Below are positions 1 to 64,000 of a DNA stretch of 64,000 nucleotides, one piece after another. The notes beneath the pieces were generated by a model. That model was not told the origin of the DNA and did not search any database. It was given only the letters and a program-made list of their open reading frames with translations. Source of the stretch: Dehalococcoidales bacterium (GTDB lineage Bacteria > Chloroflexota > Dehalococcoidia > Dehalococcoidales > UBA5760); assembly GCA_028716225.1 (NCBI GenBank), contig JAQUQE010000002.1, positions 140,613 to 204,612 of the forward strand. The letters are read 5' to 3'. Numbering within the stretch: the stretch's first letter is position 1; each line of letters starts with the position of its first letter. The position numbers were made by a program, and so were the translations under genes.

Positions 1-36
1 GATGAAGACTGATTGATACTATTTGGAGGTGTACCA

Positions 37-1299
37 TTGTACCAGAAGACTACCCTTGATAACGGCTTGCGGCTGGTTACCTCAACCATGCCACACACGT
101 GCTCGGTATGCATCAGCCTCTTTATCGGCACCGGCTCCCGGTACGAGTCCGATGCCGAAGCCGGCACCTCTCACTTTATCGAGCACATTCTCTTTAAGGG
201 CAGCGCGAAGTACCCCTCCCCCGGGGAAATCTCAGCGGCAATCGAAGGCATCGGCGGAATCTTAAACGGCGGTACGGACAAGGAGCTAACCGTCTATTGG
301 TGCAAGGTGGCCCAGCAACACTTCCCACTGGCCCTGGACGTACTCACCGATATGCTGCTCCACCCCCGGTTCGAGCTGGAAGAGATAACAAAGGAACGGC
401 AGGTTATTATCGAGGAAATCAACATGTGCAAGGACTCCCCTTCACAGGAAGCCAACATGCTCATCGACGGACTTCTCTGGCCTAACCACCCCCTGGGCCG
501 TGACGTAGCCGGTAGCAGGGAATCAGTAGCCGGTATCACCCGAGAAGCAATGCTCGATTACCTCGACCGTCAGTACCAGCCGGACAATACCGTGGTCGCT
601 ATCGCCGGCAACATCCGGCACCAGAAAGCGGTTAATTCGGTTAGTCAGGTAATGGATGGCTGGGCAAGACATAAGCCTCATGCCAGCTATTCCGACTATC
701 AACCGACACCGGCACAACGGGTCAAAATAGAGAAGCGGGATATCGAACAGTCCCACCTCTGCCTGGCGCTGCCGGGCTTACCGCTCCTTCATCCACAACG
801 CTTTAAGCTCGACTTGCTCAATACTGTCCTCGGCCAGGGCATGAGCAGCCGGTTGTTTACCGAGATTCGCGACCGGCTGGGACTGGTCTACAGCATTCAC
901 AGCTATGTCGATCACTTTCTCGACTCCGGGTCGCTGACGATATACGCCGGAGTAGATACCAGAAATCTGACCACCGCTATAAAAGCCATCCTCGAGCAGC
1001 TTAACCGGATTAAGGAAACAGTACCCGAGGCCGAGTTGTCCCGGGCTAGAGAGCTTTCAAAGGGACAACTGTTGCTCAGAATGGAAGACAGCCATAACGT
1101 CGCCGGCTGGTTGGGAGGGCAGGAGACTCTCACCAAGCGTATTCTAACCCCAGAAGAGTTAACCGCTATTATCGATGCCATCACTGCCGAAGAGCTAAAG
1201 AAGCTGGCCCAGGAGTTGATAGACGGTAAGAGACTCCGCCTGGCCGTAGTCGGTCCCGTCGCCGAGGACACGCCACTGGAAGAACTCTTAAAGCTATAA
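37..1299 (+). CDS. M16 family zinc metallopeptidase (insulinase-like)
   Basis: ORF 13..1299. HFIEH is the inverted HxxEH zinc motif of M16 peptidases, and the length fits two domains. Start moved to TTG at 37 because GGAGG at 25-29 lies 7 nt upstream. Confidence 0.85.
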   Translation: MYQKTTLDNGLRLVTSTMPHTCSVCISLFIGTGSRYESDAEAGTSHFIEHILFKGSAKYPSPGEISAAIEGIGGILNGGTDKELTVYWCKVAQQHFPLALDVLTDMLLHPRFELEEITKERQVIIEEINMCKDSPSQEANMLIDGLLWPNHPLGRDVAGSRESVAGITREAMLDYLDRQYQPDNTVVAIAGNIRHQKAVNSVSQVMDGWARHKPHASYSDYQPTPAQRVKIEKRDIEQSHLCLALPGLPLLHPQRFKLDLLNTVLGQGMSSRLFTEIRDRLGLVYSIHSYVDHFLDSGSLTIYAGVDTRNLTTAIKAILEQLNRIKETVPEAELSRARELSKGQLLLRMEDSHNVAGWLGGQETLTKRILTPEELTAIIDAITAEELKKLAQELIDGKRLRLAVVGPVAEDTPLEELLKL

Positions 1300-1627
1300 G
1301 CCCACATACCTTCCTAGCTGGGGGGATAGCACACCTGCTAAGTAAAGATCCCTTCGATTCCTTAAGGAGCTCCTTGCCTATATCCAAGAGGCAGACCAGG
1401 GCAGAACCTGAGCCAGTATTAGACTGCCAAAACTAACACGCTTTGCGCTCCTGAAACCATTTTTTACTTACGCTGATCGGTAACTGCCTTCGCTGCTTAA
1501 CAAATAAACACGGCCGCTTATGCCATAAAATAGCTTAATATGTTATGAATCAGCATTATTGAGCAATACCAATAGTCTCTAATGCTCCTGAATCGCTTTC
1601 ATATCTGCTCAATTCCCTTGAATACCT

Positions 1628-1657
1628 TTGACATTATATCACAGCATTCATTATAAT
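1628..1657 (+). promoter_or_regulatory. Predicted sigma70-type promoter (TTGACA, 18-nt spacer, TATAAT) for the 1716 gene
   Basis: TTGACA at 1628-1633 and TATAAT at 1652-1657, read directly, within a 416-bp AT-rich intergenic region about 60 nt upstream of the ATG at 1716. Confidence 0.45.
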
Positions 1658-1691
1658 ATGGCATACGGAAGTTGGTTGCCGTATACCATAT
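1656..1691 (+). promoter_or_regulatory. 13-bp-arm inverted repeat overlapping the -10 box and early 5' UTR (operator or leader hairpin)
   Basis: ATATGGCATACGG (1656-1668), 10-nt spacer, CCGTATACCATAT (1679-1691). 12 of 13 positions are complementary. Confidence 0.35.
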
Positions 1692-1715
1692 TAAGTTGAA
1701 CAAGGGTTATTTCAA

Positions 1716-4361
1716 ATGGAAAGAGTGGCTCGTAAGATAATTAGCACCGGCCTCCATCCGCTCGACGAACTCCTGCAAAACCTGCGGCCGGGTGACAATG
1801 TAGTCTGGCAGGTTGACCGCCTCGAAGATTATCCGTACTTTGCCCAAGCCGTTGCAGATCAAGCAATGAAAGACGGCTTTGCCTGTGTTTACCTGCGTTT
1901 TGCTCCTCACACCGCTATTCTCCAGCCACGGACCGGACTGAGAATTATTAATATTGATCCCGGTCCCGGGTTCGACTATTTCACCGGTGAGGTGCACCGA
2001 ATTATTGAGGAATGCGGCGAAAGGACTTTTTACATATTCGACAACCTTTCTGCTTTGGTGGACGAATGGGCTACCGACGAACTGCTGGCTAACTTCTTCC
2101 AGGTAACCTGTCCCTACCTTTTTGAACTCAACGCCATAGCTTACTTTGCCATCAGACGTGGCCAGCATGGGCAGAGTGCCATAACTCGTATACGCAGTAC
2201 TACTCAGATACTAATTGATGTTTATCATGTCGAAGGCAATATGTATATTCAGCCTTTGAAAGTGTGGAACCGCTATTCTCCATACATGTTTTTGCCCCAC
2301 CGGATTAATGCTGATGAATTAGAGCCTATCCTTCACAGCGGCGATGCGGCTACGATATTGACAAATGCCAGCAGACGACCAATCAATATCAGCGCTGATT
2401 CCGTAGCACCCTGGGAGACTGTTTATCGAACGCTGGTTCAGTATCAGAAAACTCACACGGATTCATCGGGTACGACTGCCAAGGCCATAGCTCTAAAGGA
2501 ATCACTCTCACGAATGATGATGGGTAACCATAAGAAGCTGAACCAGCTATCCGATCGATACCTGACCCTAGATGACCTGCTTCAAATCAGAGGTCGTCTT
2601 ATTGGTTCCGGGCGGATAGGCGGCAAAGCAGCCGGTATGCTAATGGCAAGAGGTGTTCTGGCCGCAGACAATGGCGAGACTGACTTCAATCAACTACTGG
2701 AAGAGCATGATTCTTTCTACATCGGTTCGGATGTGTTCTTCACTTTCCTGGTAAAAAATAACCTGTTCAAACTCAGATTACAGTTATCGAAAACGGGCAA
2801 GCTGTCAAAGGATGAATTCGCTAAAGTAGAGCAGCAGTTCCTCCGCGGTCGTTTCTCAGAAGAAATAATGGAACAGTTACGGAATATGCTTGATTACTAC
2901 GGGCAGGCCTCCATTATTGTACGCTCCTCAAGCCTCCTTGAGGACGGTTTTACAGATGCCTTCGCCGGAAAGTACCGTAGCGAGTTCTGTACCAACCAGG
3001 GCAGTCCTGAAACTCGTCTGGAGGCCTTATTAAGAGCAATCAAACTAGTCTATGCCAGTACACTGAACCCGGATGCTCTATCATATCGCCACAGGCGCGG
3101 GCTTGGCGAAGGCGATGAACAAATGGCAATCCTGGTACAACGTGTCTCCGGAACACCATACAAGCAATACTTCTTCCCCAGCCTGGCCGGAGTTGCTTTC
3201 TCACGCAACCTTTACGCATGGACAAACCGTATTGATACCCGAAGAGGTATGATACGGCTGGTATTTGGTCTGGGGACTCGTGCCGTAAACCGGGTTAGCG
3301 GCGACTACCCCCGAATGATTGCAGTCAGTCACCCCCAACTAAGACCCGAGGTTGGCATGGAAATAGCCAAGTATTCGCAGCGAATGGTAGATGTTCTGAA
3401 CATCGAAAAAAATACCTTTGAGGTCGAACCTTTCACCGAAATAATTGACATTAACAACTATCCTGCTGCGCAATTAATGATTTCTGAAATAGCCGATGGC
3501 TACCTGCGTGACTGGTTCTTAACTCCGACGTCTAATCAGGAAAGGAACTTCGTTCTGACCTTTAATAATTTGATCAAGCAAACCGAACTGGTCAACGTCA
3601 TTGGAGAGATGTTAACCAAACTCGAAAAGGCTTGGGGCCAGCCGGTAGATATCGAATTTACCGCGCATATCGACAGTGCAAATAAAGTAAGGATCAACCT
3701 GTTACAATGCCGCTCATTACATGTACCCAAATCAGAGGGCGTTTCTATCAGTATTCCCCAGAATATTGCCCGGGAGAGATTACTATTCCGCTCCAATCAG
3801 GCAATAAGTGCCGGGATAATCGGTGATATACGATACATCGTTTATATTAACCCCCAAAAATATGCTGAGGTTGCCACTTTTGAGGAGAAGAGGACCCTGG
3901 GACGAGTAATAGGTAAGATAAACGACAAGCTAAGTAATAAAGAGGGTAAATTTATGATGATGGGCCCCGGCCGCTGGGGCAGCAGTAACATCGAGCTTGG
4001 CGTGAATGTGAGCTATTCAGATATTAATAATACAGCAGTGCTGGTAGAAGTTGCGCGCGAGAAAGCCGGTCATAAACCGGAAGTCTCCTACGGAACCCAT
4101 TTCTTCCAGGATTTGGTAGAGGCAGAGATACTTTACCTACCAGTTTATCCCGATGACAAGACCTCAGATTTCAACATCGAGTTCTTTGCCGGCTCACCAA
4201 ATATTCTGAGGGATATTCTACCCGAATTACTGAACTTTGAGGAGGTGGTTCAAGTAATTGACGTAAAAGCAGCGGCGAACGGCGCTACCGCGAAGGTAAT
4301 TGCAGACCCGCAAACACATAGCGCCGTATGTCTCCTGGATAAAAATCAACCGATCAAATAG
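1716..4361 (+). CDS. PEP/pyruvate-binding (PPDK_N-type ATP-grasp) domain protein with an N-terminal KaiC/RecA-like domain lacking a Walker A motif
   Basis: 881-aa ORF. GGKAAGM and VRSSSLLEDGFTDAFAGKY match PEP synthase/PPDK N-terminal nucleotide-binding signatures. The N-terminus ISTGLHPLDELL..PGDNVVWQVD resembles a KaiC-type opening but has no GxxxxGK[ST]. No phosphohistidine or PEP-utilising TIM-barrel domain is recognisable. Confidence 0.75.
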   Translation: MERVARKIISTGLHPLDELLQNLRPGDNVVWQVDRLEDYPYFAQAVADQAMKDGFACVYLRFAPHTAILQPRTGLRIINIDPGPGFDYFTGEVHRIIEECGERTFYIFDNLSALVDEWATDELLANFFQVTCPYLFELNAIAYFAIRRGQHGQSAITRIRSTTQILIDVYHVEGNMYIQPLKVWNRYSPYMFLPHRINADELEPILHSGDAATILTNASRRPINISADSVAPWETVYRTLVQYQKTHTDSSGTTAKAIALKESLSRMMMGNHKKLNQLSDRYLTLDDLLQIRGRLIGSGRIGGKAAGMLMARGVLAADNGETDFNQLLEEHDSFYIGSDVFFTFLVKNNLFKLRLQLSKTGKLSKDEFAKVEQQFLRGRFSEEIMEQLRNMLDYYGQASIIVRSSSLLEDGFTDAFAGKYRSEFCTNQGSPETRLEALLRAIKLVYASTLNPDALSYRHRRGLGEGDEQMAILVQRVSGTPYKQYFFPSLAGVAFSRNLYAWTNRIDTRRGMIRLVFGLGTRAVNRVSGDYPRMIAVSHPQLRPEVGMEIAKYSQRMVDVLNIEKNTFEVEPFTEIIDINNYPAAQLMISEIADGYLRDWFLTPTSNQERNFVLTFNNLIKQTELVNVIGEMLTKLEKAWGQPVDIEFTAHIDSANKVRINLLQCRSLHVPKSEGVSISIPQNIARERLLFRSNQAISAGIIGDIRYIVYINPQKYAEVATFEEKRTLGRVIGKINDKLSNKEGKFMMMGPGRWGSSNIELGVNVSYSDINNTAVLVEVAREKAGHKPEVSYGTHFFQDLVEAEILYLPVYPDDKTSDFNIEFFAGSPNILRDILPELLNFEEVVQVIDVKAAANGATAKVIADPQTHSAVCLLDKNQPIK

Positions 4362-4386
4362 TAATTTATGAAAAGGAGGAAATACA

Positions 4387-6072
4387 ATGAACCTACAAAG
4401 ACCAAATGCTAATGATGCCACCAGAACCGCCAATCGATCCAAGAGTGTCGTACCAATGAGCGGATTATGTACCCGGTGTGTCGACGGTTGTACCGGAAAC
4501 TGCGAGGTATTCAAGGCAAGTTTTCGCAGCCGGGAACTGCTCTATCCCGGACGCTACGGCGATATTACTGCCGGAGGTGATAAGAATTACCCCATCGATT
4601 ACTCACACCTGAATATCCAGGGTTATGCTCTGGGTGTCGATGGTCTACCTGACGATGTTGTCGGCAACTCCGATACGGCGATCTTCCCCGAAGTAAACAC
4701 GGAAACAGAGTATGGTTGGAATAAGAAAGTCAGGATGGCTATACCAGTTTTTACCGGAGCGCTGGGTTCTACGGAGATAGCGCGCCGGAACTGGGAACAT
4801 GTCGCCGTCGGTGCTGCTTTGAGCGGGATCACCATCGTCTGCGGTGAGAACGTCTGTGGCATCGATCCTGAGCTCGAGCTGGATGGAAACGGAAAGATTG
4901 TTTTGTCTCCAGATCTAGACCGCCGCATCGAGATATACCGTCGTTACCACCGCGGTCTCGGTGAGATTCTGGTTCAGATGAACGTCGAGGACACCCGTCT
5001 TGGCGTCGCTGAATACGTGAGCCGGAAGCACGGCCTGGACACCATCGAGCTAAAATGGGGTCAGGGTGCCAAATGCATCGGCGGGGAAATAAAAGTAGAC
5101 AGCCTGGAAAGGGCTTTGGAGCTACAAAGACGCGGTTATATCGTAACCCCAGACCCGTCACACCCCATAAACAGAGCATCATTTGAGGATGGCTCACTCA
5201 AGGAATTTGAACGCCATAGCCGTCTCGGCTTTATCGACGAAGAGCAATTCTATGTCGAGATCGAACGTCTACGTGATTTAGGTTTCGGACGCATTACCCT
5301 GAAAACAGGCGCCTACGGACTGCGTGAGCTGGCAATGGCAATCAAGTGGGGCTCGAGAGCCAATATCGATCTTTTAACTATCGATGGTGCTCCCGGAGGC
5401 ACCGGGATGAGCCCGTGGCGAATGATGGAGGAATGGGGTATGCCCAGCCTTTATTTACATTCGGCGGCATATGATTTCGCCAATAGACTCGCCCATAGGG
5501 GAGAGCGGGTGCCCGACATTGCCTTCGCCGGTGGTTTTAGCAGCGAGGACGGCATCTTCAAGGCGCTGGCTTTAGGTGCCCCCTTTGTTAAGGCGGTATG
5601 TATGGGCAGGGCTCTGATGATTCCCGCCATGGTGGGCAAGAACATCGACCAGTGGATTAAGAACGGCGAACTACCCGGTACCGTAAGCCAGTTCGGATCC
5701 ACGCCGGAAGAGATTTTTGTCTGCTACGAAGAAGTTAAGGATTTAGTTGGCGCAGACGAGATGAAAAAAATCCCCATGGGGGCCATTGGAATATACAGCT
5801 ACTGCGAAAAGATGAAGGTGGGACTGCAACAGATAATGGCCGGCGCCAGGCGTTTCAGTATACCATCCATACGCCGTGACGAACTTATGTCGCTCACAGA
5901 GGAATGTGCCAGGGTGACCGGGATTCCCTATCTGATGAATGCCTACCGGGCAGAAGCGATAGATATCCTCGAGGGACGTAACATGAGACCGGAGAGACTT
6001 GTTGATACTAACGTATTCAGTTTATCAGCCGGCTACGGAATTGGTTCCCGTAGAATAAGAACCTATGAGTAA
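4387..6072 (+). CDS. Glutamate synthase-related FMN-binding protein (GltB domain 2-like) with an N-terminal Cys cluster
   Basis: 561-aa ORF with AGGAGG RBS at 4374-4379. Core motifs IDGAPGGTGMSP and FAGGFSSEDGIFKALALGA are typical of the GltS FMN domain family. N-terminus carries CTRCVDGCTGNC (CxxCxxxCxxxC). Confidence 0.75.
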   Translation: MNLQRPNANDATRTANRSKSVVPMSGLCTRCVDGCTGNCEVFKASFRSRELLYPGRYGDITAGGDKNYPIDYSHLNIQGYALGVDGLPDDVVGNSDTAIFPEVNTETEYGWNKKVRMAIPVFTGALGSTEIARRNWEHVAVGAALSGITIVCGENVCGIDPELELDGNGKIVLSPDLDRRIEIYRRYHRGLGEILVQMNVEDTRLGVAEYVSRKHGLDTIELKWGQGAKCIGGEIKVDSLERALELQRRGYIVTPDPSHPINRASFEDGSLKEFERHSRLGFIDEEQFYVEIERLRDLGFGRITLKTGAYGLRELAMAIKWGSRANIDLLTIDGAPGGTGMSPWRMMEEWGMPSLYLHSAAYDFANRLAHRGERVPDIAFAGGFSSEDGIFKALALGAPFVKAVCMGRALMIPAMVGKNIDQWIKNGELPGTVSQFGSTPEEIFVCYEEVKDLVGADEMKKIPMGAIGIYSYCEKMKVGLQQIMAGARRFSIPSIRRDELMSLTEECARVTGIPYLMNAYRAEAIDILEGRNMRPERLVDTNVFSLSAGYGIGSRRIRTYE

Positions 6073-6196
6073 TTACTTCAATAATCACTTATGTGAGGGT
6101 ATGCCAATGTACTGGTTCGGCGATTAACTATCTAAGAATTTGATATCGAATTTTGCATCGGGCATTATATGAATAAATCGGGAGCACCGGGAAGAA

Positions 6197-6823
6197 ATGA
6201 TCACAATAATTGACTATGGTGCCGGTAATATGAGGAGTGTGTTCAATGCCATCACCACACTCGGCTACCAGCCCAGAGTAACAAGTTCTCCGGGTGATGT
6301 ACTGGACGCCGAAGCGATCATTCTTCCCGGTGTCGGCGCTGCTGGCGATGCCATGAAAAACCTGGAAACCTCAGGATTGATAACACCACTCCGCTTGTTT
6401 ATCGAAAACAACCGTCCGTTCCTGGGCATTTGCGTCGGTATGCAGCTTCTTTTTACTTATACCGAAGAGGGTAAAGGACAACAGTGTCTTGACATCATTC
6501 CCGGACAAGTACGCCGGCTTTCCCCGGGGGTAAAAATTCCACAAATCGGTTGGAACCAGGTCAATCAGAGATCTTATCACCCGATTTTCGATGGCATACC
6601 GAACAGGAGCAACTTCTACTTTGCCCATAGCTACCATGCCAGGCCGAATAATGAATCACTCGTCATCGGCGAGACAGAGTATGGCATTCCACTTTGCAGC
6701 GTAATTGCCAGAAGGAATCTAGTAGCAACCCAGTTCCACCCCGAAAAGAGTGGGGAGGTAGGTCTTAAGCTATACGATAATTTCATAAAGCTTGCTTTAG
6801 CGAATAGGGTATTTGATATCTAG
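6197..6823 (+). CDS. hisH: Imidazole glycerol phosphate synthase, glutamine amidotransferase subunit
   Basis: Class I GATase with LGICVGMQ (nucleophile Cys) and FHPEKS. Immediately upstream of hisF. Confidence 0.93.
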   Translation: MITIIDYGAGNMRSVFNAITTLGYQPRVTSSPGDVLDAEAIILPGVGAAGDAMKNLETSGLITPLRLFIENNRPFLGICVGMQLLFTYTEEGKGQQCLDIIPGQVRRLSPGVKIPQIGWNQVNQRSYHPIFDGIPNRSNFYFAHSYHARPNNESLVIGETEYGIPLCSVIARRNLVATQFHPEKSGEVGLKLYDNFIKLALANRVFDI

Positions 6824-6859
6824 AAAAGCCAGACACTTTGCGGGAGAAGAAATCTTCTA

Positions 6860-7627
6860 ATGCTGACAAAAAGGATCATCCCCTGCCTTGATTTTAAGGG
6901 AGACCGGGTAGTGAAGGGTAGGAGTTTCACCGACTTACGTTATGCCGGTGATCCCGTAGAACTAGCCAACTTTTACTACCGGGAGAACGCTGACGAATTA
7001 GTTTTCCTGGACATAGCAGCTACTCCGGAAGCACGAGATACAATCGTTGCCGTCATCGAGAATATATCCCGGAACGTGTTTATACCGCTTACAGTCGGCG
7101 GCGGACTACGTAATATCAATGACATAAGACGTGTGTTACTGGCAGGAGCGGATAAGGTCTCGATAAATACCGCAGCGGTCCGTAACCCGCCGCTCATCAG
7201 AGAGAGCGCTAAAAAATTCGGCAGCCAGTGCATTGTAGTGGCAATAGATACCAAAAGAGTAGCAGGGAGTCAACCCGCCAAGTGGGAAGTCTATACTCAT
7301 AGCGGTCAGAAATCGACTGGCATTGATGCTCTGGACTGGGCAAGACATGCGGTGATGCTCGGAGCCGGAGAATTACTGCTCACCAGCATAGATGCTGACG
7401 GTCACCGGGCAGGATATGATATTGAGCTTACCCGAGCTGTCTCAGAGGCGGTAAGCGTTCCGGTTATTGCCAGCGGCGGTGCTGGTACCCTGGAGGATGT
7501 ATATCAAGCACTGGTGGCAGGTAAAGCGGAAGCAGTCCTGGCTGCCAGTATATTCCACTACGGGACGTACTCTATCAGAGAAACCAAGGAATACCTGCAC
7601 GCGCGGGGAATCCCGATAAGGTTCTGA
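6860..7627 (+). CDS. hisF: Imidazole glycerol phosphate synthase, cyclase subunit
   Basis: [11 protein letters not shown].. N-terminus, ..DELVFLDI.., ..IASGGAG..; canonical HisF (beta/alpha)8 signatures. Confidence 0.95.
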
Positions 7628-7708
7628 AGATGCACCCGGTACCATTCAGTTTTTAATACGGAGGTGTTATAATAGCGCAGAATTATCTTCAGGAGCAGAA
7701 AGATTCCA

Positions 7709-8704
7709 ATGGAACAAGCCAATAGCTCGGATACCGAAAGAAAGATAGTAGCTATTCTGAAAATACTGAGCGAGTCATCAGAGCCTCTGGGATCGATTAA
7801 TATTGCCCGTGAACTGGAGCGGGTGGGGATTTTCTTAAGTGAGAGAGCAATCAGGTATCATTTAAGGATTGCCGATGAACGTGGTTACACGCAGCCAATG
7901 GGACGCGACGGCAGGATGATTACGCCGGAAGGACAACAGGAAGTTAAAGAGGCACTGGCCCCGCAGAACCTTGGTTTCGTACGTGAGAACCTGGAGATGT
8001 TAGCCTACCAGACCACTTTCGACCCTGAAAAAGGCTCCGGTCAATTACCAATAAATACATCACTCATTAACCAGGATAAGTTCAAAAGGGCAATATCGGC
8101 CATGAAGGATGTGTTCGAATCCGGCATATGCGTCAGCGATCTGGTGGCAGTAGCATCGGAAGGCGAGAAACTCGGCTCGATAGTTGTACCAAGCGGGAAA
8201 ATTGGCTTAGCCACTGTTTGCAGTGTTGCCGTAAACGGGGTGCTTCTAAAGGCTGGAATCCCTACCGAGTTCAGATTCGGAGGTGTTCTCGAAATTAGAA
8301 ATTCTAAACCCAGACGTTTCGTGGCCATAATCGACTATTCCGGTACCTCTATCGATCCCTCCGAACAGTTCATCCGCGCTAAAATGACCAGTGTCGGCGA
8401 GGCTGCCAGGACAGGGAATGGCAAGATACTGGGTGTCTTGCGCACAATACCGGCACCAGCCAGAAAAGCTGCGGAGCAGAAGATTGCCAGGCTAAAAGAG
8501 GTAGGCATTAACGGAGTCTATGCTCTAGGCAATATCAGCGAACCGCTTTGCCAGATTCCGGTAGCCATAAATCGTGTTGGTATTGTTCAACTTGGCGGCC
8601 TTAATCCTCTGGCCGCAGCCGTTGAAGCTGGCATCGAAATAGAAAATCTGGCCGAAAGCGGACTGATCGACTTTCAAGATCTGAAAAGATTCCGGCAGGT
8701 TTAG
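7709..8704 (+). CDS. NrpR-like regulator (winged-helix plus DUF128 domain)
   Basis: N-terminal wHTH-like segment (IVAILKILSESSEPLGSINIARELE..ERAIRYHLRI) followed by about 250 aa resembling the single-NRD short form of archaeal NrpR. Assigned from memory of the family, not searched. Confidence 0.55.
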   Translation: MEQANSSDTERKIVAILKILSESSEPLGSINIARELERVGIFLSERAIRYHLRIADERGYTQPMGRDGRMITPEGQQEVKEALAPQNLGFVRENLEMLAYQTTFDPEKGSGQLPINTSLINQDKFKRAISAMKDVFESGICVSDLVAVASEGEKLGSIVVPSGKIGLATVCSVAVNGVLLKAGIPTEFRFGGVLEIRNSKPRRFVAIIDYSGTSIDPSEQFIRAKMTSVGEAARTGNGKILGVLRTIPAPARKAAEQKIARLKEVGINGVYALGNISEPLCQIPVAINRVGIVQLGGLNPLAAAVEAGIEIENLAESGLIDFQDLKRFRQV

Positions 8705-8736
8705 GACAAATATCTGATCCCCCGATACCTCCCCAA

Positions 8737-8770
8737 TAAAAACGGCCGCAGTGTTTTGACTGCGACCGTT
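8737..8770 (-). terminator. Rho-independent terminator downstream of groEL
   Basis: Stem AACGGCCGCAG (8741-8751) / CTGCGACCGTT (8760-8770) with one mismatch. The A-run 8738-8742 on the plus strand gives a U-tract after the hairpin on the minus strand. Confidence 0.6.
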
Positions 8771-8795
8771 TCTGTTACGATATGGGAACGGGGAA

Positions 8796-10463
<1,668 letters not shown>

Positions 10464-10466
10464 TTA

Positions 10467-10763
10467 TTATTTAGCCTTCTTGGCCAGAATATCGCTCTCA
10501 CGCAAAATCATAAACTCTTCGTCTTCAATCTTAATCTCGGTACCACCGTACTTGGCGTAGATTACAATATCGCCAACCTTGACATCCATGGGTATCCTCT
10601 TACCGTCCTCGGACAGCCTGCCCTCCCCAACCGCAACAACCTCTCCCTCCTGAGGTTTCTCCTTAGCGGTATCGGGGAGAACAATGCCCCCCTTACTCAC
10701 TCTCTCCCGCTCAATTGGTTTGACCACAACCCGGTCAGCCAACGGCTTCAGATGTCCTGCCAT
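10467..10763 (-). CDS. groS: Co-chaperonin GroES
   Basis: 98 aa. [11 protein letters not shown].. and [14 protein letters not shown]. Directly upstream of groEL. Confidence 0.97.
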
Positions 10764-10814
10764 TCCAAATCCTCCTTCTTAATTATTTTTGGGATTAATC
10801 TTTTGGCCATTATT

Positions 10815-10841
10815 TTAGCACTCTCAGTGCGAGAGTGCTAA
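10815..10841. promoter_or_regulatory. CIRCE element (HrcA operator), perfect consensus
   Basis: TTAGCACTC-N9-GAGTGCTAA read directly at 10815-10841, about 50 nt upstream of the groES start. Confidence 0.9.
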
Positions 10842-10846
10842 TTTAT

Positions 10847-10875
10847 ATAATACCCTATATAGCAAAATGCTGCAA
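10847..10875 (-). promoter_or_regulatory. Predicted groES promoter (TTGCAG, 17-nt spacer, TATTAT)
   Basis: On the minus strand, -35 is at 10870-10875 and -10 at 10847-10852. CIRCE begins 5 nt downstream of the -10 box, a typical arrangement. Confidence 0.4.
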
Positions 10876-11060
10876 CTCCATGGACAGGCATTTACAACCA
10901 TTCCCGGTTATTCAGAGAGACTATAGTCCCGAAATCAATCCATTACTCCCCATAGAAATCGGTTATCTACGTCATAACACTATCTGGGGATCTACAAATA
11001 ACACAGCGGATACCCGTGAATCAAGGCGATCAACCTGATGGGATAGACAAACAACGCTCT

Positions 11061-12038
11061 CTAAGACAGCCTCAAGGAGGGGAATACATCCAGTTCCAGA
11101 CCATCCACCTTACCGGCCCGAAGGCGGTGGTATCCACAAGCAGCAATCATAGCCGCATTATCGGTACACAGGATAGGCTCCGGAATCAGTACCGTTACCG
11201 GAGAAGCCATCACCATCTGCTGGCGGAGAAATTTGTTCGACGCCACCCCACCAACCAGCAGAATATGCTTTACATGGTATTTTTTAGCAACAGCTACAGT
11301 TTTAGCCACCATAACCTCAACCACCGCTTTCTGAAAAGAAGCCGCCGCATCCGCCGCCGATGATACTTGTCCTCCCTCTGCCAACCGCAGCAAAGCGGTC
11401 TTTACCCCGCTGAAGCTGAAGTCGTTACTACCTCTCAGCCAGGCACGCGGCAGACTCAGGCAAGCAGAGCCGCCTGCCGCCGCCTGCTCAATAGCAGGAC
11501 CACCAGGATAGCCCAAGCCCAGAATTCTGGCTGCTTTGTCGAATGCCTCGCCGGCGGCATCATCCCTGGTCATTCCTAACAGCACATAATCCCCATGCCC
11601 CTTCATCAGTACCAGGTCACTGTGACCGCCGGAGACAATAAGGCACAAAATAGGAAACCCAATACTCCGGTAACTGAGCCAGCCGGCATAGATATGCCCC
11701 TCAAGGTGATTGACACCGACAAGGGGTAGGCCATGAGCAAAGGCAATTGCTTTGGCTGTATTCGTTCCCACCAGAAGCGAACCAGCCAGTCCGGGGCCGA
11801 TAGTAACAGCGACAGCCGCTAAGTCCCCCCAGCTGACTCCAGCCTCAACCATCGCCTGCTCAACTATCGGAATGATACTCAGGATGTGCTGCCGGGAGGC
11901 AACCTCAGGAACAATCCCGCCATACCGGGCATGGATCTCTACCTGCGAAGCAATCTTGTTGGATAATATGACGGTACCTTCCTCAACCACCGCAGCCGCC
12001 GTCTCATCGCAGGAGGTCTCAATGCCCAAGATTTTCAT
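11061..12038 (-). CDS. tsaD: tRNA N6-adenosine threonylcarbamoyltransferase
   Basis: [17 protein letters not shown].. N-terminus and Kae1/TsaD family motifs (HLEGH, GGVASN). Start moved to the internal ATG at 12038; the track ORF extends to 12095. Confidence 0.9.
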
Positions 12039-12175
12039 ACTCCCGAAATTATAGCACAGATTACCCGCGTTGAGACAATGTCCCCCTTTTGACACCCCTC
12101 ATAGCCAATGCTATGATGGACTAAAAAGGGAAAATTGGAAGCTTCAATCTGTTTCTAAGAATGGGGTGATGATAT

Positions 12176-13462
12176 ATGAATACCACAGAAACGGTATATC
12201 TGGTTATCCTCATCGTCTGCCTCTTGCTGTCCGCCTTCTTCTCCAGTTCGGAAACAGCCTTTACCGCCCTGCAGAGGATAAGGGTCGAGCACCTGGTCAG
12301 CACCAAAGTGCCCGGCGCGGCGCGGATAGCCAGAATGATGCAGCATCCGGAGAAGCTGCTCTCCGCTATCCTGACCGGCAACAACCTGGTCAATACAGCA
12401 GCGGCATCACTGGCTACAGTACTCGCCGTCTCTTTCTGGGGAGAGCGGGGCATCCTGATTGCCACGATAGGAATGACCATCATACTCCTGATTTTCTGTG
12501 AAACGACTCCTAAAATCATCGCAGCTCACAATGCCGAAAGAACGGCGATAAGAACAGCGCGGGCAGTAGAGATAGCCCAGGCAGTGTTTACCCCGGCTGT
12601 GCTGGCACTAAGCTCAATAGCAACCAGACTGAGCAAAATGGCCGGCGGGGAGCCGGTATCACGATCGCTGGTCAGTGAAGAGGAAATCCGTACCATGATA
12701 TCGGTAGGGCATAAGGAGGGAACAGTTGAAGAAGCTGAGGCGGAGATGCTGCACAATGTTTTTGACTTCGGCAACCGGCCGGTTCTGGAGGTTATGATAC
12801 CGCGTCCGGAGGTGATCGCCATAGAGCAGGGCTCGACAGTAGCCGATTTTCTCACTACCTATGCTGAATCGCCCCTTTCTCGCTTTCCGGTATACAAGGA
12901 GAACATGGACAACGTGGTCGGTATACTCTCCATCAAGGACGTGTTGATGGCACTTGCCAAGGGCAATATCGACCAAAAAAGCAGCATCGATGACCTCGTC
13001 CGCCCCGCCTACTTTACTCCGGAGACCAAACGGATCAACGAACTCTTTGCCGAGATGAGGGACAACAACTATCGTATGGCAGTAATCGTAGATGAGTATG
13101 GCGGTACCGCTGGCGTGGTCAGTCTGAGCCGGCTGGTCGAAGAAATCGTCGGTCAGGTCGGAGACGAGTTGGCCAATATAGAAAAGGAATACGAAGCGAT
13201 TAACGAATACACATTCCAGGTTGACGGCAGTATGCGTATCGATGAAGCCAACGAAGAAATGCAGCTCGGACTACCCGATGGTGAAGACTACGAGACAGTA
13301 GCCGGCTTCATCCTCAATCTGCTGGGGCATATCCCGAGACGGGGAGAACAGTTAAAGTACAAGGGCTTAAAGATAGTGATAACCAAGATGCGCGGGCTGA
13401 AAATAGAAGAGGTCCTACTGACCAAGGAAAAGCAGAAGCAGAATGTACCGCCTCAGGGTTAG
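12176..13462 (+). CDS. Hemolysin-family/CNNM transporter-like protein (DUF21-CBS pair-CorC_HlyC)
   Basis: N-terminal membrane helices, a CBS-pair region, and a C-terminal CorC/HlyC-like domain (ETVAGFILNLLGHIPRRGE). Confidence 0.85.
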   Translation: MNTTETVYLVILIVCLLLSAFFSSSETAFTALQRIRVEHLVSTKVPGAARIARMMQHPEKLLSAILTGNNLVNTAAASLATVLAVSFWGERGILIATIGMTIILLIFCETTPKIIAAHNAERTAIRTARAVEIAQAVFTPAVLALSSIATRLSKMAGGEPVSRSLVSEEEIRTMISVGHKEGTVEEAEAEMLHNVFDFGNRPVLEVMIPRPEVIAIEQGSTVADFLTTYAESPLSRFPVYKENMDNVVGILSIKDVLMALAKGNIDQKSSIDDLVRPAYFTPETKRINELFAEMRDNNYRMAVIVDEYGGTAGVVSLSRLVEEIVGQVGDELANIEKEYEAINEYTFQVDGSMRIDEANEEMQLGLPDGEDYETVAGFILNLLGHIPRRGEQLKYKGLKIVITKMRGLKIEEVLLTKEKQKQNVPPQG

Positions 13463-14090
13463 GTTTAAACGTGGCGAGGAGATAAAATTTATCTCCCACC
13501 TTGATTTGATACGCCTATGGCAGAGAGCGCTGCACCGGGCAAGGCTCCCGCTGGCCTACTCAAAAGGGTTCAGCCCCCACCCACAAATATCGATGGCTAT
13601 GCCGCTAGCAATCGGGGTAACCAGCGAAGCCGAGCTTGCCGACATCTTCTTAGACACGCCGGTCTCCCCCCACTTCTTCAACGCAGCCTTAAGCCAGCAG
13701 CTACCACCGGGTATCGAGATATTACAGGTACATCCCATCTCTCCCCACCAACCCTCGCTACAATCACAGACCAGCTTCGCCGAATACGTGGTTACTATAG
13801 CAACGGACAAGGAGACGAAGGAGATAGAAGCAAATATCACCAGACTGCTTTCCGCCGAGCACCTACCCTGGCAGCACCAGAGAGACACCGGTACACGAAG
13901 CTACGACCTGAGGGCACTAATCTCCGACCTGTGGCTTATAGACCGGTTCCCTACCTGCTGCACAATTGGCATGAAACTGCGCTGCGACAGCAACGGATCG
14001 GGAAGGCCGGAGCAGGTTTCCCTCGCCCTTGGCTTCATTGAGCAGCCCCGGTCAATACACCGCACCAAGCTCATACTAAAGACAGCCTAG
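13443..14090 (+). CDS. DUF2344 / TIGR03936-like radical-SAM-associated protein
   Basis: YRLRVRFKRGEEIKFISHLDLIRLWQRALHRARLPLAYSKGFSPHP is the characteristic N-terminus of this family. Overlaps the upstream gene by 20 nt. Confidence 0.7.
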   Translation: MYRLRVRFKRGEEIKFISHLDLIRLWQRALHRARLPLAYSKGFSPHPQISMAMPLAIGVTSEAELADIFLDTPVSPHFFNAALSQQLPPGIEILQVHPISPHQPSLQSQTSFAEYVVTIATDKETKEIEANITRLLSAEHLPWQHQRDTGTRSYDLRALISDLWLIDRFPTCCTIGMKLRCDSNGSGRPEQVSLALGFIEQPRSIHRTKLILKTA

Positions 14091-14106
14091 TAAAACGGGG
14101 ACCCAT

Positions 14107-15546
14107 ATGAAGGAGAATAAGGATAATAGAAAACCTTTGGAACTGAGGGTACTGGACTTCATCCGGGAACACCACCTGGTACCGGTAGACTCCTGCTTGC
14201 TGGTAGCGGTATCCGGCGGCCCAGACTCAGTCTGCCTGCTGCACATACTGCTCAGACTGAAGGACGAACTTGGCATCAGACTGCACCTGGCTCACCTCAA
14301 CCACCAGCTGCGCGGCACCGAGTCTGAGGCCGATGCCCGCTACGTTGACGAGATGGCCCGTCAGCTCGGTATCCCGGCTACGGTGGCAAGAGGTGATGTC
14401 GCAAGACATCAAGCGGAAAAACGCATCTCACTGGAGGAAGCCGCCCGTGAGGTGCGCTATACCTTCCTCGCCGAGACAGCCAGGTCAGTAGGAGCAGACC
14501 GGGTCGCGGTAGGACACACCAGTGATGACAATGTAGAGACGATACTGATGCACCTGGTGCGAGGTACTGGTACCACCGGGCTGCAAGGACTAAAGCCATA
14601 TCTAAAGTGGCGGATGGCCGGTGGAGATTTTGCCGTAATCAGACCCCTCCTCACCGTAAGCCGCGGGGATACCGCCGGCTACTGTCAGGAGCAAGAACTC
14701 AAGCCCAGGACTGATACCTCCAACTTTTCACTATCTCCCCTGAGAAACAAGATACGCCATCAACTGTTACCTCTCCTCAAGGGCTATAACCCGGGGATAG
14801 AGCAGGCAATACTGAGGACGGCTCGCATTGCCGCCAGTGAAATCGCTTTCCTTGAGGAAGAAGGTGCACGATTATGGAAGGAAATTGTGCGGAGTCAGAA
14901 TGACATTATTATCCTGGATAAGGAAAGCTTCCTCAAACTACCACCCGCACTCAAGCGACATCTCCTACGAATGGCTTTCCAAAGGCTGATGGGCAACCTC
15001 AAGGATATCGAGACACGCCATATCGAAGAAATAATGGAAATCCTGAACAAGCCGGCCGGGAAAAGGCTTAATCTACCCGGCGGCCTGACCTTCTCGGTAG
15101 AGTACCAGAACTACCTGCTCGGTGAAGACTCCCCGGTCCTATCCCCCTTCCCCAGACTGGATGGTACGTGGACGCTAAATCTACAGGGAAAAACGGTACT
15201 GCCCGGCTGGCACGTCAATGCGGAACTCATAAACCAGCCGCAACCAGCAATGGAAAAGAGGGACAACCCGCTTAGCGCCCACCTCAATCTGGACAGGGCC
15301 GGTAATAGCCTGACAGTGCGCAGCCGTCAGATCGGAGACCGTTTTCAACCGCTAGGAATGAGTCAACCCAAAAAACTGGGCAGGTTCATGATTGATGCCC
15401 GAATCCCCGCCGCATGGCGGGATCGAGTCCCCATAGTCTGCTCCCGCGAACAGATACTGTGGGTAGTCGGCTGGCGCATAGATGACAGGGTAAAGGTTAC
15501 CGACAACACCGAGCGGATACTACGGCTGGAGTTTGAACGGGGCTAG
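14107..15546 (+). CDS. tilS: tRNA(Ile)-lysidine synthase
   Basis: PP-loop VAVSGGPDS, plus the TilS substrate-binding and C-terminal domains (..ILWVVGWRIDDRV). Confidence 0.88.
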   Translation: MKENKDNRKPLELRVLDFIREHHLVPVDSCLLVAVSGGPDSVCLLHILLRLKDELGIRLHLAHLNHQLRGTESEADARYVDEMARQLGIPATVARGDVARHQAEKRISLEEAAREVRYTFLAETARSVGADRVAVGHTSDDNVETILMHLVRGTGTTGLQGLKPYLKWRMAGGDFAVIRPLLTVSRGDTAGYCQEQELKPRTDTSNFSLSPLRNKIRHQLLPLLKGYNPGIEQAILRTARIAASEIAFLEEEGARLWKEIVRSQNDIIILDKESFLKLPPALKRHLLRMAFQRLMGNLKDIETRHIEEIMEILNKPAGKRLNLPGGLTFSVEYQNYLLGEDSPVLSPFPRLDGTWTLNLQGKTVLPGWHVNAELINQPQPAMEKRDNPLSAHLNLDRAGNSLTVRSRQIGDRFQPLGMSQPKKLGRFMIDARIPAAWRDRVPIVCSREQILWVVGWRIDDRVKVTDNTERILRLEFERG

Positions 15547-15555
15547 CAGCGAAAA

Positions 15556-17758
15556 CTAGGCAAGCAGGATTCGAGCATCAACCACCACATAGCCACCACC
15601 CCACTCCAGAACCTTTACCGGATTAAGGTCAAGCTCCAATATCTGCGGCAGGTCTTCCACCATTGCCGATATCCTTAACAGAAGCTCCTCAAGCGATCCG
15701 ACATCAGAGGGGCTCGCCCCGCGCCAGCCAGCAAGAAGTTGATAGGCCTTAACCGAACGCACCATCTCCCGGGCATCCTCATCAGTAAGCGGATGAATAC
15801 GAAAGGTAACATCTTTGAACAGCTCGGTATAAATTCCCCCCATACCAAGCATAATCAGTGGGCCAAAAGAGGGGTCCTGGGTCACGCCGACAATTACCTC
15901 GACCCCCCCCGGATATCATCTGTTGCACGGTGACACCGAGCATTTCGTCAGCAAACCCATCATGCTCCAGACGTTCCCGCATCCGAACGAAGGCGCGTTC
16001 TACCTCCTTCGGCGAGCGAAGGTCAAGGACCACGCCACCCACCTCCGTCTTATGCACAATCGAGGCAGCGTTAAGCTTGAGTGCAACCGGAAAACCAATC
16101 TCCTTAGCCGCTCTGGATGCTTCCCCGGCGGTCCCGGCCGACTCCGCCACCACGGTATTGATCCCGTAGGAATTTAGCAGGCGGATAACAGAACCGGTAT
16201 CGAGCCAAAAAGGATGAATCTTGCTCCGTTCCACAGCCGAGGTAATTATTTCACAGGCCATCTGCCTATCAATACCATCGAGCTTCACTATGCTGCCTTT
16301 GGGCCGCTTCAACCATTCACTATACTCATAGGCCCTGCCCAGTGCCACCGCCGCAGATTCAGGGAAGATATAACACGGGACACCCCCCTTTTCTGCCGAG
16401 CCGGGGCCCAGACCAAGCCTGTCTACCGGTGAAGCCATAAACGAAGCAACAATAGTCTTACCGTGCTGACGAAACTGCGGCGCTACTTCCCGAACAGCAT
16501 CGGCAACTCCGCCGGGATCGGTAAGCATCGGCGGAATGAAGATGACAATAACGATATCTACCACATCATCCTGCACCAGCAGCTCCAAAGCCCGACGGTA
16601 CATTTCGGCGTTAGCCGCGGCGGTCATATCAATTGGATTAGCCAGGCTTACCTGATGTGGCATGAAGCGTTTAAGAGCGGTAATAGTGCTCTCGGAGAGG
16701 TCGGGGAACTCCAATCCCCGGGCAACACAGGCATCCGCGGTCATAATACCGGGGCCACCGGCATTAGTCAGGATAGCTACTCTATTCCCCGAAGGTATCG
16801 GCTGACGGGAGAGGAGATTAGCGATATCAAAAAGCTCCTCCAAAGTATCCACCCGGATTATACCGGCCTGCTTAAACAGGGCTTCAGAAGCCACCTCGGC
16901 AGTAGCCAGAGCGCCGGTGTGCGACGCCGCTGCCCGGGAACCTGCCGGAGTTCGCCCACTCTTAACCGCTACTATCGGTTTGACCGGCGTTATGCTACGG
17001 GCGACCCGGGCAAATTTCCTTGGCTTTCCGAAAGACTCCAGGTAAAGAAGAATAATGTCAGTAGCCGGGTCTCCCTGCCAGTACTCAAGCAAATCAGTAC
17101 TGGACACATCAGCATTATTACCCACACTGACAAAGGTGGAGAGTCCCATGTTAAGACTGCGGGCATATTCCAGAATGGCAAGCCCGAAAGCACCGCTCTG
17201 GGTGCTGAAAGCGATGTTCCCGATAGGCGGAAAGACTGAGGAAAAAGTGGCATTCATATTAACCTGAGGGGCGGTATTGATGATTCCCATACAGTTTGGT
17301 CCCAAAAGACGCATTCCGTAGCGGCGTACCGCATCGAGCAGCCTCTCCTGCCTCACCTTGCCCTCAGCACCGCTTTCGGCAAAACCAGCCGATATCACCA
17401 CAACACTCGGAATACCCTTTTGCCCGCACTCTTCAACCACATGCAGGACATCCTCAGCCGGTACGATAACCACCGCCAGATCCACCATCCCCGGTATATC
17501 AAGAACAGAGGGATACGTTTTTACCGAGGCTACCATTTCCGCATGCGGGTTTACCGGATAGACAACACCGTTAAACTCCTGATGTAAGATGTTATGAAAG
17601 AGCTGATTACCGATAGTACCCTTCTTCCTCGAAGCGCCAATAACGGCTATCGCCCGGGGTTCGAGAAAACTCTTCAGCGAGGCGATATCAGCAGCTTCAT
17701 CACGTTCCACCATCCCCTCCCCAATTACCAGGGCTTTCGGCTTTTCAACACGTGTCAT
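15556..17758 (-). pseudogene. ADP-forming acetyl-CoA synthetase (acetate--CoA ligase, fused alpha/beta), reading frame broken in a G8 homopolymer
   Basis: The 666-aa ORF (CoA-binding, succinyl-CoA-synthetase-like and ATP-grasp domains) reads ..QQMISGGG then turns to nonsense. The 109-aa ORF 15556..15885 continues the same protein in another frame. Deleting one G from the run at 15903-15910 restores ..[34 protein letters not shown]... Start chosen at ATG 17758 (GGGAGGG RBS). Confidence 0.8.
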
Positions 17759-17803
17759 ATCACCAACCCTCCCACCTATCACTACACCCGCTGCTGACTA
17801 CGG

Positions 17804-18820
17804 TTAGATACACCTGCCTGCTGCTTCAGCAAATGGACCGAGTTCCGCCATCAGCCGGGCAAAGTCCGAGGGAGTAAGCGACTGGAGCCCGTCGACCAGG
17901 GCTCCTTTCGGGTTAGGATGAACCTCAATAAGCAGACCATCGGCACCAGCCGCCAGCGATGCTTTAGCCATCGCGGGTACCAGTGAATAATGACCGGCCG
18001 CGTGGCTAGGGTCGACTATTAAGGGTAAATGGCTGGACTGCTTAATCACCGGTATGGAACTGATATCCAGGGAAAAACGGGCGCTATCCTCGAATGTCCT
18101 GATTCCTCTCTCACACAGGATAACCTGATTATTCCCCTCAGCCAGCAGGTAATCAGCAGCAGTCAACCACTCGGTAACGGTACAGGCAAAGCCACGCTTG
18201 AGGAGAACAGGCCGCTTACTCCTGCCTACACTGCTAAGCAGAGCAAAGTTCTGCATATTCCGAGAGCCAATCTGGAGAATGTCGGCATATTCCGCAACCA
18301 GATCGACATCGTGAGGGTCGACCACTTCGGTGACCACCGGGATAGCGAATCGCTTCCTGACCCGTGCCAGAATTTCCAAACCGGCTTCTTCCAGACCCTG
18401 AAAGTTAAACGGAGAAGTACGGGGCTTAAAGGCACCGCCACGCAGGATACTGGCTCCGGACTCTTTTACCACCCGGGCCGAGGCTACCATCTGCTCCTCA
18501 CTCTCCACAGCGCAGGGCCCTGCCATAACGACAACACGCCTGCCTCCGACCTCAACCCCATTAACAGCAACCACGCTGTCCTTAGGCTTGAAGCCGCGGG
18601 AGGCAAGCTTATAGGGCTTCATAATCCGGGTGACACTCTCCACCCCGGGAAGTACGGCGAAAGAATCGGTAGGCAATCCACCCGTATTGCTACCCAGTAT
18701 GGCAACCACCGTTCGATCCGTACCGACATTCAACTGGACCTTCATCCCCATCGACTTGGCCCTCGCTACTACGTTATCTATCTCCTCACGGGTACTGCCC
18801 GTTCTCATTTCGACTATCAT
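17804..18820 (-). CDS. aroF: 3-deoxy-7-phosphoheptulonate (DAHP) synthase, type I-beta, with N-terminal ferredoxin-like regulatory domain
   Basis: Core GPCAVES..RGGAFKPRTSP..KRG.. motifs. The N-terminal ~70-aa extension resembles that of Thermotoga-type DAHPS. Start moved to ATG 18820. Confidence 0.88.
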   Translation of the reverse strand: MIVEMRTGSTREEIDNVVARAKSMGMKVQLNVGTDRTVVAILGSNTGGLPTDSFAVLPGVESVTRIMKPYKLASRGFKPKDSVVAVNGVEVGGRRVVVMAGPCAVESEEQMVASARVVKESGASILRGGAFKPRTSPFNFQGLEEAGLEILARVRKRFAIPVVTEVVDPHDVDLVAEYADILQIGSRNMQNFALLSSVGRSKRPVLLKRGFACTVTEWLTAADYLLAEGNNQVILCERGIRTFEDSARFSLDISSIPVIKQSSHLPLIVDPSHAAGHYSLVPAMAKASLAAGADGLLIEVHPNPKGALVDGLQSLTPSDFARLMAELGPFAEAAGRCI

Positions 18821-18908
18821 AATCTTACACCAACTCCTTTTCCGTCCCGGGGTTAACGGCAATACCCGGTTCGGTTACCATGATAGCTCCCAATATTAAG
18901 GCAAAGGA

Positions 18909-20450
18909 CTAATGGCGGAAATGCCTCACCCCGGTAAATACCATAGCGATATCATGCTCATCCGCCGCCTTAATCGAGTCTCCATCCCTGATTGACCCGC
19001 CGGGCTGGATGATAGCGGTCACTCCGCACTCCGCCGCCGCCTCAACGACATCAGAAAACGGGAACATGGCATCCGAAGCGAGCACGCTGCCCCTGGCCTT
19101 CTCACCGGCCTTTTCTCTGGCTATCCGAGCACTGACGATACGACTGGGCTGCCCTGCTCCCATACCCAGCAACATCCTGTCCTTAACCAGCAGAATAGCA
19201 TTGGACTTAACATGCTTGACGGCACGCCAGGCAAAGAGGAGATCGGCTGCCTCACCCTCGCTCGGTTTACGTTTGGTCACCATTCTTAGATTGACATCGC
19301 CTTCGGGCAGGGAGTCCGAGGACTGGACCAGAAGCCCTCCCTTCACCCTGCGTAAATCAAGGTAGGATGGTTCTTTTTCACCATATCCGGGAGGAAGTTC
19401 GGCAAGCAGAATACGCAGGCCCTGCTTCCCTTTCAGCAACTCCAGTGCCGCCGGTTCATACTCCGGAGCAACCACTATCTCGTAGAAGACCGCCTTCATC
19501 TCCTTAGCCATAGCCAGAGTAACCTTCCGGTTGGCAGCGACAATACCGCCATAGGCAGCTACTGGGTCACCGCTAAAGGCCCGCCGATAGGCCTCGGCAA
19601 TATCATTATGACTGGCCAGGCCACAGGGGTTGGTATGCTTAACCACGGACACGGTCGTTGCGGCAAAGTCAGTCACCGCTCCCCAGGCGGCATCAGCATC
19701 CAGAATATTATTAAAGGAAAGCTCCTTACCCCCCAGTTGCTCTGCCCAGGTGATACCGGTCGGCTTTTGACCTACACTCAGCTCGGCATAAAAGGCAGCC
19801 GACTGGTGAGGGTTCTCTCCATAACGCAGCCCGTAGCGCTTCTTCAGGGCTACCGTCATCTCATCGGGGAAGCCATCGGTATCCTGCCTCAGGTATTGGG
19901 CAATAGCCGTATCATAGACGGCAACGTGTTGAAAGGCCTTCTGGGCCAGTCGCTTGCGCTCAGTGAGGTCAATGCTCCCCCTCTTTAGTTCCTCCAGAAT
20001 CAGCGGGTAGTCGGCCGGGTCGACCACCACGATAACACCGGGGAAATTCTTGGCCGCTGCCCGCACCATAGTCGGTCCGCCGATATCAATATTCTCCAGT
20101 GCATCGGTAAGAGTCACCCCTTCCTTAGCTACTGTCTGGACAAAGGGATAAAGATTGACCGCCACCAGATCGATAGCCTCAATTTTATTCCTGGCCAGTT
20201 CCTCCATATGGCTAGCCAAATCACGCCTGGCCAGAATACCACCGTGTACCATGGGATGAAGGGTCTTCACCCGGCCATCAAGAATCTCGGGAAAGCCGGT
20301 AATATCGGAGACAACCTTGACCGGTACCCCGGCCTCAGCCAGTACTTTCTTGGTACCTCCGGTACTGAAGACCTCAAACCCCAACTGGCTCAGAACCCTG
20401 GCAAAGTCGGCCACTCCCGCCTTATCAGATACGCTGATGATAGCTCGCAT
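18909..20450 (-). CDS. purH: Bifunctional AICAR transformylase / IMP cyclohydrolase
   Basis: RAIISVSDK..STGGT (MGS-like domain) and the C-terminal AICARFT domain ending ..FTGVRHFRH. Confidence 0.95.
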   Translation of the reverse strand: MRAIISVSDKAGVADFARVLSQLGFEVFSTGGTKKVLAEAGVPVKVVSDITGFPEILDGRVKTLHPMVHGGILARRDLASHMEELARNKIEAIDLVAVNLYPFVQTVAKEGVTLTDALENIDIGGPTMVRAAAKNFPGVIVVVDPADYPLILEELKRGSIDLTERKRLAQKAFQHVAVYDTAIAQYLRQDTDGFPDEMTVALKKRYGLRYGENPHQSAAFYAELSVGQKPTGITWAEQLGGKELSFNNILDADAAWGAVTDFAATTVSVVKHTNPCGLASHNDIAEAYRRAFSGDPVAAYGGIVAANRKVTLAMAKEMKAVFYEIVVAPEYEPAALELLKGKQGLRILLAELPPGYGEKEPSYLDLRRVKGGLLVQSSDSLPEGDVNLRMVTKRKPSEGEAADLLFAWRAVKHVKSNAILLVKDRMLLGMGAGQPSRIVSARIAREKAGEKARGSVLASDAMFPFSDVVEAAAECGVTAIIQPGGSIRDGDSIKAADEHDIAMVFTGVRHFRH

Positions 20451-20512
20451 CAATTCCCCCAATCTATTTTAGATTTCACCTTATTCCTCCAAACCACCCT
20501 GCACAATTGCTC

Positions 20513-21520
20513 CTACCGGATAACCACCCCTTTCTTTCCCTGCCGCCCCACCGCCTCACCGATGACCTTCGCCTCAGGCAAGGCCCGGATAATCTCACCG
20601 GTATGATCCTCCGCACAAAATAGCACCATGCCAATACCCATATTGAAGACACGGTACATCTCGTCCCGGGCCACTTTACCCCGCTCCTGAATGAGATGGA
20701 ATACAGGTGGCACCGACCAGCAACGGCTGTCAAACCCCGCCGCGACACCGTCAGGAAGGATACGGGGCACATTCTCAGTCAGACCGCCGCCGGTGATATG
20801 CGCCATACCCTTAATCAGAGACATAAACGGCTTGAGCTGATTATAGTAACAGCGGTGAGGAGTCAGCAGCTCCTCGCCCAGGGTCTTACCAAGCTCAGGG
20901 TAATAGACCTCCAGAGACTGCCTGGTCTCACCGAAAACCTTACGCACCAGAGAGTAGCCGTTGGTATGCAGCCCGCTGGAGGGCAAGCCGATAATAATAT
21001 CGCCGACGGCTATCGTTTCCCCCTGAATGATCCTATCCTTCTCAACAACACCGATAATAAAACCGGCCAGATCATAGTCCTCCCCGGCGTACAGCCCGGG
21101 CATCTCGGCAGTTTCCCCGCCGATCAGAGCACAGCCGACCTCACGACAGGCCCGGGCCAGTCCCCCGACAATGGCTCCCACCCTTTCCGGCACTAACTTC
21201 CCCATCGCAATATAGTCGAGAAAAAAGAGCGGCTCAGCGCCGCCGGTAAGGATATCATTAACACAGTGATTAACAATATCGATGCCAATGGTATCGTGCC
21301 TGTCTAGAGCAGAGGCAATCTTCAACTTGGTACCAACGCCGTCGACGCTGGAGACCAGCACCGGCTGCCGATAGCCCTTGAATTCAAAGAGCCCTCCGAA
21401 AAAACCGAATCCTCCCAGAACCTCGGGACGAAGAGTCGAGCGGACGTGACTGGCTATCAGCTTTTTAGCCCGTAAAGCATTATCGATACTAACCCCCGCC
21501 TTAGTATATGCTTCGTCCAT
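20513..21520 (-). CDS. purM: Phosphoribosylformylglycinamidine cyclo-ligase (AIR synthetase)
   Basis: ..DGVGTKLKIA.., ..GGETAEMPG.., ..HITGGG... Confidence 0.95.
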   Translation of the reverse strand: MDEAYTKAGVSIDNALRAKKLIASHVRSTLRPEVLGGFGFFGGLFEFKGYRQPVLVSSVDGVGTKLKIASALDRHDTIGIDIVNHCVNDILTGGAEPLFFLDYIAMGKLVPERVGAIVGGLARACREVGCALIGGETAEMPGLYAGEDYDLAGFIIGVVEKDRIIQGETIAVGDIIIGLPSSGLHTNGYSLVRKVFGETRQSLEVYYPELGKTLGEELLTPHRCYYNQLKPFMSLIKGMAHITGGGLTENVPRILPDGVAAGFDSRCWSVPPVFHLIQERGKVARDEMYRVFNMGIGMVLFCAEDHTGEIIRALPEAKVIGEAVGRQGKKGVVIR

Positions 21521-21641
21521 TTATCCCACCTTTGCCGATAATTTCCCTATCAACGAATTATTAGAGAACACCGGATGCAACGCTACGGGAAAACAACTAA
21601 AACCGTAGGCAGCCGGAACCGTTAATTCCCAGTTGCCCGTT

Positions 21642-23051
21642 TTACATCAGGGATACCTGCCGGGCAGCATCCTTGGTCTCCAGCGCCAGCTTATCCATAC
21701 CAAGCTGGACGGGTATCGGATAGTCACCGGTAAAGCAGGCCGCACAGAAAATGTCTTTAGGCAAGTCTACTGCTCGATACAATCCCTCAAGACTGAGGTA
21801 CCCCAGCGAATCAGCCCCGATGAAGTCCCTGATTTCAGACACTGTTTTGTGAGCGGCAATCAATTCTCGCTGGGTTGCCATATCGACACCAAAGAAACAG
21901 GGATAGCGGAGGGGCGGCGCACAAATGCGCATATGTACCTCTCGAGCACCCGCTCTCCTCAACAGCCCGATCACCTTGGGAGTGGTAGTACCACGGACAA
22001 TACTATCATCCACTAGTACCACCCGCTTACCGGACAGAACCTGAGGCAGAGGATTAAACTTTAGCTTAACACCGAGATCTCTGATACGCTGATGAGGCTC
22101 AATGAAGGTACGCCCGACATAACGATTCTTAATCAGTCCTTCACCCAGCGGTATCCCGGACCGGATAGCATAACCGACTCCAGCCGCAGTAGCTGAATCG
22201 GGAACACCCATCACCAGATCGGCATCCACCGGATGCTCCTCAGCCAGACCAGCCCCCATCGCTTGGCGCGCCTGATAAAGCAACCGGCCATTAATCACGC
22301 TATCGGGACGGGCAAAGTAGATATACTCGAAGATACAGAACCCTCGCCTACCCACCGCTATGGAATGACTACTGACACCACCGGCGTTAATAGAGACTAT
22401 CTCGCCTGGCTCAATTTCCTTCTCGACACTGGCCCCGATGTGATCGAGAGCACAGCTCTCCGATGCGATCACCCATCCACCATTAAGCCTCCCCAGGCAC
22501 AACGGGCGCACACCAAGGGGATCACGAACACCGAACAGGGTATCTCTGGTCATAATAGTAAGGGAGTATGCCCCCTTAAGGCGGTTCATAGCATACTTTA
22601 TCCGCCCCATCCAATCTTTCTCGGTAGAGGAAAGAATAAGATTAGCAATGACCTCGGTATCAGTGGAAGAGCGGAAGCAATAGCCCCGATCACAGAGCTC
22701 CTTATGCAGATACTCGGCGTTGATAATATTGCCGTTATGGGCAACGGCAATAGTATCGGAGCCCTCACCGACAACGATCGGCTGGACATTTGTTATCCGG
22801 CTGGAGCCACGGGTAGAGTAGCGGTTGTGACCGATAGCGATACTCCCGGTGAGGCTACTGAGAGACTCCTCACTGAATACCTGGGATACCAATCCCATAT
22901 CAGCAAAAACTTGAAGCCTATTACCATCGGTAGTGGCAATGCCGGCGCTCTCCTGGCCGCGGTGCTGAAGGGCGAATAGGGCAAAGAAGGTAAGCCGGGA
23001 TACATCCTCATTCGGGGCATATATACCAAAAACGCCGCAAGATTCGTGCAA
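21642..23051 (-). CDS. purF: Amidophosphoribosyltransferase
   Basis: MHES-CGVFGIY (short propeptide plus nucleophile Cys), a PRTase motif VVLVDDSIVRGTT, and C-terminal Cys residues. Confidence 0.95.
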   Translation of the reverse strand: MHESCGVFGIYAPNEDVSRLTFFALFALQHRGQESAGIATTDGNRLQVFADMGLVSQVFSEESLSSLTGSIAIGHNRYSTRGSSRITNVQPIVVGEGSDTIAVAHNGNIINAEYLHKELCDRGYCFRSSTDTEVIANLILSSTEKDWMGRIKYAMNRLKGAYSLTIMTRDTLFGVRDPLGVRPLCLGRLNGGWVIASESCALDHIGASVEKEIEPGEIVSINAGGVSSHSIAVGRRGFCIFEYIYFARPDSVINGRLLYQARQAMGAGLAEEHPVDADLVMGVPDSATAAGVGYAIRSGIPLGEGLIKNRYVGRTFIEPHQRIRDLGVKLKFNPLPQVLSGKRVVLVDDSIVRGTTTPKVIGLLRRAGAREVHMRICAPPLRYPCFFGVDMATQRELIAAHKTVSEIRDFIGADSLGYLSLEGLYRAVDLPKDIFCAACFTGDYPIPVQLGMDKLALETKDAARQVSLM

Positions 23052-23148
23052 CTCTGCCTTCCTCTCGATTCAACCCGAATAGCCACCCTCTACTTGAGAT
23101 TATAACCAAAATTCCATCCAGAGGTCAATTAACCGGGTTAACTGAATC

Positions 23149-23178
23149 TTGACAAAAGAGTACACTTTTGGTGATAAT
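23149..23178 (+). promoter_or_regulatory. Predicted promoter (TTGACA, 18-nt spacer, GATAAT) for the 23237/plsX unit
   Basis: TTGACA at 23149-23154 and GATAAT at 23173-23178. AAGGAGG RBS precedes the GTG at 23237. Confidence 0.4.
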
Positions 23179-23236
23179 CTCGATAGACCTGCCCCGTATC
23201 ATTAGACCGATAGTGATTTAAAGAAGGAGGTAGGTT

Positions 23237-23593
23237 GTGAGCGAATCGAACGTCTATAGTTTTAAGGTTGATAAAAGGCAGCTTGAGCGCGCCAAGAAAT
23301 TTTTCGCTCGACAGGGCATACCGCTTCATGACAACCTACGGGACCTGATTGACGTAGCGGCCGACTGTGAGCAATGTCTGGAACTACATGAGGATGATGC
23401 CCCTATCGGCGAACTGCAGAGTGCCTTTACCACCCTCCTCGCCACCAGCAAGAATACCTGGCACCTGAACAGTGTCCTACAAGAATCGGTACTAAAACTG
23501 GCCAAGATAACTAAGATGCCGGTAGATGTTATTGTCAATATACTGGGTGAAGCACGCCGAATCAAAACGGACACTGTCAAACTCTCCCAGTAA
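23237..23593 (+). CDS. Hypothetical protein with an N-terminal ribbon-helix-helix (RelB/DinJ antitoxin-like) pattern
   Basis: 118-aa ORF with GTG start and a strong RBS. FKVDKRQLERAKKFFARQGIPLHDNLRDLI follows the beta-strand/helix/helix pattern of DinJ/RelB-type RHH domains. No toxin partner is adjacent. Confidence 0.5.
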   Translation: MSESNVYSFKVDKRQLERAKKFFARQGIPLHDNLRDLIDVAADCEQCLELHEDDAPIGELQSAFTTLLATSKNTWHLNSVLQESVLKLAKITKMPVDVIVNILGEARRIKTDTVKLSQ

Positions 23594-23631
23594 CACAGAG
23601 GTCAGGAAGAGGAAGAAGGAGGTATCCTAAA

Positions 23632-24579
23632 TTGAAAGATAGCCGCAGGGCAAGGATAGTGGTGGATGCAATGGGTGGCGACTACGCCCCCGGCGAAATA
23701 GTCAAGGGAGCTGTCCTAGCCGCCGGAGAAAATGGCCTTGATATCACCCTGGTCGGCTCATCGGACATCATTCAAGCCGAGCTTTCCAAATACGATGCCT
23801 CCCATCTACCTATCCGCTGCGTCCCGGCCGAAGACATTATTAAAGAAGGTAAGGATCAGGCTCTGGCGGTACGAAGCAAACCCGACGCCTCGATATCGGT
23901 AGCGGCAAAGCTACTCAAGGATGGAGAGGCAGATGCCCTGGTCAGCGCCGGCCCTACCGGAGCGGTGGTTGCCAGCGCCATCCGTCACGTGGGCATGATA
24001 GACGGCATAGAGCGGCCGGTAATCGGAGGAGCTATCTTCGATGCTCTTCCCGGAACGGTAGTCTTCGACTGCGGCGTGAATATGGATTGCAAGCCGTACC
24101 AACTGCTTACCTTTGCCCTCATCGGCGCTGTCTACTGCAGGAAGCTGCTCAATATCGATAACCCTACTATAGGACTACTCAACATCGGAGCTGAAGCGGA
24201 GAAAGGCAACCAGCTGACCAAGGAAACCTACCGCATCCTCAAGGAAAGCGGCCTGAACTTCATCGGAAATGTGGAAGGCAACCAGATAATGAACGGCAGC
24301 GCCAATGTCCTCGTTTGCGACGCCTTCGTTGGTAATGTGCTGTTCAAGTTTGTGGAATCGATAGGCATGTTTCACGACTCAGCAGGAGAAAAAAACGGTG
24401 CCGACCTGGGCGGTGGCATCATCTGGGGAGTTAACGGCCTCATCCGTAAGCTGCACGGGGCCAGCCGGGCCCCTCACGTGGCGCTGAAGATACGCCACGC
24501 TAAACTGGCGGTCGAAGCCGACCTGGTAGGCGCCCTCAAGTCAGAACTGACCAGCGTAATGAGAGAAATCAAGCGATAG
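23632..24579 (+). CDS. plsX: Phosphate acyltransferase
   Basis: RIVVDAMGGDYAP.. N-terminus and ..LLNIGAEAEKGN.. motifs. TTG start with a GAAGGAGG RBS. Confidence 0.92.
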   Translation: MKDSRRARIVVDAMGGDYAPGEIVKGAVLAAGENGLDITLVGSSDIIQAELSKYDASHLPIRCVPAEDIIKEGKDQALAVRSKPDASISVAAKLLKDGEADALVSAGPTGAVVASAIRHVGMIDGIERPVIGGAIFDALPGTVVFDCGVNMDCKPYQLLTFALIGAVYCRKLLNIDNPTIGLLNIGAEAEKGNQLTKETYRILKESGLNFIGNVEGNQIMNGSANVLVCDAFVGNVLFKFVESIGMFHDSAGEKNGADLGGGIIWGVNGLIRKLHGASRAPHVALKIRHAKLAVEADLVGALKSELTSVMREIKR

Positions 24580-24773
24580 GTATAGCTTCAACAAAAATTA
24601 GACGGCTATCGTTCCCGATGCAGTAGCAAACATCCCGAAAGACTCGCTCAAGAATGCGGCACTCAATATAAGCACCATCTTTGTATATATATCCGGCACA
24701 GACTTAAATGAAGCCGTTTGACCAGGCTTAAGGAGATCTTTCCGGCAGGTAGAATAGTGAGCGAATTTTTGCT

Positions 24774-25412
24774 ATGAAATATGAAGCAGTCTATGACATA
24801 AGCGTCTTACTTGGTGTCGAAGATATCGACTATCCGGGCACTCCACCATACTCCAGGGAACTGATAAACAGCCTGAAGAACGGCGACACGAGCAACCTAT
24901 CACGGCTGGTCATGAGTACCCACTCCGGTACACACTTGGATTCTCCATCCCATTTTATCCCGAACGGAAAGAATATCGACGATTACCCTGCTACGGCATT
25001 TATTCTACCCGCGCAGGTGGTAACTATCGAAGACAAAGAGGTAATCCGGCCCTCTGAACTGGAGAAGCTGGACACCAGAGCGGGTGATGCCCTCCTCTTT
25101 AAGACAGACAATTCGATAAGCGGCCATGCGATAAGCGGAGAATTCCGGGGGAGCTTCGTTCATCTTTCACCGGAGGCTGCCGATTTATGCGTTAAGAGAA
25201 AACTGGGCCTGGTCGGCATCGACTTCAATACCATTGAGCCATGCCACGCCGATACATTTCCCGTTCACAAAAAGCTTCTCGATAGCGGAATATTGATTCT
25301 GGAGAGCATCAACCTGAAGGACGTTCCTCCGGGAAGATACACCCTCTTCTGCCTGCCTCTGAAGATGAAAGGCGCCGAGGCATCGCCGGTACGCGCTATC
25401 CTGATACGCTAA
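24774..25412 (+). CDS. Cyclase family protein (kynurenine formamidase-like)
   Basis: HSGTHLDSPSHF is the HxGTHxDxPxH metal-binding motif of the cyclase/arylformamidase family. Confidence 0.8.
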   Translation: MKYEAVYDISVLLGVEDIDYPGTPPYSRELINSLKNGDTSNLSRLVMSTHSGTHLDSPSHFIPNGKNIDDYPATAFILPAQVVTIEDKEVIRPSELEKLDTRAGDALLFKTDNSISGHAISGEFRGSFVHLSPEAADLCVKRKLGLVGIDFNTIEPCHADTFPVHKKLLDSGILILESINLKDVPPGRYTLFCLPLKMKGAEASPVRAILIR

Positions 25413-25437
25413 TGTAGCACCAGCACAGTAAAAAACT

Positions 25438-26250
25438 TTACCAACCGCTATCCGGCGGGGTAGAACCGCCACCGCAGTGAGCCTTCAACCAGTTTATAAT
25501 AACCATCAAAGCCCGTTCATCCCGGCGTAGCCGGTGTCCCGCCCCGTCAATAATGACTAACTTCTTGTACTCACCCGCCCGGTCGTACAACCGGTAGGCA
25601 TGGCTGACATCGACCACCTCATCCCGACTGCCGTGCAGCAGCAGCAACGGCCGTGGGGCAATACCGGAGATATACTCAATGGGGCTAACCAGACTGAAGT
25701 TATCCAGCCACTCCTGATCAGAATGAGGAAAGTCTCTATCCCTGATGATGCCGATGCCGCGATAGTAATCAATGATAGACTCCCCTTCGGCAAATCCGTC
25801 CTTAAGTGAGTCAAACTCCGCCGGGCAGGCACAGGCAGCCAGGGAAGAGATCCTGGCATCCTGCGCCGCGACATATACCGAAACAGCCGCCCCACCGCTG
25901 AAACCAACCAGCGCCAGATGGGAGCGGTCGACATCGGGAAGCACCCAGAGGTAATCGACAGCCGCTGCCAGGTCCCTGGTCCAGTCCATAATATCGAAAT
26001 TACCGCCGCTGTCGCCCACCCCCCGAAAACGAAAAGTCAACACGGCAAACCCCTCCCGGCAAATCCTCTCCGCCAGAGCAGGGTAGCCCCCATCATCCGG
26101 GTCTGGATTCACACCAGGGGCACCGTACGGGATACCATGACAGATACAGACAGTAGGATATGAAGACGCACCGGCATCACCACCCGGCAGGTAAAGCTGG
26201 CCGGAAATCTTGACCTCATCCGCAGCAAAGGCAACAACTCGGACAACCAT
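25438..26250 (-). CDS. Alpha/beta hydrolase (dienelactone hydrolase / S9-like)
   Basis: Nucleophile elbow GFSGG, a late Asp (RDEVVD) and His (GAGHRL). Confidence 0.75.
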   Translation of the reverse strand: MVVRVVAFAADEVKISGQLYLPGGDAGASSYPTVCICHGIPYGAPGVNPDPDDGGYPALAERICREGFAVLTFRFRGVGDSGGNFDIMDWTRDLAAAVDYLWVLPDVDRSHLALVGFSGGAAVSVYVAAQDARISSLAACACPAEFDSLKDGFAEGESIIDYYRGIGIIRDRDFPHSDQEWLDNFSLVSPIEYISGIAPRPLLLLHGSRDEVVDVSHAYRLYDRAGEYKKLVIIDGAGHRLRRDERALMVIINWLKAHCGGGSTPPDSGW

Positions 26251-26251
26251 T

Positions 26252-26980
26252 CTATGCTCTCCTCAACATAACAACGAACTCTCTATTTCCGGAAGCACCC
26301 GCTATGGGTGACGCTACCAGTCCTCCCAGCCGGAAGCCGTGTTCAATCAGCCAGGCAATGAAGCGCCCTAAGACTCTGGCCTGTATCTCAGGTTGCTTAA
26401 CCACGCCGCCCCTACCCACCTCTTCCTTTCTCGCCTCGAACTGGGGTTTCAACAGCACCAGCAGATAACCGTCATCCCTAAGCAAGCGGGCCACCGATGG
26501 TATTACCTTCTCCACCGAGATAAAAGACAAATCGAAGGTGGCCAGATCCGCCTTTTCCGGAAGAGAAAAAGGGTAGCGGGCGTTTATCCTCTCCATAACC
26601 ACCACCCGGGGGTCCTGCCTCAGCCGGTAGTCAAGCTGACCATAGCCGACATCAACGGCATAGACCCGGCTTGCCCCCCGCTTGAGCAGGCAGTCGGTAA
26701 AGCCACCGGTTGAAGCACCGATATCAACCGCCACCTTATCCGAAACATCGAGCCCGAACTGGCTCAGGGCATGGTCAAGCTTGATACCACCGCGTCCGAC
26801 GAAAGGAGGCGGCTCGGCGACAGTAACCTCGACATCCTCGGCCACCAGAGTCCCCGCCTTAGCAATCACCTTGCCACCCACCGCTACCTTCCCTGCCATA
26901 ACAAGTGCCTGAGCCCTGGCCCGGGTCTCAACCAGCCCCCTCTCGATAAGCAGACTATCAATCCTTTTCTTGCACCCCAT
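26252..26980 (-). CDS. tlyA: TlyA family rRNA (cytidine-2'-O)-methyltransferase
   Basis: N-terminal S4-like domain (RIDSLLIERGLVETRARAQALVMAG) plus an FtsJ-type MTase (DIGASTGGFTDCLL). Confidence 0.88.
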   Translation of the reverse strand: MGCKKRIDSLLIERGLVETRARAQALVMAGKVAVGGKVIAKAGTLVAEDVEVTVAEPPPFVGRGGIKLDHALSQFGLDVSDKVAVDIGASTGGFTDCLLKRGASRVYAVDVGYGQLDYRLRQDPRVVVMERINARYPFSLPEKADLATFDLSFISVEKVIPSVARLLRDDGYLLVLLKPQFEARKEEVGRGGVVKQPEIQARVLGRFIAWLIEHGFRLGGLVASPIAGASGNREFVVMLRRA

Positions 26981-27217
26981 GCTATTCCACCCCGCAATAC
27001 AGATAGCTAATCGCCAGAAGGAGAAAAGGTAAAACTGGGGACGTAGACCTCAGCATTACTCTGGAACCTTACCTTGACATTACTGGCATCCGGTAATTGA
27101 ATTAGGCACGGACTGAACACGAGGATAGCCTTAGATATATCCCATGACCCTTCCGGGCCTGATGATACCTTCGCTGAAGGGGGAATTAGAGGACTTATGA
27201 ACTGGAAGCTCCCCGGT

Positions 27218-27784
27218 TTATGCCTCCAGATAGGAGCGCCACTCCAGCATCTCATGCATAACCGCTTCGTAATCCTTATGCACGGCTTCGTAGAGTTTGG
27301 CATTCTCCAGGGCAATAGCACCAAGATTAGCCGCCGCAGTGACGAAGTAAATATCGTCTTTGCTGAACTGGCGCTGCTCCGCGGTATACACCCTGACCTC
27401 TCCGATAATCTCATCCCTTAGCATCATCGGTACGGACAGGATTGAGGCGATTCCTTCTTTCTTGACCTGCTCCGGATACTGTATCCGCTTGTCGCTGGTA
27501 GCATCAAGAATAGCAACCGCCTTCCCTTCCAGTGTTTCGGGAATACTCTTAACAGCCGATAGCGGCCCCATCTTAACGAACCAGTCACTCAGACCCCAGG
27601 CTACGGCATGAAACAAGAGCTTTCTTTCCGGAGCCAGGAGCGTCAGCGAGCAGGCCTTGGCTCCCATAGACTTAGCCACATTCTCAACTATGGACTTAAG
27701 AACGAGCTCGGAATCACGGGCCGAGTTTATCTCTGCCGCCACCTTATATAAGCTATGATAGTATTTGGTCTCGACTTTTTCCAT
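27218..27784 (-). CDS. GAF domain protein
   Basis: Single GAF-like fold (..AKACSLTLL.., ..SILSVPMMLRDEIIGEVRVYT..). Start moved to the second ATG (27784), which has better spacing from the G-rich RBS. Confidence 0.75.
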   Translation of the reverse strand: MEKVETKYYHSLYKVAAEINSARDSELVLKSIVENVAKSMGAKACSLTLLAPERKLLFHAVAWGLSDWFVKMGPLSAVKSIPETLEGKAVAILDATSDKRIQYPEQVKKEGIASILSVPMMLRDEIIGEVRVYTAEQRQFSKDDIYFVTAAANLGAIALENAKLYEAVHKDYEAVMHEMLEWRSYLEA

Positions 27785-27951
27785 AATAAATAACATCCCC
27801 CCTATTTCCCGAATAGCAATAAATATTACCCTATCAGACCTGCGGTGTCAATTGCGTAGGACAAATTTCCCAAAATAACTGAGATTACCACTAACCTATC
27901 GGCCTGTTTTTCGTTATAAACTATACAAAGGGATACCCTGAGGAGCCGGTA

Positions 27952-28581
27952 ATGTCGAGAGATGGCGATATGAACCTTACCTGCCGCCAGTGCGGGAGGG
28001 AATTTGTCTTTTCCGAAACCGAGCAGGACTTCTATAACCTGAAAGGATTCCTTCCCCCCAGCCGTTGCCGTGAATGCCGCTCGTTAGCCTCGGTAGCAGA
28101 GAATCACAATCATAACCACAACCACTCCTGTGCGCAGTGCGGGACAAAGCTGGAGAAAGAGGCCCCCGTCTTTTGTACCGCCTGCCTGAAGAACACCCAG
28201 CTTGGCTTAGAGCGGAAGGTCAGACAGGGGGAGAAGGTGGCTAAAGCAGCACAGGCAAAACTAAAAACCACCGAGTTCCGGAAGGCCGAGTTGGAGGATG
28301 CGCTCTACCAGACGGAGCAGATGGTGGCGGATCTGGATCTCAAGGTGAGCAATCTGAGCCAGGACCTTGAGAAGGCTAAAGAGGCCTATGTTGCCTCAGG
28401 ATGGATTAAGCCACTGCTGCAGAGTATCGAAGAAAGGCTGAAAGCACTGGAGAGCACCCAGTGCGAAAGCAACCAGAGGATATTTGAGATAATTCACACG
28501 ATGCAGAAGCGTTATGAAAATACCGGCCTCTTCGATATAATCAAACGCAGCCTGATACCTTACCGGGGACAGGGCACCTGA
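27952..28581 (+). CDS. Zinc-ribbon (zf-trcl-like) protein with an HN repeat and a C-terminal coiled coil
   Basis: CRQCGREFVFSETEQDFYNLKGFLPPSRCRECR matches the CxxC..EQxFY..KG..P.RCxxCR probable zinc-ribbon pattern. A second CxxC..CxxC pair, the run NHNHNHNH, and a heptad-like tail follow. Confidence 0.6.
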   Translation: MSRDGDMNLTCRQCGREFVFSETEQDFYNLKGFLPPSRCRECRSLASVAENHNHNHNHSCAQCGTKLEKEAPVFCTACLKNTQLGLERKVRQGEKVAKAAQAKLKTTEFRKAELEDALYQTEQMVADLDLKVSNLSQDLEKAKEAYVASGWIKPLLQSIEERLKALESTQCESNQRIFEIIHTMQKRYENTGLFDIIKRSLIPYRGQGT

Positions 28582-28614
28582 TTCACTACCTAAAGCGCTA
28601 ACAGGAACAGGCAA

Positions 28615-29154
28615 CTACCTTACTATCCGACTAATTTCCTTGAACACTTCTCCGTGCGCCACCTTGAGCAACTCAAACAACGCCATCTCCGTACTGGTAA
28701 TGCCGGCACCGGCGCTTCTCATCTTATCCAGAGCAATCGTCTTATTCCTGGCCGTTCTTGAAGAGACCGCATCGCCGACAACCTGAACCTCATATCCAAT
28801 CCCGAGCAGATCTACTACCGTCTGATAAACGCAGACGTGTGACTCTATGCCAGCAACCAGGATCTGCCTGCGGTTCAGCGTCTTAATCTCTCGCAAGAAA
28901 CTCTCTTCACCACAGCAGCTGAAGCTAAGCTTGGCTATCGGCTGGACATCGGATAAAAAATGTGCCAGCTCCGGTACGGTCCTGCCCAACCCCTGCGGGT
29001 ACTGCTCGGTTACTATTATCGGGACCCCGAGAGCCTGCGCACCCCTTATGAGCTTCTTAAGGTTTAAGAAGAGCTCTTCCTTATCGCTCATAACAGTAGC
29101 CAGCTTATCCTGAACATCAATAATGACCAAGACAGTATTCTCTAAATCGAGCAT
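28615..29154 (-). CDS. Isochorismatase-family hydrolase
   Basis: VLVIIDVQDK.. opening Asp, ..VAGIESHVCV.. catalytic Cys. Confidence 0.85.
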   Translation of the reverse strand: MLDLENTVLVIIDVQDKLATVMSDKEELFLNLKKLIRGAQALGVPIIVTEQYPQGLGRTVPELAHFLSDVQPIAKLSFSCCGEESFLREIKTLNRRQILVAGIESHVCVYQTVVDLLGIGYEVQVVGDAVSSRTARNKTIALDKMRSAGAGITSTEMALFELLKVAHGEVFKEISRIVR

Positions 29155-29242
29155 CTAAATACTATCTCCTCCGTCTTCATCCATAATATTCATCTACCCC
29201 ATCCGAACAACCATTATGTCAAATTAGATTATCCGGGCAGAA

Positions 29243-29809
29243 TTATGATTGAGCACCACGGATTATCTTCATAGCCAGCCGATCAATACGCTGTTTGACT
29301 TTTTTGTTTTTTGCTATTTCCCCCGGCTTTGTCGCCAGACCGGTAACGCTGCCCATCCACTGCATCTGGCAGAGAGCAGCGTAGGTTCTGATATTGCTAA
29401 TTGCCTTGCCAATACCTTCCTCAGCCACAGCCATACCCGCAACCGGTTTACCCGACAGTTTCGGCCAGATAGGGCATGTCCGGTCCATAAAATTCTTGAG
29501 CAAGCCGGAAAGCATCTCAAAGTAAGCCGGGGTACCGATAACCCAGCCGTCAGCGGCTAACAGTTTAGGGTACAATTCCTGCATATCATCCCGGAGCCTA
29601 CAAACACCCTTTCGGTTTACTCCGCCTTCTTCACAGGATAAACAGCCGCAGCAGGTCTTGATCTTCTTTTTCCGGAGAAGAATTAATTCCGTCTCAACCC
29701 CGCTTTCGGCCGCTCTGGCGAGCAACTCCTTCACCATCCACTCGGTGTTGCCCCTTCGCGGAGATCCGGATATCCCGATTATTTTCACAGCACCATTCCT
29801 CCTACCCAC
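29243..29809 (-). CDS. Flavodoxin-fold NADPH-dependent FMN reductase / iron-sulfur flavoprotein-like protein
   Basis: IIGISGSPRRGNTEWMV FMN-phosphate loop, plus a Cys cluster CCGCLSCEEG..C as in ISF-type flavoproteins. Confidence 0.75.
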   Translation of the reverse strand: MGRRNGAVKIIGISGSPRRGNTEWMVKELLARAAESGVETELILLRKKKIKTCCGCLSCEEGGVNRKGVCRLRDDMQELYPKLLAADGWVIGTPAYFEMLSGLLKNFMDRTCPIWPKLSGKPVAGMAVAEEGIGKAISNIRTYAALCQMQWMGSVTGLATKPGEIAKNKKVKQRIDRLAMKIIRGAQS

Positions 29810-29852
29810 GGGGTAACGACACTAAACAACACACCGGGCAGGGAACATAAGC

Positions 29853-30503
29853 TCAATCGGCCTTGAGCAGGAACTGCCCGTTACCCAGAGGCTCAAGCTT
29901 ACGGAATAGTTCCTCTGACTTCATGACCAGCCCGAAATTCTCACTGACCTCGGCAATAGTCGTCTGGCAAAAGGCATCATTTAAGGAAGCGGTAGCATCG
30001 GATATCAGAATTACGTCCCACCCCCTGTTAAAGGCATCACGTAATGAAGACTCCACACAGATTGAGGTATCAATCCCGGAAAATATTATGGTGTCTATCT
30101 TCATTGACCTTAGCCAGAGTTGAATCTCGGTATCCTGAAATACGGAGTCGCGCCTCTTGCGCACAATATAGTCATCTTCCTGAGGTTTCAGTTCATCGGT
30201 GAACTCGCTGTCCCAGGTACCACGGATACAGAGAGGTACTCTGTCGATTCTTTCACGCCGTTTGTGGGGGAGAATCTGATGCTGTCTCTCCAGCATATCG
30301 ATACCTGAGCTCTCACGAAGCGCCTGGGAGAAAAACACCGGAATGTTTAGTGTCTTTACTTTCCGGTACAAATCCTGAATGACCGGCAACACTTGCCGGT
30401 ATCTCGATATGTCATAGCCAATTTTGTGGAATGATCCCCCCGGAGCTACAAAGCCGTTTTGGACATCGATAATTATGAGAGCAGGGTTAATCTTGTAGAC
30501 CAT
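29853..30503 (-). CDS. Isochorismatase-family cysteine hydrolase
   Basis: ALIIIDVQNGF.., ..FSGIDTSICVESS.. catalytic Cys. Start moved to ATG 30503. Confidence 0.8.
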   Translation of the reverse strand: MVYKINPALIIIDVQNGFVAPGGSFHKIGYDISRYRQVLPVIQDLYRKVKTLNIPVFFSQALRESSGIDMLERQHQILPHKRRERIDRVPLCIRGTWDSEFTDELKPQEDDYIVRKRRDSVFQDTEIQLWLRSMKIDTIIFSGIDTSICVESSLRDAFNRGWDVILISDATASLNDAFCQTTIAEVSENFGLVMKSEELFRKLEPLGNGQFLLKAD

Positions 30504-30585
30504 GTCGCTATTATGCCAAATTACTCCATTCCAAATCAACCGTAAACTTATGCGTTACGCCGTACTCTGCAGATCACATATTACT

Positions 30586-32265
30586 CTATTGCATTCCCGC
30601 CTTTTGCAGGAACTGACCTATGGCGGACCTTTCCGCCTCATTGAGCAGTCCCTTCTTGTAGGCAATCGAATCAAAAAAGAACTGGATATGATCGGGCACC
30701 TGCCACAAGTGTGTATCTGCGTACCGATACCCGTAGCGGCTGGAGCTGGCCAGCTTTTCTCCGGAGACCTTTTCATTACTGTATCCAACACGAGAGACCA
30801 GCTCCGGAGTAAAACCATTCTTACGTGAGATAGTACTGAGGGTATCGTGGACGCCTGTGCCATGCTGAGCGGCATTTTTTGTTCTGTAGGCAACCTCCTC
30901 AGGAACTCCCAATCTTACTGCCGCTTCCCGGTGGGTATGCTTACCGATTCTATCGTCGGCCGATTTTACTTTCAGACGCGGAGAGACATTCGCCGCCAAC
31001 CCGACTATCTTGGCATCGCAATAGGGGAATAGTTGCTCCGACCTATGGGCTAAAGCAATCTTGTTCTCCCTATCGAACGTCTCAATGTCACCTCTCTGCC
31101 AATCATCCTGCATTCTTTTTCGCAAGCCTTCATGACCCTCCGCCGCAATGATATTGGGATACCACGTGTAGCCACCCCATAACTCATCCGGACCCTGACC
31201 GGAGAAAACCTGATATGTTTCATCCTGGCTGGCAACCTTCAGCGCAGCATAGATTCCGATGCCGGCTTCTATTTGAACCATATCCCTCTCTTCAACCGCC
31301 AGGGCTACCTGCGGGATGCAAGACTCAATAATATCCTGACTCATACTAAAAACTCTATGTCTGAGGCCGAGTTCCCGGGCAAACTGCCTGGCATATTCAA
31401 TATCACTGGTACCATCAACACCCGCCGTATAGGCTGTTACCTCTATTTCCCTCTCAACCGCCATGTCCTTAACCAGCTTGGCCATCAAGCAGCTGTCTAC
31501 CCCACCCGACATGAGTACCCCCACCTTCTTCAATCCTCGAATCCTCTTGCTCACAGCCTCTCTAACAAAATCGCAATAGTAGTCGACGGAGGTTGCCATA
31601 TCTTCTATCTGGTTTTCACCACCCCATACTGGTGTGGAGCACACATCTTCAAGGATAACACCTTTCTTACTAAAGCAGGCTAGAGTCCCTGCCCGCAGCG
31701 GCTTCACGTTGCGAAGCCCGATATCCCAGAGAAGCTTCTTTAACGAGGCAAATGCTATCAACCGGCTGTTTTGAGCATAGAAGGCCGGCCGAAGACCGCT
31801 CATGTCACGCAGAACCACGGTCTGCCTGCCGTCACTTGCCGCCAGCAGGTAAGCCCCATCCAGAAACGGCGCTATCTGTTTCACAGTGGTCTTTAGGTCA
31901 CCATGATAATTATCCGCCAGGAGACGTGCGACAATCTCAGAAGCATTTTTCAAATGAGATTTACGCCCCGTTTTCAGAGACCTCTTCAACTCCTGAATAT
32001 TATAAAGATTCCCTTCACATAGCACCGCCAGCCCATGGCCTCGATCAAAAGCCGGGGCCTCGGGAAATCCTTCCGTGGCAAAAGATGCCTGACCCAGTGC
32101 CTGATCGCAAACGCGCTTGAGAGTAGCGTTACCGGTTGCCGGTGCTCCGTTACTGACAAGCCAGGAGCTATCGGAATTACTGTGGTCAATATTTCGCATC
32201 ATGCGATTGGCCGTAGTACTAACCTCATCTCCATTTCGACTGACAACACCAAATATCAATCCCAT
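30586..32265 (-). CDS. Asparagine synthase (AsnB) family adenylating enzyme with a degenerate amidotransferase domain
   Basis: PP-loop VGVLMSGGVDSCLMA and AsnB-type synthetase domain. The N-terminus reads MGLIFGVV where Ntn class II amidotransferases have MCGI, so there is no nucleophile Cys. An extra C-terminal ~120 aa is present. Start taken at ATG 32265. Confidence 0.75.
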   Translation of the reverse strand: MGLIFGVVSRNGDEVSTTANRMMRNIDHSNSDSSWLVSNGAPATGNATLKRVCDQALGQASFATEGFPEAPAFDRGHGLAVLCEGNLYNIQELKRSLKTGRKSHLKNASEIVARLLADNYHGDLKTTVKQIAPFLDGAYLLAASDGRQTVVLRDMSGLRPAFYAQNSRLIAFASLKKLLWDIGLRNVKPLRAGTLACFSKKGVILEDVCSTPVWGGENQIEDMATSVDYYCDFVREAVSKRIRGLKKVGVLMSGGVDSCLMAKLVKDMAVEREIEVTAYTAGVDGTSDIEYARQFARELGLRHRVFSMSQDIIESCIPQVALAVEERDMVQIEAGIGIYAALKVASQDETYQVFSGQGPDELWGGYTWYPNIIAAEGHEGLRKRMQDDWQRGDIETFDRENKIALAHRSEQLFPYCDAKIVGLAANVSPRLKVKSADDRIGKHTHREAAVRLGVPEEVAYRTKNAAQHGTGVHDTLSTISRKNGFTPELVSRVGYSNEKVSGEKLASSSRYGYRYADTHLWQVPDHIQFFFDSIAYKKGLLNEAERSAIGQFLQKAGMQ

Positions 32266-32478
32266 AAAATAAACCCCCTGCTGCAAAATAACTGATCTCT
32301 AATGGGAAAAATGAAACACGGAAAACAACGCAGATTAAGAAAAAATGAACGACGGTAAGTAGTTGTGTTTATTTTTGATCCGAAAGGCTAAGGAGAACCC
32401 CTCAGGGCAAGCCCCGGCAGATAAGTCTTGCAGAAACCATAACAAGTTTATGTTAACACGTGGTCATCGGAGAGTCAA

Positions 32479-32512
32479 GGGGCGCCTGATTCTAAAACCA
32501 GACGCCCCTTTT
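32479..32512 (+). terminator. Plus-strand intrinsic-terminator-like hairpin (copy A of a repeated motif), no annotated upstream gene
   Basis: GGGGCGCCTG (32479-32488) / CAGACGCCCC (32499-32508), a 10-bp stem with one C.A mismatch, followed by TTTT at 32509-32512. Confidence 0.5.
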
Positions 32513-32579
32513 ACAGCCTTTCAATGCCTTTTAGCCCTAATTCATATGGTGTCTAATTCCATCCTAGTCTCTATAGCGA

Positions 32580-33767
32580 TTAACCTCTGATACCTTTTGC
32601 GACTTTGCTGCCAAGCTCCCGGCATAGAGAAAGATCATCCTGCTTCGGCTGCCATTTGGCTTTGACCCCTTCCGCAGCTAATGGAATCTTACAGAGTTTC
32701 AGGTGATCCTCAATGATTGCCACACCTTCTCCACTCCACCCGTATGAACCGAAGGCAGCCCCGACCTTATTCTGGAATTTCATACCCCTCAGGTCCTCAA
32801 GTATCGGCCTTATTGTCGGCAGTACCCCCTGATTCAAAGTAGGTGATCCGACTATAACGGCCCCGGCTTTAAATATCTCCGTTAAAACATCATTCCGGTC
32901 CGATAAGCCGACATGAAACAGTTTGTACTGCAAACCTTCGGCAGCAATACCTTCACCGATCGCTTCGGCCATTTGTCTCGTTCCTTCCCACATGGTGTCA
33001 TAAATAATAACAGCACTCTGTTCAGGCTTTTGTGCAGCCCATTCCTGGTACTTGGTTATGATTTGCAGCGGATCCTTACGCCAGATAATACCATGGCTGG
33101 GTGCTATCATATCGACCGGTAAGTTGAGCGCCAGCACTTCATCAATTTTCTTTGCCACCATGGCACTAAACGGAGTGAGTATATTGGCATAGTATTTTAA
33201 CGCTTCCTCGTAAAGCTCAGTCTGATCTACCTGGTCGTTAAAAGGAAATGCCGCGGCGTAGTGTTGCCCAAAAGCGTCGTTCGGCATCAAGATATTGGCC
33301 CCGGCCAGGTAAGTAAACATGCTATCGGGCCAGTGAAGCATAGGAGCTTCAACAAAGACAAGCTCATTCTTGCCGATATTGACCCTGTCCCCTGTCTTCA
33401 CTGTTTTAAAGTTCCACTGCTGATGATAATGCCCTTCAATGCTCTCCTTGCCTCGCGGTGACACAATTAGTGTAGCGTTCGGCGTATGCCTCATCACTCC
33501 AGGCAGGCTACCGGAGTGGTCGGACTCGGCATGGTTGGCTACGACGATATCAATCTTAGACGGATCGACCAGCTCTGCGATGTTCTTAATCAGCTGGTTC
33601 TGAAAAGGACCCCAGACCGTATCAACCAGAACCGTCTTTTCATCAACGATCAAATACGAGTTATATGAGGAGCCACGGTGAGTGGACAGTTCATGACCGT
33701 GGAAGTGCCTCAACGCCCAGTCGACCACACCAACCCAGTAGACACCTTCTTTCAATTTGACCACCAT
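32580..33767 (-). CDS. fprA: Flavodiiron protein (FprA / A-type flavoprotein; O2/NO reductase)
   Basis: Metallo-beta-lactamase-like diiron domain (NHAESDHSG) plus a C-terminal flavodoxin domain (VIIYDTMWEGTRQMAE). 395 aa. Confidence 0.9.
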   Translation of the reverse strand: MVVKLKEGVYWVGVVDWALRHFHGHELSTHRGSSYNSYLIVDEKTVLVDTVWGPFQNQLIKNIAELVDPSKIDIVVANHAESDHSGSLPGVMRHTPNATLIVSPRGKESIEGHYHQQWNFKTVKTGDRVNIGKNELVFVEAPMLHWPDSMFTYLAGANILMPNDAFGQHYAAAFPFNDQVDQTELYEEALKYYANILTPFSAMVAKKIDEVLALNLPVDMIAPSHGIIWRKDPLQIITKYQEWAAQKPEQSAVIIYDTMWEGTRQMAEAIGEGIAAEGLQYKLFHVGLSDRNDVLTEIFKAGAVIVGSPTLNQGVLPTIRPILEDLRGMKFQNKVGAAFGSYGWSGEGVAIIEDHLKLCKIPLAAEGVKAKWQPKQDDLSLCRELGSKVAKGIRG

Positions 33768-33802
33768 CTTGTAGACCTCCTAACATGAATACTGAATAAT
33801 AA

Positions 33803-33964
33803 TCAGTCGATCTTCTTAAACGAGCTTTTACCCACTTTACAGACAGGACACTTCCAATCATCCGGTATTTCCTCAAATGGCGTACCGGCAGCTATGCCGC
33901 CATCCGGATCGCCGATAGCCGGATCATAAACCCATCCGCAAAATAAGCACTTGTACTTAGCCAT
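33803..33964 (-). CDS. Rubredoxin (53 aa, below the ORF-track size cut-off)
   Basis: Hand translation: [53 protein letters not shown]. Two CxxC pairs and the canonical rubredoxin core. GGAGGA lies 10 nt upstream of the ATG. Confidence 0.9.
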
Positions 33965-34054
33965 CTTTTTTGATTCCTCCTTTTTCTCTGCTACATAGCC
34001 ATGGTTTATTTCGAGTAAGGGAAACCGCCCGGCCTATCATACAGGCCAGACAGC

Positions 34055-34744
34055 TCAATCAACCTTTTCGAATTCACTCTTCGCTGCCCCGCAGACAGGG
34101 CACTTCCAATCGTCAGGTATCTGTTCAAACGGCGTACCGGCAGCTATACCGCCATCCGGATCACCGACAGCCGGATCATATATCCATCCGCAAACCGAAC
34201 ACCTATACTTGGTCATTTTCTTGGATTCCTCCTCTTTTTTCTCTTCTACATAGCTGGGGGCTGTTTTCGGCGTTGTCCCCCGCTTGACCTGATGATAGTA
34301 TTCATACGTCATGCAGGGCTTATCATTCAATACCTCTCCGTCCACTACTTCTCCGATAAAAATAGTGTGGGTACCGACATCCATTTCTCCGGTTACTTTA
34401 GCTTCCAGATACGAGACGGTGTTATCCAAAATCAGCGGTGATCCGGTTTGACCTGATTTATAATTTATGCCCGACAGTTTATTGACTTCCCTGCCTGATT
34501 TGAAGCCGAACTGCCCTATGAAGGACAGAGGAGTATCTTGACCGAGTACCGATACGGCAAATGCGCCGCTTGCTTTGATATATTCCCAGGTTAGATTTGT
34601 CTTATTGATGCTTATGGCAATCGTGGGGGGTTCAGAAGTTATCTGAAAGACGCTGTTAGCGATCTGACCGTTAAGCTTCTCGCCCTTTCGGGATGTCACT
34701 ACATACAAGCCATAACTTAGTTTGTGAAGAGCCTTTGGATTCAC
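34055..34744 (-). CDS. Flavin reductase-like domain fused to C-terminal rubredoxin (high-molecular-weight rubredoxin, Hrb-type)
   Basis: N-terminal FMN-binding split-barrel flavin reductase domain ([10 protein letters not shown]..), an EK-rich linker, then [23 protein letters not shown]. This architecture matches the Hrb partner of FprA described in Moorella. Confidence 0.88.
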
Positions 34745-34826
34745 TGTTCACCTCCTGATACTTTCTTATTATTTTGCACTATCCGTAGTCTAACACTCGA
34801 AACTACACTAAGCCGACCAATCACCT

Positions 34827-35219
34827 TTAACCAGTGACATTTTCAAGTCCCTGGCAATCCAGACAGAGGCCGGTAAACTCCAGATAGTGGTTAGTTACTT
34901 TAAGTCCTGTCCTGCTGGTGATCCTCTCCTCAATCGTGTCATCGACAGGATCATCAATATCCAGAATTCGCCCGCATTGATTACAGCGGAAATGGTAGTG
35001 GTTATTCGTATTACCGTCAAAATGCGCTGTGCCGTTAGACACAAGCATCTCAGATACCTCACCGGTCTCTTTCAGTAATCTTAGATTGCGGTACACCGTA
35101 GCTAAACCTATGTTGGGGATCTCCCGCTTAACCTGCTCGTGTATCCATTCTGCAGTAGGATGTGACGAAGTATTTACCAGTACTCTAAGGATAGCTTCTC
35201 TCTGTATTGATCTCTTCAT
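34827..35219 (-). CDS. Fur family transcriptional regulator (PerR-like by context)
   Basis: Fur-family wHTH (..GLATVYRNLRLL..), HHYHF, and CxxC..CxxC structural zinc site. First gene of the perR-hrb-rd-fprA string. Confidence 0.85.
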   Translation of the reverse strand: MKRSIQREAILRVLVNTSSHPTAEWIHEQVKREIPNIGLATVYRNLRLLKETGEVSEMLVSNGTAHFDGNTNNHYHFRCNQCGRILDIDDPVDDTIEERITSRTGLKVTNHYLEFTGLCLDCQGLENVTG

Positions 35220-35225
35220 ATTAAA

Positions 35226-35250
35226 TATAATAATGATTATCGTTATTATA
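35226..35250. promoter_or_regulatory. AT-rich inverted repeat immediately upstream of the Fur-family gene (candidate Fur/PerR-type operator)
   Basis: TATAATAA (35226-35233), 9-nt spacer TGATTATCG, TTATTATA (35243-35250): perfect 8-bp arms. Contains TAATGATTATC, reminiscent of Fur-box half sites. Confidence 0.4.
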
Positions 35251-35612
35251 ATATCAAAAGTAAAAATTTATGTCAATATTATAATAACCCCAAAGATATG
35301 GAAGATATGCTTTATTTAAGAGTAATACCTTGAGCGCCCGAATATCGAATGCCTGGTCAGTATCTGATCCTTGAGACGGCGATTTTAGTCCTCCATTTGC
35401 ATTAGGTGACATCGCTTATGCCATAATCGTGGTAGAGATCAACGACCTGGGCACCGACTTCACCTCCCCAGTGTACTTCTTTACTTCCACTAGTCCTCCT
35501 GAGTTTATTCATTATGCCGGAAGACTCTAACACATGTATAGATGTTTTTGAGTGGAAGGTCAAAAGAATTATAACTCTACCTAAATTAGGGATAATGAGA
35601 TAGAATAAAAAC

Positions 35613-36743
35613 ATGCAATATGAAACAGCATACTCAATCTCACCAGAAGAATTTACACGTCTTTTTGAAGACGGTTATTTAGTTCTAGGACCTCCTAGAC
35701 CAGTGCAGCAGATTACTAACATAACAAGAGGAGTTTTTTGTATTCAAACCAGCAGTGACATTATTAACTCGACCAAGAACACAACTAAAATGCTCATCCT
35801 ACTAAGACATCTCAAAAAGGATAAACAGATTGAGCTCCTTACTGATAATATAACCTTAATAAAAATGGCAATTAACCGCTATCAGTATCAGAATAAACCG
35901 ATAGGAACCCTAATTAGAGCACATTGCATGGCACTTCATCCGACCCAGCAAATCCATCTACAGAAAACCGTCAGCAGTATTAGCACATATTCAGGATGGC
36001 AGATTCAACAAGGAGACACAAAAAATACCCTTCTAATTATTAGCCGAATCCAGTCTATTGAAAAACAAGATATAGAACAGGAAATCAGTAGAATAAGACA
36101 GTTTATGGATGCTCTCTGCTTGATTTATAAAGTTGGCTTCTTTTTATATCACGTTTCTCATGCACCAATATGTCAATTATCCCCCACGGTTTCCTTTGGT
36201 CAAGCAGAAAGAATGTTAGAACCTATCAAAAAAGAGGATATTATCAGAATAGCGGCTCAGATCCAATTATCGAGGGAAATAGCAACAACCATTCGTGGCT
36301 TAAACCAAGCTTATGTTGATAATTACTATGCTAGCCGCCTTGACCGACTCTGGGCAACTGTTGAAGAACTCTTTTCTGGCTCCGCCAATCATTTATTAAA
36401 ATCGGACGAAATAGCAGCAATTTTAAAATCTATCGAAAGTACAGAACTCGTAAATGACAATAAACGTCTGGGAAAATTTGCTGACTTATTAAAGAATCCA
36501 AACCATTTTCCTGCTAAAGGCCGTAATGAACGAATTTCCGACACCATTTCAAAATTATTAAAAAGAAACCGTGAAGAAACATACGATGAGATACGGAAAT
36601 GTTCTGAAATACGCGGAAAATATGGTCATAACATTCCACAGTATTGGCAGCCAATTGATGAAGCAGAAAAATACTTAAGGAATGTACTCACTGATTATCT
36701 GGATTTATTAACATCTAAAAGGGAGAATGACAACAATATTTAA
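35613..36743 (+). CDS. Hypothetical protein in an AT-rich island; C-terminal Rx4H HEPN-like motif
   Basis: 376-aa ORF, AT-rich, with lysine/asparagine/isoleucine-rich composition unlike its neighbours. The C-terminal helical region contains EIRGKYGHN (R at 36612, H at 36627-36629) followed by an amphipathic helix (EAEKYLRNVLTDYLDLL). I recognise no other family signature. Confidence 0.55.
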   Translation: MQYETAYSISPEEFTRLFEDGYLVLGPPRPVQQITNITRGVFCIQTSSDIINSTKNTTKMLILLRHLKKDKQIELLTDNITLIKMAINRYQYQNKPIGTLIRAHCMALHPTQQIHLQKTVSSISTYSGWQIQQGDTKNTLLIISRIQSIEKQDIEQEISRIRQFMDALCLIYKVGFFLYHVSHAPICQLSPTVSFGQAERMLEPIKKEDIIRIAAQIQLSREIATTIRGLNQAYVDNYYASRLDRLWATVEELFSGSANHLLKSDEIAAILKSIESTELVNDNKRLGKFADLLKNPNHFPAKGRNERISDTISKLLKRNREETYDEIRKCSEIRGKYGHNIPQYWQPIDEAEKYLRNVLTDYLDLLTSKRENDNNI

Positions 36744-36841
36744 ATTCAGCATAGACATTACTTTCTAACATTAATTAAGTTTCTTAGAGACTAATTATGA
36801 TTTCCGAACTGACTAACCCTTTTCGGCAATACTCAACAAGA

Positions 36842-36877
36842 AGGCGCCTGATCCTGGAACCAGACGCCTCATTTTTT
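36842..36877 (+). terminator. Intrinsic terminator of the island ORF (copy B of the repeated hairpin motif)
   Basis: AGGCGCCTG (36842-36850) / CAGACGCCT (36861-36869) with the same internal C.A mismatch as copy A, then TTTTTT at 36872-36877. Confidence 0.6.
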
Positions 36878-36900
36878 CGTAATTTAGCTTCAAAACTTTA

Positions 36901-38037
36901 TTACCATTGCACGAACATCGGCATTACGACGTGGATATAGTTGTCCACACCCACCGGACGTATCACGCCGGGGCTGGACGGATTGGTAACCTCAAGAGCC
37001 ACCTGCTCTTCACGGAGCACACCGAGCACATCGGATAAGTATTTACCGTTAAAGGCAACCTTCGCCTCTCCACCCTCAACAATAGCATCGATTTCGCCGA
37101 CATCGTCACCCACTTCCTCCGAGCGGGCGGTAATGGTCATCTTGCCCGTGGTCAGATCACCACTGCCGGGGATAATCAGCAGACGGACAATACCGCTGCC
37201 ATCGCGGGCGAAGATAGAGGCTGTCTTAGTCGCCCTCAAGAAGGATGCTACGTCAACCACCGACCGGGTGCTGTAGCTCTGGGGAATGAGCTGAGCATAA
37301 TTGGGGAAAGTTCCCTGGACCATCTGGGATACCAGCTCGATGTTCTTCAGACGGAACAGCGCCTGGCTCTTATTGGGGTCCACTATTATCTCAACAGGCT
37401 CCTCCTGGTCAGCCATAAGCCGGTTCAGTTCAGCGAGGGTCCGTGCCGGAATAATAACCTTGGCCTTTTTAGCGACCGGGAGGACAAGGGGCAGCTTATG
37501 CACCGCCAACCGGAAGCCATCGGCCGCTGCCAGGGTGAGCAAATCACCGTCAAAATCAGCGTCGACTCCGGTAAGAACCGGACGGGACTCTTCCGTAGCC
37601 GCAGCAAAGACAACCTGGGTAATACCCCGCTGCAAGGCCTCCACTTCAACCTTAGTAGTCACTACCGCCTCCACCTTTGGTATCGGTGGGAAATCCGCCG
37701 CATCGACGCCGCTGATACGAGCCTCAAAGCGGGCACACTTCAACTCCAGTGTCTTGGTACGCGGGGAAAGGCTGATTTCAATCTTCTCATTAGGAAGAGA
37801 GGCAACGAACTCAGTGAGCAGCCGTGCCGGAACAGTAATCTCCCCTTCTTCTTCTATTTTGGCACCGATCCAGCAGGAAGTGGCCATCTCCAGATTGGTC
37901 GCCGTAAGTTTCAGCCGGGACTTATCCGTAGCCAGAAGGACATTACCGGTTATCGGTAGGGTTGTGCGCACCGCTACCGCTCTGCCCACCACATTCAATC
38001 CGCGACTCAGGTTCTCCTGAAGGCAAGTCAACCTCAT
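36901..38037 (-). CDS. dnaN: DNA polymerase III beta sliding clamp
   Basis: MRLTCLQENLSRGLNVVGRAV.. N-terminus and three-domain length (378 aa). Start moved to ATG 38037; the track ORF's 48-aa N-terminal extension runs up to within a few nt of the rubredoxin gene and looks non-coding. Confidence 0.93.
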   Translation of the reverse strand: MRLTCLQENLSRGLNVVGRAVAVRTTLPITGNVLLATDKSRLKLTATNLEMATSCWIGAKIEEEGEITVPARLLTEFVASLPNEKIEISLSPRTKTLELKCARFEARISGVDAADFPPIPKVEAVVTTKVEVEALQRGITQVVFAAATEESRPVLTGVDADFDGDLLTLAAADGFRLAVHKLPLVLPVAKKAKVIIPARTLAELNRLMADQEEPVEIIVDPNKSQALFRLKNIELVSQMVQGTFPNYAQLIPQSYSTRSVVDVASFLRATKTASIFARDGSGIVRLLIIPGSGDLTTGKMTITARSEEVGDDVGEIDAIVEGGEAKVAFNGKYLSDVLGVLREEQVALEVTNPSSPGVIRPVGVDNYIHVVMPMFVQW

Positions 38038-38190
38038 AATACACCCCCCAAACGTATACTCCTGTAGCGAAGTAGTATACACCAATCCGGGATGAGAGAC
38101 AAGTCTTTTGTAATTACCCGGTGACCTCATCCCCGCTGAAGCACCCGTGGAATACGGGTGCCAATACCGAACGGCAGCCAAGCGCTCTTT

Positions 38191-38364
38191 CTAGTTTTTT
38201 ATTTTCTCAAAATCGCTCTTGCCTGCCCCACAGACCGGACAAACCCAATCATCAGGGAGTTCATCAAACGGTGTCCCCGGCGCGATATCACCCTCCGGGT
38301 CACCCAGCTCCGGGTCATAGACGTAACCGCAGACGGTACACTCGTACTTATCCAATTTCGCCAT
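38191..38364 (-). CDS. Rubredoxin
   Basis: [62 protein letters not shown] lies 8 nt upstream, embedded in the end of the preceding gene. Confidence 0.9.
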
Positions 38365-38372
38365 TCTAAGCA

Positions 38373-38888
38373 CTACCTCCTTTTCTCTTCAATATAGCTG
38401 GGAGCAGTCCTGGGCGTGGTGCCCCGTTTGACCTGGTGATAATACTCGTAGGTCATAGAAGCCTCATCGCTGATAACATCGGCATCGACGATATTGCCGA
38501 TAAAAATGGTATGACTGCCCACATCTACTTCTTGAATTACTTTAGCCTCCAGATAGGCAACGGCGTTTTCGATAACCAGAGGAGCACCGGTCTTACCTAT
38601 CCTGTAATCAACTCCCTCGAGCTTATCGGAATCCCGGCCCGACTTGAAGCCAAAGCGTCCCACGAAAGAGAGGGGAGTCTCCCGGCGCAGGACAGAGGCC
38701 GTAAAGACCCTGCTCTCCTGGATAAACTGGTGGGTCAGGTTACTCTTGTTGATGCTTACGGCAACCGTCGCCGGCTCGGAGGTTATCTGGAACACGGTGT
38801 TGGCGATTTGAGCGTTGAGCCGATTCCCCTGCTTCGAGGCAACGACATACATGCCATAACCTAATTTATGTAAAGCTTGAGCATTCAC
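38373..38888 (-). CDS. Flavin reductase-like domain protein (paralog of the Hrb N-terminal domain, unfused)
   Basis: Collinear with residues 1-170 of the 34055..34744 product (roughly two-thirds identical by eye). Ends ..SYIEEKRR-stop exactly where the paralog continues into its linker. Confidence 0.85.
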
Positions 38889-38903
38889 CTGCAGATACCT
38901 CTG

Positions 38904-40139
38904 TTACATTACCTCTTTTTCACTGGCCTCAACGGTACGATCAATCTCGGCACCCAGCGTGGGCGGTAACCCCTGGATATCCACCCTGAGAAAGCCGCGG
39001 ACGATGGTAGCGGTAGCCTCGGTACGAGTCAGTCCCCGCGCCATCAGATACTCAACTTCCTCCTCAGCAATCTTACCTACCGCCGCTTCGTGGGAGAGGT
39101 CAATACCGGCCAGATTACCCTTAAGCTCGGGTATGGCGTGAATCATACCGCCATTATTTAGAATGAGCCCCCGGCACTCGAGGTGCCCCTTTACCTCAGG
39201 AGCACCACCATCGATAAAGCCACGGGCAATAATGTCACCCCCGGTGGTGATGGCACGCGATATGATTTCTGTCTTAGCACCTTTAGCCTCCAGGAATACT
39301 CTGGAGCCGACGTCCAGCGACGATCCCTTGCCGGCGACCAGGATGCTGTTATACCTGACAGTAGCATTCTCACCGACACACCTGGCGGACGGATTCATCT
39401 GCAAAGAGTGAATCGGTTTCATCAGTACGTAGTTGCTCAAGAAAAGGCCGTCCTCCTCCACAATAATCCCGGTGCGGGGGCGGACTGCCACCGCCGGGTT
39501 CCAGCTGTGTATCATGGTAAAGGTAACCTTAGCCCCTCTTTTGATATAGAACTCGGATACCCCCATATGCAGCCCGGGGTCTTCCCTGGATGCGGTGGTG
39601 CAGCCGGTAATAATATCAAGCTCTGAGCCTTCCTCAGCGATAACAATGTTGTGCACATTCTGCGCCAGACGCGCCTTGGCCAGATAGAGACAGGCCTGTA
39701 CCGGAAAGACGGTCTTATGACCGGCTAGCGCCCTGATAAAATAACCGTCGCCACGGTTCAGCTCAACGTTGGCGGTGTACTTATCGGTATCCACGGCAAC
39801 CGCCCGCCACCAGTAATCGGACAGCCAGTCGTACTTCTTTAACGCCTGGCTGATAGGTATTACCTCGACACCATCTCCTCTGATTGAGCTGTGAACCGGG
39901 GTATTGTCCATCTGGATATAGGTCCCCGACCTCTGGCTGGTATCATCCAGAACAACCCCTGCCTCCAGCATATGCTCCCTGGCCTGAGCCGGAAGCTGTT
40001 CCGGGTCCGGCTGGTAAGGCTGTTCTTCGGCTGAGGTAAGGTAGGCGCTCAAATCGATATCTTCACCGAAGGCAGCCGGTTTAGCCGCCGCCGCTTTAGC
40101 CTTTTTCCGATATGACTCCGACGACTTTATCTCAGACAT
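38904..40139 (-). CDS. sufB: Fe-S cluster assembly scaffold, SufB/SufD family
   Basis: SufBD beta-helix region (..GAKVTFTMIHSW.., ..HEAAVGKIAEEEVEYLMARGL..). Overlaps sufC by 8 nt. Confidence 0.85.
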   Translation of the reverse strand: MSEIKSSESYRKKAKAAAAKPAAFGEDIDLSAYLTSAEEQPYQPDPEQLPAQAREHMLEAGVVLDDTSQRSGTYIQMDNTPVHSSIRGDGVEVIPISQALKKYDWLSDYWWRAVAVDTDKYTANVELNRGDGYFIRALAGHKTVFPVQACLYLAKARLAQNVHNIVIAEEGSELDIITGCTTASREDPGLHMGVSEFYIKRGAKVTFTMIHSWNPAVAVRPRTGIIVEEDGLFLSNYVLMKPIHSLQMNPSARCVGENATVRYNSILVAGKGSSLDVGSRVFLEAKGAKTEIISRAITTGGDIIARGFIDGGAPEVKGHLECRGLILNNGGMIHAIPELKGNLAGIDLSHEAAVGKIAEEEVEYLMARGLTRTEATATIVRGFLRVDIQGLPPTLGAEIDRTVEASEKEVM

Positions 40140-40884
40140 TCGGGTGCCTCCTCAACAGACAATTGACACATGACCCGTAGCCGCTTTCCTTGATGGTCTG
40201 CAGTATTTCATGAGGGTCACCCTGACAGCTGATTCTGCCGTCGCACATAACATAACCGGTGCGGGCGTTCACGTAATCCAGGATATGACCGGTATGAGTA
40301 ATGATAAGCCCCATACATTTTCGGTCCGGAATCGGGCAGTGTTTTTCCAGGAGTTCATTGATCAACTCGCCGATAAGAACAATGTTTTCCAGGTCAACGC
40401 CGGACTCCGGCTCATCAAGCAGAGCCAGCTTCGGCCTCTGCGCCAGGAGCTGCATCATCTCGGAGCGTTTTATCTCCCCCCCGGAGAACCCGTAGTTTAT
40501 TTCCCTATCCAGAAAGTCCTCCAGGTCAGTCCGTTTCGCCAGCTTGGCGACAGTCTCGGCATCTCCCCGCCCCTTGAGACAGGCGGTGACCATATCGCTC
40601 ATCTTTACCCCCCGCACCACCGGCGGGCGCTGGAAAGACATGCCGATACCTAAACGGGCACGCTCATCAAGCGATAACCCGGTTATATCCTTACCCTGAA
40701 AGGTAATACTGCCTCTTACTATCCGGTACTTGGGAAAACCCATCAGCGCCGCCAGCAGAGTAGTCTTGCCGCTGCCGTTAGGACCGAAGAGAACATGGGT
40801 CTCACCGGTACCTATCGTCATATTTATGTCGTGAAGGATTTCCTTCTTCCCCACCGCCACCGCCAGTTGCTTAATCTTCAGCAT
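40132..40884 (-). CDS. sufC: Fe-S cluster assembly ATPase
   Basis: Walker A GPNGSGKTTL, ABC signature FSGGEIKR, Walker B LALLDEPESG. Confidence 0.92.
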   Translation of the reverse strand: MLKIKQLAVAVGKKEILHDINMTIGTGETHVLFGPNGSGKTTLLAALMGFPKYRIVRGSITFQGKDITGLSLDERARLGIGMSFQRPPVVRGVKMSDMVTACLKGRGDAETVAKLAKRTDLEDFLDREINYGFSGGEIKRSEMMQLLAQRPKLALLDEPESGVDLENIVLIGELINELLEKHCPIPDRKCMGLIITHTGHILDYVNARTGYVMCDGRISCQGDPHEILQTIKESGYGSCVNCLLRRHPNV

Positions 40885-40917
40885 ATATCTATCACCCCGC
40901 TAATGACTGTTCAATTT

Positions 40918-41448
40918 TCAACCGCCGTCCAGAGAGGGGTGCTCTTTACGAACAAACCAGCCCGCCGGATCGCTGAGGTATTCATAGTAGTCAAGCAGAA
41001 CCAGGTAGTGCGCTCGTTCTTCGGCAACCAGCGCCTGATAGAAATTCCGCTCGGCATCATGGGTAGCAGCCTGACCCTGCACTTTGTAATAGTCACCGGT
41101 CTTGTTTTCCATTGCCATGGCCGTCTTTACCGCATCAATTTCTGTGGTGGCAGCATCAACCTCGGTTCCCGTTTTCTCTATTGCGTCGGCAAATACCGTT
41201 CTCAGCCGCTTGCCCTCGTCCGGCTTAAAATCGGTGCCGGGCCAACCCTGCTTGACCCGTATGGAGTCATATATCTTCTCAAAATTCTGCCGGTGAACAT
41301 CCTCCTCGGCAGCCAGCGATTCCAACAGCTTCCTACCCAACTCATTACCGCTCTCCCGGCTGGCTTTGAGATAGAACTGCTTGCCGTCTATCTCCATTTT
41401 GATGGCAACCTGTAACACCTGTAACGTCCTGTCCTGATCGATTCCCAT
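40918..41448 (-). CDS. Ferritin-like diiron protein (rubrerythrin family, no rubredoxin domain)
   Basis: Two ExxH motifs (EEDVH, EERAH) in a four-helix-bundle-length protein. Confidence 0.75.
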   Translation of the reverse strand: MGIDQDRTLQVLQVAIKMEIDGKQFYLKASRESGNELGRKLLESLAAEEDVHRQNFEKIYDSIRVKQGWPGTDFKPDEGKRLRTVFADAIEKTGTEVDAATTEIDAVKTAMAMENKTGDYYKVQGQAATHDAERNFYQALVAEERAHYLVLLDYYEYLSDPAGWFVRKEHPSLDGG

Positions 41449-41608
41449 AACTCCTCCTTTTTCTCTTTAGCCCGGGTTTTCTCCAAACAACTCTCACATA
41501 AGACGAACTAAACCACACCCGGAAATGAATATATAACCTATAATACCCTGTTTGTCAACATCGATGACATATTGATCGGCGAGTCAGACCCGTTTATATC
41601 TCCTACCA

Positions 41609-42079
41609 TCACACGTCCCTGACCTTGCTCAACGCCTCCTTCACTTTGCCAAGGTGAGTCTTGGTGGCATCAGCCAGATCAAGCAAGACTTTCTTAAACT
41701 CTACCGTATCCCCTTCAAATACTTCAAAGTACTTTTGCTCTATGATAGATTGCTCTATATACAAAGCTGTGGATAAAGCACCTATCAGGGATATCCCAGA
41801 CTTATTCACCTTATCAAGCTCACGTTCCAGATAGTCCGAGAATGTTTTTATCGCGGAAGTATTAAACCTTCTTTCGTCAATAAGAACGCTCCCTTCCTCT
41901 ATCTTTAAAGATAACTTACCCAACCAGGAGGCATGCTCAACCTCTTCTCCGGCAAGTGCCGTCCAAAAAGTACGATGGTCGGGAAAATGCTTTGCATAAG
42001 CTCGGTAAAGCTTACCGATACCGATTTCGTTATCCATCAGCAACTCGACAATATACATCCGGTTTTTCTCGGCACCCAT
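41609..42079 (-). CDS. Ferritin-like / rubrerythrin-family domain protein
   Basis: EEVEH motif and helical repeat pattern. Start moved to ATG 42079, which is preceded by GGAGGGGG; the track ORF's 49-aa extension looks non-coding. Confidence 0.6.
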   Translation of the reverse strand: MGAEKNRMYIVELLMDNEIGIGKLYRAYAKHFPDHRTFWTALAGEEVEHASWLGKLSLKIEEGSVLIDERRFNTSAIKTFSDYLERELDKVNKSGISLIGALSTALYIEQSIIEQKYFEVFEGDTVEFKKVLLDLADATKTHLGKVKEALSKVRDV

Positions 42080-42212
42080 AGTGCACACCCCCTCCAATTG
42101 AATGTATCTATTAGAACACATATTGGTTTTGTATGCTATTGTAAAACCTGGCCCCTTCTTTACGACACACCCCACGAACATAAAGCAACGTCTTGAAGCT
42201 CTCGCGTAAGTG

Positions 42213-42242
42213 CGAAGGCCCGGCAATCTAGCCGGGCCTTCG
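42213..42242 (-). terminator. Perfect 12-bp GC-rich hairpin downstream of hsp20 (terminator-like, no U-tract)
   Basis: CGAAGGCCCGGC (42213-42224), loop AATCTA, GCCGGGCCTTCG (42231-42242). Located 33 nt after the hsp20 stop. Confidence 0.5.
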
Positions 42243-42274
42243 CTGGATGGAAATCGAGCGGCGGACGATATCCG

Positions 42275-42751
42275 TTATTTCTTGCTACTACCCTCGATGG
42301 CTTTGGTACTGCCACCTACCTTGATCTGAATCTGTTTCTTCTTCTTTTCCTCAGCCTTAGGCATTCTTATGATCAGAACACCATTCTCATATTCGGACTC
42401 GATCTTATTGGTGTCTACCGTCTGGGGTAATCGAAGCGCCCGGTAGAATGAGCCTGTCGGCCTCTCCTGTATCAGATATCTTGATTGCTCGCCTTCCGAA
42501 TCTGCTTTCCTCTCCGCCCTTAATGTCAGCAGATTATCTTCTACAGCAACATCAATTTCGTCCGGCTTGATACCCGGTATCGAAGCCTTTACGACTAGCT
42601 CGTCACCCTTTTGAATGACATCAATCAGAATATTCCAGTCTTCCACGCCCTCGCGGTAAGACGGCACACCTCCTAAACCGCGCCAAAGCCGATTCACCGT
42701 ATCCTCCATCTGAGTTAAATCTCTAAACGGGTCCCATCTCTGTACTAACAT
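42275..42751 (-). CDS. Hsp20/alpha-crystallin family small heat shock protein
   Basis: Alpha-crystallin domain (..DELVVKASIPGIKPDEIDVAVEDNLLTLRAER.., ..ENGVLIIRMPK). Confidence 0.92.
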   Translation of the reverse strand: MLVQRWDPFRDLTQMEDTVNRLWRGLGGVPSYREGVEDWNILIDVIQKGDELVVKASIPGIKPDEIDVAVEDNLLTLRAERKADSEGEQSRYLIQERPTGSFYRALRLPQTVDTNKIESEYENGVLIIRMPKAEEKKKKQIQIKVGGSTKAIEGSSKK

Positions 42752-42800
42752 TATTTATTCCTCCTTCCACTAATATGATCAATTATGTGCATTACCCGAT

Positions 42801-42819
42801 TTGACCCACCTAATGTCAA
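42801..42819. promoter_or_regulatory. Inverted repeat TTGAC-N9-GTCAA overlapping the predicted hsp20 -35 box (candidate MerR/HspR-type operator)
   Basis: Read directly. On the minus strand TTGACA (42814-42819) is followed after 17 or 19 nt by GGTAAT or TAATGC. Long spacers are typical of MerR-controlled promoters. Confidence 0.4.
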
Positions 42820-42871
42820 ACTTAGCTACTATTCATCATCCTTAATCACCTCCTCGGAGATCTCCATCTCA

Positions 42872-43162
42872 TCAGACATCCTCACCCCTTCTCAGCGCCA
42901 GGACTGCCTTTATTCCTTCCAGGTTTATGCCCTTTACACTGAGTCGAAATACCTCTCTTATGATAAATACCTCTTCATCCGAAAAAAGCCGCTGGCCTGC
43001 CTCCGTCCTCTTCGGCTCAATTATTCCCGCCTCCTCGTATCTCCTTATGCGATGTGCTTCGACTCCGGTAAGAGTAACCACCACAGCCATGGTATACTTC
43101 GCCCACATATTATCTCCATCTCCTGTTCCGCGGACTATCTTGAATATCTTCTTCTCCGGCAT
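42872..43162 (-). CDS. MerR family transcriptional regulator (heat-shock HspR-like by context)
   Basis: YTMAVVVTLTGVEAHRIRRYEEAGII is a MerR-type HTH. The true start may be the internal ATG at 43108 (GGAG 5 nt upstream). Confidence 0.8.
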   Translation of the reverse strand: MPEKKIFKIVRGTGDGDNMWAKYTMAVVVTLTGVEAHRIRRYEEAGIIEPKRTEAGQRLFSDEEVFIIREVFRLSVKGINLEGIKAVLALRRGEDV

Positions 43163-43189
43163 TCTCCCCCACCAATTATCTGATACATA

Positions 43190-43218
43190 ATGTTAGCATA
43201 CTTCACAAATTTTGTCAA
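43190..43218 (-). promoter_or_regulatory. Predicted promoter (TTGACA, 17-nt spacer, TAACAT) of the merR-like/hsp20 unit
   Basis: On the minus strand, -35 is at 43213-43218 and -10 at 43190-43195. Confidence 0.4.
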
Positions 43219-43468
43219 TCTTTCTAACAACAATAGCCATGTCAGGCATATATTACTTGCGGGGAGCCACCGTTTAGGAGAGAGGTTGATAAAAAACCAG
43301 GGCTGTCCTGAGACAGGCTGAATCGGGCGCACACATTACCCTAATCACTATGATGGCTAGCGCACACTCTGCAAGCGGAAAGGAAGCTTGCCGGAATTGA
43401 AATTACCGAGGTGAATAGGATCAAAGGCCTCAAATAGATAAAAGGGATAGATACGAGAGTAATAAAGA

Positions 43469-43494
43469 AGGGCTGGGATTATAGCTTCCCAGCC
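43469..43494 (-). terminator. Terminator hairpin downstream of ssrA
   Basis: GGGCTGGGA (43469-43477) / TCCCAGCCC (43486-43494). On the minus strand it is followed by a T-rich tract (TTCTTTATT). Confidence 0.55.
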
Positions 43495-43567
43495 CCTACG
43501 GCATGGTTAAGGCTGAAAATTGCAGGTGTTGTACATTGAGGCAATCTTAGACGAAATAAGGTTGGTA

Positions 43568-43923
43568 TGGTGGAGACGGGGGAGAGTTGAACTCCCCGTC
43601 CAAAAGAAGCTACCCAGGATATACTACAAGCTTTTTCAGCTCTTTAATCTCACCCGACCAACCTCTGCTGACCGAGTTCAGTCGAGCCAGTCGATAAATC
43701 TTTCACCACCCTTTATCGACATCGGAGCGGCGGCACCTCAACATTTCGGCACCCAATCCCAACCCATTGAGGCGAGGTCAGGCTGGGCGTGCAACCTATT
43801 TAGCTAGGCTGCAAGAGCGAATTCAGGTTCGCCAATTATCTTTTGCCACCTGTTTTATGAGGTTGGCGGCACCTCAGCTTGCAATCCTGCAGCATACTTC
43901 CCCTGTCGAACCCACGCGTCCCC
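43568..43923 (-). ncRNA. ssrA: tmRNA (SsrA), tag peptide GEPEFALAA
   Basis: 5' GGGGACGCGTGGGTTCGACAGGG.. and 3' ..GGACGGGGAGTTCAACTCTCCCCCGTCTCCACCA (T-arm, acceptor, CCA). The acceptor stem has a G3:U pair. Tag reading frame GGC GAA CCT GAA TTC GCT CTT GCA GCC TAG lies at 43804-43833. Directly downstream of smpB. Confidence 0.93.
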
Positions 43924-43956
43924 ACTTATCGGGGAAACCTGAACACCTCCTTAACC

Positions 43957-44409
43957 TTAGCGGTGTCTCTTGATAGCACGCCCGATTTCCCTATCCGTCT
44001 GGCGGCGGGCGATCGCCTCCCGCTTATCGTACATCTTCTTGCCCTTCGCCAGGGCTATCTCAAGCTTGGCGAGGCTATCCTTAATATACAGCTTGAGCGG
44101 GACTAAGGTCAGCCCCTTCTCCTGTATGTTACCGGCTAAACTATCAATCTGCTTACGGTGCAGAAGAAGCTTACGGGGCCGGGTCGGCTCATGACTCATA
44201 TAGCTGCCCGCTTCATAACGGGCGATATGGGCATTCAACAGCCACAACTCCCCACCCTCGGGTTTAACATAGGCATCGCCAAGACTCACCCTGCCGGCCC
44301 TGATTGACTTTATTTCAGTACCGGTAAGTACAATGCCAGCCTCAACACTCTCCCCGATATGATAGTTATGATATGCCTTACGGTTGGTAACTACCGTCTT
44401 TATTGCCAC
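43957..44409 (-). CDS. smpB: SsrA-binding protein
   Basis: ..NRKAYHNY.., ..GTEIKSIRAG.., C-terminal basic tail. 33 nt upstream of ssrA. Confidence 0.95.
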   Translation of the reverse strand: MAIKTVVTNRKAYHNYHIGESVEAGIVLTGTEIKSIRAGRVSLGDAYVKPEGGELWLLNAHIARYEAGSYMSHEPTRPRKLLLHRKQIDSLAGNIQEKGLTLVPLKLYIKDSLAKLEIALAKGKKMYDKREAIARRQTDREIGRAIKRHR

Positions 44410-44431
44410 TACTTTTCAATTATACCATACC

Positions 44432-45979
44432 TTATTGATTGACCAGTATCAGGTGATGTTGCCAATCGGGCGAGCTCTTGGGAAAATCGGAGCGGAAATG
44501 AGCACCCCTGCTCTCCTTCCTGAGCAGAGCAGCCTCGGCAACCAGACGGCCGGTCATCGCCAGGTTGTTCAGCTCATAGGAGGGCCGGTCAGTGGGCTCG
44601 GGCAGGCACTTCTGCCAGGCAGCCAGGATATCCAGCGCCTCGTTAAGGCTCGCTTTATCACGGATAATGCCAACCTTGTCCCAGTGCAGCTCCTGCAATG
44701 CGGATAGATTGGGCGGCGGTACATCCTTAAGCACCTGACGTTTACTCAATGAGTGTCGCACTGCGGTATCTTTTTCTGTTTTGGCTATCTCAGGTACGGT
44801 ATCCCTGGTCGTCCTCTCGACAACCCGCTGGCTGAAGACTACCGCCTCCAGGAGAGAGTTTGAAGCCAGGCGGTTGGCACCGTGCACCCCGGTACAGGAG
44901 GCTTCTCCGATGACAAATAGACCGATGATATTGGTTTCCCCCCAGGTATTGGTCTTCACACCGCCCATCAGGTAATGGGCGGCCGGCGCCACCGGTATCA
45001 GACCACGGGTGATATCCAGACCACGCACCAGACAAAACCGATAGATATTGGGAAACCGGGTAGTTATTAAATTGGGAGGCAGATGGGTGACATCGACGAA
45101 GACCCTGTCCGAGGCCGTCTTCCTCATCTCGTAGAGAATACTGCGGGTAACCACATCCCGCGGTGCCAGATCAGCCTCCGGGGTATAGTCGGGCATAAAG
45201 CGATAGCCATCGACATTGCGCAGCACGCCTCCCTCGCCACGGACTGATTCCGAGATAAGAAACGGAGTTACTCCCGGCATACGAAGGGCAGTGGGATGAA
45301 ACTGGAAGAACTCCATATCCGCTATTTCGGCACCGGCCTTGAAGGCCAGCGCGACGCCGTCACCGGTGGCGATATCAGAGTTGGTACTTAACTTGTAGAG
45401 ATGCCCGGCGCCGCCGGTAGCCAGAACGAGAAAGCGACAGCCGAACTCCTCAAAGGAGCCGGTACGACAGTCAAGAGCCCGTACCCCATTGACCACCCCA
45501 TTCTCGACCAGAATCTCGGTGACCAGACAGTCCTCAAGCACCTGTATCTGAGATGCGCGCACCCGACGGCTCAGGGTAACCTCGATATGCTCGCCGGTGG
45601 CATCACCTCCCGCGTGGAGGATACGGGGAACGCTATGCGCCGCTTCCCTGGTCAACGCAATCTCACCATTGGCAGTATCAAAAGGCACCTCGAGATTAAC
45701 CAGGTCGGCAATACGTGCCGGGGCCTCGCTGACTAGAATACGCACCGCTTCGGCATCACACAAACCATCCCCGGCGGCCAGAGTATCCCGTAAATGAAGC
45801 TCCTTGGAATCATCCTTGCCAATGGCAGCGGCGATACCACCCTGAGCATGCCTGGTGTTACAATCCTCGACACTACCCTTGGTGATAACCAGCACACTAC
45901 CCTGCTCTTTTGCCATCAGGGCGGTGTAAAGCCCGGCAATGCCGGTGCCGACGATAATATAGTCATACGTGTCCATCAA
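44432..45979 (-). CDS. nadB: L-aspartate oxidase
   Basis: FAD dinucleotide fold IVGTGIAGL, ..RHAQGGIAA.., and the fumarate reductase/succinate dehydrogenase flavoprotein-like fold without a membrane partner. Confidence 0.92.
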   Translation of the reverse strand: MMDTYDYIIVGTGIAGLYTALMAKEQGSVLVITKGSVEDCNTRHAQGGIAAAIGKDDSKELHLRDTLAAGDGLCDAEAVRILVSEAPARIADLVNLEVPFDTANGEIALTREAAHSVPRILHAGGDATGEHIEVTLSRRVRASQIQVLEDCLVTEILVENGVVNGVRALDCRTGSFEEFGCRFLVLATGGAGHLYKLSTNSDIATGDGVALAFKAGAEIADMEFFQFHPTALRMPGVTPFLISESVRGEGGVLRNVDGYRFMPDYTPEADLAPRDVVTRSILYEMRKTASDRVFVDVTHLPPNLITTRFPNIYRFCLVRGLDITRGLIPVAPAAHYLMGGVKTNTWGETNIIGLFVIGEASCTGVHGANRLASNSLLEAVVFSQRVVERTTRDTVPEIAKTEKDTAVRHSLSKRQVLKDVPPPNLSALQELHWDKVGIIRDKASLNEALDILAAWQKCLPEPTDRPSYELNNLAMTGRLVAEAALLRKESRGAHFRSDFPKSSPDWQHHLILVNQ

Positions 45980-46016
45980 ACTACTCCTACAGCCCCAACC
46001 GGCTGCCCGGGTTAAT

Positions 46017-46574
46017 TTACTCCTGGTCTACCCTGTACCTGGCCTTTCCCTCCTGGTAGAGATCACCGCCGTAGATGTCATTGATTACCCTGACCGGGAA
46101 ATCTGCTACCTCCAGTCGGCGGACTGCCTCTGCTCCCAGTTCTTCGTAGGCAATTACCTCTGACTTACTAATATTGCGCGAGGCGAGGGCACCGGCACCG
46201 CCCACTACGGCGAAGTAAACCGCCTTATACTGCTTGATGGCATCCTTCACTTCCCGTGAGCGCATACCCTTGCCGATCATTCCCTTAAGACCCTCAGCGA
46301 GCAACCGGGGCGAGTAGCTGTCCATACGACCGCTGGTGGTAGGACCAGCCGAGCCGATTACCTGACCCCGCCTGGCCGGAGAAGGACCCATATAGTATAT
46401 CGTCTGTCCTCTGATATCGAAGGGCAGGGGCTCTCCCGACTCCAGCGCCTCAATCATCCTTTTATGAGCGGCGTCCCGGGCAACGTAGACCACACCGCTC
46501 AGTAAGACGTCATCCCCGGTCTTAAGATCCTTAATGGCTTCGTCAGTCAGCGGAAGCATAATCTTCTTCACCAT
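46017..46574 (-). CDS. Class I (Fe-S) fumarate hydratase, beta subunit (tartrate/fumarate hydro-lyase family)
   Basis: ..GPTTSGRMD.. and length ~185 aa. Follows the alpha subunit. Confidence 0.88.
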   Translation of the reverse strand: MVKKIMLPLTDEAIKDLKTGDDVLLSGVVYVARDAAHKRMIEALESGEPLPFDIRGQTIYYMGPSPARRGQVIGSAGPTTSGRMDSYSPRLLAEGLKGMIGKGMRSREVKDAIKQYKAVYFAVVGGAGALASRNISKSEVIAYEELGAEAVRRLEVADFPVRVINDIYGGDLYQEGKARYRVDQE

Positions 46575-46586
46575 CGTAACCTCCTG

Positions 46587-47432
46587 CTAAAGAAGAGCCT
46601 CCCTATGACGACAGCTATGACACTCCAGGTTAACCGCCACCGGCAGGCTGGCCATGTGAGTCGGGAAGACCTCGATATGAACTGCCAGAGCGGTAATACG
46701 ACCGCCATAGCCCATGGGACCAATACCCAGTTTATTCACCCGCCCGAGAATTTCGCGTTCCAGTTCAGCGGTCTCGGTATCGGGATTGGGCTCACCAACC
46801 TTACGCAGCAAAGCCCGCTTCGCCAGCATCATCGCCTTTTCTACAGTACCTCCGATACCGACGCCGACGATAATCGGAGGACAGGGATTGCTGCCCGCTT
46901 CATCAACAGCCTTGACCACAAAGTCAATCACTCCCCGGCGACCCTGCGCCAGGGATAACATAGCCAGAGACGACATGTTCTCAGCACCGCCGCCCTTGGG
47001 CTTGGCAATAATCCTCAATCTATCACCGGGGACAATATCGGTATGGATAATAGCAGGGGTATTATCCTTGGTATTAACCCTGGCGGAAAAAGGCCGGCTC
47101 ACCATCGATTTACGCAGATAGCCCTGGGTATAGCCATGCCGCACTCCCTCATTGATTGCCGAGTAAAGGTCGCCACCGACTATGTGGACATCCTGCCCCA
47201 GCTCCAGGAAAACCACGGCGTCTCCAGTATCCTGGCAGAGAGGAATCTGCTCCTTAGCCGAGATATCGGCATTCCTCAATATAATATCCAGCACTTCACA
47301 TCCGATCGGCGATTCTTCGATCTGTCGCGCCCGCTCGAGGGCATTAAGCACGTCATCAGGTAGGATATAACAAGCCTCCTGAAAGAGCCGCGATACCGTA
47401 CTGGTTATTTCCCTGGCATCAATCTCTCTCAC
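46587..47432 (-). CDS. Class I (Fe-S) fumarate hydratase, alpha subunit
   Basis: ..PLCQDTG.., ..CPPIIVGVGIGGT.. Fe-S hydro-lyase alpha signatures. Confidence 0.88.
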   Translation of the reverse strand: MREIDAREITSTVSRLFQEACYILPDDVLNALERARQIEESPIGCEVLDIILRNADISAKEQIPLCQDTGDAVVFLELGQDVHIVGGDLYSAINEGVRHGYTQGYLRKSMVSRPFSARVNTKDNTPAIIHTDIVPGDRLRIIAKPKGGGAENMSSLAMLSLAQGRRGVIDFVVKAVDEAGSNPCPPIIVGVGIGGTVEKAMMLAKRALLRKVGEPNPDTETAELEREILGRVNKLGIGPMGYGGRITALAVHIEVFPTHMASLPVAVNLECHSCRHREALL

Positions 47433-47540
47433 CTACCTCTTGCCCCTGCCTCCTTTACCAGAAAAGGTTCACATTAACTACATAAGACTGTAAATCAAGA
47501 ACAAGCCGACCGGTTATCCGGTACGGATGCCAACCCCCAC

Positions 47541-48467
47541 TCACAACCCCATTACTTTTACCATCTCCCGCACCACATTAGCCGAAGCAGCCAGTGTCTC
47601 TCTCTCATCATCAGTCAGATCCAGCTCGACAACCTGTTCAATACCATCCCTGCCCAGTTTTACCGGCACGCCAATAGCAGTGTCCCTGAGACCGTATTCC
47701 CCCTCCAGACAGGTGGAGCAGGGTAGAATTTGCTTCTTATCCAGGACAACGGCATCTACCATATGAGCAATAGCCGCCGAGGGAGCAAAAGAGGCGCTAC
47801 CCGTCTTCAGCAAGCCGACAATCTCAGCACCACCCTTGATAGAACGCTCTACCAGCCGGTCAACGATATCACCGGCCAGAAGCCTGGTTATCGGAATAGC
47901 ATGGACGGTGGTCAATCTGGGAATGACCACCGCAGCATCGCCATGCTGACCCAGGATACAGGCGAATACATCCTCTACCGAGACGTTAAGCTCTTCGGCA
48001 ATAAAGCTCCTCAACCGGCTGGTATCCAGGACTCCGGACAGTCCGAACACTCTGTTTCGAGACAGACCGCTGATATGCCTCACCAGATAGGTCATCGCAT
48101 CCACCGGGTTAGTCGCTACGATGATAACAGGATCGAGAGAGTGACTCAACACCTTGCGAGTAACCTCGCTGACAATCTTCATATTGGTGAGCAGCAAATC
48201 ATCACGGGTCATTCCCGGTTTACGGGCAACACCCGAGGTGATGACGACCACGTCAGAAGCAGCGGTTTCCTGATACTTGCTGGTGCCGATTATGCGGGTA
48301 TCCAGGCCGGAGACAGGCAGTGACTCCAGGATGTCCAGCCCCTTACCCTCGGCCAACCCTTCGACAATATCCAGCAGTACTATATCAGCATAGCCTCTAT
48401 CGGCAATACGCTGAGCACAGAGGGCACCGACATTACCCGCCCCGATAATACTGATCTTGTTCATCAA
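47541..48467 (-). CDS. mdh: Malate dehydrogenase (LDH-like family)
   Basis: KISIIGAGNVG Rossmann motif, ..GVARKPGMTRDDL.., ..GQHGD... Confidence 0.92.
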   Translation of the reverse strand: MMNKISIIGAGNVGALCAQRIADRGYADIVLLDIVEGLAEGKGLDILESLPVSGLDTRIIGTSKYQETAASDVVVITSGVARKPGMTRDDLLLTNMKIVSEVTRKVLSHSLDPVIIVATNPVDAMTYLVRHISGLSRNRVFGLSGVLDTSRLRSFIAEELNVSVEDVFACILGQHGDAAVVIPRLTTVHAIPITRLLAGDIVDRLVERSIKGGAEIVGLLKTGSASFAPSAAIAHMVDAVVLDKKQILPCSTCLEGEYGLRDTAIGVPVKLGRDGIEQVVELDLTDDERETLAASANVVREMVKVMGL

Positions 48468-48498
48468 TAACCTTCCCGGCTTTCGAACCGTGGAAAAA

Positions 48499-50088
48499 TT
48501 ATGTTGGAATTATACCATGCCGCTTTTTCGGCCGTTCCTCTACCTTACCGACTATCGTCTCCAGTGCCTTAATCAATCTGGGTCTGGTCTCCGCCGGCTC
48601 AATGACATCATCGATATGCAAGTTCTCGGCAGCCCGATAGGGATTAGCAAAGGTGGTACGATACTCCTTTATCTTCTCCTTAAGCAACGCCTGGGGATCA
48701 TCGGCCTGCTCCAGCTCTTTACGGAATATTATCGCCGCCGCTCCTTCCGACCCCATCACCGCCAGCTCCGTGGTCGGCCAGCAGAATACAGTATCGGCGC
48801 CAAGGTCCTTACAGCACATGCCGATATAGGCTCCCCCGTATGCCTTCCTGATAGTAAGGGTAATCTTGGGCACCACCGCTTCCGAGTAGGCGTAGAGCAT
48901 CTTAGCACCGTGCCGGATTATTCCTCCCCACTCCTGGTCGGTGCCGGGCAGATAGCCGGGAACATCGACCAAGTTGACCAGCGGGATGCCAAAAGCATCA
49001 CAGAACCGGATAAAACGGGATGCCTTATCACAGGCATCAATATCCAGCACGCCCGCCTTCGACATCGGCTGCTGGGCGATGATACCCACCGTCCAACCGT
49101 TAAGCCGGGCAAAACAGGTGATGATATTGGTGGCAAAGAGGGGGAATATCTCAAAGTAGTTCTTCTTACCATCCGGACGCCGGTCGAATATCAGCTTGAT
49201 GATCTTGTGCATATCATACGGCCTGCTGGGGTTAGCCGGAACGATATCAAAAAGGGCAGGTTCGCTGCGGTTGGGGTCATCACCCCAATCAACCCGTCTC
49301 GGTGCATCCCGGTTGCTGGAGGGCAGATAGTCAAGCAGCTCCTTGATACTCTCCAGGCATTCTACCTCACCGGCTTCAGAGCGGCAGGCGACCCCCGCCT
49401 TCTTCTGCGCTACAGTGGCGCCGCCAAGCTCCTCGTGGCTGACCTCCTCCCCCATAACCGCCTTGACTACCTGCGGGCCGGTAATATAGGCATAGCTGGT
49501 GCCATTGACCATGAAAACAAAATCCATCAGCGCCGGAGAGTATACGCCCCCACCGGCACAGGGACCCATGATGGCGCATATCTGCGGGATCACTCCGGAG
49601 AATATCGAGTTGCGAAAGAATATCTGGCCGTAGCCAGCCAGAGCATCCACGCCGTCCTGAATCCTGGCGCCCCCGGAGTCATTGATGCCGATGACGGGGC
49701 AACCTGCCTTAGCCGCGCTGTCGAGTATACGGCATATTTTAGCAGCGTGTATTTCGGAAAGACTCCCCCCCACCGAGGTAAAGTCCTGAGCATAGACGTA
49801 CACCTTCCTGCCGTTAACCGTGCCGTAGCCGGTAATCACTCCATCGGCGGGTACCTTAATTTTGTCCATACCGAAGGCGGTACCCCTGTTAGTGGCAAAC
49901 ATCCCGATCTCACAGAAAGTCCCCTCATCAAGCAGCCGGGCAATTCGCTCGCGGGCGGTTAGCTTGCCCCGCTCTCTCTGCTTCTCGACATTTTTGCTCC
50001 CACCCATCTCCTCAATCTTCCGCCTCCGCTCCTTGAGGTCGGCAAGCAACTCATCCTTTATCTGTTCATCATTCGGCTTTTCTACCAT
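48499..50088 (-). CDS. Acyl-CoA carboxylase carboxyltransferase subunit (propionyl-CoA carboxylase beta / methylmalonyl-CoA carboxyltransferase type)
   Basis: 529 aa with duplicated crotonase-like CT domains (..DFTSVGGSLS.., ..AYGGAYIGM..). Confidence 0.9.
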   Translation of the reverse strand: MVEKPNDEQIKDELLADLKERRRKIEEMGGSKNVEKQRERGKLTARERIARLLDEGTFCEIGMFATNRGTAFGMDKIKVPADGVITGYGTVNGRKVYVYAQDFTSVGGSLSEIHAAKICRILDSAAKAGCPVIGINDSGGARIQDGVDALAGYGQIFFRNSIFSGVIPQICAIMGPCAGGGVYSPALMDFVFMVNGTSYAYITGPQVVKAVMGEEVSHEELGGATVAQKKAGVACRSEAGEVECLESIKELLDYLPSSNRDAPRRVDWGDDPNRSEPALFDIVPANPSRPYDMHKIIKLIFDRRPDGKKNYFEIFPLFATNIITCFARLNGWTVGIIAQQPMSKAGVLDIDACDKASRFIRFCDAFGIPLVNLVDVPGYLPGTDQEWGGIIRHGAKMLYAYSEAVVPKITLTIRKAYGGAYIGMCCKDLGADTVFCWPTTELAVMGSEGAAAIIFRKELEQADDPQALLKEKIKEYRTTFANPYRAAENLHIDDVIEPAETRPRLIKALETIVGKVEERPKKRHGIIPT

Positions 50089-50301
50089 TTCCCCTTAAAC
50101 TCCGATAGTCCGATTAATGCCTTTATTTTTTATAATAAAAATCTACCCATCACTATATCATCATATGGAGAAAAATTATACTACATATCAAGCGTTCGAT
50201 AAAGCGTAAAACCTAGCAATCCCGACCGTACTGGTCTATAATAATCACTGACCAAATCAATTAGAACGCTATCCTTAATTCACTATAAACAGGGAAAAGT
50301 T

Positions 50302-51477
50302 GTGGAAGCAGAAGAACTAAAGGCTCTGGTTATCAGTAAGGTAGACGCTCACAGCAGTCAGCTCAACGGGCTCAGTTCAAGTATTCACGCCCATCCCGAA
50401 ACGTGCTTCAAGGAAACAAAAGCGGCCGCCTGGCTGGGCCAATACCTTACGGAAAACGGTTTCTCGATAAAAAAGGGGATCTGCGGGCTGCCGACCGCAT
50501 TCCGTGCCAGTTATGGGCAGGGAAAACCGGCGATCGCGATACTGGCTGAATACGATGCGCTGCCCGGACTCGGGCATGCCTGTGGTCATAATCTCATCGC
50601 TGCCTGTGCTGTTGGAGCCGCGGTTGCCGTCCGGCCGGCCATCGACCGGTTGGGAGGGGAGATCATAGTTATCGGTACGCCGGCGGAAGAGACAGGCGGG
50701 GGTAAAATAATTATGGCCAATCAAGGAGCCTTCGCCGATGTGGATATTGCCATGATGGTACACCCGGGAGTACAGAACTACGCCGCCATCCAGGCCCTTG
50801 CCTGCCAGGTGCTGGAGGTTGAATTCCAGGGTAAGGCAGCCCACGCTGCCGCCAGGCCGGAAGCAGGCATCAACGCCCTGGAGGCAATGCTCCAGTCTTT
50901 CAACGCCATTAATTCACTGCGGCAGCACATCAGGGACAAGGCCCGCATCCACGGCATTATCACCGACGGCGGGCAGGCAGCCAACATCGTCCCCGACCAC
51001 AGTGCCGCCACATTCATCGTGAGGGCAGAGGATGATGCCTACCTGGATGAACTAAAGCAGAAGCTAATCAACTGCTTTATCGGAGCAGCCACCGCCAGCG
51101 GCGCCCGCCTGAAATACCACTGGCAGGAGAACCCCTATGCCCCCATGCGCAACAATCTGACCCTGGCCCGATTATTTCAGCACAACATGGAGTCCCTGGG
51201 ACGCAAGATGGGAAAAACCGGCTCAAACGATGCCGTTTTCAGCACCGATATGGGCAATGTCAGTCAACAGGTGCCGAGTATTCACCCCATGGTAGCCATC
51301 GCTCCGGAGGAAATATCGCTTCATTCTCCCCAGTTTGCCTCGGCCGCTGCTTCCGATGAAGGGAGCCGAGCTCTCCTTGACGCCGCCAAGGCACTGGCGA
51401 TGACCGCCGTTGATTTACTGGCTAACCCGGCCAAGGTAGCCGAAGTTAAAGCGGAGTTTTGCCGGAAGGAGAAATAA
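50302..51477 (+). CDS. M20 family amidohydrolase/metallopeptidase (M20D, AbgB-like)
   Basis: ..HACGHN.., ..GTPAEETGGGK.., and an inserted dimerisation domain. GTG start. Confidence 0.85.
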   Translation: MEAEELKALVISKVDAHSSQLNGLSSSIHAHPETCFKETKAAAWLGQYLTENGFSIKKGICGLPTAFRASYGQGKPAIAILAEYDALPGLGHACGHNLIAACAVGAAVAVRPAIDRLGGEIIVIGTPAEETGGGKIIMANQGAFADVDIAMMVHPGVQNYAAIQALACQVLEVEFQGKAAHAAARPEAGINALEAMLQSFNAINSLRQHIRDKARIHGIITDGGQAANIVPDHSAATFIVRAEDDAYLDELKQKLINCFIGAATASGARLKYHWQENPYAPMRNNLTLARLFQHNMESLGRKMGKTGSNDAVFSTDMGNVSQQVPSIHPMVAIAPEEISLHSPQFASAAASDEGSRALLDAAKALAMTAVDLLANPAKVAEVKAEFCRKEK

Positions 51478-51478
51478 G

Positions 51479-52405
51479 ATGGGCAATTCAGTTCCGAATA
51501 GCTATGAAGCGATTATTATCGGCGGCGGTCCGGCGGGACTTACTGCCGGACTTTACACGGCAAGGGCAAGAATCAGCAGCCTGCTGATAGAAAAGGGGGC
51601 ATTCGGGGGCCAGATGATAAATGCCGCGCGCCTGGACAACTACCCCGGTTTCCCGGAAGGCGTCAGCGGATTTGAACTGGCCGAGCTAATGCTCAAGCAA
51701 GCGACAAAATACGGCCTGGAGACCGTTATCGCCGAGGTTACCGGTCTAAAGATTAAGGGTGAAGAGAAAATAGTCGAGACCAGCGGCGGTACCTTCACCG
51801 CTAAGGCAGTGATTATCACCGGCGGTTCCAACCGGCGTAAGTTAGGGGTGCCGGGAGAGGAGCAGTTTACCGGCAAAGGGGTCTCCTACTGTGCCACCTG
51901 TGATGCCGCCTTCTTTAGAGGGCTGCCGGTAGCTTTAGTCGGCGGCGGTAACTCGGCAATTTCGGAAGCTTTGCACCTGGCAAAGTCTGCCTCCAGGGTT
52001 ACCGTAATACACCGCCGCAACCAACTGCGTGCCACACCTATTCTACAGGAGAAAGCCTTTGCCGAGCCCAAAATAGACTTCCGTCTGGAGAGTATCGTAG
52101 AAAGCATCGAGGGTAAAGATTCCGTGCAACGGATCAGGCTTCACCAGATAAAGACCGGGGAGCAGTCTACTCTGGAGGTATCCGGCGTCTTCATCTCGAT
52201 CGGTTTTATCCCCAATACCGGTTATCTGAAGGGTATTCTACCCCTGGCTAATGATGGTTCTATCATTACCAACAACAAGATGGAGACGGGAGTAGCCGGC
52301 ATCTTTGCCGCCGGGGACATCCGTCAAAAGACGGAGTGGCAGGCGATAACCGCTGCCGGTGACGGAGCAACCGCTGCGATAAATGTAGAAAAATTCCTGA
52401 GCTGA
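51479..52405 (+). CDS. trxB: Thioredoxin-disulfide reductase
   Basis: GGGPAGLTA FAD motif, redox-active CATC (..SYCATCDAAFF..), second Rossmann motif GGGNSA. Confidence 0.9.
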   Translation: MGNSVPNSYEAIIIGGGPAGLTAGLYTARARISSLLIEKGAFGGQMINAARLDNYPGFPEGVSGFELAELMLKQATKYGLETVIAEVTGLKIKGEEKIVETSGGTFTAKAVIITGGSNRRKLGVPGEEQFTGKGVSYCATCDAAFFRGLPVALVGGGNSAISEALHLAKSASRVTVIHRRNQLRATPILQEKAFAEPKIDFRLESIVESIEGKDSVQRIRLHQIKTGEQSTLEVSGVFISIGFIPNTGYLKGILPLANDGSIITNNKMETGVAGIFAAGDIRQKTEWQAITAAGDGATAAINVEKFLS

Positions 52406-52486
52406 GGGGTGAACGATGTTTCTACTTTATCGCCGGGTGAAGTATAATTACTAAAACGAACTGCAATTCAATAGAAAGGGAAGAAT

Positions 52487-53080
52487 ATGAAGGTTATTTT
52501 CCTAGAGGATGTACCCCACGTAGCCCGGTCCGGCGATATCAAGGAGGTAGCCGACGGCTACGCCAGAAACTTCCTTATCCCGAAGAAACTGGCGCTGACA
52601 GCCGACTCGGCTGCCATAAAACTGGCAGAAGTACGACGCCGTGCCAAGGCCAGACAGCAAGCTGAGACCGAAGCCGAACTACAAGAACTTGCCCGGCAGA
52701 TAGACGGGAAAGAAATCACCCTGAAAGCACGGGTGGGAAGCAAGGATCGCCTGTATGGCTCGATTACCAGTGCCGATATCTCCGCCGAGATGGAGAAGAG
52801 TGAAGGAATAGTTATCGACAAGAAAAAGATAGACCTTGAGGAACACATCCACCAACTCGGCAGCTACGAGATAACCGTTAGATTGGGCAGTGAGATCACA
52901 CCCAAAATAAAGGTTAAAGTGATAGAGGAAAAGATCGAGGAAGAGGCAGAGGCTAAGGTAGAAGCGAAGACAGAGAAGAAGGTAAAGAAGAAGGCGGAGA
53001 AGAAGACCAAGGAAGAGAAGGAAAACGGGGGAGGAGAAGAAGAGGCAGGGGAGAAGACAGGGGAAGAGGAGCCAGCATAG
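52487..53080 (+). CDS. rplI: 50S ribosomal protein L9 with a ~50-aa Glu/Lys-rich C-terminal extension
   Basis: MKVIFLEDV..GDIKEVADGYARNFLIPKKLA canonical N-domain. The tail is KIEEEAEAKVEAKTEKKVKKKAEKKTKEEKENGGGEEEAGEKTGEEEPA. Confidence 0.9.
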   Translation: MKVIFLEDVPHVARSGDIKEVADGYARNFLIPKKLALTADSAAIKLAEVRRRAKARQQAETEAELQELARQIDGKEITLKARVGSKDRLYGSITSADISAEMEKSEGIVIDKKKIDLEEHIHQLGSYEITVRLGSEITPKIKVKVIEEKIEEEAEAKVEAKTEKKVKKKAEKKTKEEKENGGGEEEAGEKTGEEEPA

Positions 53081-53081
53081 A

Positions 53082-54473
53082 GTGAACGGCGAGAAACTAC
53101 CACCACGTGATACCGATGCTGAGGAAGCAGTAATCGGATCACTATTAATAGACGGCGCAGCAATCTACAAGATCGCCGTCCTGATCAAGCCGTCGGACTT
53201 TTATAGCGACAGAAACTCGCAGATATACGAGGCTTGCCTGTCGCTATACCAGCGCAGCGAAGCGATAAACCAGATTACAGTGGCCCAGGAGCTCGACCGC
53301 CAGGACAAGCTGGAGGCATGTGGCGGCAGCGCCTACTTAAGTCACCTGATATCTATAGTACCTACCTCACTGGATATCGAACACTACGCTCAAATTGTCT
53401 ACCGGCTGTCGATAATGCGCCGCCTGATAGCTGCCAGCAACCAGATTGCAGCCATCGGCTATGAGGCTGACCCCGATGTTGACTCAAGCCTCAGTCGCGC
53501 CGAGGAGGTCCTATTCAAGATACGCCAGGGTCAGGACACCCGGGATCTGGTTCCTATCCGCCAGGTGCTGGACAAATACTTTGAGGCCACTGTCCCCGGG
53601 ACAGCCGCTTCAGAAGGACAGCCTGAATACATACCTTATATCAAATCAAGCTTCACCGGTCTGGACGATTTCCTCAGCGGGTTCCAGCGCTCCGACCTGA
53701 TAATTGCTGCCGGTAGACCCAGCATGGGTAAGACCAGCCTGGTCCTGAACATCGCTCGAAATGCCGCCGTGGAGCAGGGCGCCTGCGTGGCCATCTTCAG
53801 TCTGGAGATGTCACGAGAGTCGCTGGTACTCCGCCTGCTTTCCAGCGAGTCGGGAGTAAACCTGAGCCGGGTCCGTTTCGGGCTGCACGGCGAGGCGGAG
53901 GAAAGAAAGGTTATGGACGCTACGGGTATCCTCGCCGAGGCACCGATCTACATCGATGATTCCCCGCAGCTCCGGGTAGTAGAGATCAGGAGCAAGCTAC
54001 GTCAGCTCTATCATGATCGAGGCGTTGATCTCGTGATCATTGACTACCTGCAGCTGATCCAGGGGGAGGGCAAAAGGGAAAACAGGGTCCAGGAAATCAG
54101 CTATATCACACGATATCTGAAGGGAATAGCCCGTGAGCTTAATGTGCCGGTGATAGCGGCATCCCAGCTCAGCCGGGCGGTGGAATGGCGGACTTCACAC
54201 AGACCCCAGCTATCCGACCTGCGAGAGAGCGGCAGTATTGAGCAGGACGCCGATATCGTCCTCTTCATCTACCGGGACGAGGTACGCTATTCCAGCCAGC
54301 AGGAGTGGGAAGCGGAGCATCCCGGAGAAAAATACCCTCCTCCGGCCGAGGTCATCATTGCCAAGCACCGTAACGGCCCTACCGGACAGATAAACCTGCG
54401 CTTCGTCCCCCGACTGGCCAAGTTTGAGAATATTCCCGAAAATATTACCACCGCCGAGCCGAGCCTGTTATGA
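53082..54473 (+). CDS. dnaB: Replicative DNA helicase
   Basis: PPRDTDAEEAVIGSLLID.. N-domain, Walker A GRPSMGKTS, ..IIDYLQLI... GTG start directly after rplI. Confidence 0.95.
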   Translation: MNGEKLPPRDTDAEEAVIGSLLIDGAAIYKIAVLIKPSDFYSDRNSQIYEACLSLYQRSEAINQITVAQELDRQDKLEACGGSAYLSHLISIVPTSLDIEHYAQIVYRLSIMRRLIAASNQIAAIGYEADPDVDSSLSRAEEVLFKIRQGQDTRDLVPIRQVLDKYFEATVPGTAASEGQPEYIPYIKSSFTGLDDFLSGFQRSDLIIAAGRPSMGKTSLVLNIARNAAVEQGACVAIFSLEMSRESLVLRLLSSESGVNLSRVRFGLHGEAEERKVMDATGILAEAPIYIDDSPQLRVVEIRSKLRQLYHDRGVDLVIIDYLQLIQGEGKRENRVQEISYITRYLKGIARELNVPVIAASQLSRAVEWRTSHRPQLSDLRESGSIEQDADIVLFIYRDEVRYSSQQEWEAEHPGEKYPPPAEVIIAKHRNGPTGQINLRFVPRLAKFENIPENITTAEPSLL

Positions 54474-55183
54474 AGCAGTTTACCGGGTTTCCCCCCAGAA
54501 TGCAGTACACCCCGATACCCAACCTCTTCTTCAGTACTCTTCTGCCTCAAATCAGTGATATGGCGGAGCTTAAGACGACCCTCCATATTCTCGCCGCTCT
54601 CTACCGCAAGAAGGGCTACCCTCGCTACGTAAGCTACCGGGAGCTAGCGGCCATCCCCAGTCTGATGCATAGCCTTACCGGCACGGCAGAACCGCCTGCA
54701 GAGGTACTGCGCAGGGCGCTGGCGATGGCAACCAGAAGAGAGACCATCCTTCATATAGCACTGGATAAAGACGGGGTAACCGAGGATATCTATTTCCTTA
54801 ATACCGAGTCCGACAGAAAGACCATCAACATGATTAAGAACGGTGATCTCTCTCTGGGCAATCTCAGCACCGGGGGAAACAGCGATGCCCTGATTACGGA
54901 ACGGTCCGACATCTTCACCCTGTATGAAGAGAACATCGGTATGCTCACCCCCTTGATTTCCGAAGAGCTGAGCCAGGCAGAGAAGCTATACCCCGCCGGA
55001 TGGATAACGGATGCTATCAAAGAAGCCGCCTCCCTTAACAAACGGAGCTGGCGGTACATCTCAAGAATTCTGGAGCGCTGGCGTCAGGAAGGAAGGAGTG
55101 ATGGAACACCTGGGCAAGATTCTAAGAAAACAGACCTGGACAGATACGTCAACCAGAAATACGGACACATGTTCCGGCGCTGA
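54470..55183 (+). CDS. DnaD-domain (DnaB_2/DnaD C-terminal type) replication protein
   Basis: ..IFTLYEENIGMLTPLISEELSQAEKLYPAGWITDAIKEAASLNKRSWRYISRILERWRQEG is the hallmark DnaD-like C-terminal domain. ATGA overlap with dnaB. Confidence 0.7.
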   Translation: MKQFTGFPPRMQYTPIPNLFFSTLLPQISDMAELKTTLHILAALYRKKGYPRYVSYRELAAIPSLMHSLTGTAEPPAEVLRRALAMATRRETILHIALDKDGVTEDIYFLNTESDRKTINMIKNGDLSLGNLSTGGNSDALITERSDIFTLYEENIGMLTPLISEELSQAEKLYPAGWITDAIKEAASLNKRSWRYISRILERWRQEGRSDGTPGQDSKKTDLDRYVNQKYGHMFRR

Positions 55184-56507
55184 AGAAGCGGAAGCCGAAC
55201 CAGGCTCAAACTGCCCTGTATGCAAAGGTGCCGGTTTTGTTCACCCGATTCTCTCCTCGGGAAAACCGGACTTCAGCCGGGTTATCCCCTGCCGCTGCGT
55301 AAAAGAATCGTTGACCAGAGAGCGCCAGACCCACCTGATAAAGTACAGCAACCTGGGGGCACTAACCCGCTTCACCTTCAGTACCCTGATCCCTGAAGGA
55401 AGGAGCGGCAACCCGGCAAACCAGGAACAATTCGCCCAGGCCTGCCAGGCCGCCCGTACCTTTGCCGGCGAACCCAGGGGATGGCTGATCCTGACCGGTC
55501 CCAGCGGCTGCGGCAAGACCCACCTGGCGGCGGCAATCGTTAATGAGCGCATCAGCCAGGGGCACCCCGCCTTCTTCATCTCCGCTCCCGACCTCCTCGA
55601 CCGTCTGCGTTCCGCCTTCAACCCCGACAGCGAAATGCCTTATGACGAGTTCTTCGACCAGGTGCGCAATGCACCGCTGCTGGTCCTGGACGATTTGGGT
55701 GCCCAGACCAGTACCCCCTGGGCTAAAGAAAAACTGGAGCAGTTGCTGAACTACCGCTTCAACAGCGAGCTGCCCACCGTGATCATTCCTATCATCGCTA
55801 TTGAACATCTCAACGACCGGATACGCACCCGTCTCACCGACCCCGATTTGTGCCGGACGTACGGCATCGAGGAAAAGGAAACTCCGTCGGAATATAGCTG
55901 GGCCCCCGAGTTCGAACTGCAAAAGAGCATGACCTTCGACACATTCGACCACGAGCGGCTTAACCTGCCCCGGGAGCAACGCGAGAACCTGAAACATGTC
56001 TTCGAGGGAGTCTTTCGATTCGCCCGCTCACCGGAGGGGTGGCTGATACTTCAAGGGGCCAACGGCTGCGGTAAGACCCACCTGGCGGCAGCCGTAGTTA
56101 ACTACTGCTACCAGGCCAAAAAACCGGCCCTGTTTGTGGTGGTACCCGAGTTTCTCGACCACCTGCGTTCCGCCTTCAACCCGGAGAGCAGGGTTTCCTA
56201 CGATCAGTTGTTCGAAAAGGTAAAGACAGCGCCGCTGCTCGTCCTGGACGACTTCGGGGAACAGACCACCACACCCTGGGCGCAGGAAAAGCTGTACCAG
56301 GTTATCAACTACCGCTATAACGCCAAGCTATCGACAGTAATCACCACCCGTCATACCATGGATGAAATCGACAGTCCGATTAGCTCACGCCTGGTAGATG
56401 CCAAGCTCAGCACGCCGTTTATTATTACCGTCCCCGATTACCGGAGTGACCGCCAGCCCGGCCCGAAGTCGAGACCCAGCGGCGGCAGGAAGGAACGCTG
56501 GGGCTAA
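55101..56507 (+). CDS. DnaC/DnaI-like helicase-loader ATPase with two tandem AAA+ modules and an N-terminal Cys motif
   Basis: Module 1: [31 protein letters not shown]. Module 2: [31 protein letters not shown]. They are offset by exactly 558 nt in one continuous ORF. N-terminal CPVCKG..IPCRC resembles the DnaI zinc domain. Start at ATG 55101 (GGAAGGAG RBS) implies an 83-nt overlap with the upstream gene, so the start is uncertain. Confidence 0.8.
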
Positions 56508-56593
56508 GAACCCTAATCCGAACACAGGCTTGTATCACCGAAGGCTTTTTTATTAGAATAAGGGAGCCCACCTGTGGAAAGAAGCCTTAAGCT

Positions 56594-57097
56594 ATGATAA
56601 ACCGGTCGGTCCTGGTACTGAATCAGAATTATGAGCCGCTCAATATATGTCGAGTCCGACGGGCAATTGTGCTGGTTTATGAAGGTAGGGCTGAAATGCT
56701 GGAAGACGGCGCCGGTTTTATCCGCTCGATCGACCGTGAAATTCCCCTGCCCTCGGTAATCCGGTTATCCTACATCATCAAGCGTCCCCGACCGAAAAGA
56801 AGACTGACCCGACTGGAGATCTTCAACCGCGACCGATACATCTGCCAGTATTGCGGTAAGAAGACCCAGCAGCTTACTCTGGACCACGTTATTCCCCGCT
56901 ACCGCGGCGGCGAGCAGACCTGGGAGAATGTGGTCAGCGCCTGTATTCCATGCAACCGGCGCAAGGCAGGACAAACCCCCAAAGAAGCCGGGATGAGCCT
57001 AATAAACTGTCCCCACCCTCCAAAGGACCGCCTTCCCTTCTACATCCCCCTGTCCCTGAAGACCCAGGTCCAGTGGCAGAAATACCTTCCTCAGTAA
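56594..57097 (+). CDS. HNH endonuclease family protein
   Basis: CQYCGKK..LTLDHVIPRYRGGEQTWENVVSACIPCNRRK (CxxC..H-N-H..CxxC). Confidence 0.85.
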   Translation: MINRSVLVLNQNYEPLNICRVRRAIVLVYEGRAEMLEDGAGFIRSIDREIPLPSVIRLSYIIKRPRPKRRLTRLEIFNRDRYICQYCGKKTQQLTLDHVIPRYRGGEQTWENVVSACIPCNRRKAGQTPKEAGMSLINCPHPPKDRLPFYIPLSLKTQVQWQKYLPQ

Positions 57098-57121
57098 GAC
57101 CTTAAAACCCGCTGGCTAACC

Positions 57122-57961
57122 TCAACCCTTTTTCTTCTGCGGTTTATGCGGTTGTTCCGCCTCGATAGTTACCTCATCGGCAGGCAGTTCAACAATCGCC
57201 CCGCTCTTTAGTTCCACCAATACCGTCTGCTTGAGCGGGTTGTTTCCGGTAACAACGGCAGCCCCGCTATTAGTCATTACCCGCTGACCCTTTTTGGGTA
57301 ATTTCTCTCGCATAGCCCGGTAGAGCTCACCCTCATAACCCAAACAACACATCAAACGGCCGCAGGTACCCGATATCTTCATCGGATTAAGGGGCAGATC
57401 CTGATCCTTGGCCATCCTGATCGAAACAGGTTCAAATTCGGTCAAAAAACTGCTGCAGCACAGTTGACGTCCGCAGCGACCATAGCCGCCTATCAGCTTG
57501 GCTCCATCTCTGGGTCCCACCTGCCGCAGTTCCACCCGTACCTTCAACCGGCTGGTCAACTCCTTGACCAGCTCGCGAAAATCAACCCGCTCCGAAGCAC
57601 TGAAGAAAAAGGTAAGGCGGTTGCCGGTAAGGCCGTACTCGGCAGCGAGTAACTTCATCGGCAGCTCCAGCTTCTCGATCAACTTACCGCATTCGGCCAG
57701 AGCTTCCGCGGTCTTTTGCTCCAATTCCTCGGCATGTTTGATATCTTCCGGCTCTGCCTTACGGACTACCGGCTTGAGCGGTTCCTTAACTTCGCTATCC
57801 AGCACCTGCCGGGGAGCAACAACTACCTGCCCCATCTCCAGGCCGCGAGCCGTCTTGACCACGACGTAGTCACTCACATTCAGATCAATACCAGCCGGGT
57901 CGAAATAATACATCTTCCCGGTCCTCTTAAAACGTATGCCGACAACATCGGCCATCCTCAT
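57122..57961 (-). CDS. ricT: PSP1-domain protein (RicT/YaaT family)
   Basis: ..GRCGRQLCCSSFL..SGTCGRLMCCLGYE.. PSP1 C-terminal domain. The conserved holB-yaaT gene order is also present here. Confidence 0.85.
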   Translation of the reverse strand: MRMADVVGIRFKRTGKMYYFDPAGIDLNVSDYVVVKTARGLEMGQVVVAPRQVLDSEVKEPLKPVVRKAEPEDIKHAEELEQKTAEALAECGKLIEKLELPMKLLAAEYGLTGNRLTFFFSASERVDFRELVKELTSRLKVRVELRQVGPRDGAKLIGGYGRCGRQLCCSSFLTEFEPVSIRMAKDQDLPLNPMKISGTCGRLMCCLGYEGELYRAMREKLPKKGQRVMTNSGAAVVTGNNPLKQTVLVELKSGAIVELPADEVTIEAEQPHKPQKKKG

Positions 57962-58977
57962 ACACCCCTTCCCGGTATACTCAGCATCAGCACCTCGAAT
58001 ACCAATTGCGGATTAGCGTTCTGCTTGAGCTGCCCGCCGGCCGACTGAATGGCAGTAATAAAGCCTTTTATTTCAGCCAGACTGTATTCCTCAGCCCGTT
58101 GCTCAAGTACAGCCGAAACATCAACATTAGTAATAGCCTCGGTACAACCAATCTTGACCAGAAGCAGGTCATGCCACCAGTCAAGCCAGAAGTCCAGAAC
58201 ATCCTGCACCGCCCCTCTATCTTTGCCGTACTGAGATGCCAGCTGGAGGGCATACTCAAGGCGTCCCCCATAACCGGCAGCATCGATAACACCGAGCAAC
58301 TGTGCCATCCTTTCCGACCGCTCTTTCAGCCAGATATCATCGGGAGCAGCCAGCAACGCCCGGCCCAGGCAGCCGTGGCAAAGCCGGGCCAGCAGTCTGG
58401 CCTTCTCTTTCTCAACGGCCCAGCGGCTACTCAGTGCAGACTCCGCCGCACCAACCGCCAGCGGGAACAACTCCAACCGCTGGCAGCGGGAAACAACGGT
58501 AGCCGGCAGCAGCTCCTCCCGGGCAGTCAGCAGGAGAAAAACCACATTCTCCTGGGGTTCCTCCAGGGTCTTCAAAAGACAGTTGGCGGCTTCATTCGAC
58601 AGCAGCTCAGCCCTCTCGATAATAAACACTTTGTACCTGCCTTCGAACGGCGGCAGAGAGGCCGAGTGCTGCATGTGTCGAATCCGGTCAATGCCGATTT
58701 CCGTCTGAGACCTGTCCTCCGGCGGGTCATCAGCTCCGGCCAATCCGATGATCTGCACATCGGCATGCTTACCCGAGGCTATTCTCCGGCAGGAAGTACA
58801 TTCTCCGCAGGGGACGGCGGCGGAATCACAGTTTATTGCCTTAGCCAGGTCCAGAGCCAGCGTCATTTTACCGACATGGGGAGGGCCCACTAGAAGGTAG
58901 GCATGTGCCAGGGTCTTCTTATCCAGACTACGCTCCAGCAAGGAGACGGCACTATCCTGACCAACTACCTGCCACAT
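57958..58977 (-). CDS. holB: DNA polymerase III delta-prime subunit
   Basis: HAYLLVGPPHVGK.., Zn module C..CGECTSC, ..FIIERAELL.. (degenerate Walker B). Confidence 0.85.
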   Translation of the reverse strand: MWQVVGQDSAVSLLERSLDKKTLAHAYLLVGPPHVGKMTLALDLAKAINCDSAAVPCGECTSCRRIASGKHADVQIIGLAGADDPPEDRSQTEIGIDRIRHMQHSASLPPFEGRYKVFIIERAELLSNEAANCLLKTLEEPQENVVFLLLTAREELLPATVVSRCQRLELFPLAVGAAESALSSRWAVEKEKARLLARLCHGCLGRALLAAPDDIWLKERSERMAQLLGVIDAAGYGGRLEYALQLASQYGKDRGAVQDVLDFWLDWWHDLLLVKIGCTEAITNVDVSAVLEQRAEEYSLAEIKGFITAIQSAGGQLKQNANPQLVFEVLMLSIPGRGV

Positions 58978-58986
58978 TTTGAAATC

Positions 58987-60312
58987 TCACCCTGCCTTCC
59001 AGTCCAAATCACAGCCGGTCAGATCGCTGAAAGTCTCCCGCCGCCGGATAAGGCGGGCTTTGCCGTCCCCGATTAAAACAACAGCCGGCTTAAGTGAGGC
59101 ATTGTAGTTGCTGGCCATCGGCAGGCAATAAGCGCCGCAGCAGGGTAAAGCAATAATGTCACCGCTCGAGAGGGAAGGCATCACGATATCCCTGATTAAT
59201 ACATCGCCCGACTCGCAAAACTTGCCGGCGATAGTAACCTTCCCCGATTCCTCGGCATTCATCCGATTAGCCGCCACCGCCTCATACCTGGCCTCATAAA
59301 GGGCGGGGCGGATATTGTCTCCCATCCCGCCATCCACCGCAACATAGCGCCTGATACCGGGGATATCCTTAACGGCGCCGACCTTATACAGCGCCACTCC
59401 GGACCTTCCCACGATAGCCCTGCCCGGCTCAACGATAAGCCGGGGCAACGCCAGACCCAGCTTACGACACCTGGTAATAATCCTGGACGCTATCGCCTCG
59501 GCGTAATGTGAGACCGGCGGGGCCGGCTTATCCATGGTATACCGGATAGCATACCCACCCCCGATATTCAGTTCGCTGATTTTGAAGCCATACCTCTCTC
59601 CCATTGCAGCCGCGAAGTCCAGGACGACATCGACAGCACGAAGGTACGGCTCCACCTCGAAGATGAGAGACCCGATATGAGAGTGCAGACCGACAAGGTT
59701 AAGGCCGGGCGATAACATCGCCTGCGCTACCGCCTCTTCCGCTCTGGGCAAGGGGAAGCCGAACTTACTGTCGATAATACCCGTGGAAATGTACCGGTGA
59801 GTATGGGGGTCAACGCCGGGCAGAAGCCGCAGCAGTATATCGGGCTTCAGGCCCCGCTTTCCGGCTATCTCCTCAAGCATCTTAAGCTCATGTAAGTTGT
59901 CCACCACGATGCGGCCGACACCCAGCTCAAGCGCCTGCTCGAGCTCCTCAGCCGACTTGTTGTTGCCGTGGAAGTAGACCCTGTCCGGAGGAAAGTCGGC
60001 CGATCGGGCAATCGCCAGCTCGCCGGCGGAGACCACATCCAGCCCCAACCCCTCCTCGGCAAAGATAGCCGCCAGGGTCCTGTTGATAAAGGCCTTGCAG
60101 GCGTAGACAACCGTGGTATCAGAATAAAACCGGCCGAACCCGCTCCTGAACTCAGCACAGCTGGCGCGCAGGTTGGATTCATCGAAGAGATAGAGAGGCG
60201 TGCCGAATTCAGCCGCCAGCCCGACGGTGTCGCAACCACCAATCGAGAGATGACCCGCCTCATTTATCCGGGAGCTGATTGGAAACAGCGGTAATCTTGA
60301 TAACATTTCCAC
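58987..60312 (-). CDS. lysA: Diaminopimelate decarboxylase
   Basis: Fold-III PLP enzyme: ..VVYACKAF.., ..LNIGGGY.., ..GKFCESGD... Confidence 0.92.
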   Translation of the reverse strand: MEMLSRLPLFPISSRINEAGHLSIGGCDTVGLAAEFGTPLYLFDESNLRASCAEFRSGFGRFYSDTTVVYACKAFINRTLAAIFAEEGLGLDVVSAGELAIARSADFPPDRVYFHGNNKSAEELEQALELGVGRIVVDNLHELKMLEEIAGKRGLKPDILLRLLPGVDPHTHRYISTGIIDSKFGFPLPRAEEAVAQAMLSPGLNLVGLHSHIGSLIFEVEPYLRAVDVVLDFAAAMGERYGFKISELNIGGGYAIRYTMDKPAPPVSHYAEAIASRIITRCRKLGLALPRLIVEPGRAIVGRSGVALYKVGAVKDIPGIRRYVAVDGGMGDNIRPALYEARYEAVAANRMNAEESGKVTIAGKFCESGDVLIRDIVMPSLSSGDIIALPCCGAYCLPMASNYNASLKPAVVLIGDGKARLIRRRETFSDLTGCDLDWKAG

Positions 60313-60358
60313 TCAATGTTACCAGCGCACCGGGGGGAAGTCAATTTGGCGGAATAGC

Positions 60359-62122
60359 TCAGACCTTTTTGCCGGGACGCTCTTTCCAGAGCGCCGCTCT
60401 CTGTATCAGTTCACGGGCGTTTTCTCGAGCGGTTTCGCTGTACTGAGGGCCGGACAGCATAGCGGCAAGCTCCTCGACCCGCGCATTACCCTCAAGAACA
60501 TCCAACCTGCTCATGGTCCGGGTCCCGGAAACCTCCTTGTGAACACTGTAGTGAGCATCGGCGAAAGCGGCTATCTGGGGAAGGTGGGTAACACAAATCA
60601 CCTGGTGATTACGAGACAGATTCCAGAGTTTCTTGCCGATTACCTCGCCGCTTCTGCCGCCGACACCGATATCGATTTCATCGAAAATAAGCACCGGGAT
60701 GTTGTCGGCACCGGTAAGAGCGCTCTTCAAAGCTAAGGCGAAGCGGGAGATTTCCCCGGTGGAAGCAATCCTGGTCAGCGGCTTCAGGGGTTCTCCGGGA
60801 TTGGTCGCGGCGACGAACTCTACGACATCGACCCCGTTATTACCATAGGCATAGCTGCCTCCATCAGGGGAAGGAATCCCCTCCGGATCCGGCTCCCTGG
60901 TGACAGCTACCTCAAATTTAACCTGTGCCATATTCAAATCCTGAAGCTCCCTTTCCACTTCAGTCACCAACTTCTCCGCCGCCCGGGAGCGTTTCCGGGA
61001 AAGCTCGGAGGCCATCCGCCCCATCTCCTCCCTGAGACAAGAGCAGGTCTCGATAAGAGCGATCTTCCTTTCTCCGGAGTGAGAGATTTCTGCCATCTCC
61101 CGCCCCGCTTTCTCCCGGTAATCCAGTATTTCCGGGACAGACTGCCCGTACTTTCTCTTCAGGCCTCGGATCAGCTCCAGCCTCGTTTCTATCTCTTCCA
61201 ACCGTTTCGGGTCATATTCCAGGCGTTCGCCATAAGCACGGATGTCCCGGGCTGCCTCCTCAAGCCCGTACAGGCTCTCCTCCAGGAAATCAAGCTGCTG
61301 CTTCAGAGCGGGGTCCAGGCTAACGAGCTTCTTTACCGCCCGGACCGCCTCGCCCAACTTCTCCAGAACCGGCGCGGCAGAACCAGCGGCATCTCCGCCA
61401 GACAATGCCTGGTAGGCTTCGAAGGACAGCGCCTTTAGCTGCTCGCTGGAAGCCAGGATATTACGCTCCCCCTGCAATGCCTCTTCCTCACCCTCGCGCA
61501 GCTCCGCCCGCTCTATCTCATCCAGTTGAAAGCGCAGGAACTCCTCGCGGCGGGCGCGTTCTTTTTCCTCATCGACCAAGAGGCGGAGCTCTTCTTCCGC
61601 CTTATGGAGCTCCAGGGCTTTAGCAGCGAAACTCCGGCACAGGTCCAGGGTATGACCGTAACAATCGAGAAGATAGCGATGGTAACCCTTATCCAGCAGG
61701 GAAAGGTGCTCGCTCTGACCGTGGATATCAACCAGCAGGCTGCCGATCTGGTTGAGCAGCCCCCTTGCTACCGCATATCCGTTCACCCGAATAATGCCGC
61801 GACCCTGCCGGCGGGGCTCGCAATTGATAACCAGCGTCTCCTCATCAGCTTTCAGCCCTTTTTCAGCCAGGAGTTCTCTAAGAGGGGAAATACCGCCGCC
61901 TTGAGGCAGGGTAAAAACTCCCTCCAGGTGAGCCTTGTCGTCGCCGTAGCGTATCAGGTCTTCATCCAGCCTACCGGCCAGCAGCGCCTCCACGGCATCG
62001 ATTATCAGTGACTTCCCCACTCCGGTCTCACCGGTAATGACGTTCAACCCCGGGCCCAGGGCCCAGTTTATGTCCTCGATAATACCGATACCTTTGACCC
62101 TTAACTGAAGTAACACCTGCAC
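60359..62122 (-). CDS. recN: DNA repair protein RecN
   Basis: Walker A GETGVGKS, long central coiled coil, C-terminal SMC-type signature (..STGEISRFALALK..) and ..LIFDEIDIGVGG... Confidence 0.93.
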   Translation of the reverse strand: MQVLLQLRVKGIGIIEDINWALGPGLNVITGETGVGKSLIIDAVEALLAGRLDEDLIRYGDDKAHLEGVFTLPQGGGISPLRELLAEKGLKADEETLVINCEPRRQGRGIIRVNGYAVARGLLNQIGSLLVDIHGQSEHLSLLDKGYHRYLLDCYGHTLDLCRSFAAKALELHKAEEELRLLVDEEKERARREEFLRFQLDEIERAELREGEEEALQGERNILASSEQLKALSFEAYQALSGGDAAGSAAPVLEKLGEAVRAVKKLVSLDPALKQQLDFLEESLYGLEEAARDIRAYGERLEYDPKRLEEIETRLELIRGLKRKYGQSVPEILDYREKAGREMAEISHSGERKIALIETCSCLREEMGRMASELSRKRSRAAEKLVTEVERELQDLNMAQVKFEVAVTREPDPEGIPSPDGGSYAYGNNGVDVVEFVAATNPGEPLKPLTRIASTGEISRFALALKSALTGADNIPVLIFDEIDIGVGGRSGEVIGKKLWNLSRNHQVICVTHLPQIAAFADAHYSVHKEVSGTRTMSRLDVLEGNARVEELAAMLSGPQYSETARENARELIQRAALWKERPGKKV

Positions 62123-62158
62123 AACCCTCTCAAGTCTAGCGGCAAGGCCGGGGACATC

Positions 62159-62177
62159 CCGCTTCCGGTCACCGGCT
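62159..62177. repeat. 19-bp repeat copy 1 (CCGCTTCCGGTCACCGGCT), downstream edge of the recN promoter
   Basis: Identical to 62219-62237. Contains the palindromic core CCGGT-C-ACCGG. Lies about 8 nt downstream of the predicted recN -10 box. Confidence 0.6.
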
Positions 62178-62185
62178 TACGCAAG

Positions 62186-62214
62186 ATTATAAACCCTCGC
62201 ATCCCGGATGGCAA
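62186..62214 (-). promoter_or_regulatory. Predicted recN promoter (TTGCCA, 17-nt spacer, TATAAT)
   Basis: On the minus strand, -35 is at 62209-62214 and -10 at 62186-62191, read directly. Confidence 0.5.
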
Positions 62215-62218
62215 AAGA

Positions 62219-62237
62219 CCGCTTCCGGTCACCGGCT
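62219..62237. repeat. 19-bp repeat copy 2 (CCGCTTCCGGTCACCGGCT), upstream edge of the recN promoter
   Basis: Exact direct repeat of 62159-62177, offset by exactly 60 bp. Begins 4 nt upstream of the predicted recN -35 box. Confidence 0.6.
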
Positions 62238-62258
62238 GCCCCTCCTTCCTACCTGCTG

Positions 62259-62288
62259 TTGACAGCAATTTTATGCCTGAGATATTAT
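62259..62288 (+). promoter_or_regulatory. Predicted divergent promoter (TTGACA, 18-nt spacer, TATTAT) for the 62353/62513 unit
   Basis: TTGACA at 62259-62264 and TATTAT at 62283-62288. Confidence 0.4.
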
Positions 62289-62512
62289 TACCTGGGGCTG
62301 TGCCTTTCCCGTCCCGGCCCCCGAAACGCCGCCTTTCGACCCGGGGACTGATATGGAGCGTAAACCGCAGTACCTGCCGGGCTATGCCGTTACCGTAGAA
62401 TTATATCCCGTGGTACTTCTCGATACCCTTGAAACTACGGTGCAGCGCCGCCGGCAGGATGGCAGCCGAGTAGCTAAAGAATAGGGGGTACAGAGAGATT
62501 ATTATCGCTATA

Positions 62513-63538
62513 GTGGTGCTGGCTGTTATCGGCTGTCTGATAGGCCTTACCTACGCAGTTCCCTACAGGAGGAACTTCAAAAGATACCGGCAGATTAAAG
62601 CAATCCTCGCCGACCTGGAAGCCCTGAAATCCCACCCGGAACATAAAGAAGGAGCAGAAATTAACATCGAGTTCTTCCGGGTGCTCCGCTTCCCTTTGAG
62701 CTATCTCTGGTGGTTGCTGTTCCGGGCACCCCGGCTGAGGAGAGAGCGGGCCAGGATCAGAGAGCTTGCCGACCTGCCCTTTCCCGGATGGCAGGACGAG
62801 CTTCTGGAGACGCTCTCCTGGTTTGAGATATGGATGGGTAGAATACTGCGACCGATCAGACAGGCGATTATCGGGGAGTTGGAAAGGCTGAGGAAAATCA
62901 AGAAAGAACCGATCGTGATAGCCAGCTTCGGCTGCGGCGGGATGGAGCTGGAGAGGCAGGTCCTATATCAACTACTGAGGAGCCGTTTCAACTTTCCGCT
63001 GCTTGTCATCGGCGTCGATTATTCTCCCGCCATTGGTGATGTCATCTCCAGAAAATTCGCCAACCTCGTCTCCAAGGGGATGCTGGAGATAGAGACCGTC
63101 TCCCATCTGGGGACCGAAGAGCTGAACAAGCTGAAGGAGAGAGCGGCGGCGCGGCGATTCTCGATAGTACTCTTTAACACCGATGCCTTTGAACTGCAGG
63201 CCCTTCCCGAGAACTCCTTCGACCTGGTCTATCACACGCGCTTGAGACATCACCTGAGCCTTGAAGAGCGTGACCGGCTGGACAAGCTCACCATTCACCT
63301 GGCGCCGAAGTTTATGGAGCTGGATGACGTATACAATATCCCGGGGATTATGTTGGAGAGCATCTTCCTCTGGCGCTTTCCGGTGGTGCTGAACGGGGGA
63401 ATTCTCAGCTACTTAAGGGACTTCTCGAAGAAGGAGCTAAAAGCACAGCAGGGCAAGGGCTGGCAGGTAACTATCTACAGCAGATTATTCCCGTGCTACC
63501 TCAGGGTCTATCAAAAAGCTCCCGGTGCCGGTGAGTAA
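62513..63538 (+). CDS. Putative class I SAM-dependent methyltransferase with an N-terminal transmembrane helix
   Basis: N-terminal hydrophobic segment VLAVIGCLIGLTYAV. MTase-like motif I IVIASFGCGGME, acidic beta-2 end LLVIGVDYSP, and later FDLVYHTRLRHHL. GTG start. Confidence 0.6.
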   Translation: MVLAVIGCLIGLTYAVPYRRNFKRYRQIKAILADLEALKSHPEHKEGAEINIEFFRVLRFPLSYLWWLLFRAPRLRRERARIRELADLPFPGWQDELLETLSWFEIWMGRILRPIRQAIIGELERLRKIKKEPIVIASFGCGGMELERQVLYQLLRSRFNFPLLVIGVDYSPAIGDVISRKFANLVSKGMLEIETVSHLGTEELNKLKERAAARRFSIVLFNTDAFELQALPENSFDLVYHTRLRHHLSLEERDRLDKLTIHLAPKFMELDDVYNIPGIMLESIFLWRFPVVLNGGILSYLRDFSKKELKAQQGKGWQVTIYSRLFPCYLRVYQKAPGAGE

Positions 63539-63586
63539 CCGATAAAACTACCTGTTCCGTTTAACCTGCTGCCGCCTCCGGCCCCG

Positions 63587-63613
63587 GAATGATTTGTGCC
63601 GAATGATTTGTGC
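63587..63613 (+). repeat. Tandem direct repeat GAATGATTTGTGC x2 (period 14) abutting a TATAAT box
   Basis: GAATGATTTGTGC at 63587-63599 and 63601-63613, followed immediately by TATAAT at 63614-63619, 37 nt upstream of the ATG at 63656. Confidence 0.6.
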
Positions 63614-63655
63614 TATAATAACCACGAATAATAGATTTTAGAACTGGCGGGTAGT

Positions 63656-64000
63656 ATGGCTATCGAACGGCCGAGGGTGGAAATAGACCATCTAACCAGG
63701 ATCAACGAGTACGGTCCCGACGACCTTTTCATATGCTGCGCCAGCTTTGAACAGAGGTGCCTTTCCAGCGCCCGCAAGATGAGCGCCAATTACAGGACCA
63801 ACTACTCCATCATCTTCGTCATCGAGGATTCTCCGGACAAGAAACAGGCCGATACCAACCTGAACAACCTGAAGAGCATGCTGGGGACAAGGAGCTCCAG
63901 GGGTATCTTCGTCATCTCCTGCGGGCGCGACAGCCCCAATGAGGGAATCGGCCAGCTTAAGAAAATCTGGGGACAATGCCGGCCCAAGGACAGTGAAAAT
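63656..64000 (+). CDS. Hypothetical protein, 5' partial (runs off the window end)
   Basis: Hand translation has no stop for 115 codons: MAIERPRVEIDHLTRINEYGPDDLFICCASFEQRCLSSARKMSANYRTNYSIIFVIEDSPDKKQADTNLNNLKSML... Absent from the ORF track because no stop falls in the window. Alternating beta/alpha pattern. No family recognised. Confidence 0.5.
   Translation, partial: MAIERPRVEIDHLTRINEYGPDDLFICCASFEQRCLSSARKMSANYRTNYSIIFVIEDSPDKKQADTNLNNLKSMLGTRSSRGIFVISCGRDSPNEGIGQLKKIWGQCRPKDSEN

Follow-up and report, generated by a model that had tools for sequence, protein, structure and literature searches.

Desulfovibrio gigas encodes its rubredoxin in a separate, co-transcribed gene, and this rubredoxin feeds rubredoxin:oxygen oxidoreductase, a flavodiiron protein. 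Gene fission and fusion at inter-domain linkers, by duplication and degeneration or by gain of a stop codon, is a general phenomenon. For Moorella Hrb, the natural partner is a flavodiiron protein (PMC12288474; Silaghi-Dumitrescu et al., 2003, Biochemistry 42:2806, cited there and in PMC9364112). The locus described here lies in a stretch of 64,000 nucleotides of Dehalococcoidales DNA, analyzed as a whole and called the window below. As in Moorella thermoacetica, its Hrb combines a flavin-reductase-like FMN domain with a C-terminal Fe(Cys)4 rubredoxin domain (Rd1), and the gene lies beside that of a class A flavodiiron protein. Unlike in M. thermoacetica, a free rubredoxin (Rd2), which appears to derive from Hrb, is encoded between hrb and fprA, and the predicted operon opens with a Fur/PerR-like regulator. 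Literature searches for Hrb fission, for an internal start in hrb and for this duplication found no description.

The features of the locus are listed in Table 1. Terminator-like sites were sought from the operon promoter to fprA; none was found between the genes and one inside fprA. Because there is a single strong promoter upstream of the perR-like gene and no terminator between the genes, perR-like, hrb, rd2, and fprA would be co-transcribed as one operon, and the predicted promoter likely drives all of it. The best NCBIfam model for the regulator was PerR, at 103 bits far under its cut-off of 180. Hrb has the fused architecture of its type, with PF01613 at residues 7–153 and PF00301 at residues 179–225, and its residues 2–169 match PDB 1i0r at 1e-54. 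Homology searches returned more than 7900 homologues, with flavin reductase/rubredoxin as source names, and an identical protein in L081 (P0001; from SRR13394437), which an exact look-up of the Hrb sequence had not retrieved. FprA scored 595 bits on NCBIfam NF008887, under the cut-off of 635, and is presumed to be the electron acceptor of Hrb and Rd2; hrb and fprA are close neighbors here and commonly among relatives too. The spacer behind hrb can form a hairpin (about 34054–34024, stem of about 13 bp) that is kept in L081, L185, L001, L184, L183, and L134. This hairpin does not fit the consensus of an intrinsic terminator, and its folding energy is unexceptional (the z-score for the whole region is only −1.5).

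Table 1. Features of the hrb–rd2–fprA locus and of the second Hrb locus in the window (positions count from the first letter of the window).
Feature	Positions	Strand	Basis or remark
fprA, class A flavodiiron protein, 395 aa	32580..33767	-	metallo-beta-lactamase/ODP + flavodoxin domains
rd2, free-standing 53-aa rubredoxin, repeat copy 2	33803..33964	-	ORF + Pfam profile
Pseudo-linker, non-coding linker copy 2; putative rd2 5' UTR/RBS	33965..34000	-	GGAGG 33980-33976
Spacer, 54 nt, 3' of hrb stop codon	34001..34054	-	
hrb, 229 aa: flavin-reductase domain + linker + Rd1	34055..34744	-	Pfam profiles
Rd1 domain of hrb, rubredoxin repeat copy 1	34058..34216	-	C-terminus outgroup-like
hrb linker, repeat copy 1	34217..34255	-	GGAGG 34232-34228, 11 nt before Rd1 Met 34216-34214
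Fur-family regulator, PerR-like, 130 aa	34827..35219	-	PF01475, E=1.6e-30
Predicted promoter, sigma-70-like, TG-extended, 5' of Fur/PerR-like regulator	35248..35276	-	TTGACA-17-TATTAT, 11/12 hexamer matches
Second, paralogous Hrb locus, split in linker	38191..38888	-	FR2 + Rd3
FR2 ORF, 171 aa	38888-38373	-	ends ..SYIEEKRR*
Rd3 ORF, different frame from FR2	38373/38364-38191	-	GGAGG 38380-38376, 11 nt before ATG 38364

The original prediction, made from the letters alone, was that a complete rubredoxin gene had escaped the list of open reading frames of this DNA. The gene is there: the reading frame is intact and was missing through the size cut-off alone, and GenBank already holds the identical protein, annotated as rubredoxin (MDD5509637.1). 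Against Pfam Rubredoxin (PF00301, gathering score 23) Rd2 reached 84.7 bits, residues 3–49 matching profile positions 1–47 of 47, while the NCBIfam equivalog RubredRD gave 88.7 bits, just below the cut-off of 90. E-values to solved rubredoxins were 1e-19 to 1e-20 (3.7e-20 quoted); aligned to these structures, Rd2 has a complete aromatic core and all four cysteines (C6, C9, C39, and C42) in the two knuckles C6-L-F-C9 and C39-P-V-C42. These sequence matches are decisive for the rubredoxin fold. A glycine after each cysteine pair (CxxCG, CPxCG) is highly conserved in rubredoxins, though not strictly defining. Rd2 has G10 after the first pair and K43 after the second, hence CPVCK instead of CPVCG. 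As CPVCKVGK is also present in natural rubredoxins and rubredoxin-like domains of L113, L115, L123, and L158, CPVCK can be regarded as a tolerated variant.

The unusual lysine, the slightly sub-threshold NCBIfam score and the long distance between the Shine–Dalgarno (SD) sequence and the start codon (11 nt in rd2 versus 6 nt in hrb and 8 nt in fprA) could suggest that rd2 is a dead duplicate without function or an assembly artefact. However, CPVCK is natural in other rubredoxin lineages, and the two-copy junction is common to seven independent assemblies (the window, L081, L001, L134, L183, L184, and L185). In addition, pairs of Rd2 orthologues differ by 6–8 synonymous versus 0–1 non-synonymous codons, and the same domain is the only Hrb rubredoxin domain in L088–L093. 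A dead gene or an artefact is therefore hardly credible; judged by its sequence, rd2 is an intact, real and conserved gene, and purifying selection acts on it.

When the repeat was recomputed, positions 33851–33942 and 34103–34194 agreed at 81 of 92 nucleotides, exactly the count obtained earlier by hand. They form part of a direct repeat of 146 nt (33840–33985 vs 34092–34237, 84% identity, period 252), followed by a second piece (33975–33999 vs 34230–34254, 92%, period 255); the periods differ by 3 nt because one codon is missing in the copy. The two copies thus are direct neighbors in the same orientation, and their DNA identity goes beyond coding constraint, as in a tandem repeat. The claim that the similarity continues upstream of the rd2 ATG was confirmed as well. 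It runs 36–39 nt into the hrb linker, including the GGAGG 11 nt before the ATG, and the in-frame read-through mirrors the linker of the fusion, so that the similarity is not confined to the rubredoxin codons. Over the 45 nt before each ATG the local alignment score was 49, compared to a mean of 18.6 and a maximum of 37 in 5000 shuffles (p ≤ 2e-4), and the non-coding linker copy is identical to the hrb linker at 35 of 38 positions. Scoring all GGAGG..ATG sites of the window (n = 29) against the hrb linker gave 90 for the query itself, 49 for rd2 and 40 for one further site, with all others at 18 or less. The similarity upstream of the rd2 ATG therefore goes beyond generic RBS likeness. In four other two-copy genomes the pseudo-linker carries frame-breaking indels (+1 in L001/L184, +1 in L183, −2 in L134), while GGAGG and ATG are retained, at a spacing of 9 nt in L134; because of these indels we take the pseudo-linker to be untranslated. 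Rd1 and Rd2 also have derived residues in common (DPA.G, IAAG, DDWKC, and ..ESKK in the linker) that other Hrb lineages lack, and over codons 1–42 they are mutually closest (105–107 of 126 identical positions, versus at most 99 to other Hrb).

The similarity of the two copies is not uniform along their length. Up to codon 42, Rd1 and Rd2 agree at 85% of their nucleotides; over the last 11 codons the figure is only 45%, with 15 of 33 nucleotides and a single one of 11 third positions identical, and the breakpoint at codon 42 is significant (max-chi2 permutation, p = 0.0005). In the window, homology 3' of the two stop codons was not significant (p = 0.27), and no significant similarity to hrb was found upstream of GCTATGTAG. 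As the homology ends at these points, a textbook tandem-duplication junction cannot be demonstrated. The spacer was compared with the 3' end of the flavin-reductase domain; this gave no significant similarity for the window (p~0.06) or for L183 (p~0.74), but did so for L134 (p~0.001), where the homology exceeds that of the window by 17 nt or more on its 5' side. Remnants of a decayed flavin-reductase 3' end may be present in the spacer. Given that neither spacer nor post-stop homology is significant in the window, we make no claim on the exact boundaries of the duplication. The proposed unit of linker plus rubredoxin stands as far as paralogy and linker homology are concerned; a clean one-step event is not what the break at codon 42 and the missing homology after the stop codons describe.

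The C-terminal change from Rd1 to Rd2 shifts the net charge from −4 to −1. No donor for the 3' end of rd2 was found among the Hrb rubredoxin domains of 86 loci (best 21/33 nt), nor among CPVCKVGK-encoding metagenome stretches (89 loci), where L134 was the only true relative; Rd3 of the same window was compared and is not a donor either. Two candidates with 24/33 nt, L104 and L162, were rejected, as their protein family is unrelated and the search pattern had favored them. A compensated frameshift behind the diverged tail was also dismissed, since by eye shifted alignments were no better and codon counts are equal.

The mosaic could be a chimera, in which a rubredoxin gene of older and independent origin, sited between hrb and fprA, had its 5' two-thirds and upstream region overwritten by conversion from hrb. 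The sharp identity break, third positions that look saturated over the last 11 codons and the absence of homology behind the stop codons would agree with this, and L021 is a case of an unrelated rd downstream of hrb. Conversion between the copies has evidently been active in L134, in which Rd1 carries A2 and L7 as in Rd2 and a flavin-reductase-like tract has been restored. Nevertheless, L002 and L024, the nearest outgroups, lack an rd between the two genes, conversion would need to reach non-homologous upstream DNA to make the pseudo-linker, and a related 3' end is absent from 80 genome loci, 68 protein matches and one metagenome scan (best 21/33 and 24/33). We consider the chimera quite improbable.

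A duplication of full-length hrb, or of a much longer part of it, followed by stepwise loss of the second flavin-reductase domain until a linker remnant and Rd2 were left, has more in its favor; it would lead to the same outcome, but from an event that was not partial. In L087, 120 nt of flavin-reductase sequence lie in frame ahead of the Rd2-type gene, the homology in L134 extends further 5' as described above, a tandem hrb-hrb-fprA arrangement is known in L049 and L060, and at the second locus FR2 erodes by deletions while Rd3 stays intact. On the other hand, the period of the repeat is merely 252–255 nt and the spacer of six genomes is without significant flavin-reductase homology. The extra homology in L134 is nested among decayed lineages and resembles a secondary conversion tract. 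The DNA upstream of the L087 remnant is unrelated and contains no Rd1 end; its 170 nt gave no match among the sequences compared. The longer duplication thus seems unlikely, even though less so than the chimera, and we prefer a duplication of the 3' end of hrb.

Among 80 GTDB loci, rd2 was found only in L001. In the nearest outgroups, whose FprA is 77% identical, hrb is followed by fprA with no rd in the gap of about 43–54 nt. Third positions differ between Rd1 and Rd2 at 14 of 42 sites (33%); in the flavin-reductase domain the differences amount to 16–18 of 165 (10–11%) within the clade and 90–97 of 164 to the outgroups. Since seven assemblies have the duplication, and since the copies diverge by 33% compared to 10–11% between lineages, these data date the event as old, before the divergence of the seven two-copy lineages. 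The comparison with orthologous loci that had been suggested for dating therefore upheld a paralogue from the end of hrb, missing from the outgroups, and spoke against a private or recent event.

The contigs L088–L093 have a single copy, with an Rd2-type domain as the sole rubredoxin domain of Hrb. They miss exactly the block between two GCTATGTAG 9-mers, and single- and two-copy alleles are thus one 252-nt block apart. Such a block flanked by a 9-mer is also what a microhomology insertion would leave, and the same 9-mer marks where significant homology stops in the window; the single-copy Hrb might then be ancestral, and a foreign linker-Rd1-stop block would have been inserted in its linker, splitting the fusion. 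In neighbor-joining (NJ) trees of the flavin-reductase domain and fprA, rooted with L002/L024, the single-copy lineage was nested within the two-copy lineages, as sister to the two-copy L184 in 474 of 500 bootstraps, and monophyly of the two-copy genomes, which the insertion requires, was recovered in 0 of 500; these trees draw on some 1.7 kb of flanking DNA taken from metagenome bins, and recombination is evident there (quartet conflict). While a quartet analysis of the flavin-reductase domain only gave no resolution (7:5:2 informative sites), the polarity was settled by adding fprA and more taxa. Furthermore, the C-terminus of Rd1 fits the outgroup consensus and the tail of Rd2 is the derived state. 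Clade-specific residues are common to Rd1 and Rd2, hence Rd1 is not foreign, and the closest possible donor reaches only 83%. An ancestral single copy is accordingly very improbable. By these trees, a deletion in one nested sublineage removed the 252-nt Rd1 block and re-fused Hrb to the diverged Rd2.

The linker signal is not peculiar to this locus. GGAGG is present in the linker of 51% of 80 hrb genes, compared to 18% in a synonymous-recoding null, and GGAGG and GAG codons in the Hrb linker are in excess at synonymous sites. Of 80 species, 63 retain the methionine of the rubredoxin domain (67 when GTG and TTG are counted), and in 8 of the 80 Hrb is split exactly at the linker SD+ATG by nonsense mutation. 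Orthologues of FR2/Rd3 adjoining sufD are fused in most relatives, and L088 and L183 retain only remnants of FR2 together with an intact Rd3. In rd2, the GGAGG and ATG of the linker form the only plausible start signal. Independent translation of the rubredoxin part of hrb, which the original prediction had raised, thereby gains comparative support. A conserved bifunctional linker, in which a selected SD+ATG would let hrb mRNAs produce, besides the fusion, a free rubredoxin through internal initiation, would explain the synonymous GGAGG/GAG excess, the kept methionine and the repeated independence of the domain in Dehalococcoidia. We offer this tentatively and regard it as doubtful rather than probable.

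Taken together, we give a probability of about 0.7 to the whole account, i.e., that rd2 was born from a duplication of the 3' end of hrb, reused the linker RBS, serves as an electron shuttle and was later shaped by conversion and deletion. The head-to-tail duplication of the hrb 3' end between hrb and fprA would have taken place in an ancestor shared by a small set of Dehalococcoidales species. We infer that the duplicated piece comprised the inter-domain linker together with the rubredoxin domain, if not more, with a period that today is 252–255 nt. The copy would have needed no new expression signals, as GGAGG and the Met codon of the linker could become its RBS and start codon, and the sequence upstream of them would have decayed to a non-coding spacer. 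Subsequently, the C-terminus of Rd2 would have diverged strongly while short gene-conversion tracts held the 5' two-thirds similar, and in the nested sublineage recombination between the linker copies would have removed the Rd1 block, leaving Hrb with the diverged paralogue. Rd2 is probably a free electron carrier for FprA. As a diffusible one-electron carrier it might be fed by Hrb (NAD(P)H -> FMN -> Fe(Cys)4) or by other reductases, and might pass electrons on for O2/NO reduction to FprA, and perhaps also to enzymes of the rubrerythrin type. The protein is an ordinary rubredoxin and its oxygen/NO-detoxification module a familiar one, and biochemical surprises are not likely.

The value of the locus is evolutionary, as gene birth, domain liberation and re-capture are staged across closely related genomes. 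The stages captured are the fused ancestor, a partial duplicate with a putatively linker-derived RBS, upstream decay, divergence of the free copy and re-fusion by deletion, after which Hrb ends up with its own diverged paralogue as a domain. The FR2/Rd3 locus in the same window arrived at an equal end-state by frameshift. Annotators should be aware that genuine redox genes of 53 aa can be hidden by size cut-offs, and that Hrb may be called fused from profile or tblastn matches despite a stop codon in the linker.

Compared to classical rubredoxins (among them Clostridium pasteurianum 4rxn/5rxn/1iro and Pyrococcus furiosus 1brf), Rd2 is alike in its 53 residues, its predicted iron site (CxxCG...CPxC) and its aromatic core; it differs in having lysine for the near-universal glycine after the second cysteine pair and a net charge of about −1. 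Its tail KVGK is of the Val44 type, in contrast to the Ala44-type GAAK of the parent domain; residue 44 is said, from work attributed to Eidsness et al. in 1999, to shift the reduction potential of rubredoxin by tens of mV. As in the D. gigas pair and in the E. coli flavorubredoxin NorV, where the domain is fused and the likeness to our locus is a domain-level match, a rubredoxin module would feed a flavodiiron protein. Unlike in these systems, rubredoxin is here both free and fused, the fusion partner is the reductase and not the flavodiiron protein, and the free form is a paralogue of the fused one. As in gene fission generally, a domain of a fusion protein turned into an independent gene, and relatives show the split as well as the fused form. 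The difference is that fused hrb genes themselves carry the conserved linker SD+ATG, and therefore duplication, frameshift and nonsense mutation could each set free a rubredoxin that is translatable with no need for new signals. The family-wide linker SD+ATG thus represents a concrete, testable case of a linker that makes a domain “ready to leave” its fusion.

The operon that carries hrb, a fusion of a flavin-reductase domain, a linker and a rubredoxin domain (Rd1), reads on the minus strand as promoter, Fur/PerR-like regulator gene, hrb, spacer, pseudo-linker (a linker copy upstream of the next ATG), the small rubredoxin gene rd2 and fprA (see table). A single promoter was found, upstream of the regulator gene, and no terminator was found between the genes from the regulator through fprA. 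The rd2 ORF is intact as predicted; its product reaches 84.7 bits against the Pfam Rubredoxin profile (cut-off 23), matches solved rubredoxins at 1e-19 to 1e-20 and retains all four iron-ligating cysteines, leaving the iron site intact. As an identical protein is already in GenBank (MDD5509637.1, "rubredoxin [Dehalococcoidales bacterium]"), rd2 was missing from the first ORF track only through the length cut-off. Downstream of the preceding stop, translation could start no earlier than at the ATG at 33964. Orthologues of Rd2 differ at 6–8 synonymous versus 0–1 non-synonymous codons, and the gene is under purifying selection and appears to be functional.

Features of the hrb operon and of the paralogous Hrb locus near sufD/sufC
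Feature	Position	Strand	Remark
Promoter, sigma-70-like	35276-35248	-	sequence match
Fur/PerR-like regulator gene	35219-34827	-	
hrb	34744-34055	-	flavin-reductase domain, Glu/Lys-rich linker, C-terminal rubredoxin domain Rd1
Spacer, 54 nt	34054-34001	-	
Pseudo-linker, 36 nt	34000-33965	-	reads 12 residues in frame
rd2, rubredoxin ORF	33964-33803	-	53 codons
Last 11 codons of rd2	33838-33806	-	anomalously diverged from Rd1
fprA, class A flavodiiron gene	33767-32580	-	35 nt past rd2
FR2, flavin-reductase ORF	38888-38373	-	171 aa, ending ..SYIEEKRR*; paralogous Hrb
Rd3, rubredoxin ORF	38364-38191	-	other frame than FR2; ATG 38364, GGAGG 11 nt upstream

Two further features of this region were observed. 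A hairpin of about 13 bp (GCUGUCUGGCCUGU-AUG-AUAGGCCGGGCGGU; 34054-34024, minus strand) directly follows the hrb stop codon and is kept in all genomes carrying both Rd1 and rd2, the changes in L134 and L183 being wobble-compatible; it does not fit the consensus intrinsic terminator and, lying between hrb and rd2, could be an attenuator or an element for mRNA processing or stability. A low-GC segment of about 1.5 kb (35230-36900; 36% vs. 52% window average) separates dnaN from the perR-like gene; it holds a 376-aa ORF in the opposite orientation to the perR-like gene (35613-36743, plus) that has no Pfam or PADLOC match. In L088 and L183 this segment is absent and perR directly follows dnaN (~125 nt); the segment resembles a lineage-specific insert of foreign origin.

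The relation of rd2 to hrb was examined by aligning both copies. The hand count of 81 matches over 92 core positions was exact on recount, and the similarity was not confined to rubredoxin codons. A repeat search returned two direct repeats, 33840-33985 vs. 34092-34237 (84%) and 33975-33999 vs. 34230-34254 (92%), which MAFFT united with one codon missing. Upstream of the rd2 ATG, homology spans the whole hrb linker up to the 9-mer GCTATGTAG (33999-33991 vs. 34254-34246), and both copies have GGAGG 11 nt upstream of the ATG. Local alignment of the 45 nt preceding each ATG scored 49, above all of 5000 shuffles (mean 18.6, maximum 37), bearing out the predicted similarity through the Shine-Dalgarno (SD) sequence; when all 29 GGAGG..ATG sites of the window were scored, the query itself gave 90, rd2 49 and another site 40, the rest being at most 18.

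The repeat has a mosaic structure: 24 of 160 aligned positions differ between the 9-mer and rubredoxin codon 42, against 18 of 33 in the last 11 codons, including 10 of 11 third positions. A maximum-chi-square scan locates the break at codon 42 (permutation p = 0.0005). Since Rd1 retains the family-consensus tail, the differing Rd2 tail is the derived state; it shows a charge reversal and carries Lys for Gly43, a Val44-type for an Ala44-type residue and a net charge of -1 for -4, and every Rd2 orthologue, whether free or part of a fusion, keeps it unchanged. Lys following CPVC is unusual, yet recurrent in other natural rubredoxins. Residue 44 of rubredoxins influences the reduction potential, and the changed tail plausibly alters both this potential and partner preference. 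No donor was found among the Hrb rubredoxin domains and CPVCKVGK-encoding metagenome stretches compared. The same metagenome scan repeatedly hit an apparently uncharacterised family of proteins of ~160–220 aa, unrelated to Hrb, whose C-terminal end carries a rubredoxin-like knuckle, W-R-C-x-A-C-[KR]-W-L-Y-K, and then x-S-F-E-Q-V (L099, L114, L117, L121, L126, L132, L137, L138, L141, L143, L146, L162, L166, L176 and L177).

A short duplication, of linker and rubredoxin or slightly more, is the leading model for the origin of rd2. No significant alignment was obtained 3' of the two stop codons, and the similarity of the window's spacer to the flavin-reductase 3' end was not significant (p = 0.06). 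Duplication of a longer part or all of hrb followed by decay appears rather unlikely, even though homology in L134 reaches at least 17 nt past the 9-mer and, in L087, 120 nt of flavin-reductase sequence lie in frame ahead of an Rd2-type gene, with unrelated DNA further upstream. L087 represents a third allele type. Its gene was called as an 84-aa ORF (1-441), since the flavin-reductase 3' end and linker still contribute 31 in-frame codons before the Met, and the 170 nt further upstream had no match among the loci and sequences compared. Whole-gene tandem duplication of hrb also occurs: L049 (3300-4678) and L060 (3299-4672), both Dehalococcoidales, have two full-length hrb genes upstream of fprA, the upstream copy having 51–55% identity to the window's flavin-reductase domain.

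The arrangement hrb, spacer, pseudo-linker, rd2 and fprA, with the same spacer and hairpin, was found in seven independent assemblies (the window, L081, L001, L134, L183, L184 and L185); of the 80 species-level genomes that have a relative of Hrb, L001 alone has rd2. In L002 and L024, the nearest loci with orthologous fprA (77% FprA identity), fprA directly follows hrb, and in L021 an unrelated rd lies downstream of hrb. Over codons 1–42, Rd2 is nearest to the Rd1 of its own clade (105–107 of 126 positions; any other Hrb at most 99), and clade-specific residues are common to both. Third positions differ at 14 of 42 codons (33%) between Rd1 and Rd2, at 16–18 of 165 (10–11%) for the flavin-reductase domain within the clade and at 90–97 of 164 (55–59%) to L002/L024, which places the duplication after the L002/L024-like split and well ahead of the radiation of the present species group. 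It is neither recent nor private. Outside the clade, the most similar Hrb proteins (81–83% identity; P0019 and P0011, 81%) are those of L082-L086, encoded with flavodoxin, rubrerythrin, GyrI-like, Fe-SOD, AhpC/redoxin and COQ7-like genes, sometimes also catalase-peroxidase and desulfoferrodoxin-N; these oxidative-stress clusters contain neither fprA nor a free rubredoxin.

The Rd2 cluster at 90% identity also holds two 228-aa Hrb proteins, P0190 and P0193, whose rubredoxin domain matches Rd2 at 100% identity. These proteins are encoded on six contigs (L088-L093) that share the dnaN/perR/hrb/fprA synteny, have no separate rd and, compared with the window, lack precisely the 252 nt lying between the two GCTATGTAG copies. 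If this form were ancestral, the Rd1 block would have been inserted later; the topology needed for this appeared in 0 of 500 bootstraps, making it very improbable. In neighbor-joining trees built from flanking flavin-reductase and fprA sequences with L002/L024 as outgroup, the single-copy lineage is nested among two-copy lineages, with L184 as its sister in 474 of 500 bootstraps. The single-copy form therefore arose secondarily, through a deletion by recombination between linker copies. The Hrb of L088-L093 thus carries its own diverged paralogue as rubredoxin domain. As Rd2 is the sole rubredoxin domain there and under purifying selection, this is indirect evidence that it is able to function with the Hrb flavin domain as well as with FprA. 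In L134, short conversion tracts are seen: its Rd1 has A2 and L7 as in Rd2, and its second copy has restored CCGAAAACAGCCACCAGCTATGTAG. Conversion offers one explanation for the 5' two-thirds of the copies staying closer than the tail. The original prediction, that linker and rubredoxin were duplicated, is right in essence, including the linker-derived ribosome binding site, and was too simple on age, on the unit boundaries (codon-42 breakpoint, no significant homology past the stops) and on later history (secondary deletion).

The pseudo-linker has gained 1 nt in L001/L184 and in L183 and lost 2 nt in L134 (SD-ATG spacing 9 instead of 11 nt), with GGAGG and ATG kept, and is not translated. 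We also surveyed the linkers of 80 hrb genes against the same peptides recoded with hrb codon usage. The rubredoxin domain opens with ATG in 63 and with GTG/TTG in 4 genes, and GGAGG occurs at -20 to -4 in 51% (null 18%), the commonest SD-ATG spacing being 11 nt. Mean anti-SD duplex energy of the linker was -9.4 kcal/mol vs. -6.1 in the null (Wilcoxon p = 4e-12), and Glu was encoded by GAG in 71% of linker codons vs. 46% elsewhere (Fisher p = 4e-9), p-values that overstate independence because the loci are related. The linker energy equals that of true hrb starts (-9.2), and in 42 of 80 genes the linker holds the strongest anti-SD site of the entire CDS. In eight of the 80 species (L022, L048, L052, L053, L054, L061, L065 and L072) in-frame stop codons interrupt the linker at differing positions (around locus positions 4490-4530 or equivalent); in seven a strong SD and the conserved ATG follow, giving a canonical two-gene arrangement, and in L053 the rubredoxin part has no start codon. 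As tblastn calls these loci fused, similarity-based annotation would miss the split. The window's paralogous Hrb (FR2/Rd3) is split at the same place; in most relatives its orthologue is fused. L088 and L183 retain only deletion remnants of FR2, together with an intact Rd3 and a linker remnant. Duplication (rd2), frameshift (FR2/Rd3) and nonsense mutation (linker stops) thus each freed a rubredoxin domain via the same pre-existing signal. That this signal also serves an internal start within intact hrb is a tentative proposal; alternatively, it persists through lineages toggling between split and fused states, or is kept for some other role.

Under oxidative or nitrosative stress the operon would be derepressed, and electrons from NAD(P)H would pass through Hrb and its tethered Rd1 to FprA. 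Free Rd2 may provide an extra diffusible route, which might extend to rubrerythrin-type enzymes, one of them encoded at 41448-40918. What is worth following is the surrounding evolutionary series and the conserved SD and ATG in the Hrb linker; rd2 itself is a rubredoxin in an Hrb-FprA module, which is of a known kind. In Moorella, Hrb carries FMN together with an Fe(Cys)4 domain and has a flavodiiron protein as natural partner (PMC12288474; Silaghi-Dumitrescu et al. 2003, cited in PMC9364112 and PMC12288474).

Follow-up and report, generated by a model that had tools for sequence, protein, structure and literature searches.

Bacterial loaders of the replicative helicase DnaB have been described with a single AAA+ module in each chain. 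Escherichia coli DnaC (PDB 6QEL/6QEM; PRK07952) carries its module behind a helical N-terminal domain that binds DnaB, with K143 and F146 of the initiator-specific motif as ssDNA-contact residues and a contact between R216 and N203, and substitution N203A abolishes its ATPase activity (PMC8213410). The single module of Bacillus subtilis DnaI follows an N-terminal domain that is described as coordinating zinc with Cys and His (C67, C70 and H84; PMC1636449), and BstDnaB6 binds three DnaI dimers, with each dimer's two monomers contacting the helicase differently (PMC3791466). The single-module PRK08116/PRK06835 loaders of Firmicutes and phages are the closest sequence family of each module described below, and we found no published description of a DnaC-type loader with two modules. 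IstB, the IS21 helper, also has one module per chain; it reportedly clamps DNA as a decamer of two layers, and double-layer assemblies in the initiator clade would have a precedent in it. Two modules per chain, often with one active and one degenerate site, are found in the type II tandem AAA+ proteins (p97/Cdc48, NSF and NVL), although these belong to another AAA+ clade, characterised by lid domains and by D1/D2 rings that are stacked.

Comparison with described loaders

We analysed a window of 64,000 nucleotides from a Dehalococcoidales bacterium (contig JAQUQE010000002.1), where one gene encodes a zinc ribbon followed by two DnaC/DnaI-like modules (Table 1). As in DnaC, each module has an AAA+ fold with Walker A and B motifs, R240 and R244 of module 1 correspond to the box VII arginines R216 and R220, four residues apart, module 2 has a sensor-II Arg, and the equivalents of the ssDNA-contact residues K143, F146 and Y179 (Arg, Phe and Trp) are conserved in both modules; the protein is likewise presumed to act on DnaB. 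Unlike DnaC, it has two modules in the chain, a zinc ribbon in place of the helical N-terminus, no polar sensor I in either module and a Walker B of DD rather than DE, and its gene lies behind a DnaD-domain gene that has no counterpart in E. coli. With DnaI it shares a Cys-rich, zinc-binding N-terminal region ~70-100 residues upstream of Walker A and genetic linkage with a DnaD/DnaB_2-domain protein, but not the single AAA+ module. Scores against the equivalog profiles lie far under the cutoff for DnaC (PRK07952; 114 bits, cutoff 357) and under it for DnaI (129 bits, cutoff 228), and unlike the single-module PRK08116/PRK06835 loaders the protein matches the NCBIfam profile NF005992 in two stretches (205 bits, cutoff 189). 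PF01695, PF00308 and AAA also each match two stretches in Pfam, and DnaC and DnaI are among the PDB sequence matches. IstB (PDB 5BQ5) is similar in belonging to the AAA+ initiator clade and in its family, PF01695, being the top Pfam match, whereas the gene here has neither an IstA partner nor a mobile-element context.

Table 1. Positions of genes, domains and motifs in the window.
Feature	Position	Strand	Basis or remark
rplI (ribosomal protein L9)	52487..53080	+	ORF; heads conserved run rplI-dnaB-dnaD-like-loader
dnaB, replicative DNA helicase, 463 aa, no intein	53082..54473	+	PF00772 and PF03796 (E=1.7e-98)
DnaD-domain protein, 237 aa	54470..55183	+	PF07261 (E=5.3e-9); TIGR01446 DnaD_dom, 48 bits (cutoff 25)
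Tandem two-module DnaC/DnaI-family helicase loader, 468 aa and stop	55101..56507	+	PF01695, PF00308
Dual-coding overlap, 83 nt, dnaD-like 3' end and loader 5' end	55101..55183	+	Sequence; conserved in relatives
Four-cysteine zinc ribbon, C38-x2-C41 ... C64-x-C66	55212..55298	+	Cysteine conservation
AAA+ module 1, residues 91-255	55371..55865	+	Walker motifs, alignment to DnaC
Module 1 Walker A (K139)	55497-55520		GPSGCGKTH starts at 55497
GGCTGCGGYAAGACCCACCTGGCGGC	55506 and 56064		One site in each module
CTGCGTTCCGCCTTCAACCC, 20-nt string	55605..55624 and 56163..56182	+	Modules 1 and 2; encodes LRSAFNP
Module 1 Walker B (D197, D198)	55677-55694		LLVLDDLG starts at 55677
Module 1 sensor-I position, Ile231	55791-55793		
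Module 1 box VII Arg, R244	55830-55832		
Inter-module linker, residues 256-276	55866..55928	+	Partly disordered in AF2 model
AAA+ module 2, residues 277-448	55929..56444	+	Walker motifs, alignment to DnaC
Module 2 Walker A (K325)	56055-56078		GANGCGKTH starts at 56055
Module 2 Walker B (D383, D384)	56235-56252		LLVLDDFG starts at 56235
Module 2 sensor-I position, Arg417	56349-56351		
Module 2 box VII Arg, R430	56388-56390		
Module 2 sensor-II Arg, R448, within PDYR	56442-56444		
Basic disordered C-terminal tail	56445..56504	+	AF2 pLDDT <50, residues 452-468
HNH endonuclease gene	56594..57097	+	PF14279 and PF01844; context only

An earlier note on this DNA had described two complete DnaC/DnaI-like modules in one reading frame, offset by exactly 558 nt and sharing an identical 20-nt string, and had taken them for an internal duplication. 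All of this is borne out, as Walker A and B are present in each module, ORF 55101-56507 runs from one module into the other without a stop codon or a change of frame, the offset is 186 aa (558 nt), and CTGCGTTCCGCCTTCAACCC occurs exactly twice in the window. The self-alignment that the note had proposed matched the modules without a gap, at 77 of 166 residues (46%; BLASTP E=7e-54), well above what chance would give, and a repeat search returned direct repeats at the 558-nt spacing of 199 nt (72% identity) and 83 nt (75%). The peptide LRSAFNP aligns with K143/F146 of the DnaC initiator-specific motif.

The AF2 model (pLDDT 80-95 for each module) shows each module with a DnaC-like fold that lacks a lid domain and has two helices inserted between strands 2 and 3, and the best rigid Foldseek match was E. 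coli DnaC in the DnaBC-ssDNA complex (6qem_G; TM 0.63, rmsd 2.7 A). By E-value, the top Foldseek matches were type II tandem AAA+ proteins, because both modules align locally; however, the rigid-body fit of p97, Cdc48 and NVL is poor (TM ~0.25, rmsd 15-20 A), and they differ from the modules here, which have the initiator-type two-helix insertion instead of a lid. The linker carries a conserved motif, EY.W..EFELQK, followed by MTF at the start of module 2. Residues 260-264 have a pLDDT <50, and with a pTM of 0.47 the relative orientation of the two modules is not fixed by the model. In the zinc ribbon, CPVCKGAG fits the pattern CxxCxGxG, and across 46 diverse homologues C38, C41 and C64 never vary and C66 has a conservation of at least 90%. 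This domain gave weak matches to DnaJ/UvrA-type zinc knuckles, no sequence match to DnaI-N and no detectable relation to the helicase-binding domains of DnaC/DnaI, and when modelled separately it matched no solved fold; it is presumed to be the helicase-binding N-domain.

ATP sites and proposed action on DnaB

We compared motif states across 80 genome loci from Dehalococcoidia and Anaerolineae, 79 of them complete. All 79 complete loci keep the Walker A Lys/Thr and the first Walker B Asp unchanged in both modules, and a box VII Arg occurs in module 1 of 70/79 and in module 2 of 79/79. The earlier note had proposed that module 1 had lost part of its C-terminal region, but there is no deletion and the differences are substitutions, at sensor I (Ile231) and at the sensor-II PDYR. 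Its view of the modules as non-equivalent does hold, since module 1 lacks sensors I and II and module 2 keeps sensor II. At the coupler position module 1 has an Arg (R240) and module 2 a proline (Pro426), and over the sample an Arg at the sensor-I position and one at the coupler exclude each other (0/16 versus 124/142), which fits the R216-N203 contact of DnaC (PMC8213410). With no canonical polar sensor I in either module, and in view of the effect of N203A in DnaC, the protein may turn over ATP weakly or through a different wiring. The fully canonical module in Anaerolineae is module 1, with sensor I Asn, sensor II Arg, coupler Arg and finger Arg each in 30/30 sequences, and it is module 2 that has the variable sensor I.

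We consider the protein to be a chromosomal DnaB loader of the DnaC/DnaI family that acts as a hard-wired AAA+ heterodimer, with a probability of roughly 0.65. The zinc-ribbon N-domain would dock on DnaB, and ATP and ssDNA would be bound by both modules, which would take their places in one DnaC-like spiral, so that the polypeptide acts as the heterodimer. In the simplest case three chains would supply six modules (3:6), mirroring the three loader dimers per hexamer of DnaI, and the covalent tandem would make that three-dimer arrangement permanent (PMC3791466). It is a reasonable inference, made already in the earlier note, that a covalent dimer would alter the stoichiometry on DnaB. ATP sites would alternate in kind, with a division of labour in which the module 1 site would probably serve binding or assembly and turn over little ATP, because sensors I and II are lost in this genome. 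The module 2 site keeps sensor II, and there an arginine has moved from the coupler to the sensor-I position.

With one N-domain per chain, a 3:6 complex would leave half of the usual DnaB docking sites empty. Furthermore, three- and four-module variants occur behind a single zinc ribbon in the same dnaB/DnaD-like/loader context, and these do not fit a closed six-module ring of whole chains. Both points sit more easily with six chains per hexamer, one zinc ribbon to each docking site and 12 AAA+ modules, as E. coli DnaC fills six sites on DnaB (PMC8213410) and additional modules are easier to place in tiers or filaments. Module 1 would here form the DnaC-like spiral beside the helicase and module 2 a second tier or an extension of the filament along ssDNA, or, in a related version, the chains would build an open-ended DnaA/DnaC-like filament of no fixed stoichiometry. 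The flexible linker of the AF2 model also speaks for such arrangements, which we regard as possible but on balance unlikely. DnaI occupies the helicase as three dimers whose partners are not equivalent (PMC3791466), and both modules have inward-facing ssDNA-contact residues and a trans-acting arginine, as expected of neighbours in a spiral, while in the AF2 model the modules are not stacked in the manner of p97, although this is weak evidence from a low-confidence orientation.

In the hard-wired heterodimer, module 1 would contribute as an ATP- and ssDNA-binding module. The earlier note had suggested a regulatory role for it, and module 1 could be a decayed pseudo-ATPase serving as a spacer or as an auto-inhibitory or regulatory domain, with module 2 the only working loader ATPase. 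Its Ile at sensor I and lack of the sensor-II PDYR would agree with this, as would the loss of the sensor-II Arg in all 49 Dehalococcoidia module 1 sequences, nine of which also lack the box VII Arg. Nevertheless, alongside its invariant Walker residues the ssDNA-contact Arg and Trp of module 1 are conserved in 79/79 loci, module 2 here is likewise without a polar sensor I, and the fully canonical module 1 of Anaerolineae means that module 1 is no general pseudo-domain. The dN/dS ratios of 0.10 for module 1 (against locus L001) and a similar 0.06 for module 2 show, at the level of sequence, purifying selection on both modules, and decay of module 1 therefore appears rather improbable.

Spread and age of the tandem

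Searches recovered the zinc ribbon with two modules from independent assemblies numbering in the hundreds. The architecture is shared by at least 120 homologues that are 445-475 aa long, show 66-97% identity and match the protein from end to end, and among the matches listed more than 100 representatives of 50%-identity clusters align with the whole query as a single stretch at 32-50% identity. The survey of relatives proposed in the earlier note gave two modules in 79/79 complete loci. Viral relatives were single-module at every place listed among 297 matching phage records and in the best 80 IMG/VR loci, with matches of at most ~870 nt and, for phage records in tblastn, 27-33% identity. Chloroflexi listed in passages of the supplement of Brezellec et al. 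(2016; PMC5109545) have one dna[CI] gene and no dciA. Judged from these sequences, the two-module loader is an old conserved design of the phylum Chloroflexota, and as far as the sampled loci reach it is fixed in at least Dehalococcoidia and Anaerolineae.

In a tree of the modules, module 1 and module 2 of one genome were never sisters, and quartets (50/29/21%) and bootstrap values (80/17/3) favoured one duplication before the class split. We thus have moderate confidence, from the phylogeny, in a single old duplication preceding the divergence of Dehalococcoidia and Anaerolineae. That the copies were instead produced by the assembly or by a very recent duplication, or are kept alike by ongoing gene conversion, is extremely unlikely. 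Divergence of the copies (56% identity in DNA, 42-46% in protein) and recurrence in independent assemblies refute both the artefact, which the earlier note had wished to see excluded, and a recent origin. Conversion, which it had also raised, gained some support from a naive codon-usage simulation, with P=0.009 for a run of at least 20 nt and 40 shared codons against 27.5 expected, and from class-wise states common to both modules (LRS.. for Dehalococcoidia and LRA.. for Anaerolineae). Class-wise grouping is likewise preferred in the module's middle third (48% of quartets). These patterns may mark old conversion or co-evolution, and the second counts against a single old duplication. However, when module 1 was compared with module 2 of other genomes, 10% of comparisons contained runs of at least 20 nt, with a maximum of 36, so the 20-nt identity is ordinary; the same-codon fraction was 0.533 within the gene versus 0.474±0.072 between genomes, and the within-protein excess of amino-acid identity was 0.000. 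This cross-genome control removes the conversion signal.

Gene start and neighbourhood

The mechanical reading frame of the loader starts at 55011, and we took the ATG at 55101 as the start, which has the purine tract GGAAGGAAGGAG directly upstream. With this start the 83-nt overlap with the dnaD-like gene in the earlier note is real, and it is kept in relatives. The N-terminal peptide, MEHLGKIL..., agrees with the consensus MExLxxIL common to 46 diverse homologues, relatives keep a MEH[IL]x[ED][IF]L start that precedes the CxxC motif by 35-42 aa and a DnaD-like stop 13-40 nt ahead of that motif, and dS in the loader frame is depressed within the overlap. Since the loader start lies within the DnaD-domain gene, translational coupling of the two is likely.

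The cluster of dnaB, dnaD-like and loader genes stands as first described, by the profile matches in Table 1, by a TIGR00665 score of 512 bits for the dnaB product (cutoff 385) and by synteny, with the order dnaB, DnaD-domain gene, loader in ~78 of 80 Dehalococcoidia and Anaerolineae loci. Upstream of dnaB, nearly every Dehalococcoidia locus has an L9 match, and holB is near the loader locus in Dehalococcoidales. There is scarcely any likelihood that, instead of a host loader, the gene encodes a helper of the IstB kind belonging to an IS21-type element or is a replication gene from a prophage: PF01695 (IstB_IS21) as top Pfam match, the HNH endonuclease gene downstream and a phage origin proposed for DnaC/DnaI genes (PMC5109545) point that way, but chromosomal synteny is kept across two classes (L9 and dnaB; holB in Dehalococcoidales), no transposase gene adjoins the loader among the ORFs of the window, the NCBIfam IstB equivalog scores 132 bits, under its cutoff of 200, and the phage and IMG/VR matches above are all single-module.

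The DnaD-domain protein may be an adaptor or co-loader belonging to the DnaD/DnaB family of B. subtilis, and it ends in a conserved C-terminal peptide, KYGHMVRR. An HNH gene is likewise found downstream of the loader in ~12 Dehalococcoidia loci (e.g. L001, L008, L010, L012, L020, L024 and L030).

The loader gene, its locus and its family

Two DnaC-type AAA+ modules lie in one ORF of the window, and our analysis confirmed this observation. The protein of 468 aa consists of an N-terminal zinc ribbon, module 1 (residues 91-255), a linker of ~20 residues and module 2 (residues 277-448), and we regard it, with a probability of about 0.9, as a DnaB loader with an old tandem duplication. Its gene is the last of four co-directional genes beginning with rplI, and the cluster of dnaB, dnaD-like and loader genes described in the earlier note was recovered with Pfam and NCBIfam matches, the order dnaB, DnaD-domain gene, loader being kept in ~78 of 80 loci with a related loader. 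This gene is the DnaB loader to be expected, since Chloroflexi appear with one dna[CI] gene and no dciA in the part of the Brezellec et al. 2016 supplement drawn on here (PMC5109545). Directly downstream of the loader is an HNH endonuclease gene, kept there in ~12 Dehalococcoidia loci, and beyond it, on the opposite strand, are ORFs of 279 aa, 339 aa (holB-like by eye) and 441 aa (lysA-like by eye).

Coordinates of the genes, motifs and regions discussed (window positions)
Feature	Position	Strand	Remarks
Low-GC region	34000-36800		window's lowest GC, 0.425, at 34-36 kb
376-aa ORF	35613-36743		within the low-GC region
dnaN	36901-38181	-	DNA polymerase III beta
tmRNA gene	43568-43923	-	tag peptide GEPEFALAA
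rplI	52487-53080	+	co-directional with dnaB
dnaB	53082-54473	+	PF00772 + PF03796; TIGR00665, 512 bits
DnaD-domain protein gene	54470-55183	+	237 aa; PF07261 + TIGR01446
Loader ORF	55011-56507	+	likely start ATG 55101, giving 468 aa
Two-frame overlap	55101-55183		DnaD-like stop codon at 55181-55183
Walker A, module 1	55497		motif start
20-mer, first copy	55605		start
Walker B, module 1	55677		motif start
Walker A, module 2	56055		motif start
20-mer, second copy	56163		start
Walker B, module 2	56235		motif start
R417 codon	56349-56351		sensor I position of module 2
P426 codon	56376-56378		Arg coupler position of module 2
HNH endonuclease gene	56594-57097		167 aa

The loader ATG is preceded by the purine tract GGAAGGAAGGAG and lies 83 nt before the dnaD-like stop codon. 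This overlap, claimed previously, is real: it is read in two frames, as the DnaD-domain C-terminus ...KYGHMVRR and the loader N-terminus MEHLGKIL..., and both ends are kept together in relatives, which retain a 'MEH[IL]x[ED][IF]L' start lying 35-42 codons upstream of CxxC and a 'KYGHMVRR*' DnaD-like C-terminus ending 13-40 nt upstream of the same motif. The consensus 'MExLxxIL' persists in a 46-homologue alignment, down to 31% identity, and loader-frame synonymous divergence is depressed across the overlap, as dual coding predicts. The overlap suggests that the DnaD-domain protein and the loader are translationally coupled. P0088, a protein of 671 aa from a JGI contig of 2.3 kb, is called as a single ORF in which a DnaD-domain protein is fused to a two-module loader. 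The join lies in the region that elsewhere forms the two-frame overlap, and either a genuine fusion or a frameshift error in the contig could account for it.

L041 (JAJPGT010000047.1), from a MAG labelled 'Proteobacteria bacterium', has a Chloroflexota-type rplI, dnaB and two-module loader with no DnaD-like match at the locus, and the contig is probably mislabelled or mis-binned. In some Anaerolineae-type relatives DnaB has an intein (PF14890; L081:2433-4259) or its match is interrupted (L056 and L060); the DnaB of the window (463 aa) is without an intein.

Both modules have the AAA+ core of Walker A (GxxGxGKT) and Walker B (hhhhDD/E), and each belongs to the DnaC/DnaI/IstB initiator-clade AAA+ group. 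The protein matches PF01695 (E=1.7e-27), phmmer against the PDB matched DnaC and DnaI at E=1e-13 to 1e-11, and the NCBIfam subfamily NF005992 (PRK08116), the closest for each module, was passed at 205 bits against a cutoff of 189. Unlike canonical DnaC and DnaI, which also have one module per chain rather than two, the loader scores below the curated equivalog cutoffs for DnaC (NF005931, 113.6 against 357 bits) and DnaI (NF006505, 129.1 against 228 bits). We rejected the IstB of an IS21 element, since the gene has no transposase ORF beside it, lies in conserved chromosomal synteny and is likewise below the NF038214 cutoff (132 against 200 bits). In databases these genes are named only 'ATP-binding protein', 'DNA replication protein DnaC' or 'DnaC', with the double module unmentioned. 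Likewise, the sections of Brezellec et al. 2016 used here give the Chloroflexi genes as ordinary dna[CI], and the words 'tandem' and 'duplicat' are absent from its main text (PMC5109545). A full-text literature search found no description of a tandem or multi-module DnaC/DnaI loader; the parts of this protein are ordinary, and their covalent arrangement is unusual and apparently undescribed.

Conservation and predicted fold of the two modules

The Walker A, Walker B and 20-mer strings quoted in the earlier note were all found at the positions it gave, with no third copy of the 20-mer in the window, and the module-to-module register is exactly 558 nt as claimed, a spacing that a repeat search also recovers. 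Self-alignment bore out the proposed internal duplication, with the halves aligning without gaps at 46% identity over 166 residues (BLASTP E=7e-54) and 56% identity in DNA. An assembler-made copy would be near-identical, whereas these copies have diverged by 44% in DNA and the architecture recurs in independent assemblies, so the assembly-generated duplication considered in the note is ruled out.

Searching ~5.8 billion proteins gave at least 120 homologues of 445-475 aa and 66-97% identity, from many independent Chloroflexota and Dehalococcoidia assemblies, with a query coverage of 88-100% (nearly all ~95% or more); a simple pattern found both motifs, Walker A and Walker B, twice in 100 of the 120. 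Among 1.84 billion cluster representatives there were 614 matches with E <=1e-30, and of the matches listed more than 100 span the query in one stretch (32-50% identity, 420-490 aa), the names of the distant ones giving only Dehalococcoidia or Chloroflexota. Species-representative genomes contain at least 334 stretches that encode a relative, and the best 80 of these stretches belong to Dehalococcoidia/Dehalococcoidales and Anaerolineae, the latter including Anaerolinea thermophila, Thermanaerothrix, Ardenticatenaceae, Caldilineaceae and Promineifilaceae. These 80 loci and the window make 81 sequences, two of which are cut by a contig end, leaving 79 complete loci (49 Dehalococcoidia and 30 Anaerolineae). 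When these were surveyed for single- versus double-module loaders, both modules were present in 79/79.

We modelled the loader with AF2 using 71 homologues (mean pLDDT 78.7, pTM 0.47). In the model, residues 1-35 are disordered except for one short helix, and a small beta-ribbon across four cysteines (C38-x2-C41 and C64-x-C66) is followed by a long helix (65-81). Each module runs through strand 1, the Walker A helix, strand 2, a two-helix insertion, strand 3 (Walker B), a helix, strand 4, the box VII helix and strand 5. In module 1 the insertion consists of helices 162-171 and 181-189, flanked by strands 158-161 and 194-199, and in module 2 of helices 348-357 and 367-376; in this predicted fold it matches the initiator-specific motif of the DnaA/DnaC clade. 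Part of the linker (260-264) and a basic tail (452-468) are disordered. Among the rigid Foldseek matches the best was 6qem_G, the E. coli DnaC of the DnaBC-ssDNA complex (TM 0.63, rmsd 2.7 A, 192 columns). By E-value p97, Cdc48 and NVL ranked first, but only because both modules align locally, and at TM ~0.25 and rmsd 15-20 A, with the inter-module orientation of the model uncertain (pTM 0.47), a p97-like stacked D1/D2 arrangement is unsupported. Furthermore, type II double-ring classic-clade AAA+ proteins have lid domains, whereas no lid helices were found after strand 5 in either module of the model.

The helicase-binding N-domain is helical in DnaC and zinc-binding in DnaI. The loader has a conserved four-cysteine ribbon: across 46 diverse homologues C66 is kept in at least 90%, and the other three cysteines (C38, C41 and C64) never vary. 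Its CPVCKGAG is a CxxCxGxG motif. A Pfam scan of residues 1-110 yielded nothing beyond sub-threshold matches to Anti-TRAP and DnaJ CxxCxGxG. When 34 N-domains were combined into a profile and run against PDB sequences, the only matches were weak ones to UvrA, DM-domain and DnaJ zinc knuckles. A separate, poor AF2 model of the domain (pLDDT 63) had no Foldseek match below E=3, and none of the three approaches detected a relation to DnaI-N.

Age of the duplication and module number

In a distance-based tree of 158 modules, module 1 and module 2 of one genome are never sisters. Within-protein module identity for the window loader is 0.435, an excess of 0.000 over cross-genome comparisons of module 1 with module 2. 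Between Dehalococcoidia and Anaerolineae the mean identity is 0.458 for module 1 and 0.489 for module 2, and between the two modules it is 0.432 in Dehalococcoidia and 0.503 in Anaerolineae. Quartets drawn from four different genomes placed the duplication before the class split in 50%, with class-wise grouping in 29% and the third topology in 21%, and a bootstrapped four-point test on group means gave 80/17/3 for the same topologies. These comparisons favour one duplication preceding the Dehalococcoidia/Anaerolineae split. The internal branch in the quartet analysis is short, and the neighbour-joining tree did not yield a bipartition splitting all module 1 from all module 2 sequences, its only clean clade being the 49 Dehalococcoidia module 1 sequences.

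Within the middle third of the module (LRSxF motif through Walker B), quartets group by class in 48% against 38%, a signal that may reflect old partial conversion between the modules or parallel co-evolution. Across loci L001-L080 we also observed class-specific states common to both modules, namely LRS.. in Dehalococcoidia, and LRA.. and YGCGKT in Anaerolineae. The note had further raised homogenisation by conversion as a source of the 20-nt identity, and a naive simulation with the codon usage of the window gave P=0.009 for a run of at least 20 nt, with 40 shared codons observed against 27.5 expected. However, a cross-genome control with similar GC3 (module 1 here against the module 2 of others, and the reverse; n=60) erased this signal: runs of at least 20 nt occurred in 10% of comparisons, the longest being 36 nt, and the same-codon fraction was 0.474±0.072 compared with 0.533 within the loader gene. 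With such runs ordinary and no excess of identity, we rejected gene conversion for this genome. The 20-mer is translated as LRSAFNP, which both modules conserve, and in a gene with a GC3 of 70% this suffices to account for the identity.

Relatives of the loader have two modules, rarely three or four. P0121 (L081:5001-7484; 827 aa), whose gene is preceded on its contig of 64 kb by a dnaB with an intein and by a DnaB_2 gene, has one zinc ribbon and then four modules that are 41-64% identical to each other. P0271 and P0273, both truncated at the N-terminus, each contain at least three. A recent duplication or a misassembly may lie behind P0122, in which two of the three modules are 83% identical and a C-terminal segment is repeated. 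Among 297 matched GenBank phage records all of the matches listed are single-module (~620-770 nt), as are the best 80 of 341 relatives in IMG/VR (matches of at most about 870 nt), and concatenation is therefore a cellular Chloroflexota feature in the collections searched.

ATP sites and models of helicase loading

Using motif anchors, we placed the functional residues of E. coli DnaC (PMC8213410, which also gives S177 as an ssDNA contact) on both modules and made the counts tabulated below over the 79 complete loci. For F146 the 71-sequence alignment was used, in which F359 is invariant and F173 lies outside the conserved columns.

Equivalents of E. coli DnaC residues in the two modules and how often they occur (Dehalococcoidia, 49 loci; Anaerolineae, 30 loci)
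E. coli DnaC	Module 1	Module 2	Occurrence
Walker A K112 (Lys/Thr)	K139, T140	K325, T326	invariant in both, 79/79
Walker B E170	D197, D198	D383, D384	first Asp invariant in both, 79/79
ssDNA contact K143	R170	R356	invariant in both, 79 loci
ssDNA contact F146	F173	F359	
ssDNA contact Y179	W207	W393	invariant in both, 79 loci
Arg finger R220 (box VII)	R244	R430	module 1, 70/79; module 2, 79/79
Arg coupler R216	R240	Pro426	module 1: Arg 42/49 Dehalococcoidia, 30/30 Anaerolineae; module 2: Arg 28/49 and Pro 10/49 Dehalococcoidia, Arg 24/30 Anaerolineae
Sensor I N203	Ile231	Arg417	module 1: Asn 30/30 Anaerolineae, variable in Dehalococcoidia (I14, D8, N7, A7, S5); module 2: variable in both classes
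Sensor II R237	absent (Pro262 aligned)	R448	module 1: Arg 0/49 Dehalococcoidia, 30/30 Anaerolineae; module 2: Arg 42/49 Dehalococcoidia, 21/30 Anaerolineae

Module 2 has both the box VII finger and the sensor II arginine, and module 1 the finger alone. The earlier note had module 1 losing part of its C-terminal region, but there is no truncation, and sensors I and II are substituted instead. Judged from these alignments, the ATP site of module 1 has lost both sensors in Dehalococcoidia, while the Anaerolineae module 1 is fully canonical. Canonical DnaC and DnaI have a polar sensor I, which the loader lacks in both modules. An arginine at the sensor I position occurs in 16 of 158 modules, none of which has the coupler arginine (0/16), compared with 124/142 of the remainder; this exclusion (Fisher 7e-13, ignoring phylogeny) spans at least four lineages and both module types. 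As the coupler arginine contacts sensor I in DnaC (PMC8213410), the pattern looks like relocation of one arginine, the putatively relocated version here being that of module 2. Both modules are under purifying selection, with dN/dS against L001 at 0.10 (module 1) and 0.06 (module 2).

We propose that the predicted zinc ribbon would dock on DnaB, and that both modules would bind ATP and ssDNA within one DnaC-like spiral, making each chain a hard-wired heterodimer. Three chains would then supply six modules per DnaB hexamer, with two kinds of ATP site alternating around the spiral: the module 1 site, which has no sensors, could serve ATP-dependent assembly, and the module 2 site, with sensor II and the relocated arginine, would be the likelier place of hydrolysis and release. 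This shared spiral is a tentative model, to which we give somewhat less than an even chance. In the Bacillus helicase DnaI is arranged as three dimers, the two members of which touch the helicase differently (PMC3791466). The main rival, in which six chains would bind per DnaB hexamer and module 2 would build a second tier or filament, is favoured by the single docking domain of each chain and by the existence of three- and four-module variants. The two arrangements pose a testable stoichiometry question, namely whether three or six docking domains sit on the hexamer.

Studies of helicase loading in bacteria are built on homo-oligomeric loaders (DnaC, DnaI, DciA and lambda P), whose ATP sites are all chemically identical, so that single sites can be probed only via mixed mutants. 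More broadly than the shared spiral, and with odds well short of even, Chloroflexota, which include the organohalide-respiring Dehalococcoidia, might load DnaB with covalently concatenated AAA+ units, at a stoichiometry and symmetry unlike that of 6:6 DnaB-DnaC and with permanently non-equivalent ATP sites, among them that of the relocated 'coupler' arginine. Two units would be the rule and three or four would occur in some lineages, always with one zinc-ribbon docking domain; example complexes would be three chains per hexamer with three docking contacts only, or a 12-module assembly. If true, such a loader would give bacteria an analogue of eukaryotic loaders that are hetero-oligomeric and site-specialised (ORC/Cdc6, RFC). 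Fusion of diverged modules fixes the order of the sites and makes each ATP site separately mutable, with different lineages supplying different states of module 1, canonical in Anaerolineae and with sensors lost in Dehalococcoidia. The locus extends the Firmicutes DnaD-plus-loader scheme to the distant phylum Chloroflexota.

Elsewhere in the window, the low-GC stretch contains a Fur-family regulator, a flavin reductase-rubredoxin fusion and the 376-aa ORF, for which Pfam gave no match. The dnaN gene has no adjacent dnaA, its neighbours being flavin reductase and SufBD/ABC genes, and a tmRNA gene lies on the same strand as dnaN.
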